Source: Tricharina praecox
Taxonomy: Eukaryota
Length of the DNA: 40,863 bases
Reading direction: 5' to 3'
NCBI RefSeq assembly: GCF_024521635.1
Contig: NW_026250464.1
Span: 1 to 40,863, forward strand
In this document: positions 1 through 40,863 of the stretch, piece by piece
Layout: each line of letters opens with the position of its first letter
Position numbering within the stretch: position 1 is the stretch's first letter
Notes under the pieces: generated by a model
Seen by the model: the letters and a program-made list of their open reading frames with translations, nothing else
What the model was told of the DNA's origin: nothing
Databases searched by the model: none
Program-made: the position numbers and the translations under genes

Positions 1-642
1 ACCAAGCGACACATGCCGATGCTGGAAATGTGATGCATCCTCGGCTGGTTGGCATGGTACGATGCGACGACCGCAGCGGTGCAAAGTACCTAGGTACCCG
101 CACGTGTCTTTTCGGAACACGGTGACGGCTGCTTGACGGTTCAGCATCCCGCCATATGCACTACCCTCTCCTCTGCCCGACCGGCCGAGAAAACTGCATC
201 ACCGTCTGCCACAGCCTGCGAATGAGAGCCGAACGGCTGTGGAGCACCAGTAACACGAGTTGGTTACACGACCACCGGCGGCAGATGCCGTGGGCTGAGG
301 AGATACGTTCACAATCCGGTGGCTCGCCGCTCGCAGCGGCAGGTACCGGAGGTGAAGCTCAGCCGCACGGGGGGTTGCCAGATTGACTGGCCGACCGCGC
401 TCTTCTCCGCCGCCGCTCTTCTACGACAAACCCCCCTCCGCCGCAAAGCATCGGAAATGCCATAAAACGCACCTATTCCCCGCCCGGCTGTGTATTCCCC
501 TACCCAGCCAGCACCTCCATCCGCACTCGCAACGCTACGCAGGAACCCCCCGCCCTTTTCACGTCCGCCTTACCATCCAAATTTCCCATCCTCGATTCGA
601 CTCCATCCGTCTGCACTTCGAACAACCCCGCCATCAGTCAAT

Positions 643-980
643 ATGCGTTTCTCCCTCGCGTTCACCGCCCTCTTCCTCGCCCTCGCCGTCGCCGCTCCGA
701 GCCCAGGACCGAAAGACCGTTCCTGCTCACCCGAGCAGCGAATGATGTGTCGCAAGAGCGGCAGCTGCGCGGAGCGCGGTTAGTCTCCCCCCCCCCCCCC
801 CCCCCTCCTCTCATTGCCCATTCTCCGCAGGCAACGTGCTTCTGACACGCCCCAGAGTGCACGCCGGAGGAGGTCAGCGCCGGCGACCGCAGCGTCTGTC
901 ACGACCATGGATGTCCTGGCTACAACGCGTGTCTCGCGAGTGCGGGGCTGCCGCTGATGAAGTGTAAGATGGGAAATTGA
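643..980 (+). CDS. Small secreted cysteine-rich protein (86 aa, 8 Cys); exons 643-778 and 856-980
   Basis: ATG at 643 opens a hydrophobic signal peptide (MRFSLAFTALFLALAVAA). Intron 779-855 has GTTAGT donor, CTGAC branch and CAG acceptor. The spliced frame continues ECTPEEVSAGDRSVCHDHGCPGYNACLASAGLPLMKCKMGN to TGA at 978-980. Confidence 0.8.
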
Positions 981-2079
981 GTGGTATGGCTAGGGTCCTC
1001 TGGGAGGGAGGCGAGGGGGGAGGGGGCGGGTGGCGGGGACGGGAGTGTGCAAGAAGCATGTAATGCGAGGCGGCATAGAGAGGATGGATGTAGGAGGAGT
1101 ACTGAACGGCGATGTAATCGAGAGTCGTGGCGGGGAGGCGCCAGGTCGTGGACGTGGGTGTGATGGTTTTGTGCACGGTGATCGGAATTTGTGTGTTTTT
1201 TCTCGTGGTACGCGGGGGAATTTCTGTGCAGGGACGTGGATATAAGCAATTACTGAAAGCAGTTAGCTAGGAGAATGACACTTCAATTCTGCCCCGCTTT
1301 TTTCTGGTCCCCCCCATTGCAATAAATCTGTTGCGCAACGGGAGCGGTACATGGCGGGGTTGTGCACTGCTTCTGTGTTCTCCGATCCTGTCGAGAAGTT
1401 CCGTGTTCCGGCGGAGCAGATTGTGTGTCCCATCTGCAGGCCTCCTGCAGGGAGTGCCCGCGTGCCGAGCGGGGTGTGTGCGGGGAAACTGCCAAGCGAT
1501 GTCAGCACCGGAGGATCAATCTCTGTTGAACATGTATTGCACTGTAGAGTAGAGTAAAGTGTCCCTCTCTACTCTGATACCAGGCCTCCATCCAGTGTCA
1601 GGCCGTTCCTTCTCTCCATCGCCTCCAACGCACTCGAGCATCCGCCGCGCCGTCAGCCGACACACAGACGTCGGACACTCCAATAACTGTCGAGCGAACC
1701 CACCTCGAGAACACCTCTGGCCGCGATCTGTCGCTCTCGGCTGCTAGCTCCCGGTTGTAGCGGCGATCGCCGTGACAGCACTCCACCCCCGCCATCACAG
1801 CGAACACTCGCAGCGACGACATCGCTCACCACGCGCATCAACGCGACTGGGATGTGTCGCTGGAAACAGCGGGCGAAGACAGACCTGCGACACATTTCAC
1901 TGCGGCAACTGTGAATCCGATTCCAACAGGACCGATCTCCAAGCCACCCTGCAGCGAGCGCCATCGGCCAGTCCGGCGCGGCGAAGACTCGTAACCGACA
2001 GCTACGTTCCGGCCAGGTGATCCAGCGACAGTTGCAGAAGTGAAGCAAAGCTTGCTGGCAATCCACGCGAACCGCGAAA

Positions 2080-4494
2080 ATGGAATCTCTCCGCGCTCCA
2101 CAGCTGCACTTCCATTTCCCCCTAACGGCGCCATGCGAGACCCGGCTGATGTGTCGCGGTCCACTGCGGCCAGGCGGCTTCGAGCATTGGTTACGCGACC
2201 ACCCCGATCTCGCGCTGAAAAACACTCTGATCGACATCATCCGCTTCGGCGCCAAAATCGGCTACACGGGCCCGGAGCAGCTGATCGTCGGCAAGAATTC
2301 AACTTCCGCGTTCAAGGACCCGACGGCCATCGCTGCCGACATCCACAAACGCTCGGGGCTGCACCAGATCCAGGAGATCCCCGCTGCCCAACTGCCCGCA
2401 AAGTTCATCTCGTCGCCGCTCAGCCTCACGCCGAAGTCCGACGGCAGCTGGCGGCGCATCCACAACCTCTCCTCGCCCGCCGGCCGGTCCGTCAACGACC
2501 ACATCCCGCACGACTGGGGCACGCTGAAATTCACGCACTTCGACGACGCGGTGAACGCGATCCGCCTCGCGGGGCCGGGCACAACCCTAGTCAAGCGCGA
2601 CCTGGCCGACGCATACCGGCACATCCCGGTGCACCCGTCGGACTGGTGGCTCCTCGGCTTCAGCTGGGAAGGGCGCTACTACATCGACCAGTACCTGCCA
2701 TTCGGGCTGCGCACCGCGCCCATTATCTTCGACCTCTTCTCCTCGGCGCTCGAGTCGATCCTGCGCCGCGAGGGCTGGGACCTAACGCTCCACTACCTCG
2801 ACGACTTCCTGGGCATCATCCCGTCGCACCGCGCCGCCCCCGCCTTCATCCGCGACTTCGACCGCATCACCGCCGCCCTCGGCTTCAAGATCAACACCAA
2901 AAAGAACGACCACGGCACGTGCGTCACCTTCCTCGGCATCGAGATCGACACCATCGCGATGGAAGCCCGCCTTCCGCCCAAGAAACGCGCCAACGCCGTC
3001 CGTCAACTCAAATCCATCCTCCATGCCCGCCAAGTATCATTCTCAGACCTCGAATCCCTAACCGGCAGCCTCGCCTTCGCCGCGGGCATCGCGCCCACCA
3101 GCCGCGCGTTCCTGCGCAGCCTGTACGAGCTCCAACAATCGCACACGCGCAGCCGCGGCAGCGCTATCCAGCTCACCCCGGAGGCCCGCGAAGACCTGCT
3201 GTGGTGGGTCTCGTTCCTCGACGTCTGGAACGGCAAGCTCCGCCTCTCACCGCCGAAACGGACGTTTCGTATCTGGATATCCGCGTCCGGGGCGGGAGTC
3301 GGCGGGTACTTCCTCCATGACAACCAGAAGGAGCCCGCCGACCGCTCACAAACGTTCAGCACGCGCCTCCCGCCCGCCGAGCGCGCCAGCCCTATCGAGC
3401 AGAAAACGCTCCTCGCGGCCGTGCACGCGCTCACCACCTGGGCGGACCAGCTACGCGGCAGCAAGGTTCTGCTACGATGCAATAACGCGGCGGTTACGGA
3501 CGCGATACGGAAGAACCATATTGCGGGCGCGGCGAGAGCGCCGTTGCGCGCGCTTGCGAAGTTGGTCGCCGTTGGTCATGTGGTATTAGAGGTTGTGTGT
3601 GTTCCTGCGGGCGAGAATAGGTTGGCGGAGGCACTGGCGGGTGGCGATGAGGGAGGGGTTGGGGAGGCTTGTCCAAGGTTGAAGAACGCGGGGAAGGATG
3701 CAGGGAAGGAGGGGAGGAAGGGGGTGGAGATGAGGAAGGGCTCGGTGAAGGACGGGGGGAAGAGCGACAGTGTGAAGGCTGTGCAGAAGAATAAGGCTTG
3801 TCAAGAGGGGAAACAGAAGCCGAAAGTGGTGGTGATGACCGTGGCGATTGTGGCGAAGGGCCAGCCGAAGGAGAAGGCGAAGAATCGTCCGATGATTACG
3901 GTGAAGGAGGTATTGGAGAGGAAGCCGAAGGAGGCGGCGAAGGAAGCACCGAAGCCGAAGAGCAAACCGAAGGAGCCGGTGACGCCAAAGAATAAGCCCC
4001 AGGACCTGGTGAAGCAAAAATCGAAAGACGAGGGGAAGGCCACAGAGAACAGCAAGCAGAAGGGGACGGCGAACGACAAGCCAAAGAAAAAACCCAAGGA
4101 TGAAGTGAAGACGACGCCAAAGGACACGTCAAAGCAGAAGGTGAAGGACACGGCGAAGCAGACGCCGCAGAACAAGCCACAGAACAAGCCCAAGGATTCT
4201 GTGAAGCCAACGCCGAAGGACACACCCAAGAGCAAGCCGAACGCCGGCAAGGATGCGCAAAAGAACAAGCCGAACGACAAGCCGAACGACAAGCCAAAGG
4301 AAACGAGGAAAGAAACGCAAAAGAACAATCCGAACGCCACGGCCAAGGACATCCCAAAACCCAAGCCGAAAGAAGCACCAAAGCCAACACCGAAAGCCAC
4401 GCCCAAGAATAAGAATAAGAATGATACAGTACAAAACACAGCGAAGCCAAAACCGCAGGCGAAAGCCAACAAACCGGCGGCGAGCAAGAAATAA
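2080..4494 (+). CDS. DIRS/Ngaro-type reverse transcriptase + degenerate RNase H-like domain + Lys/Pro-rich C-terminal tail (804 aa)
   Basis: Uninterrupted ORF with tyrosine-recombinase-retroelement RT motifs: HPD..G.KIGY.GP, PKSDGSWRRIHNLS, KRDLADAYRHIPV, LPFGLRTAP, YLDDF (2794-2805), FLGIEID. RNase H-like fold at ~3265-3640. KPK-rich low-complexity tail from ~3680. Confidence 0.9.
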   Translation: MESLRAPQLHFHFPLTAPCETRLMCRGPLRPGGFEHWLRDHPDLALKNTLIDIIRFGAKIGYTGPEQLIVGKNSTSAFKDPTAIAADIHKRSGLHQIQEIPAAQLPAKFISSPLSLTPKSDGSWRRIHNLSSPAGRSVNDHIPHDWGTLKFTHFDDAVNAIRLAGPGTTLVKRDLADAYRHIPVHPSDWWLLGFSWEGRYYIDQYLPFGLRTAPIIFDLFSSALESILRREGWDLTLHYLDDFLGIIPSHRAAPAFIRDFDRITAALGFKINTKKNDHGTCVTFLGIEIDTIAMEARLPPKKRANAVRQLKSILHARQVSFSDLESLTGSLAFAAGIAPTSRAFLRSLYELQQSHTRSRGSAIQLTPEAREDLLWWVSFLDVWNGKLRLSPPKRTFRIWISASGAGVGGYFLHDNQKEPADRSQTFSTRLPPAERASPIEQKTLLAAVHALTTWADQLRGSKVLLRCNNAAVTDAIRKNHIAGAARAPLRALAKLVAVGHVVLEVVCVPAGENRLAEALAGGDEGGVGEACPRLKNAGKDAGKEGRKGVEMRKGSVKDGGKSDSVKAVQKNKACQEGKQKPKVVVMTVAIVAKGQPKEKAKNRPMITVKEVLERKPKEAAKEAPKPKSKPKEPVTPKNKPQDLVKQKSKDEGKATENSKQKGTANDKPKKKPKDEVKTTPKDTSKQKVKDTAKQTPQNKPQNKPKDSVKPTPKDTPKSKPNAGKDAQKNKPNDKPNDKPKETRKETQKNNPNATAKDIPKPKPKEAPKPTPKATPKNKNKNDTVQNTAKPKPQAKANKPAASKK

Positions 4495-5147
4495 TCCCGC
4501 TGGATAATCCTATCATTGGTACTTGAAGGTAGAGATGCGCCGCCGTACTACCTATTAGTATGTTTAATCTATCCTGTGACCGCATCATCCGTTGATCATT
4601 TGACCAGGACTGAGACAGCAGCCCGTGTGTCATAAGAGCAATCATCGTCGGTCACTCGGTGGTAGATACTGGGGCCCGCAGATTCCAATTGGTCTGATGC
4701 GGATTCCTTCAGGTTCATCTTGTACAGTTGTACTTTGAGCCTTGGTAGCTGCAACTATTCGGCACTTAACATATATAATAGATGATAGATTGGATTCGTG
4801 GATTGTGGTTTCAGGTATTCTTGTTGTGTTGTATTGCTATGTCCGTTTTGGTCGGGGCTGTTGATGCGCATGTGAATTGTGTTGATACTAAGTAATGGCA
4901 GTCTATACTATAGAAGTAAAAGAGTGATTACTAAAGGACTCGTTGGGATGACGAGCTTGGTACCGAGGCCCCAAACCAACCACGGGCGCCGCCGACGTTT
5001 CATCAGACATCACTCGGTGGCGTACCGCCGCCGGTTGTGAAGAAAAGTGGCATTTTGAAGTGGTGTACAGTGTATCAGACCTAGCCGCAAGAAAGCCTTA
5101 TGTAGGGGAGGCGGGGGCGCCTCGGATTGAGGCCGCTCCCCACCTCC

Positions 5148-5697
5148 CAGGACTGTCAACCGTCCGTCCGGACTACAGTCCACTAGTGGACTGTAGTCCC
5201 GTCCCGTTCCGGGCAGGCTTTCCAGAGGACTGATCCATTCCGCCCGGAGGATGAAGTGTCCGGATGCCCGCCAGGTACCTATGCGTACCTGATAGCACTA
5301 GCGTGCTATGCTGACGAATAGTTTGCGAAGTAGTATATAGCGCGGTGACCACCAACATAATTTTCAGCCCTGAGCAGAATTTTCAGCGTCGTCAAACAAT
5401 CGAGCTCAGGGGATAGACACTGCTGGAAGTAGGAACGGGGATGGTGTGAAAGTTCTATACCGTGAGAGACACTACGAAATGGAGCTGCACAGCCACACAT
5501 CCGTACACCTGCGCCACTGTGTGGCGCCACGCTGCTTGCATTGTCCTAGTGTCCCAGTCAATTCCGGGCCCTGTAGGGTATCCGTTCTCATTTCTCCAGC
5601 CCGGAGGACTGTACTCCTTGGTCTCCTCAGCCAGACTAATTCCGTCCCAGGCCGGGCAACCTCAAAAGACGGACGGGACGGACGGTTGACAGCCCTG
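5148..5697. mobile_element. hAT-superfamily MITE (550 bp)
   Basis: 22-bp TIRs CAGG(A/G)CTGTCAACCGTCCGTCC at 5148-5169 and 5676-5697 (1 mismatch). Perfect 8-bp TSD CCACCTCC at 5140-5147 and 5698-5705. No transposase. Confidence 0.9.
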
Positions 5698-6719
5698 CCA
5701 CCTCCGTGAGAACGGTCCGAACGGATACCGGATGGGAAGTGATCTCGTACGACACGGTACACAGAAGTTCGTGAGATCATGATAGCCGGTGCCTCAATAG
5801 GGGCTGGGTATCGACGTATCTATTGATCTATGGATGCAGTTTTGGCCTTTGAACGGATTTATGTCCGCTGAACCCTATCGAGTCACTGGTTACGACCTTA
5901 CGAAGAATCGCACTGGATGCTGCAATTTCCCTCGGTGCCGATACGTTCTTTAGTAGCTATCCGGCTATGTGCGTGACACGTCCTTCTCCTCCTCCGCAGC
6001 CCGCGTTGATTCGATCCATTTGGTACATTATAGACATGCAGAAAGACCAAATGAGGGTAGAGTGGAAGGTCAACCGTCAATGGAAATTTAATCGTCGCAG
6101 TGATTACTAGCGTGTATGAAATGTAGCAGTATGAAGATTGAAAAACTTGATAATTATCTCTCTCTTGCTGCCGCAATAGATCCACTACATACACGTGCTA
6201 TCTAGCTGACCTGCCGGCTTCACCGGCGACCAACTGCGCCGGAGCTGAATCACAGCGCTGTGGGCACTAAATCTGACTCGGACGCTTGATGTGTACTCCC
6301 GCGCCTAGCCCTCCGGCTCCCAAGAAGTTCGCACAAGGTATCGGACGTCTGGGTACATCTGACAGGTACCAGCGGATAGCCCTCCGACAAGTTGCTCGAA
6401 GCACCCCCGGACCGTCACTATCAACTACATTTGACGTTCTTTTCCGAGATTGACGCAGTCTGAAAATATGTAGGTAGGTCGGATAGTTCCACTTTACTCG
6501 ACTACCTAGTAGTACTGGTAATATTGTTACGGAATATCAATAATGCAACCACCGTCACGACGGAAATCAAACTGAGTTTCCGAAGTCCCCAGCGTCCGTA
6601 ATACTAGTACACATGACAGGCGCCCCGAAGGTCGACACCGATAATACAATTATAAAAATGCCAATTCAAACATTCATATCCGTGACCACGCGCTTGCACC
6701 TGCATCCCCGCCACGGCCC

Positions 6720-9370
6720 GGAAATAGGAACCGACCGCTCGTCCCCCTGTCAATGGTCGGTTCACAACCGACAACATGAAATCAAAAGCACATATGTTTC
6801 TCGGCTTCCCCGTGCGGCGCAACCGACGTAGTACTGCAGTAAGACAGAATGAACCTCCTGTATATTAGGTAGTCGGATTGCGATTCGGTTCCGTGGTTAT
6901 CGCTTTAGCATGCATGGCGGCAGAAGTGGTTGTTCTCGGATGGCGGTGCCTAATAGCGCGCATATGCTATCGGTACACGCGTCATCGCTCGTAGCGAGCC
7001 GAGAGACCCATGGTACGGGGAATTCAGCCGGGCATTCTTTACTCTGGATGATCCAATAATAATGGGACACCGCAGCCTGCAGGGGCCACCCAACATCTAC
7101 GCCGACCACACCGAAAACCATCTGAAACCCTTGGTCGGCATACCTACGAAAACAAACAACGATCGCGATCCAAACCGAGAAATATCCACAACGTGTAGTT
7201 CGGTAATACCTGGGTGGGGGTGGGATACCGTGGAAGATATGTGTTGTCGTTGGGCCGTTGGCCGAGATAACGGGACTACTCCCGGGGTGGCTCATCCGGC
7301 TGCTGGATCGTCGGTTATCGTACACTAGGTAGAGCCCCGAGTGAAATCTAATACTACTAGGTATATAGAGTACTCGTCGACGAGCTACTGAGTTGACTAT
7401 CGACCTTCGCTGTGGGATTCCGCTTTTCGTAGTGATAGGTATGTAGCGACGTCCCCAAAACTATGTGCTGTGTATGCGACGATCCTGTGACAATTCTCGG
7501 CAGAGAGTGCGATCCGGGGGAGCTTCGGCTGACGACAACACTAACTAGCAGACGCTATTGCACGCTGTAAACCGCCACCCTCGGGGGTCCGGGGATAGGC
7601 CGGCAGGGAGATTGACGGCGGAGACGAGGCGTGAAAGGACGATTGGTTGCGGGTTGGATGTTCCGCGTACAAGGGGTATCTGCAGTTCCTCGTCAAGATC
7701 CGAACGCGGGATTCGCACCAGACCACAAACTCAGAGTACACTTGTCTCATGCAGCGCCTGTCCGCGGGCGGGCGGCCGCCCGGGTGTCAATTACGCCGAA
7801 GATAATATCACCATCCCAACGGTAGCAAGTGCGTACCATGTCGGAAACCGCGGCCCGGATCAATCATCATTGATGGTATTTGAAAGCGGACAGCTGCGAC
7901 GCACTCGCCGCGCCGGGTCTACGGTTGGACATTCAGACTCCAGAAACCACGCAATAGGAACCCTCCTGTTCGCATCTAAAGAAAGGCCATGAACAGAACA
8001 TATGCGCTTGCACATATCATACAGTCGCACCTGTGTCCCCGCAACTAACCGGGGACCTTCAACCCGAGCAATCGTTCCTCATGTGTCGATCTTCAGGTCA
8101 CAGCCGACAACATGAAAGAAATTATCCGTAACCGACGTAAGACTGCAGTAATGTGGAATGCACCCCCGGTAAGCCGATGGCGATTCGGAGTGCCAGTGGT
8201 TGTCGATGTATGGCACATGTGGTTATTCTGTGATAGTGGTGCCTACTATAGTCTGCTACCGGTTCACGCGTCACTGCGCTCAACGAGCGTGGGAGACCCG
8301 CTAACGGTACGGGATTCAGCCAGGAACGATCCAACGATAAAGTAATGAGACACTGCAGACTGTAGGGGCCGACCACACTGAAAACTTTCCGAATCCGTTC
8401 GTCGTAATACGAATACGAGGATCAACCACGATCCGAACTCAGGAAAATCCATCGGATTGAATCGTGGCGTGCAGTTGAGAATTGTCAGGGTCGATGTTCC
8501 CAGGGCCTGGTGGTGAATACTGGTGGGGTTGTGAATGACCGCGATCGCCAGGCTACGCCGCCGGGGGTGGCTGATGCGGCAGTTCTACCGGATGATCTCA
8601 CAGTAGCATGTCCTCGTTTCTGCTTGATCGTGGGGTGTCGATCGTGCACTAGAGTAGAGCTTCGAGAGAATTCTGGTAGTACTACTACGGTTTATTTTTC
8701 GATTGCTGTGTTGGATTGAATTTCTTCGTAGTAGCCTAATATCATACGTAGCATGACGACCGCTTCCTGCGTCTCCGACGCTATATACATGCGATTATTC
8801 TGTGACACTTCTCGGTAGGTAGTGCACTGCGGAAGGATACCGGCACATATGATTGTCCGACAGGGCTTCGGCTGACGACAGCACTAACTAGCAACCGCGA
8901 ATGTCGGCTGTGACATGTGAACGGCTACTTTCGGGGAGTCCGCAATCCGGGGATAGATAGGATATCGACGGAGGCGGCGCCGAGGCGTGAAACAATGGTT
9001 GCGGGGTAGAAGCTTCCGCGTGCAACTTTGCAAGGGCTTTCTGCAGTTCCTCTTCGGGAGCGGAAGGCGGGAATTGCACGGAGTTACATACTCGTGAGTC
9101 GTAGATTGACTTGTCCAACGCAACCCATCTCCGTGGCCGGCCGGCCGATGGAAAAGTTGCCGAATTGATCCGAAAGGTCTCGGGCTCCACCGAAGATAGT
9201 ATCACTAATGGGTAGCAGATACCGCGTCGAAAACCATCAAGCGGGATGAATCACCGATCATTAATGATGGTAGGTAGTTGAAAGTTGACCGCTGCGTGCG
9301 AAGCTCTTGCCGAGTTGACCTTGCCGATGCCGGACAACCCGATTCCAGACTCCGGAAATCACGGAAAAGA
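6720..9370. repeat. Diverged head-to-tail tandem duplication (~1.3-kb unit, 2 copies)
   Basis: Collinear shared blocks offset by ~1.3-1.4 kb: CCGACAACATGAA (~6768/~8105), GCTTCGGCTGACGACA.CACTAACTAGCA (~7522/~8865), CTGCAGTTCCTC (~7680/~9042), CCGAAGATA.TATCAC (~7796/~9190), CAGACTCC.GAAA (~7934/~9346). Confidence 0.75.
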
Positions 9371-9442
9371 ATTCCCCCTCCCAGTTCGCATGTAACCAAA
9401 CGCCAGGAACAGAAAGAGTACTCTCTACAACCATCATCTCAA

Positions 9443-10607
9443 TCATACCGTGTTGTCGGCAAACAACGGGTCGTGACTCTTGCATTTTCTGATCTGGCGT
9501 GATACGGCGATGTCGTCTTCGCGGGAAAGGTTCGCGGCCGGAAGCAGGTTCATGGGGTGGCTGGATTCCGGCTGCTGCTGCCTGCTCGACTGCGGCACCA
9601 ATTCCACCTCCGCCGAAGCTGCTGGCGTACTACTCCGAAACTGCAGGCGCAGCTTCGTCCTCACACACACGCCAGTGGACACGAGCAGCGGCCACAGCGC
9701 GGGCGCGCTCGCCGAAACAATTCCAATCGCGAGCTCCGTCCTGCTTGCTGTCAACACGTACCGCCCCCCGCACACTCATCAACCGGCAGGATATGGTATA
9801 CTCACGTGGTCCAGATCGCCATCGACGTAGCCGTGCTACTCGGATCCACCCCACCCTTCACCAACGTCGCAACCCGGAATAGCCCCGCCACGCAGGCGAG
9901 GCCGCCCATTCCCAACAGGCACGCGACGGCGGTCTTCTTCCGCCATCCCAGGAACTGCACCCGAACGACCAGGAGTACGGGCAAAACCCACGCGAAGATA
10001 TCCAGCACTGCACTGGTGATCGGAGTCGAAAGCTGGATGAGGTAGAAGTTCAGACACCGCCCGTGGACAGATCCGCCCGGCGAAAACGAGGCCTTGACCG
10101 GGATGCACGTGAAGATGATCAGGAACGTGATGATGATCGTGAAGGTGACGTTGCAGATCATCAGGAGTGCCGCGGTCCGCCGGATCAGGGAGTACGGTGC
10201 GAGACGACGCGTCAGGATCAGGACCGAGACGCGGGTGAGTGCCGATGTGACAGGGTACAACGTGCGTGTTATGCCGTCGAGAAGTGCCTGGCTGCGGCCG
10301 GCGACTAGAGGAATGGACTCGCTCGGTTGGTCGAGATGGTAGTTGAGTACCATCAAGGAGTGGATCACGACTAGGGCGACGACGAGAAACTGCTCAAGAT
10401 CAGCATTGATGGCGTGACAACACAAGAGGAGAGGGCCGGGCTCACGGCTGAAAGGAGAATGCAGACATCGTCGCCGCTTAGCTTTCCCTGCAGCTTGAGG
10501 CGTGAAAAAACTCGGCCGACGAGGACCACGACGATGAGCGTGAGCAGCGAGAGGTCGACGACGAGCAATAGATGTGGCATGTTATACTCCGGGAGTCGCA
10601 ATGACAT
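9443..10607 (-). CDS. PTH11-like (CFEM-less) fungal 7-TM integral membrane protein, ~347 aa; exons 10607-10446, 10389-9806, 9740-9443
   Basis: Three exons joined by GTGAG...CAG introns with matching phases. Family motifs R.FSR...G.DD, IFTCIPV, LDI...LP, KK.AV..LLG.G, WT.TELAIGIVSASAPAL. Confidence 0.88.
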
Positions 10608-11099
10608 TGCTCCTGGAAAAGGCGAGGAAGATGGGCAGGATGGAGAGCAATGAGGGCACGACGGTCGAAGGGAGCGCACTTGGGTAACTATCCACATTTA
10701 CCGACTAGGCAAGGGAAGAATCCACCGTCTTAATCCCGATTACTCATGCGAGCCGTATGGGCGGGCAGGAGATGACAGGTAGCGGTGGTCGGCTATCCCC
10801 GCCTCATCTCTCCGTTCGACAGGATCGCTGCCCTGCCACCGAAAGGCGCAATGTGTACCTAGTTTGAGAAGCCGCCGCCGCGTGTTCCCCGTATCGTTCA
10901 CGTCGAGGATGTCTACTAATAGACAGCTTGACCGCATTCCAGTCGTTGCGCACGAAAAAAGCCAATCGCGAATAACCAATTCTGGTCCTGACGCAGGTAC
11001 CGAACATGAACGAGATGACCGGGAAAAAGCAATGACCGCACCCGAGACAGTGGACGCGAATGCTGGGGTGACAAAGCGTGGCAGGAAGCGACCCGCCGG

Positions 11100-11700
11100 C
11101 CACTCCGAAGATGTGCCAGGGCCAGCCACGCTAGCCGTTGGAAACACAAACCCGGGGTTTCGGCTAGAACTTGGAAGGTTGTCTGGATGATCTTGAAACC
11201 ACGGTGTCTCCACGCGTACTTAGGCAATTCCTCGGGTAAGTGCCCCGAGATATCATACTCTACAGATCGATAAACCGCACCCACGTGCGCAAGAAGATCT
11301 CAGCTCCATCCCTTGGTCCAGCTAATACAGGGAGAGGTTTTCAGGCACGCGAGCATCAGTTCAAGTGCCGCCGAACCTGGAAGGAACGACAGAGAGAACT
11401 GTGGGGGAGGCGGAGATGATCAGCGGCAGAGTCGAGACCGCAGGCGAATAGCCGACATGTTCGCCGATGAGCGGTTGGCGGGAGTAATCTTGACATTTCT
11501 CGGACACACGGAGATCGGAAGGAGAATCGATACCGGGAGAAGAAAGGCAGCGCGGCCCGCCGCCGAGCGAGCCATCGGGTGTGGACTACAGGGGCGAGTA
11601 GTAGAAAACGTGGAGGAAGGACCGAGGGGAGGAGAGGCGCAGCGGTCGTGGCAAGCGGAAAAATGGTTTGTGTTTTACATTGGCTTCTCTCGGGGGCAGG
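11100..11700 (+). mobile_element. Degenerate 3' fragment of a fungal (Tad1-like) LINE ORF2
   Basis: Frameshifted peptides QAREHQFKCRRTWKERQRELW (from 11342) and IADMFADERLAGVILTFLGHTEIGRR (11448-11525) resemble the C-terminal zinc-knuckle/end region of ascomycete LINE ORF2. Confidence 0.6.
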
Positions 11701-12211
11701 CGAGGGACGCCGATTAGCTACATACTCTCGTTGCGGCCGCTCTCTATCGTGCGGACGCCGTGATGTATATATGTCGCGAGATACGTCCATAAATTGATTT
11801 CCCGTCCCCCCATAGAGACGTTGCAAAGCCACCGGCCCCGGGGGTGGTGGTTGTTTCTATTTTTGGTATCACTCGGCAGTGTCATGTGATGAATCATGCT
11901 GTCATACGCCTTTCGCTGCCAGCTTTTGGTTTATTCAATCATCATTGCAATTCGAACTTAGTAGATCATGACAGATCAGGTACTATACTTATGTACTTCC
12001 TACTTTCTTTCTTCCCGCGGCTGTCACCAACCGCTGGGTCCGAACTAATACCGGTTCCCTATTGCTCACCGCCGCCCAGCCCACCCTGCTCGTCAATCCT
12101 CCCTGCCCCCTCGTCGCGGAATCCCTGGGCTAGTACGCCAACACGGAGAGCCACGCTTCTAGACTCGCGGACGGATTAGACTTGGTGTCACTGTTAGCGT
12201 TCGCCGAAGTC

Positions 12212-12726
12212 CAGTGTTCTCCGTCGTCCGGTCCGTCCGTTCTGGACCTCGGACGAGGACGAACGGCGTGCCTCCCGTCCGTCCGAGCCTAGGCCGTGAC
12301 GGCCAATATTGCTTCAGCGGCTAGACGCAACGAACGACGGAGGATTGCCTTCAACAGCCGTCCGCCACCGTCCGCCACGCCTTGGACCAAAACCTGATTT
12401 CGGGCATGGACATTTGTGTCCGAGTGAGATATGGTGCCCGCTGGGCTGTGCTGGTGGCCGGGCACTGCACCTTAGGCGTCCGAATCAGAATTCCGCTAGT
12501 TTTCACAACATGTGGATCGGTGAGGCATGAGCTGACGCGGTAGTATGTAGCATATCAGAGCTAGAAATCATCCATCAGCGAAATCATATTCACGTGACTT
12601 GGACGGCCGCCCCCCACCGTCGGACGGGGACCGACCCGCCCGGCCCCACCTCGTACCTGACGGCCAACTTCTGCAAATGTCCGTCCCGCCCGGAGGTCCT
12701 TCGGGACCGGACGATGGAAAAAATTA
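12212..12726. mobile_element. Old hAT-type MITE (~515 bp)
   Basis: Degenerate TIRs CAGTGTTCTCCGTCGTCCGGTCC / GGACCGGACGATGGAAAAAATTA. 8-bp flanks CCGAAGTC vs CCGTGGTC (6/8). Many CCGTCC/GGACGG subterminal motifs, as in the 5148 element. Confidence 0.6.
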
Positions 12727-12910
12727 CCGTGGTCCAACAGGCAAATAGATGCGAATTAAAATTGGTGACCCCCCCTCCCCCCCCCCACCCGCTCAACCCT
12801 ACGCCAACCACCAACAAGAACGAAAAGAATGAAAAAAGAAAGATAGTAGGAAAGAGGGAATGAATGAAAGAAGGTACTCGTTAATCTAGTTCTCGTCCCG
12901 TCCAACGTCC

Positions 12911-13257
12911 TGTAAGCTGAGGAGCTAACAATTGCAGTTTTTTTGTCCCTGCCACCCGTAGTTTCTATGTGCTCCGCCGGCGGACGGTCTCCTCGTTCAT
13001 CTTATATCTTCTTTCTCGCCCTGGTTCTCACGCTCTGTCATCCGTTTTCTAGGTCTGATGATGTCTGGGTGAGGAGACTGACTGGGGTGGGGGCGAAGGG
13101 TGACTCGCCCGTTTCCGCCATCGAGGTTTCGTATCTCCTCGCATTTACTTCTCTGGTGTCTTTCACCCTCACCGCCCTGTCTACCGCCGATGTTCCTGCA
13201 CTTGCCCTACCTATCTGGTCCTGCTGTGATAAGTGGGGTTTGCCGCTGACGCTTACA
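12911..13257. mobile_element. Possible old solo LTR
   Basis: TGTAAGC...GCTTACA terminal inverted repeat over 347 bp. The 5-bp flanks match only 3/5 (CGTCC/AGTGC). Confidence 0.35.
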
Positions 13258-14625
13258 AGTGCTTGTGCCCCCCAGCAATATCACTCTATACACACGTCTT
13301 CCGACTCTCAGCCAGCGGCGCTACCTTAGGTGGGCTGCATCTAGTAAAGTGGTTGGAATACAGGAAGATATCAGGGCTTCTCCGTCCGGCCTATTAACTC
13401 GAGCTCTGCCGTTATCACATGAGGTAGAATGGCAGTTCAGTACCTATGTTGGCAGGCCGTCACAGCGCAGCACCCTGGGCACATATCCACAGACGGTGCC
13501 CGGACAATATGTCTGGGTGAAGTCAAATTTAGATCACTCAACGCATGGCAGAGAACCTGCACTGCTTTCCAGAACCGTAATTTTTCATGCAAGATTCCCC
13601 ACGAATGACATTATCAGCGGCTCCAGAGATCATTCGCCCGGCATGGGAGTCGGGACCAGAGGAAACTTCCACGTGGAGCCCAAATACGCTAGGTAACACA
13701 TATCTGAACAGAAAAGGATATGAGTACTACTAGGGCGGTGAATAGGACGTTGCATCCGTTTTAGGGTTACCCTGAGCCCGAGAGGGGACGGAATTGGTCG
13801 GGCTTAGCTTGCAGTACTTTGTATGTACCCATGTGGTGAAAATTTACTTTGTTGAGGGGCCCCAACCTGCAAAGCCCCGCCGAATATTACTCCAGCATCG
13901 ACGACCTTTGTTGTTGTATGGACACGAAATGTAGGGTGAGAATCCACATTCAAGCAAGCCAGCAGTGGTAATAGAGAACTCTTTCCGACGGCGGATTGAG
14001 TGCCCAGACCGACGAATTCGACGACGATGAGCATGAAGCGATAGAGAATCGAGCCTCGGTCCCTGACGGGAGAACTGCACCACGGGTGCTACGTCCGAAC
14101 CTCAGAAGAGGTCTTACAATCGCTTCCCCGCACATTATCATCGATTTCATCACTCTAGGAGAGCCTGTTTAGCAGGCGATACGGCGACGGCGAGGAGGAG
14201 GGTGAACTCCAGGGGGAGACCTCAGGGCTTGGCCCAGGACCACGTTGACCACGACGACTGGCATTTTGCCAATCCCGCCTTCGATCCAAATATCTTCGCT
14301 GCTATTCATCAGGCCCCGGCCTTCGCAGCTGCGCAAACCCCGAGACGACGATTCCTTTCGAGCACCATGCCGTGTGCGCTAGACTTGTTATGTTGAGAGT
14401 AGTTCCGAGTGGAGGTACCTTTTGGAGAAGAGGAGGGCTACGACGCGCCGCTACAGCGCAAAACTGACAACCCGAGCCTCTTCGGAGGCTCACTTTTGAA
14501 ATATTGCGAGGACGAGTGAATTTGCTGTCACTTCTGTATGGATTTGGTTGCGGAATTTCTTTGTCGAAATGTTGTATTATACATACCTCTACCGGCCATA
14601 ACCTTAGGGTTCCATGCTGTATGAA

Positions 14626-14646
14626 CAATCAATCAATCAATCAATC
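14626..14646. repeat. (CAAT)n microsatellite
   Basis: About five CAAT units. Confidence 0.85.
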
Positions 14647-16343
14647 AGTGGTCATAGAGTCAGGCGCGTGCTGAAGAGTTGAAATCCTCTAACCCGGTCA
14701 AGGACGGCCACTTTGGGATCCAGCCTTTTTCATAGTTGGCGGAAGATTATCCCGTCGGGGTTTACCAAGCGCCAGTGCCGAATTGTTCGAGACAGCTCGG
14801 GCGCTCGATTCAATTATTTTCGTTGCGGCGATTCATCTAGTAGAAGGGTTGTAGTCGTCTCACCAGCCCTAGTAACTTTCCGGCGACTATGTAGCAAGTC
14901 ACGGCACGGTTTTTGTTTTTTTCTGGTGCTACATATCTCGGATGGTGAGCCGCATAACCGTTCCTTCTCGGCGGGTGGATCCATTGGAGCGCCTGAGCAC
15001 TAACTGACACTGTTGGGTTGTACATATGATCAAGTGACGCCGGAATGACTCAATCAACGGATGATGATTTAGCTCGTGAACAGCTATGCAGTGCTTCTCC
15101 ATAAGGCCTCCTTCAGTTGCCATGTTCCGGGTTACGTCAATAAGCGCGGAGCGGCTGAAAATTCGCTATGCATTGCTGCCTGGTATGCACGGTATATGCA
15201 GACGATCAACGGATTAAGCGATTGCGCTACGGATGCCACCAATGAACTCCAGCACCCCCGTCAAAGCCTAATCACACCCCCCCATCGCGCAGGTGTCAGC
15301 TGCAACCGATTGTTCCTGTCTGCCTGTGGCGCCGATTTCGGAACCACGCACGTGTGTCGCTATGGTCTCCCGCGCACGACCGAGCTACACCATGAAAAGA
15401 GAAAGACATGCGGGACAACATCTAGCCCAGCGAACGCGAGTTGGCAAACTAGGCATCGTAGCAGGTCGCATGGCGGCCGTTCGTTGGATGGTTTCAAAGT
15501 CTTCCTTTCGGTGTCACTGTCGTTGGAAGTTTGTGAGCACCTGCAGGAGTTGAAGAGTGCGGTCCGGAGAGATGGGTCAGGATGACTGCATCGCCATTCT
15601 TGAGCATCTGTTCGACGTGCAGTTGGTGATAGCACTCCCGTGATGAATCCCACCTCCGCCGTGCTACCGTATCCTACCCGTTGAGTCGCTCCATATCACT
15701 AGAAACGTACTCTGGCTAATGCCAGTGCCGGCATCGCTGTGTGCTACGGTGATAAGCTCATGATTTGTGATCTCCACCGTTACGAGCAGGGCAGTGGATG
15801 CTTGTTCGACTACTAACAGAGAAGCAATTACCATTGGTAATGAGCATACTCGTCGAGTGTATAGCCATACGCGAAGAGACTCAGCCTGATCCAATGTAGC
15901 ACTAATGCACGTGCCCAGCGAACCCCACAGCTAGAGGACGCCACATATGCGGGCCCACAACTAACATCTATAGCAGACTCTGGTATATCCTTAATAATAT
16001 CTCCATGGCAGCCTAAGTGGCCATTGTGGTCAATGGCAGGGGACAGGAAGCCACGCGCGAAGTGCGCACGTTCGACATACAGCCAACAATAGGTGTCCGA
16101 TACAGATTCAGCCTTCAGGACGGTGCCTGTCTGCCGAGGGTTTACGGGGAAGTACAAAAGCAGCGAGCCCTGGCGTGCGCAAATTTGCACCAGTGAGCAA
16201 TAGATATCAATCAAACTTGAGTTTCTTTACACCTAATACCCTCGCCAATTTTAAATCCTAGTACCTGCTCTTCCGGCAAAGAATCCAGTGCTGCTCGAAT
16301 CAATATCATTACCGCTCTATACTAGCTACAGAATCCACGCACT

Positions 16344-17789
16344 ATGGCCTACTACGACTGGAACGACGGTAGTATGACCTACCATGGTACCCAGAGTTAC
16401 GTCTACGACGGTTCTGGCTCCGGCGACGATGACATGGGATTCCCCGGTGGTGGCGTCGGCAACGATGACGAGAGCGACGAAGACGAGAGCGACGACGACG
16501 AGGGTGATGATGGCGAGGGCGACGAAGACGAAAGCGACGAAGACGAGGCCGACGAAGACGAGGCCGACGACGACGAGGGCGATGATGGTGAGGGCGACGA
16601 AGACGAAAGCGACGATGGCGAGGGCGATGATGACGAGGATGACGATGACGAGGGCGACGACGACGAGGGCGACAACGACGAGGGTGATGATGGCGAGGGT
16701 GATGATGGCGAGGCCGACGAAGACGAGGCCGACGAAGACGAGGCCGACGACGACGAGGGCGATGATGGTGAGGGCGACGAAGACGAAAGCGACGATGGCG
16801 AGGGCGATGAAGACGAGGATGACGATGACGAGGGCGACGACGACGAGGGCGACAACGACGAGGGTGATGATGGCGAGGGTGATGATGGCGAGGCCGACGA
16901 AGACGAGGCCGACGAAGACGAGGCCGACGAAGACGAGGCCGACGACGACGAGGGCGATGATGGTGAGGGCGACGAAGACGAAAGCGACGATGGCGAGGGC
17001 GATGATGACGAGGATGACGATGACGAGGGCGACGACGACGACGATGGTGATTACTATTTTGATGACTAGTAAGTTAAAATGAGGAGAAATGTCTGCAGTA
17101 TCTCAGCTTACGGTAGTCACAGCGACAAACATGACGGCTCGAGTTACAACTATGGAGTCACTGCAAGCGCACAATATATCACGGCTGGCTCAGGACCACC
17201 TCCTCCACCGATGCCTCAGGGCTACGGTCTAGACCCCAACGCTTTCTTTCAAGGTCAACCCCTCTTGATCTATGCCATCAGCAGGGGCGACTCGCAAGCT
17301 GCGGAATCACTTATCCGTAACGGCGCATCAATTGACCATTTAAGCATTGAACACTACAACATCACAGTGCAGTATTTTTACCAGACCCAGAACCGCTACT
17401 TCATGAACATGCTGGCGCAGAACAACCCTGCTCGTCACGGAAGAGGTTCTTCGCGCACTAGCGCCCCCTCACTGAGGCCGGGAACGAGGAGCAGTTCTTG
17501 CGCAGGGCGGTGGCCGGGTAGGGGAAGTGAAAGGGGCCACAGATCGGACAGGGGGAGTGGTGGAGCGCGGGGTTCTGACAGGGGAGGTGGAAGACGCCGT
17601 CGATCAGACACGGGGAACGGTAGAGGGCGGAGCTCCGTCAGGGGTGGAAGCGGCCGTGGGGCAGACGCGGGGAAGAGTGGAGCGCGGGGTTCTGTCAGGG
17701 GGGATGGTAGGGGCAGGGGCCCGTTCAGAGGAGGTAGCATAGGACGGAATCCGGTCAGGGGGAACGGTAGGCGCGAGCCGCAGTGTTGA
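16344..17789 (+). CDS. Hypothetical protein (~463 aa): Asp/Glu-rich repeat tract, one ankyrin-like repeat, Arg/Gly-rich tail; exons 16344-17068 and 17123-17789
   Basis: ORFs 16344 and 17079 join in frame through a 54-nt intron (GTAAGT at 17069, GCTTAC branch, CACAG ending 17122), which removes the apparent TAG. Ankyrin-like segment GQPLLIYAISRGDSQAAESLIRNGASID. Confidence 0.75.
16462..17045 (+). repeat. Coding minisatellite: 15-bp units in a 180-bp higher-order repeat
   Basis: 16561-16620 = 16741-16800 and 16681-16740 = 16861-16920. The third copy carries one extra 15-bp unit. Confidence 0.9.
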
Positions 17790-18094
17790 TAGGAGATTCA
17801 GGCTTGCGGGTGCGTACATGATATGCTAGCAGTGGTAGTGGGATTTAGTCAATGCAAGAGTATATCGCGTCAGGAAAAAAATGTACTTCATTAGGGTGTC
17901 CACCGCGTATTTATGTAGTGTCACGGTGACCGCGGCGGGTGCATACATAACGGTGGTAGGGCATTCCACCCTATCCTGAGAGATATTCCGTGGGCACGAC
18001 GTCGGGTGGGCATTCGAACATCTTGTAGTTTCATTGATATCAGGGGGTCTATCTGCAAAACAGCAGTATCCGTCCTGTCCATACACCCCGTCCG

Positions 18095-18535
18095 CTCCCT
18101 CCCTCTTCCGTGCTCCCACAACTCTTCCGCTCCCTCGCCCTCGACTGGCCGACTCCCACAACTGTTCTGTGCACCCACAACTCTCCATGCCGTCACCTCT
18201 TCGCCGCCCTTCCCCTTGACTCGCCCTCTTTCGCCCCCCGGCCCTCGACTGGCCCACTCGCTCAATCTTCCGTGCCATCACCTGGTCCGGCCCATCGACT
18301 AATCTGTGCCATTACGACGTCCGGCCCGTGGACTCGTCCGTGCCGTCATCTCTTCCTGTGCCATTATCTCGTCCGGCGCCGCCATCGCCTTCCGTGCTCC
18401 CACAACTCTTCCGTGCCGTCACCTCTTCCGTGCTCCCACAACTCTTCCGTGTAATCACCTCTTCCGGCCGGTCGAATCGTCAGTGCCATCTCTTCAGGCC
18501 CGTCGACTGGTCTCCCACAACTATTCCGTGCTTTC
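18095..18535. repeat. Degenerate minisatellite (CTTCCGTGCTCCCACAACT / CTTCCGTGCCGTCACCT units)
   Basis: Motifs recur at ~18105, 18150-18200, 18270, 18340-18460 and 18515. Confidence 0.75.
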
Positions 18536-19028
18536 ATAACCAGTGCTCCCTATGGACCAGTCCGGACGGACTGCATCAGTACAATATAGTCCATGAAATT
18601 GGAGGACGGTTTGGATTCGGTCTGTCCAAAACATTTTCAGCCTAAGACTGAAGTCGATTGCAGTAGACTGACCGACTGCCACAATCCGAACTTGTTGGGC
18701 CGGTATGTGTTTCTTTGTTGATTGTCCTCACTGTTTTTCACGTGAATGCTCTCTCATCTTTCGCCGTACATGTTTGCTCTCACATTTGGTCGGCTGGCAT
18801 CTCACATAGAGGCATCTATAAAACATTTTTATCTTGTCCATAGCTGACTGTTCATCTCATTACATCATCTGATTGAATCATCTCATTCGAATAGTAAGTC
18901 CTCATGCTACCAGTCCCTCTCCCACGGGGTAAGATAAAGAATTCTACCAAAGCTGCAGCTATGGGAACAGTCTCTGTCATGGTTCAGATATCCTTGCCTT
19001 ATAGTACTTACCCCGTGTACTTTATTAC

Positions 19029-19746
19029 TGTGACACCCTTATAGACTCTCGGGTAGTCGCAGCGGGAGCGGTTCGTTGGGAAGTGATCAGAATACAGGAA
19101 TAGATAGTTATAGCATAGAGATGAGTTAGGCAGCAGTGAGCAAACGGGATCCAGAGTCTAGACAGCGATCGGCGATACGGACGATGCATAGTCAAGTCCG
19201 ATACGGCCGAGAAGACCCGAGGCAGTGCATCATGGAACCCTGTAGAAAGGAACGCCAATCATGGATCCTGTTTTGACGCGCGATTACCAATGTGTCGACA
19301 AAATAGAACCCTGTAGAACCGGGCTGCTACTTAGTGCCGACATGAAGATATGTACTGCTTACTCTGAGCTATGCTCCGGTAGGAAGTGGTGAGCACTTCT
19401 TGCCTAGTCTGAACGGCTATCCCTGCGACAACTTACGGCGACTCTACAGCCTAGACCCAGTGGGTAACTCTTCGTAGCGCTTACGCCAGAGCATGACACA
19501 ACGGGCGTTTACAACGGAGTTCCCCACACCAGAGTTTTCTGATCACGTGCTTAGGTGTACGGGTAGACTATATAGTCACCCGACAATCGTCACGGAAATC
19601 CCAACACCAGCACAACCAGGAACACCAAACACTACTGATGATACCCCTTAAGATTATTCCGATGTGAATTATCGAAATCCCTGGCTTTTATTGTATACTC
19701 AATATTTATCAAGACTCCGACGTCCCGAAACCGTTCCAGTCTCACA
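19029..19746 (+). mobile_element. Solo LTR, family B (~718 bp)
   Basis: TGTGACA...TCTCACA ends. Reverse-complement homologue of the LTR at 34311-35027 (e.g. ACATGAAGATATGTACTGCTTACTCTGAGCTA). No clean 5-bp TSD. Confidence 0.8.
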
Positions 19747-19901
19747 TTATGATCTTAAGAGTTATAAGTTACCGTTTTCACAACCAGAAACCATTATGTC
19801 ATCCTCCAACGTCCACATGCTTCGCCTCAAATACCCACAGACGCTGAACGTTGCGCTGTCGACCACACACACGGCTGGCGCAACGATCAAAATCGCGAAC
19901 C

Positions 19902-20012
19902 TGTAATAAAGTACACTGGGAAAGTACTATACCACTCCACGAAAAGATATTTTGATAGCTGAACGCCATCATCCCAGTAGCTACTTAAGGCCAGGATTTC
20001 TGAACTGTGACA
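19902..20012 (-). mobile_element. Solo 111-bp LTR of the TRIM-like family
   Basis: Near-identical to 35658-35768 and 35956-36066. TG..CA ends. Perfect TSD GAACC (19897-19901 / 20013-20017). Confidence 0.92.
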
Positions 20013-20036
20013 GAACCCCTCTGCCTGGTTGAGAAT

Positions 20037-20547
20037 TGTCACGGCTCACAACGGAACGTTTGAGCAAGAGCCGGAATAGGGGTCGGAAGGCAGCGCAGGG
20101 GCTGCGCAGGGGGCTGCGCAGGCGGCAATGCAGGAATGAGTCGGAGGAATTGTGGCTGTGTGTTGGAGACAGGGGTAGCGCGGCAGCGCAGGCTGTGAGT
20201 CACTGGAGCGGGGTATCGGCGAGGAGGATTTCTCAGGGTCTGGCACATGCCCACGGTCATTGTCGGGTTGCGGGAAGAAGTGGAGGATTTCCTATATAAA
20301 CGGGCCAACGCCCCTCTGTAATTAGTTCTTCACGCAACAACTTGTTGATTCAACCACTGTTGACTCTGTCCTTGCTTCGGCTGCCGTCTCCGCCGTAGTC
20401 CTTGTCTCTGTCCTTGTTTCTCAGTTGCCGTCTGCACTCAGCCCTGCCCTGCCTCGTTCTCTGAGCCCGCCTCGTCTCAGCCCCGCCTAGTCCCCGATCA
20501 CCAGCCCGACTTCGCTATCTGGAGCCTGACCAGACCGTGCTGTTACA
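20037..20547 (+). mobile_element. LTR, family A (diverged copy, no TSD)
   Basis: TGTCACGG...TGTTACA. Reverse-complement homologue of the 510-bp LTRs at 21536 and 26623. TATATAAA at ~20293. Flanks AGAAT/AAACC differ. Confidence 0.9.
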
Positions 20548-20663
20548 AAACCGTTCACACGGTGAAGGCACAGGCAACAAACAGAACTTCCACCTGGACG
20601 TCCGGCGTAACACTTGGGCATAAGGGTAGCACCATCCACTCAGGTGGATGGAGCGAGGATAGT

Positions 20664-21535
20664 TACCTGGTTGATCCTGCCAGTAGTCATATGCTTGTCT
20701 CAAAGATTAAGCCATGCATGTCTAAGTATAAGCAATCTATACAGTGAAACTGCGAATGGCTCATTAAATCAGTTATCGTTTATTTGATAGTAACTCACTA
20801 CTTGGATAACCGTGGTAATTCTAGAGCTAATACATGCTAAAAGCCCTGACTTCGGAAGGGGCGTATTTATTAGATAAAAAACCAATGACTTCGGCCTCCT
20901 TGGTGATTCGTGATAACTTTACGAACCGCATGGCCTTGCGCCGGCGATGGTTCATTCAAATTTCTGCCCTATCAACTTTTGATGGTAGGATAGTGGCCTT
21001 CCATGGTTTCAACGGGTAACGGGGAATTAGGGTTCTATTCCGGAGAGGGAGTCTGAGAAACGGCTACCACATCCAAGGAAGGCAGCAGGCGTGCAAATTA
21101 CCCAATCCCGACACGGTGAAGTAGTGACAATAAATACTGATACAGGGCCCTTTCGGGTCTTGTAATTGGAATGAGTACAATTTAAATCGATTAACGAGGA
21201 ACAATTGGAGGGCAAGTCTGGTGCCAGCAGCCGCGGTAATTCCAGCTCCAACAGCGTATATTAAAGTTGATGCAGTTAAAAAGCTCGTAGTTGAACCTTG
21301 GGTCTGGATGACCGGTCCGCCTCACCGCGTGCACTGGGAATCCGGACCTTTCCTTCTGGCAAACCTCATGCCCTTGACTGGGTGTGTTAGGGAACCAGGA
21401 CTTTTACTTTGAACAACTTAAAGTGTTCAAAGCAGGCATTTGCTCGAATACATTAGCATGGAATAATAAAATAGGACGTGCGGTTCTATTTTGTTCGTTT
21501 CTAGGACCGCCGTAATGATTAATAGGGATAGTCGG
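20664..21535 (+). rRNA. 18S rRNA, 5' part (interrupted, pseudogenised copy)
   Basis: Starts TACCTGGTTGATCCTGCCAGTAGTCATATGCTTGTCTC and contains GTGCCAGCAGCCGCGGTAA. Breaks at the GTCGG TSD. Confidence 0.97.
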
Positions 21536-22045
21536 TGTAATGGCACGGTCGGGCAAGGCTCCAGGTAGCGAAGCCGGGCTGGGGGTCGGGTTCTGGGTTC
21601 GGTAGAGGCAAGACAGGTTCAGGGGACAAGGTGAGGCAGGGCTCAGTGCAGACGGCAACTGAGAACAGAGGCAGGGACAAGGACTTCGGCGCAGACGGCA
21701 GCCGAGGCAAGGGCAGAGGTAACTGTGATTGAATTAACAAGTTGTTGCGTGAAGAAACAAGTACAGAGGGGCAACGGCCCGTTTATATAGGAAACCCTCC
21801 ACTTCTTCTCGCAACCTGACAATAACCGTGGGCGTGTGCCAGACCCTGAGAAATCCACCTTGCCAGTACCCCGCTTCCGTGACTCATACCCTGCGCAGCT
21901 GCACTACCCCTGCTTACTGCACACAGCCCCAATTCCTCCGGCTCATTCCTGCATTGCCGCCGGCGCAGCCCCTTGCACTGCCCCCGCGCTGCCTTCCCAC
22001 CCCTGTTCCGACTCTTCCTCGAACGTCCCGTCGCGAGCCGTGACA
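21536..22045 (-). repeat. 3' LTR of the family A element
   Basis: TG..CA ends, preceded on the minus strand by the PPT. Confidence 0.95.
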
Positions 22046-36500: not shown

Positions 36501-37919
36501 TCGTATCTGAATATTCCTTCCATTCAACATTACCAAGTCTCCAACTTGATCAGCTGGTGCCTCCTGACGGTGAGCGTCAGTATACTTGCACATTCGTTCC
36601 AGGGCTTTCGCAAGGGATTTTGGGTTTCCTAGTGAATGGTGTGCATCCTGTGCGCATTGGTGATGTTGGCAGAGTTGAGCGTTTTGACTGCTGCAGGATT
36701 GGTGGCCGTAGGGTGGAAACCGTAGTTCGCATAGAAGGGCGTGATTCCAGCAGCCGGAGTAGTGTAGTTGTTATATGGTAACTCTGCCAATTGGTAGCAG
36801 GCGGACCCAGCCGTCTTGCGTGTGGTTCACACAGCAGTGTATGTAAGCTTTAATGGTTTGATTCACGTGTTCGGTTTCTCCATCGCTCTGGCGATGAAAT
36901 TCTGTTGATATGCGGGGCCGGATCCACAACAGCTCGATGAACTGCTCACAGGTTCCTGATGTGAACCGGCGTCCACTTTCACTCTTTCTGCTTGCCCAAT
37001 GTCACATACCCATGGAATTCGACACGGTTTGTTGACCACACGCATTTATCCACGTAGATTGCCAGCTTGTGCTCCTCTAGCCGCTGCAATACCGCGGTGA
37101 CTGTACGGCCATGCTCCTCTTGTGTTGCAGCATACATAAGAAGGTCATCACTGTGCGCAACGAGGCCGACGTCCACCATGTCGCGGAAGATGTTGTTGAT
37201 CATGTCCTGGAAGGTTGCTGGTGCGTTGGTCAGCTTAAAGGGCATTAAAAAAAATTCAAACAGACCGTAACGACATCGGAACGCAGTCTTTCATTTATTG
37301 CCTTCCATGATGCGGACCAAATGGTACCCATTGTTCAAGTCAATTTTTGTGAACACTCTCGGCTCCTAGTACACCGGCTTGCAACTCGGCCATGATGGGG
37401 ACTGGGTAGCCGTTAGCAACCGTTATCTTATTGATCCGGCGATAGTCTAGGCACAGAAAGAGCGCTCTCCCATCTGCCCTGGGTACACACAGGCTGGGTG
37501 CGCCTGCACAGGACTTTGCATGGAGGATCTTGCAGGTTCTGAGCATTCATTTGAGCAACTGCCTGAGGGCCTAAACTGTTTTCACAGAGGGGGTGTAGAT
37601 CAAGCCCAACAGCAGCACTCTTTCTTCTTTCAGACCGATTGCTGGATCATAGGGCTTGTGATCCGGCAATTTCTCGGCAGCTTCCTGTCCCGTGAAGCCA
37701 GTAAATTGTCTGAATTTCTGAGGTGACACGACCAGTGGGTCTTCCGAAGTTGCGTCTGTTGAGACACTGCCGATAATGCGAGCTTCGGAGTGGTGAACAA
37801 TAGAGGTGTGAAGTTTAACCGGCAACCCCATTGCTTGGTGCAGCGTACATGGTTCCTTGCTCCTTGTGCTGTGAAATCGAATGCTGCTGCCTTTGTTGAT
37901 CCACATCCCGGACGGTTGA

Positions 37920-38661
37920 TGTGAGACTGGAATGATTTCGGTCGTCGGAGTCGATTGATAGAATAAGATAAAGATGAGGAGAGATACTATTCTTTTCTTT
38001 CACAAACGGAATAATCTTAAGGGGTAGTGTGGATGGTTTTCTTGCTGCTGATTCCGATGATGAATCTTTCGCCGTGTCGTCGGAAGTCTATATAGTTGGG
38101 TGAATTGGTCGATTCACGTGGCAGCCGCTGCCGTAGGTTGCTGGGGCATTGAAACCCCGGCGTGCAATCTCCGCACTTGGTGCGGAGACTTTCTCCGCCA
38201 TGACATCAGAGTCGCCGTAAGCCTTCAGGATAGTTTATACAAACTACGCAGGTTTGGCGTACCAACCCTTACCCGAGCATACTCCGGTTTCAGCTATCTC
38301 TTCGCTGGGCAACGGCTGCGCCATTCGGCACGGCTGTTATTTGTTTAAGACGCGAGAAGAGGGGCAACACTTGTCATAGTGGTTTTTCTCTGAACAGAGT
38401 TTTCTCTGCGCTTGCTCGTGATTTGGCTGCCTCATGTCAAGCATGACTGTATCGGACCTTAGTGCGTATTGCTGCGCGTCTGATCCCACCTAGACACTGG
38501 TCCCGTTTGCTTGCTTCCTTCCTATCTTGTCTCTGACAAGCTACGACTAATCTCAAGCTTCCTTTCTCCTGCTCTCCGATCTTATCTAACCATTTTCCCC
38601 AAACTTCGCTTGGTAAGAGGTCGGACCCCGAAGTCGGGCCGACTACAACCAGGGTGTCACA
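37920..38661 (-). mobile_element. LTR (family B-related, ~742 bp), no TSD
   Basis: TGTGAGACTGG...AGGGTGTCACA ends. Shares ACGGAATAATCTTAAGGG and CCGTTTGCTT..CCTTCCTATCTTGTC with the 35397-36500 LTR. Confidence 0.8.
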
Positions 38662-40863
38662 CCGAACCTGAGAAAAACGAACTGGATTCGAGAAGACGGA
38701 CAACCCCTACGTCCGTGCCCAAGCCAAGAAACGGAAACCGACCGATAGTGGAGATGATGTTACACTGGGGCAACAAACAACAATGCACAATGCGAGTGTT
38801 ACTAGACACTGGCTGTTCTACCCCCCTCCTGGACTCCTCCCTATCGTCACGGTTACAGATTCCCTGGCAGAAACAGGAACAAGCCGTCAGCTTGCGTGGC
38901 TTCACCGGCGAACCCATCAAAGAAGGCGGCCAATATTATACAATGCCCCTTCTCCTCCAACACCGGAACCACTACTCCGAAGAAGTCTTCGAGATGACCT
39001 CCCTCGAACGTGGAGTGGACCTGTTCCTCCCCTTCTGATGAATAGCGAAGCACGCCCCACAAGGTGCTTGGGACACCCCTGAACTCAGCTTCAACAGCCC
39101 CTCCTGTTTAAAGAACTGCACTAAACACGCAGTAACGGAGTTTCCCCTAAGCTATGACCCGTGGATTACAAACACTCCGGACGCCAGGGTATTGGATACG
39201 TCACGGCCGTTGAGCTGGCGACGGACCCCTTGGAACACGTACCAGCAGAGTTCCGCGACTTTCTTGATATCATGAGAAAAGAAGCCGCAGATGCACTTCC
39301 GGAACACCGCTTTTACGGCCACGAGATCCGGCTCAAGGAAGATACCACACCTCCTTGGGGTCCGGTCTATGCCCTCTCGGAAGCAGAGCTCGAAGCCCAC
39401 CGAGAATGGTTGAAGGACATGCCAAGGACCAGAGAGATACGTCGGTCCACTTCCAGCGCGGGAGCCCCGATTCTCTTCGTCCCGAAAGCCCACGGATGTG
39501 GTCTACGCCTTTGCGTCGACTATCGAAGACTCAACCGCGTCATTATCGCCAATCGATACCCATTCCCACTCAGGTCTGAACTACAAGACAGGATCCGTGG
39601 AGCAGAGTACTTCACCAAGATTGACCTGAACAATGGTTATCACCTGGTACGCATGAAGGAAGGAGACGAGTGGAAGACAGCATTCCGATCACGTTATGGC
39701 CTCTAGGAATTTCTCGTTATGCCGTTTGGGCTGTCCAACGCTGCTGCTACCTTCCAGGACATCATGAATCATATCTTTCGGTATATGATTGATCTCGGCC
39801 TTGTTACCTATATTGACGACCTTCTCATCTACGCCTCTACTAGGGCGGAGAATGATGAAATAGTCAAAGAAGTCCTGCGACGTCTGACAGCTAAAAACTG
39901 GCCGTATCAGCGAAAAAATGCGAGTGGAGGAAGCATGACGTGGAATTTCTCGGTTATGTAGTTAGCCGAGAAGTAATCAAGATGGCAGGAGACAAAGTGG
40001 AAAGTCTGCTTGAGTGGGCAGTACCCCGGCCCCAGCGAAACGTTGAATCCTTTCTGGGCTTTGCTAACTTCTATCGCCGCTTTATCAAGGACTACGCAAG
40101 GGTCGCGCGCCCGTTGACGGAGTCTACGAAAGGTGATGAGAAGATTTGGGAATGGACGCCCGACAGAGACTACGAACAGATTAGCCGAAAGGCCGGGATA
40201 CTCAGGGTGGAAGATGTATGTGTTTATCGGAAGGAGAAGTTGTGGATACCGAACAACAAAGGCCTGATCCAGCAGGTCCTGGGGTCAGAGCACGATACCA
40301 AAGTCGCCGGCCATATGGGCCAGGACACAACGATCGAGTTGATTCGACGCAACTTTTGGTGGCCAACAATGGATGAAGCCATCATCGACTTGGTGCGTGG
40401 CTGTCCTGAACGTCAAAAAAAAAAGACAGCGCGACACCAACCCTATGGACTCCTAAACCCCCTCTAACTCCCTTACGCTCCATGGCAATCCATCGCTATG
40501 GACTTCATCACCGATCTACCCAAGTCCGAGGAATGCGACCAACTCTGGGTAGTCATCGACCGGTTCACTAAGATGGCGCATTTCATTCCCCTACGAAAGG
40601 ACAGCAAGATGGCCAGCGACCTCGCGATGATCTTCGCCCGCGAAATCTGGCGCTTCCACGGCCTACCCTCCGATATCCTATCGGACAGGGATTAACGCTT
40701 CACGTCGGATATGTGGAAGGAATTTATTTAGCTTTTAGGCATCAAGGCAAGGATGTCTACGGCGTTCCACCCCCAAACAGACGGACAAACAGAACGCCTC
40801 AATCAGATCATCGAAGCTTACCTCCGCTCCATCGTCAACAACGACCAAGACGACTGGGTTAGC
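38662..40863 (+). pseudogene. pol: Degenerate Gypsy pol (protease, RT, integrase; RNase H deleted), runs off the window
   Basis: VLLDTGCS, LCVDYRRLN, MPFGLSNA, YIDD, H....GH.G, MDFITDLP, SDRD. In-frame stops at 39036, 39704, 40465 and 40693. WEWTP jumps to the integrase linker at ~40160. Confidence 0.92.

Follow-up and report, generated by a model that had tools for sequence, protein, structure and literature searches.

A candidate cellular reverse transcriptase of Ngaro/DIRS-type descent, with a degenerate RNase H site, in the ascomycete Tricharina praecox

A reverse transcriptase (RT) gene in a 40.9-kb stretch of Tricharina praecox DNA (the whole stretch analysed, hereafter the window) is best explained as a member of a small, old family derived from the pol gene of a Ngaro/DIRS-type tyrosine recombinase (YR) retroelement. 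The family probably consists of genes retained by the host, the products of which are predicted to be competent as polymerases and dead as RNases H. In the aligned sequences, every family member has a conserved polymerase active site and a destroyed RNase H active site. The mobility parts are lost and one domain is left intact, as in a domesticated gene.

Transcript and coding sequence

The features of the gene, numbered from the first letter of the window, are as follows.

1572..2079, + strand: transcript 5' end and 5'UTR, about 480-510 nt (X4 contig starts at 1572, just after adapter letters; X3 contig starts at 1601)
2080..4494, + strand: coding sequence, 804 codons plus TAA
2431..2946, + strand: RT palm/fingers, residues 118-289 (Pfam RVT_1, E 2.6e-14, 53.9 bits, cut-off 29.6)
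3253..3669, + strand: RNase H-like fold, residues ~392-530 (Pfam RT_RNaseH at 392-477, 29.8 bits, cut-off 24.8)
3682..4491, + strand: basic disordered tail, 270 residues (27% K, 13% P, net charge +48)
4558..4607, + strand: 3'UTR spliceosomal intron, 50 nt, GT..AG, 63 nt past the stop codon
4608..4901, + strand: last 3'UTR exon (contigs end at 4901 in X3 and 4897 in X4, adapter letters next)

The frame is open from 2044 to 4494 with its first ATG at 2080, in agreement with the 804 stop-free codons given in a preliminary description of this DNA. Spliced contigs matching the gene were found in three separate studies (X3, X4 and X5); none of these is recorded as RNA and their derivation from RNA is inferred from the splicing itself. 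The X3 contig (3273 nt) has zero differing letters relative to the window, and the X3 and X4 contigs cover the gene from 1572/1601 to 4897/4901 with the intron removed. The splice joint (4557>4608) was observed in contigs of all three studies and is absent from an X1 DNA contig spanning 4021-5182. The gene is a monocistronic, spliced and expressed transcription unit, and these contigs provide the expression that had been proposed as a check. In this respect it behaves like an ordinary gene, as a domesticated one would.

The transcript starts about 500 nt upstream of the ATG; a short upstream ORF was read inside the 5'UTR, with its start near 1852. An intron-like stretch of about 50-56 nt (GTATGT...CTAAC...AG) follows the stop codon in two related loci, L004 and L005, and the 3'UTR intron is possibly conserved in both. 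The X3 and X4 runs also show expression of at least one divergent paralogue, whose pieces at 2251-2270 and 2641-2680 have loose ends. Since the window is rich in transposable elements (TEs) and divergent paralogue sequence is expressed in the same runs, the RT family has multiplied somehow.

Domain organization of the protein

The catalytic residues of the RT, D174 (codon start 2599) and the YLDD motif Y239-D242 (Y239 codon start 2794), are intact at the positions that had been reported for them, and they are invariant in alignments of 15 and of 69 sequences. The RT part of the predicted structure has a pLDDT above 90, and the solved folds nearest to the model are the RTs of foamy virus, CaMV, MMLV and Ty3. 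Pfam matches of the protein (P0001) were confined to the RVT_1 and RT_RNaseH families and a chance match to KYNU_C, and a search of the ESM Atlas returned generic RT clusters only, with uninformative taxa. The N-terminal stretch right after the ATG is kept in L004, L002, L015 and P0004.

The RNase H fold is retained in the model (strands 395-402, 406-413, 425-429, 462-467 and 502-507, with pLDDT above 90) and all four of its carboxylate positions are substituted (S401, T443, N468 and E517). Of 69 aligned sequences, at least 90% have D/E/D/D in these four columns. This destroyed active site had escaped the preliminary description.

The tail that follows contains PK[DE] motifs and a 12-nt periodicity, and it is predicted to be disordered (pLDDT below 50 at residues 548-765 and 768-804). 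The preference for C- or G-ending codons that had been noticed across the RT was confirmed, as GC3 is 0.83 in the RT-RNase H (RT-RH) part and 0.75 in the tail, compared with 0.62 in a gypsy pol and 0.70 in a host exon of the same window.

Relatives and loss of the RNase H active site

A total of 88 homologues were found, and the gene nests among three-ORF Gag-RT/RH-YR elements of the Ngaro/DIRS type. In a HMMER search, the best 150 of 22,131 matches were all of this same pol type. Homology with element pol is clear over residues ~25-535, sister proteins being 45-50% identical and the three-ORF elements 34-36%. Five RNase H-defective proteins including the T. praecox RT form one clade in the tree (89 rows; SH-aLRT 99), within which the four tail-bearing proteins form a subclade (SH-aLRT 100). 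The tail-sharing relatives are 51-56% identical over the full length and 61-66% over the RT-RH core. A phylogeny against several RT groups had been suggested earlier as a check; the placement inside the YR-element RTs and the five-member clade answer it in part, as the set included no rvt reference.

The RNase H tetrad DEDD is intact in 77 of the 90 rows and in none of the five clade members, whose residues are S,T,N,E (T. praecox), D,K,D,G, D,K,D,N, H,K,D,D and S,E,E,R. The polymerase D...DD, on the other hand, is kept in all five clade members and in 88 of the 90 rows. A further 142 representatives comprise 85 with DEDD, six fully covered and non-DEDD and 51 only partly covered. Each of the five clade members also carries a basic disordered extension. 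Where this is a C-terminal tail, its net charge is +24 to +48, with a composition like that of T. praecox in P0002, P0003 and the L004 ORF, while the L002 gene carries an N-terminal extension (net charge +22) instead of a C-terminal tail.

Two clade members lie on metagenome contigs of 38-50 kb with ordinary genes around them. L004/L008 are flanked by a C2H2 zinc-finger gene and a GH31 gene, L002/L003 are surrounded by Sec63/DnaJ, RPS7e, PX and PH genes, and Gag or YR was not found within 10 kb on either side of these loci. The two loci of each pair have common flanks and probably represent one species sampled more than once. One metagenome project contains several family members. Of the sisters that bear DEDD, P0004 belongs to a 90% cluster of nine members and P0007 to one of two, sizes which by themselves suggest that they are elements. 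Comparison of the window ORFs of at least 50 aa with 17 metagenome loci gave 71 rows and no synteny, as the four rows outside the RT region were all gypsy-like DNA in L013; blastn of the window flanks against the same 17 loci gave no nucleotide similarity beyond the CDS.

Search for mobility components

Recombinase, intact Gag, split direct repeats and inverted termini had all been described as missing nearby, and every search made here agrees. A Pfam scan of the 84 window ORFs of at least 110 aa found no Gag or YR domain and no Phage_integrase. When the window was searched by tblastn with two YR-bearing relatives (P0041 and P0058), the matches were confined to the RT-RH part, and ten Gag and YR queries from related elements gave zero matches in the 40.9 kb. 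The queries without a match include YR from L007, L009, L010 and L011 and Gag from L006, L009, L010, L011 and P0058. These queries are able to find such parts, because with them the layout of gag, in-frame stop, RT-RH and YR was seen in relatives at 34-36% identity, in full in L011 and cut by the contig end in L006, L007, L009 and L010. The search for flanking direct, split direct or inverted terminal repeats over positions 1-12000 gave only chance matches of 16-22 nt and repeats internal to the tail. A Dam-like methyltransferase domain (PF05869), which is a DIRS1-like trait, is absent from P0001 and present in the distant matches P0086 and P0087.

Selection and copy number

The dN/dS values (NG86) over residues 25-535 range from 0.07 to 0.28 in six pairs and are rough, as dS is above 1 and saturated, and undefined for one pair. 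They nevertheless lie well below 1, the outcome that the earlier reading predicted. Under the same saturation, the RT part gave 0.07-0.20 and the connection plus RNase H part 0.13-0.44. All the ORFs compared (750-940 codons) are open despite dS above 1. Rough as they are, these values point to purifying selection over a long divergence, as would be looked for in a domesticated gene. Lineages of active elements, too, are expected to be under purifying selection. Allelic differences among L004, L008 and L001 comprise five non-synonymous and one synonymous, six columns being too few to weigh.

Low copy number is hinted at by two observations. The depth of X1 DNA metagenome contigs, which is not equivalent to copy number, is 8.5, 9.0 and 6.9 for the gene and 6.7, 8.6 and 7.6 for its flanks, and is 100-400 for the adjoining MITE. 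In 90% clustering, the clade members are singletons and the element-type relatives fall into clusters of 9-12 members.

These data bear on the alternative that the gene belongs to a still-mobile, non-autonomous or unconventional RT-only retroelement, which would depend for its movement on Gag and recombinase supplied in trans from autonomous relatives, or else prime at broken DNA or the ends of chromosomes, with host RNase H as the substitute. Retroelements without an RNase H domain or without an endonuclease exist, and the nesting of the RT among mobile-element RTs, the presence of at least two expressed family members in T. praecox and of several in one metagenome project, the TE-rich surroundings and the lack of synteny with the 17 loci would all suit such an element. 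However, neither terminal repeats nor common non-coding ends were found, the gene is as deep as its flanks in contrast to the MITE, the clade members are singletons and the window has no telomere repeats. The genomic copy also keeps its intron although the transcript is spliced, the relatives sit amid housekeeping genes, and members that are all intact at saturated dS do not have the look of young copies. We therefore regard a mobile RT-only element as unlikely. The stand-alone cellular RT with a remodelled C-terminus that had been proposed earlier gains from the transcript, the clade, the tail, the gene context of the relatives, the dN/dS values and the depth; its premise about damaged TEs proved false and synteny was not found.

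Proposed activity

As a host-retained gene product, the T. praecox RT would still copy RNA into DNA. The template RNA would not be degraded, and the first-strand cDNA would be left as an RNA:DNA hybrid because the protein is predicted to be unable to remove the template. RNase H carboxylate point mutants of retroviral RTs keep polymerase activity and leave RNA:DNA hybrids, and the proposed mechanism builds on that behaviour. The loss seen in the alignment also fits the idea of RNA:DNA hybrid formation in the preliminary description. The K/P-rich tail, or its N-terminal equivalent in one paralogue, may serve in unspecific nucleic-acid binding or nuclear targeting.

It is also conceivable that the host uses the RT fold without polymerisation, either as a scaffold that binds RNA or hybrids or by pairing with the RT of related elements and poisoning it in a dominant-negative manner. 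Catalytically silent RT-like folds occur in cells, Prp8 being an example, and in the present family RNase H activity appears to have been abandoned and the tail suggests binding of nucleic acids. Against this, D174, YLDD and the motif residues around them do not vary among the five clade members even at saturated synonymous divergence, which is hard to explain unless catalysis is in use, and a non-polymerising role is accordingly judged improbable. Quite implausible is a dead Ngaro-like remnant with an RT-RH ORF open by chance, a chance promoter and no function for host or element: decay would indeed remove Gag and YR and ruin the RNase H site, and the sole Ascomycota Ngaro reported in a 2013 survey is termed a remnant (PMC3783388), but the ORF is open over 804 codons with a GC3 of 0.83, the polymerase motifs are invariant and four relatives are no less intact at dS above 1, the RT part has a dN/dS of 0.07-0.20, the basic extension was acquired and retained and the mRNA is well formed and spliced.

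For the product of the host-retained, polymerase-competent gene, the narrow distribution of the family leads us to guess at a role against RNA parasites such as related retroelements, and not in housekeeping. More broadly, and tentatively, Pezizomycete fungi may possess an undescribed cellular RT family that was exapted from a Ngaro-like pol, shed its RNase H and acquired a basic region resembling histone tails, and which would act on selected RNAs, forming and retaining stable RNA:DNA hybrids or single-stranded cDNA, for retroelement or mycovirus defence or for genome maintenance. A putative defence of this kind would be analogous in logic to the bacterial defence RTs.

Comparison with known systems

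To our knowledge very few eukaryotic cellular RTs have been described, namely TERT, rvt and the inactive fold in Prp8. The T. praecox RT resembles TERT as a candidate cellular RT of retroelement descent. It was rejected as a TERT, having no telomerase RNA-binding domain in Pfam, no telomere repeats nearby and a different RT clade. The rvt genes, reported by Gladyshev and Arkhipova in 2011, are said to be cellular, single-copy and related to RTs, and to occur in fungi as well as in other eukaryotes. Like them, the T. praecox RT is stand-alone, without endonuclease or integrase, expressed, under apparent purifying selection and apparently of single or low copy; unlike them, it nests inside the YR-retroelement RTs and keeps a degenerate RNase H fold. 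Membership in rvt was also rejected, as the nearest relatives are all YR-element pol in a set that included no rvt reference. Both exclusions had been anticipated in the preliminary description.

The nearness of its RT fold to foamy virus, MMLV, CaMV and Ty3 likens the protein to the RNase H-minus retroviral RTs, although the loss in the T. praecox family is natural and clade-wide, unlike that in the mutants. The 'connection' domain of retroviral RTs is a degenerate RNase H. Unlike those RTs, the T. praecox protein has no second RNase H domain and is disordered after the fold.

With Ngaro/DIRS pol the protein has in common the N-terminal domain of that family, the RT motifs and the RNase H fold. 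It differs from this pol by the loss of the RNase H tetrad and the addition of the 270-aa basic tail, and the gene differs from the elements in having no Gag ORF, YR ORF, terminal repeats or methyltransferase domain, and in having a 3'UTR intron and a depth like that of its flanks. The host differs too, since T. praecox is an ascomycete of the class Pezizomycetes and Ngaro/DIRS-type elements are almost absent from Ascomycota in the 2013 survey (PMC3783388). The family is relevant to the question why this phylum has hardly any Ngaro-type elements.

No paper on a domesticated DIRS/Ngaro RT was found in the literature searched, and within that literature a eukaryotic cellular RT derived from a YR retroelement would be unprecedented. 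The kept polymerase site, the dismantled RNase H and the added basic disordered extension point to a specific activity, in which first-strand cDNA ends as a stable RNA:DNA hybrid. With its descent from a jumping gene, its loss of the jumping parts and its expression, the gene qualifies well as a candidate cellular RT of a new type. It is short, with an intron-free CDS, and is well expressed in a culturable ascomycete, so that recombinant assays, knockouts and sequencing of hybrids or cDNA are feasible.

Genomic neighbourhood

The other features recognised in the window are listed below.

643 to ~990: small secreted-protein gene (host gene)
9805..10581, - strand: fungal-rhodopsin-domain gene (host gene)
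21535..21834 and 26622..26921: Ty3/gypsy LTRs, 300 nt, 98% identical
21946..25926, - strand: Ty3/gypsy pol ORF, 1327 aa uninterrupted (RT, RNase H, integrase, chromodomain)
25490..26422, - strand: gag ORF of the same Ty3/gypsy element

The RT gene had been described as sitting among host genes, which holds only thinly: the secreted-protein and fungal-rhodopsin-domain genes are present, but they are the only two host genes recognised in 40.9 kb. No telomere repeats were found in the window. The claim that all other TE coding regions of the window are damaged is contradicted by the intact Ty3/gypsy element at 21.5-26.9 kb, with its uninterrupted pol, its gag and its nearly identical LTRs. The window as a whole is TE-rich, and a MITE adjoins the RT gene.

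The reverse transcriptase gene and its transcript

The reading frame of the reverse transcriptase (RT) gene P0001 is free of stops at 2044-4494(+), and its first ATG at 2080 opens 804 codons followed by TAA. Two Pfam domains were found in the protein:

Pfam domains of P0001
Residues 118-289: RVT_1 (E 2.6e-14)
Residues 392-477: RT-associated RNase H family (29.8 bits, cut-off 24.8)

The polymerase site is intact (D174 and Y239-L-D-D242). The 804-codon frame with D174 and YLDD is real and lies at the nucleotide positions named in the preliminary description, and the bias towards C/G-ending codons reported there is also real, since third-position G+C is 0.83 for the RT plus RNase H (RT-RH) part and 0.75 for the tail, compared with 0.62 for the window's gypsy pol and 0.70 for a host exon. 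P0001 itself was absent from the protein collection searched, which returned 88 homologues.

Contigs of four public runs were placed on window positions 1-12000. A single 3273-nt contig of run X3 spans 1601-4557 and 4608-4901 without a differing letter, while two contigs of X4 correspond to 1572-3640 and to 3802-4557 plus 4608-4897, with adapter letters immediately outside 1572 and 4897. The joint 4557>4608 is also present in X5. The 50 nt left out start with GT and end with AG, and a contig of the soil DNA run X1 passes this place unspliced. Two host genes were recognised in the window:

643-~990, plus strand: small cysteine-rich secreted-protein gene, signal-peptide-like N-terminus, 77-nt intron 778-854
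9805-10581, minus strand: fungal-rhodopsin-domain gene

The setting among host genes claimed previously is only thinly borne out, recognisable host genes being few. The spliced form of the upstream cysteine-rich gene, with its own 77-nt GT..AG joint, was found in the same three runs (X3, X4 and X5). As spliced joints of two genes occur in them, these runs, from three studies, hold spliced RNA, and expression, which the preliminary description had proposed to look for, is seen as spliced contigs in all three. The mRNA is about 3.25 kb long, with a 5'UTR of about 500 nt carrying a short upstream ORF and a 3'UTR intron starting 63 nt past the stop codon. It contains a single long ORF and nothing Gag-like or recombinase-like; the gene is transcribed as a separate unit.

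Past the stop codons of two relatives, L004 (+15) and L005 (+36), there is likewise a GTATGT, then a CTAAC-type branch motif and, about 50-56 nt on, an AG. The 3'UTR intron is possibly conserved in all three genes, RNA support being for the window's intron only, and such conservation would argue for inheritance as DNA, not via spliced RNA.

Absence of mobility parts

Pfam searches of all 84 other window ORFs of at least 110 aa found no recombinase and no Gag except that of the gypsy element, and in tblastn the homologues P0041 and P0058, which bear a tyrosine recombinase (YR), matched the window only in the RT-RH part. Six metagenome relatives with 34-36% identity to P0001 (L006, L007, L009, L010, L011, L013) have the layout gag, in-frame stop, RT/RH and recombinase ORF, whole in L011 and ending at the contig edge in the others. 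Ten Gag/YR queries taken from them readily match one another and gave zero matches in the window, L001-L005 and L008. Repeat searches of window 1-12000 and 1-7000 yielded only tail-internal repeats and 16-22-nt chance pairs. These four lines of search agree with the earlier claim that recombinase, Gag and terminal repeats are lacking near the RT. The gene clearly descends from Ngaro/DIRS elements. As an Ngaro/DIRS mobile unit P0001 was rejected: four defining features of these elements (recombinase, Gag, terminal repeats and a catalytic RNase H) were looked for and not found, which places it outside the mobile elements.

In L006, L010 and L011, gag and RT/RH share one frame with a single stop codon between them, which suggests that the pol of the three-ORF relatives is expressed by stop-codon read-through.

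The ORF with the rhodopsin domain shows 99% identity to an NCBI protein of Tricharina praecox, which belongs to the Pyronemataceae (Pezizomycetes). No account of a domesticated DIRS/Ngaro RT turned up in full-text literature searches. In a 2013 survey of 177 fungal genomes, YR retroelements are placed mainly in Basidiomycota and early lineages, and the single Ngaro in Ascomycota, in Neosartorya fischeri, is called a remnant (PMC3783388).

A clade with a defective RNase H

The closest of the 88 homologues, P0002 (909 aa) and P0003 (754 aa), share 55-56% identity with P0001 over the full length and 64-66% in the RT-RH core, and likewise end in long K/P/D/T-rich tails. Two further genes were added by a metagenome scan, namely a 941-aa tailed ORF (L004/L008/L001) and the gene encoding P0006 (L002/L003). 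Of 90 aligned sequences, 77 have D, E, D, D at the four carboxylate positions of RNase H, columns that are at least 90% conserved in a 69-row alignment. The polymerase aspartates are kept in all five of the genes below.

RNase H tetrad residues
P0001: S, T, N, E
P0002: D, K, D, G
P0003: D, K, D, N
L004 ORF: H, K, D, D
P0006 (L002/L003): S, E, E, R

The other eight non-DEDD rows comprise four truncated sequences and four apparently decayed ones, one of which (P0028) has YLDN instead of YLDD. An RT phylogeny of the homologues places P0001 in a distinct clade of the five RNase H-defective genes (SH-aLRT 99), with the four tail-bearing genes as a subclade within it (SH-aLRT 100); this maximum-likelihood tree has 89 rows (P0056 left out for low coverage) and came from a 'quick' search with no bootstrap. 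The sisters of the clade, P0004 and P0007, have DEDD. The differing substitutions at differing positions suggest that the RNase H constraint was lifted early in the clade and the polymerase constraint retained. When 1.84 billion representatives were searched exhaustively with HMMER, there were 22,131 matches, of which only P0003 (63%) and P0006 (50%) are full-length and closer than 46%, besides a few fragments at 50-58%; the clade is therefore rare.

Fold and basic extensions

AlphaFold2, given 69 sequences, produced a model in which pLDDT exceeds 90 for 498 residues and essentially residues 1-540 are modelled well. It retains the sheet and helices of an RNase H-like fold, and the metal ligands of that fold are missing in P0001. 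Foldseek matched the model to the RTs of foamy virus, CaMV, MMLV, XMRV and Ty3 (E 1e-17 to 6e-21).

Residues 548-765 and 768-804 have pLDDT below 50, and the tail is strongly basic and disordered (K 27%, P 13%, net charge +48). Net charges of the other tails are +48 (P0002), +39 (P0003) and +24 (L004). The L002 gene is without a tail and carries a 175-aa A/S/P/K-rich N-terminal extension (+22) with three near-identical repeats (L002 9371-10150); the database gene model of this P0006-type paralogue (493 aa) begins downstream of it. Taken together, tails and extension make a basic disordered region a second character common to the clade. In its N-terminal extension the L004 ORF has 14 glycine codons in a row (L004 ~9830-9880); the length of this run differs among samples through indels of 12 and 21 nt that keep the frame.

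Context, selection and depth

In L004/L008 (contigs of 49.8 and 38.5 kb) the gene lies between C2H2 zinc-finger and GH31 glycosidase genes, and in L002/L003 (49.5 and 49.8 kb) its neighbours are Sec63/DnaJ, ribosomal protein S7e, PX and PH/BAR genes. The same two samples yielded both L002 and L004, and the tetranucleotide usage of the two correlates at r = 0.86 (0.79-0.86 with the window), which fits, but does not prove, two old paralogues in one genome akin to the window's organism. An extra contig in X3 and X4, which matches the gene only at 2251-2270 and 2641-2680, both short and conserved, and then continues as RT-like sequence, points to a divergent expressed paralogue in the window's organism too.

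The dN/dS analysis proposed earlier was carried out by the Nei-Gojobori method among the window, L005, L004 and L002:

dN/dS ranges (dS 1.1-4, saturated; undefined for one pair)
RT part: 0.07-0.20
Connection plus RNase H part: 0.13-0.44
Overall, residues 25-535: 0.08-0.28

Purifying selection would be expected in an active element lineage as well, but long-diverged intact genes without all other element parts would not, and a mobile RT-only element is an unlikely reading of P0001. In X1 the window's organism is present along the entire 12 kb with few differences. Mean word depth, which is not copy number, is 8.5, 9.0 and 6.9 for gene contigs and 6.7, 8.6 and 7.6 for flanks, a likeness that is only a hint of copy number. 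Members of the five-gene clade are singletons in 90% clusters; element-type relatives have at most 12 members on at most 21 contigs.

Proposed function

P0001 is expressed, and its polymerase site is complete and of the retroviral type. Retroviral enzymes with mutated RNase H carboxylates still polymerise, but they cannot clear away the template and come to a halt once the first strand is made. The P0001 enzyme may copy RNA into DNA and leave the hybrid, and its tail could help it to bind nucleic acids unspecifically or to reach the nucleus. A role in interference or defence is tentatively favoured. That P0001 is a non-catalytic scaffold appears improbable beside its polymerase site, and a dead remnant is very hard to credit. 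P0001 is best filed as a candidate retroelement-derived cellular RT gene; the stand-alone RT of the preliminary description stands on stronger evidence than before, with one of its arguments, the damage to other transposable elements (TEs), being wrong.

Other features of the window

Contrary to the statement that every other TE coding region is damaged, an apparently intact Ty3/gypsy chromovirus, probably young and possibly active, occupies 21535-26921(-), with LTRs of 300 nt each that are 98% identical. The damaged TE meant earlier is probably the fragmented pol.

21946-25926, minus strand: Ty3/gypsy pol ORF, 1327 aa (RT, RNase H, integrase, SH3, chromodomain)
25490-26422, minus strand: Ty3/gypsy gag ORF
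38484-40464, plus strand: fragmented gypsy-like pol (separate ORFs for pieces of aspartyl protease, RT and integrase zinc finger)
5148-5698: MITE-like element, ~550 bp, 22-nt terminal inverted repeats, 95% complementary

In X1 the MITE has a depth of 100-400 against about 8 around it, and many contigs with differing flanks. Two copies of one sequence, with about 80% similarity and a spacing of about 1.34 kb, lie at 6748-7718 and 8084-9079; they hold four collinear repeat families (spacing 1336-1361), and their ORFs gave zero Pfam matches. Finally, of the six frames of the low-complexity sequence at 16326-17102, five are open, with ORFs of 215-258 aa; GC and AT are strongly skewed there, and there is a weak extensin-like match.

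Follow-up and report, generated by a model that had tools for sequence, protein, structure and literature searches.

What use does a reverse transcriptase (RT) have for an RNase H domain whose catalytic residues have all been replaced? This question is raised by a long open reading frame (ORF) in a 40,863-nucleotide stretch of Tricharina praecox DNA, which was analysed whole and is referred to below as the window. The initial annotation of the locus had proposed that the RNase H fold was retained whilst all four catalytic acidic positions were substituted, and that catalysis had been lost selectively rather than through random decay. We refer to the protein encoded by the ORF at 2080-4494 (plus strand) as P0001, to its nearest relatives as P0002 to P0004 and to the DNA of P0002 as L001. 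The coordinates of the locus are collected in Table 1.

The frame comprises 804 codons and a stop. A stop-free frame of this length has a chance probability of approximately 8e-11, as computed from the local base composition, and the proposed preservation of the reading frame is borne out. The real start of P0001 is likely to be M24 at position 2149, where P0002 and P0003 also begin (M-C/L-R-G-P-L). All RT motifs of P0001 are intact: motif A reads KRDLAD (containing D174), motif B reads LPFGLRTAP and motif C reads YLDD (residues 239-242). In the family alignment A1, residues D174, Y239 and D242 are invariant and D241 is nearly so; P0001 possesses all four. The AF2 model places helices at residues 300-315, 321-337, 339-354 and 367-382 of the connection. 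A Pfam search of P0001 revealed no domain after the RNase H, and no second RNase H in residues 531-804. The tail that occupies most of this region is 27% Lys and 13% Pro with a net charge of +47, and its coding DNA includes imperfect repeats with a spacing of 12 to 36 nt. Similar Lys-rich tails are present in P0002 and P0003.

Table 1 Features of the P0001 locus, in window positions.
Feature	Position	Strand	Details
Contig-covered stretch	1572..4901	+	Runs X1 and X2; minimal mRNA extent (contigs cannot show true ends)
ORF	2080..4494	+	804 codons + stop; encodes P0001 (804 aa)
Reverse transcriptase domain	2431..2946	+	Residues 118-289; Pfam RVT_1, E 2.6e-14
Helical thumb/connection, RT to RNase H	2980..3249	+	Residues 301-390
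RNase H-fold domain without catalytic tetrad	3250..3669	+	Residues 391-530; Pfam PF17917, AF2 and structural matches
S401 codon	3280..3282	+	First catalytic Asp position; family WTDAS, here WISAS
T443 codon	3406..3408	+	Catalytic Glu position; family HINxKEM, here PIEQKTL
N468 codon	3481..3483	+	Second catalytic Asp position; family CDN, here CNN
E517 codon	3628..3630	+	Last catalytic Asp position; family LADxLSR, here LAEALAG
Lys/Pro-rich low-complexity tail	3712..4491	+	Residues ~545-804 (about 260 aa)
50-nt GT..AG intron, 3' UTR	4558..4607	+	Removed in X1, X2 and X5 contigs; retained in X3 record 17 (soil-metagenome DNA)

The catalytic columns of the RNase H domain were located in a MAFFT alignment of P0001 with its 120 best database relatives (121 rows). 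The family tetrad, DEDD, is present in 111 of the 121 aligned rows, and the individual columns are occupied by Asp in 117, Glu in 117, Asp in 114 and Asp in 113 of them. P0001 reads S401, T443, N468 and E517 at these columns. The four substituted sites of the initial annotation are each the first base of the corresponding codon in Table 1, and the change from DEDD to STNE is confirmed; S520 and R521 of the LADxLSR motif are lost as well. The ten non-DEDD rows consist of four truncated sequences, two reading NEND, P0001 itself, P0002 (DKDG), P0003 (DKDN) and P0004 (SEER). In a weak pairwise alignment with Ty3 chain 4ol8_A (phmmer E 0.67), the aspartate of TDAS is matched by S401, the second E of GELELL by T443 and, in LRTNH, the residue that follows RT by N468. 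Replacement of all four positions was found in none of 134 further sequences: six obtained earlier and 128 new representatives that came from exhaustively searching 1.84 billion proteins with HMMER. Twenty-six of the 134 depart from the tetrad in at least one covered catalytic position, through single D-to-N or E-to-K changes scattered among fragmentary members. A search with the RNase H region yielded no protein shorter than 442 aa at E ≤ 0.001. RIP-like mutation was considered as the cause of the changes in P0001 and rejected: a simple G-to-A change (GAT-type to AAT) accounts for D468N alone, and not for D401S, E443T or D517E. Because the roles of the DEDD residues in type-1 RNases H are established, we infer that the RNase H of P0001 is catalytically dead. 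With the metal-binding carboxylate positions and neighbouring polar residues lost, P0001 should be unable to cut RNA by the two-metal mechanism.

The RNase H fold itself has been retained, as originally proposed. Pfam RT_RNaseH (PF17917) matches residues 392-477 with an E value of 7e-7 (29.8 bits versus a cut-off of 24.8). AF2 pLDDT was 94.3 for a 540-aa model and 95.3 when the RNase H domain was modelled by itself, values that partly reflect the family rather than P0001 alone because the input alignment contained mostly active homologues. The AF2 models give the domain the five-stranded sheet and aA-aE helix topology of a type-1 RNase H, its elements following the order b1 (395-402), b2 (406-413), b3 (425-429), aA (439-453), b4 (462-467), aB (470-478), aD (483-498), b5 (502-507) and aE (510-521). 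In active RNases H the DEDD carboxylates are carried at ends of the elements b1, aA, b4 and aE. When the domain model was compared with 48,161 chains, the best structural matches were type-1 RNases H. The top match was 4e19_A (Z 16.1, rmsd 2.4 Å, 123 residues), and others included 3u3g_D (Z 15.8), human RNase H1 (8swc_A, Z 13.6) and the E. coli enzyme (1goa_A, Z 12.1).

On RT and connection columns only, P0001 to P0003 form a single clade (SH-aLRT 99), to which P0004 is joined with a value of 98; the four proteins are nested among DEDD-bearing elements. As to whether relatives share the substitutions, a point also raised at the outset, loss of catalytic residues is common to the clade (two are missing in P0002 and P0003, three in P0004 and four in P0001) but the residues that replace them differ between the proteins. 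R393, W507, D517 and R521 are lost in all four, and P0002 and P0003 additionally share with P0001 the starting Met and the Lys-rich tail. The clade is thus a stepwise series, illustrating the erosion of an active site when selection for catalysis has ceased but the fold is retained. In clusters drawn at 90% identity, P0002 and P0003 are each a single member on one contig and P0004 is a single member on three contigs; several DEDD relatives have 19 to 39 members per cluster. Other related loci (L002 to L004) show 32-38% identity.

The distribution of change along P0001 was assessed over columns that are at least 90% conserved in A1 once the clade is set aside (63 rows). Of such columns P0001 keeps 50 of 54 in the RT region (residues 24-300) and 11 of 13 in the connection, giving 61 of 67 together, versus 13 of 21 in the RNase H domain (Fisher p 0.0036, RNase H versus RT and connection combined). 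The eight columns lost from the RNase H are R393K, D401S, E443T, D468N, W507C, D517E, S520A and R521G; the Gly, Ala, Trp, Ile and Leu residues of the core are kept. Within the domain, all four catalytic columns have changed versus 4 of the 17 other highly conserved ones (Fisher p 0.012). Comparison of the P0001 gene with L001 (NG86) gave pN 0.125 and pS 0.714 for the RT, and pN 0.338 and pS 0.777 for the RNase H, so that nonsynonymous change has been about three times faster in the RNase H. Values of omega are bounds only, because dS is saturated, and an omega of 0.67 obtained for the tail was rejected as unreliable since the low-complexity alignment is arbitrary. At an RT identity of 0.79 to P0002 and P0003, the RNase H of P0001 is only 0.46 identical; for 113 DEDD-bearing pairs at the same RT identity, RNase H identity averages 0.687 with a minimum of 0.60. 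Constraint on the P0001 RNase H is therefore clearly relaxed, but real. At least four variants lie within the ORF in run X3. Two fall at third codon positions (3003 T>C and 4278 C>T), whilst the two in the RNase H, R466Q (3476 G>A) and R486G (3535 A>G), are both nonsynonymous; these numbers are too small to support a pN/pS test.

Contigs of three small runs (X1, X2 and X5) show the 50-nt intron of the 3' UTR removed, indicating that the gene is transcribed, and the transcript can be assigned to the plus strand because the intron reads GT..AG in that orientation. The X1 contigs join 1601-4557 to 4608-4901, with no differences from the window over 1601-4901. Those of X2 cover 1572-3640, and join 3802-4557 to 4608-4897. 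Adapter-like loose ends occur at 1572, 4897 and 4901. The kinds of run are guesses, and the RNA origin of X1, X2 and X5 is read only from two missing GT..AG introns and from 5701-9000 being uncovered; X5 contigs carry the spliced form although that run is labelled 'DNA?'. Record 13 of X3 enters the upstream 77-nt intron by 28 nt only and was not counted as bridging it.

The case for selective loss is therefore supported by the open ORF, the structural residues kept, pN well below pS, the intact RT motifs, transcription and splicing, and the catalytic losses in relatives. It requires one qualification, in that the domain as a whole is under relaxed rather than unchanged constraint.

The gene does not lie in a visible element. 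The ORF begins at the RT N-terminus, as do P0002 and P0003, with no gag upstream. No terminal repeats, whether inverted or split direct (A-pol-B-A-B), were found flanking it in positions 1-12000, and none of the 127 other window ORFs of at least 90 aa gave a gag or YR Pfam match. A tblastn search for the gag and YR parts of a full-length relative, P0095, found nothing in the window; the P0095 matches were confined to its residues 455-965 at the ORF, plus a weak RT-to-RT match in the window's gypsy element. The family may be Ngaro-like rather than DIRS proper, because no methyltransferase domain was found. Comparison of the 1.6 kb downstream of L001 with the window (blastn and tblastx) for synteny produced only a 17-nt chance match.

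We consider it likely that the locus is an immobilised, probably domesticated RT gene, in which the RNase H persists as a structural pseudo-enzyme domain. Because the gene is open, under selection and transcribed, this domain looks retained rather than junk. Of the features expected of a domesticated gene, purifying selection (pN << pS) and the spliced 50-nt intron in the contigs of three runs were seen, although purifying selection also acts on active transposon lineages. On this reading the ORF is an intact, transcribed gene descended from the pol (RT/RNase H) of a fungal DIRS/Ngaro-type tyrosine-recombinase retrotransposon, and no longer forms part of a recognisable element. Its RT, having kept every polymerase motif, is predicted to be an active polymerase. 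Its RNase H, keeping fold and hydrophobic core under weaker but real purifying selection, would most likely serve as a 'connection'-type module supporting the polymerase and the nucleic-acid duplex, as the RNase H-derived connection (tether) does in retroviral RTs. The added polycationic, disordered C-terminal tail probably binds nucleic acid or directs nuclear localisation. The initial annotation had also envisaged that the protein would polymerise DNA but spare its RNA template, allowing template reuse or stable hybrid binding. Loss of conserved polar or basic residues beside the site (R393K, S520A and R521G) argues against specially strong hybrid binding by way of the RNase H domain.

Alternatively, P0001 could belong to a still-mobile, non-autonomous retrotransposon lineage that borrows gag, recombinase and RNase H in trans, from autonomous relatives or from host RNase H1, with selection acting at the level of the element. 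The family is after all a transposon family, whose member P0095 combines gag-CCHC and RT/RH with a C-terminus resembling a recombinase. Transposons are plentiful in the window, and the X1 and X2 contigs have loose ends (at 2251 and 2680) that hint at a related RT transcript in these runs. Many retroelements, including LINE-1, group II introns and retrons, moreover work without an RNase H of their own. Nevertheless, the ORF is surrounded by no terminal repeats, gag or recombinase and has no second copy within the 40.9-kb window. The clade's proteins are singletons at 90% identity, and X3 word depths over the gene (8.5-9) resemble those of flanking contigs (6.7-8.6), although word depth does not amount to a copy number. 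Nor would a defective copy typically show splicing of an intron in its 3' UTR, or conservation of a Lys-rich tail at 64% identity. Continued mobility is thus, in our judgement, unlikely.

We attach very little probability to a plain decaying pol remnant, in which the four substitutions would be neutral and the open frame and transcription incidental. Such a remnant might account for the unusually fast RNase H domain on the P0001 branch, for the scattered single changes among fragmentary members (the 26 of 134 above) and for the two nonsynonymous X3 variants in the RNase H. It sits poorly with a frame so improbable by chance, with pN far below pS in every domain, with an RT that keeps 50 of its 54 conserved columns beside RNase H substitutions that spare the structural core, and with the same architecture in relatives at 64% identity.

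Least probable of all is an RNase H still active through relocated acids, E440 standing in for E443 and E517 acting as a conservative substitute for the last Asp: an acidic residue occupies position 440 in P0001 (E), P0002 (D) and P0003 (D) versus 3 of 117 other rows, and D474 is likewise clade-specific (acidic in 4 of 117), but the central positions S401 and N468 have no adjacent acidic residue and the conserved neighbours S520 and R521 are lost. Characterised type-1 RNases H cannot dispense with the two central aspartates (D10 and D70 in E. coli) as metal ligands. Both are present in P0002 and P0003, so for these two proteins a relocated site may hold.

Returning to the domesticated gene, we raise a further proposal more tentatively: that P0001 to P0003, and perhaps P0004, could constitute an undescribed, host-retained family of fungal RTs derived from a tyrosine-recombinase retrotransposon pol, with a non-catalytic RNase H scaffold, no replacement nuclease and an added polycationic disordered tail. 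If so, the cDNA would remain hybridised to its RNA template, and such RNA:DNA hybrids would persist where host RNase H did not intervene; through the tail, the enzyme or what it makes could be anchored to nucleic acid or chromatin. Host retention would extend the small set of cellular reverse transcriptases by one of new origin. It would also supply a naturally occurring enzyme with an active RT and a dead RNase H, and its templates and products could be sought directly. Among the papers listed by literature searches, judged by titles and the opening lines of abstracts together with passages of PMC3783388 and PMC4408406, none describes a DIRS/Ngaro-derived RT gene with an inactivated RNase H, nor a domesticated one.

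How, then, does P0001 compare with known systems? Among solved RTs that carry an RNase H at this position, the closest is that of Ty3 (PDB 4ol8), the catalytic columns of which align with those of P0001 (profile E 1.4e-14; structure Z 9.8, 91 residues). The RNase H of Ty3 is catalytically active, whereas the P0001 positions read S, T, N and E. Domesticated or cellular RT genes, among them the rvt genes, telomerase and the RT/RNase H-like core of Prp8, are kept by the host and expressed without transposon hallmarks. P0001 is likewise RT-derived, expressed and free of such hallmarks, but comes from a different RT lineage. Prp8 also carries a non-catalytic RNase H-like domain, and is found among the weaker structural matches of the P0001 domain model (Z 5.6-6.3).

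The fungal DIRS and Ngaro tyrosine-recombinase retrotransposons (PMC3783388) belong to the same RT/RNase H sequence family as P0001, which is 35-49% identical to many fungal members. In contrast to these elements, the P0001 gene lacks gag, recombinase, methyltransferase, terminal repeats and the catalytic tetrad, and has a polycationic tail and a spliced 3'-UTR intron in addition.

The nearest parallels in architecture are the retroviral connection ('tether') and the degenerate native RNase H (gRNH) of plant Tat Ty3/gypsy elements, where, as in P0001, an RNase H fold without DEDD directly follows the RT thumb and is kept in the polymerase. Degeneration of DEDD in both is described in PMC4408406. 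The family profile aligns the WTDAS strand with the foamy-virus connection, and the best Foldseek match of the 540-aa model is a foamy PR-RT from which the RNase H is missing (7o0h_A, E 2e-21). The retroviral and Tat systems differ from P0001 in having acquired a second, active RNase H downstream, where P0001 has only its Lys/Pro-rich tail. They differ too in lineage, being Ty3/gypsy or retroviral, whereas P0001 is of the tyrosine-recombinase retrotransposon type. Non-catalytic RNase H scaffolds are thus known where a second RNase H took over; P0001 would represent the same conversion in another lineage of retroelements, where no nuclease has taken over and the other parts of the transposon are gone.

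Four substituted catalytic positions of an RNase H fold had been proposed in the initial annotation, and its coordinates coincide exactly with codons S401 (3280), T443 (3406), N468 (3481) and E517 (3628) of a single long ORF. The Pfam scan of its product, P0001, returned nothing credible beyond the reverse transcriptase (RT) and RNase H-like domains listed in the table; one further row, KYNU_C (E 0.18), fell under the cut-off. The C-terminal ~260 residues form a low-complexity tail rich in Lys (27%) and Pro (13%), with a net charge of +47; it is encoded by imperfect repeats spaced 12 to 36 nt apart.

Features of the P0001 gene and of the surrounding window
Feature	Position	Strand	Details
P0001 ORF	2080-4494	+	804 codons; single long ORF containing all four substituted sites
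Reverse transcriptase, RVT_1	P0001 residues 118-289		Pfam, E 2.6e-14
RNase H-like domain, RT-associated kind, PF17917	P0001 residues 392-477		Pfam, E 7e-7; 29.8 bits against a cut-off of 24.8
ORF with Fung_rhodopsin domain (PF20684), fungal rhodopsin-type integral membrane domain	9805-10581	-	E 3.5e-23
Ty3/gypsy chromovirus, apparently intact	21946-26422	-	1327-aa pol ORF: RT, RNase H, integrase zinc finger and core, SH3-like domain, chromodomain
gag ORF of the Ty3/gypsy chromovirus	25490-26422	-	
RT/integrase fragment, LTR retrotransposon	36982-37290	-	
RT/integrase fragment, LTR retrotransposon	39158-39703	+	
RT/integrase fragment, LTR retrotransposon	39895-40464	+	

Of 269 relatives retrieved from 5.8 billion proteins by a word-indexed search, the best 120 were aligned with P0001 using MAFFT (121 rows). 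The family motifs in this alignment were WTDASG, HINxKEM, CDNxAV and NxLADxLSR, and the four catalytic columns carried the D-E-D-D tetrad (DEDD) in 111 rows. The remaining ten comprised four incomplete proteins, two reading NEND (P0064 and P0068, relatives from outside the window), and P0001 with its nearest relatives P0002, P0003 and P0004, which read STNE, DKDG, DKDN and SEER, respectively. A weak pairwise alignment with the Ty3 RT/RNase H structure 4ol8 (E 0.67) placed S401, T443 and N468 beneath Ty3 active-site positions; the family profile matched 4ol8 at E 1.4e-14. An exhaustive HMMER search that used the RNase H domain as query returned 134 matches among 1.84 billion cluster representatives. 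In the family-HMM alignment of 134 sequences (128 new, together with P0002-P0006 and P0010), all covered catalytic positions were canonical in 108 and 26 deviated at one to three; replacement at all four was found in none of the 134. D-to-N and E-to-K changes, both G-to-A transitions, recur among fragmentary representatives of the family, a pattern that cytosine deamination or RIP-like mutation would produce in decaying copies. Unlike these, the substitutions of P0001 are mixed. As the DEDD carboxylates, whose roles are established, have been lost, we infer that two-metal catalysis by the P0001 domain would be impossible.

The fold itself is retained, as had been proposed: PF17917 scored above its cut-off, the predicted topology was canonical and RNase H1 chains were the top structural matches. 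AlphaFold2, supplied with a 67-row alignment, modelled residues 1-540 at pLDDT 94.3 and the isolated RNase H domain at pLDDT 95.3, a confidence that partly reflects the family, since the input consisted mainly of active homologues. The element order was b1-b2-b3-aA-b4-aB-aD-b5-aE. When the domain model was compared with 48,161 solved chains by a method independent of Foldseek, type-1 RNases H ranked highest, with matches to Halobacterium RNase H1 (4e19_A, Z 16.1, rmsd 2.4 A over 123 residues), LC11-RNase H1 (3u3g_D, Z 15.8), Sulfolobus RNase HI (3aly_B, Z 14.7), human RNase H1 (8swc_A, Z 13.6), HIV-1 RT (6uir_A, Z 12.5) and E. coli RNase HI (1goa_A, Z 12.1). In Foldseek analysis, the 540-residue model matched RTs of retroviruses, caulimoviruses and Ty3; the strongest match was a foamy-virus PR-RT construct without its RNase H (E 2e-21), indicating that the RNase H-fold domain of P0001 occupies the place of the retroviral connection domain.

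Conserved columns were defined in alignment A1 by conservation of at least 90% across its 63 rows from outside the P0001-P0004 clade. P0001 retained 50/54 of these in the N-terminus and RT, 11/13 in the connection and 13/21 in the RNase H domain (Fisher, RNase H versus RT plus connection, p 0.0036). The eight RNase H columns lost were the four catalytic positions together with R393K, W507C, S520A and R521G (catalytic versus other conserved RNase H columns, p 0.012), while the 13 retained comprised N469, N513 and core residues that are small or hydrophobic. Nei-Gojobori proportions were calculated between P0001 and L001, the recovered DNA locus encoding P0002. With synonymous sites saturated, pN lay well under pS in the RT (0.125 and 0.714), connection (0.255 and 0.709) and RNase H (0.338 and 0.777) regions, the RNase H pN being about three times that of the RT. 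Identity of P0001 to P0002 and P0003 was 79% in the RT and only 46% in the RNase H domain; 113 DEDD-bearing pairs at 75-80% RT identity averaged 0.687 in RNase H (sd 0.046, minimum 0.60), beside which P0002 versus P0003 (RT 0.776, RNase H 0.669) was ordinary. Given that pN is below pS and that RNase H identity is low for the RT identity, the domain is constrained yet relaxed, most of all on the branch where all four residues were lost. Plain decay of a retrotransposon remnant would accommodate the relaxation. It is nonetheless unlikely, as the core is retained, the losses fall on catalytic columns, pN is below pS and the frame is open (the probability of 804 codons being stop-free by chance is ~8e-11). 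Thus, the earlier proposal of selective loss rather than random decay holds in these respects, although constraint has not been maintained in full.

RT and connection columns, without those of RNase H, were used to infer a maximum-likelihood tree (120 rows, IQ-TREE quick mode, LG+G4). P0001-P0003 formed a clade (SH-aLRT 99) joined by P0004 (98), and the group nested beside the DEDD-bearing P0006, P0008 and P0010 (99). Sharing of substitutions among these relatives was partial: all four lack R393, W507, D517 and R521, whereas the catalytic replacements differ. Such shared losses with differing catalytic residues fit a history in which selection for catalysis was lifted close to the base of the clade and its members then drifted independently. 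In P0002 (909 aa) and P0003 (754 aa), the first residue is the counterpart of M24 of P0001, and the C-terminus is a long Lys-rich repeat tail (net charge +41 and +33, respectively). Acidic residues occupy positions 440 and 474 in P0001-P0003 but in only 3 and 4, respectively, of the 117 other rows. Because P0002 and P0003 retain both central aspartates, these two may possess a rebuilt RNase H site. In P0001, such a site is unlikely, positions 401 and 468 being Ser and Asn, and residual RNase H activity is likewise improbable.

Eight public sequencing runs contained part of 1500-5000, and the contigs of four were placed on 1-9000. A single 3273-nt contig of run X1 joined 1601-4557 to 4608-4901 with zero differences; X2 covered 1572-3640 and 3802-4557, the latter joined to 4608-4897, and X5 showed the same 4557/4608 joint. 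The 50-nt GT..AG intron (4558-4607) lies 63 nt past the P0001 stop codon and is unspliced in record 17 of X3, a soil-metagenome DNA run. In X1, X2 and X5, a 77-nt GT..AG intron (778-854) of a neighbouring gene was also spliced, and 5701-9000 was almost or wholly without coverage. The library kinds of these runs are guesses (DNA in the case of X5), and the contigs give no true transcript ends or levels. The GT..AG gaps and the uncovered 5701-9000 nevertheless form an RNA pattern, from which we conclude that the P0001 gene is expressed from the + strand as a spliced transcript. The joined exons of the neighbouring transcribed gene (473-993, +) encode a small Cys-rich protein of ~87 aa whose start resembles a signal peptide, MRFSLAFTALFLALAVAAP; it is a candidate small secreted protein. 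In X1 and X2, a contig also matched the RT region at 2251-2680 only and ran into unlike sequence on both sides (one continuation would read ...QFLPFGL...), which suggests that the organism separately transcribes a related RT paralogue.

The window is fungal in origin, as supported by the rhodopsin-type ORF, and rich in transposons, comprising the Ty3/gypsy element and a cluster of RT/integrase fragments at the window end. A 550-bp element at 5148-5697 is bounded by 22-nt inverted repeats (95% complementary). Its summed contig word depth in X3 was 177-309, against ~7-12 in the flanks, and the match of many X3 contigs stops precisely at 5147/5148 and 5697/5698, where unlike sequence takes over; the element resembles a MITE-type transposon present in multiple copies. 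At 16458-17041, a 15-nt repeat, GGCGACGATGACGAG, occurs in ~39 copies with a 180-nt higher-order period; all six frames are open, and the + strand encodes an Asp/Glu/Gly-rich acidic tract. Segments 6748-7718 and 8084-9079 (~1.3 kb apart) have several 29-56-nt blocks in common, in conserved order at ~80% identity, and resemble the product of an old ~1-kb tandem duplication.

Around the P0001 ORF, a repeat search covering 1-12000 found no terminal repeats. Pfam matched no gag or recombinase among the 127 other window ORFs of at least 90 aa, neither the gag nor the recombinase portion of P0095, a full-length family member, had a match in the window, and no second copy of the gene was found within it. 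As all RT motifs are intact, the polymerase is likely functional. The RNase H-fold domain would be retained in a scaffolding role close to that of the retroviral connection domain. The initial annotation had also envisaged template reuse or stable hybrid binding by the protein; if anything, the loss of adjacent conserved polar residues would count against tight hybrid binding through the RNase H-fold domain.

Fungal DIRS and Ngaro elements, as outlined in PMC3783388, comprise gag, pol (RT and RH, with MT in DIRS) and YR, and are flanked by repeats; of these parts, the P0001 gene has RT and RH only. Given this, the intact polymerase motifs and the lack of a second RNase H, we favour an immobilised RT gene, probably retained by the host. 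The chief competing reading is that the gene belongs, as a non-autonomous member, to a mobile lineage. Several DEDD relatives represent 19-39 members in 90%-identity clusters; P0002 and P0003 are each one member on one contig, and P0004 is one member on three contigs. That the P0001 group is a true new family of cellular RTs is possible, though less likely than not. Full-text searching found no account of such a gene, judged from the listings and from PMC4408406 and PMC3783388. A like degeneration of DEDD is described in PMC4408406 for the tether of retroviruses and for the RNase H native to plant Tat elements, and an additional RNase H had been acquired in both; P0001, by contrast, has no second RNase H. 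Pseudo-RNase H scaffolds in RTs are already known, as are RT genes that stand outside transposons, and the immobilised RT gene that we favour is a variation on the two.
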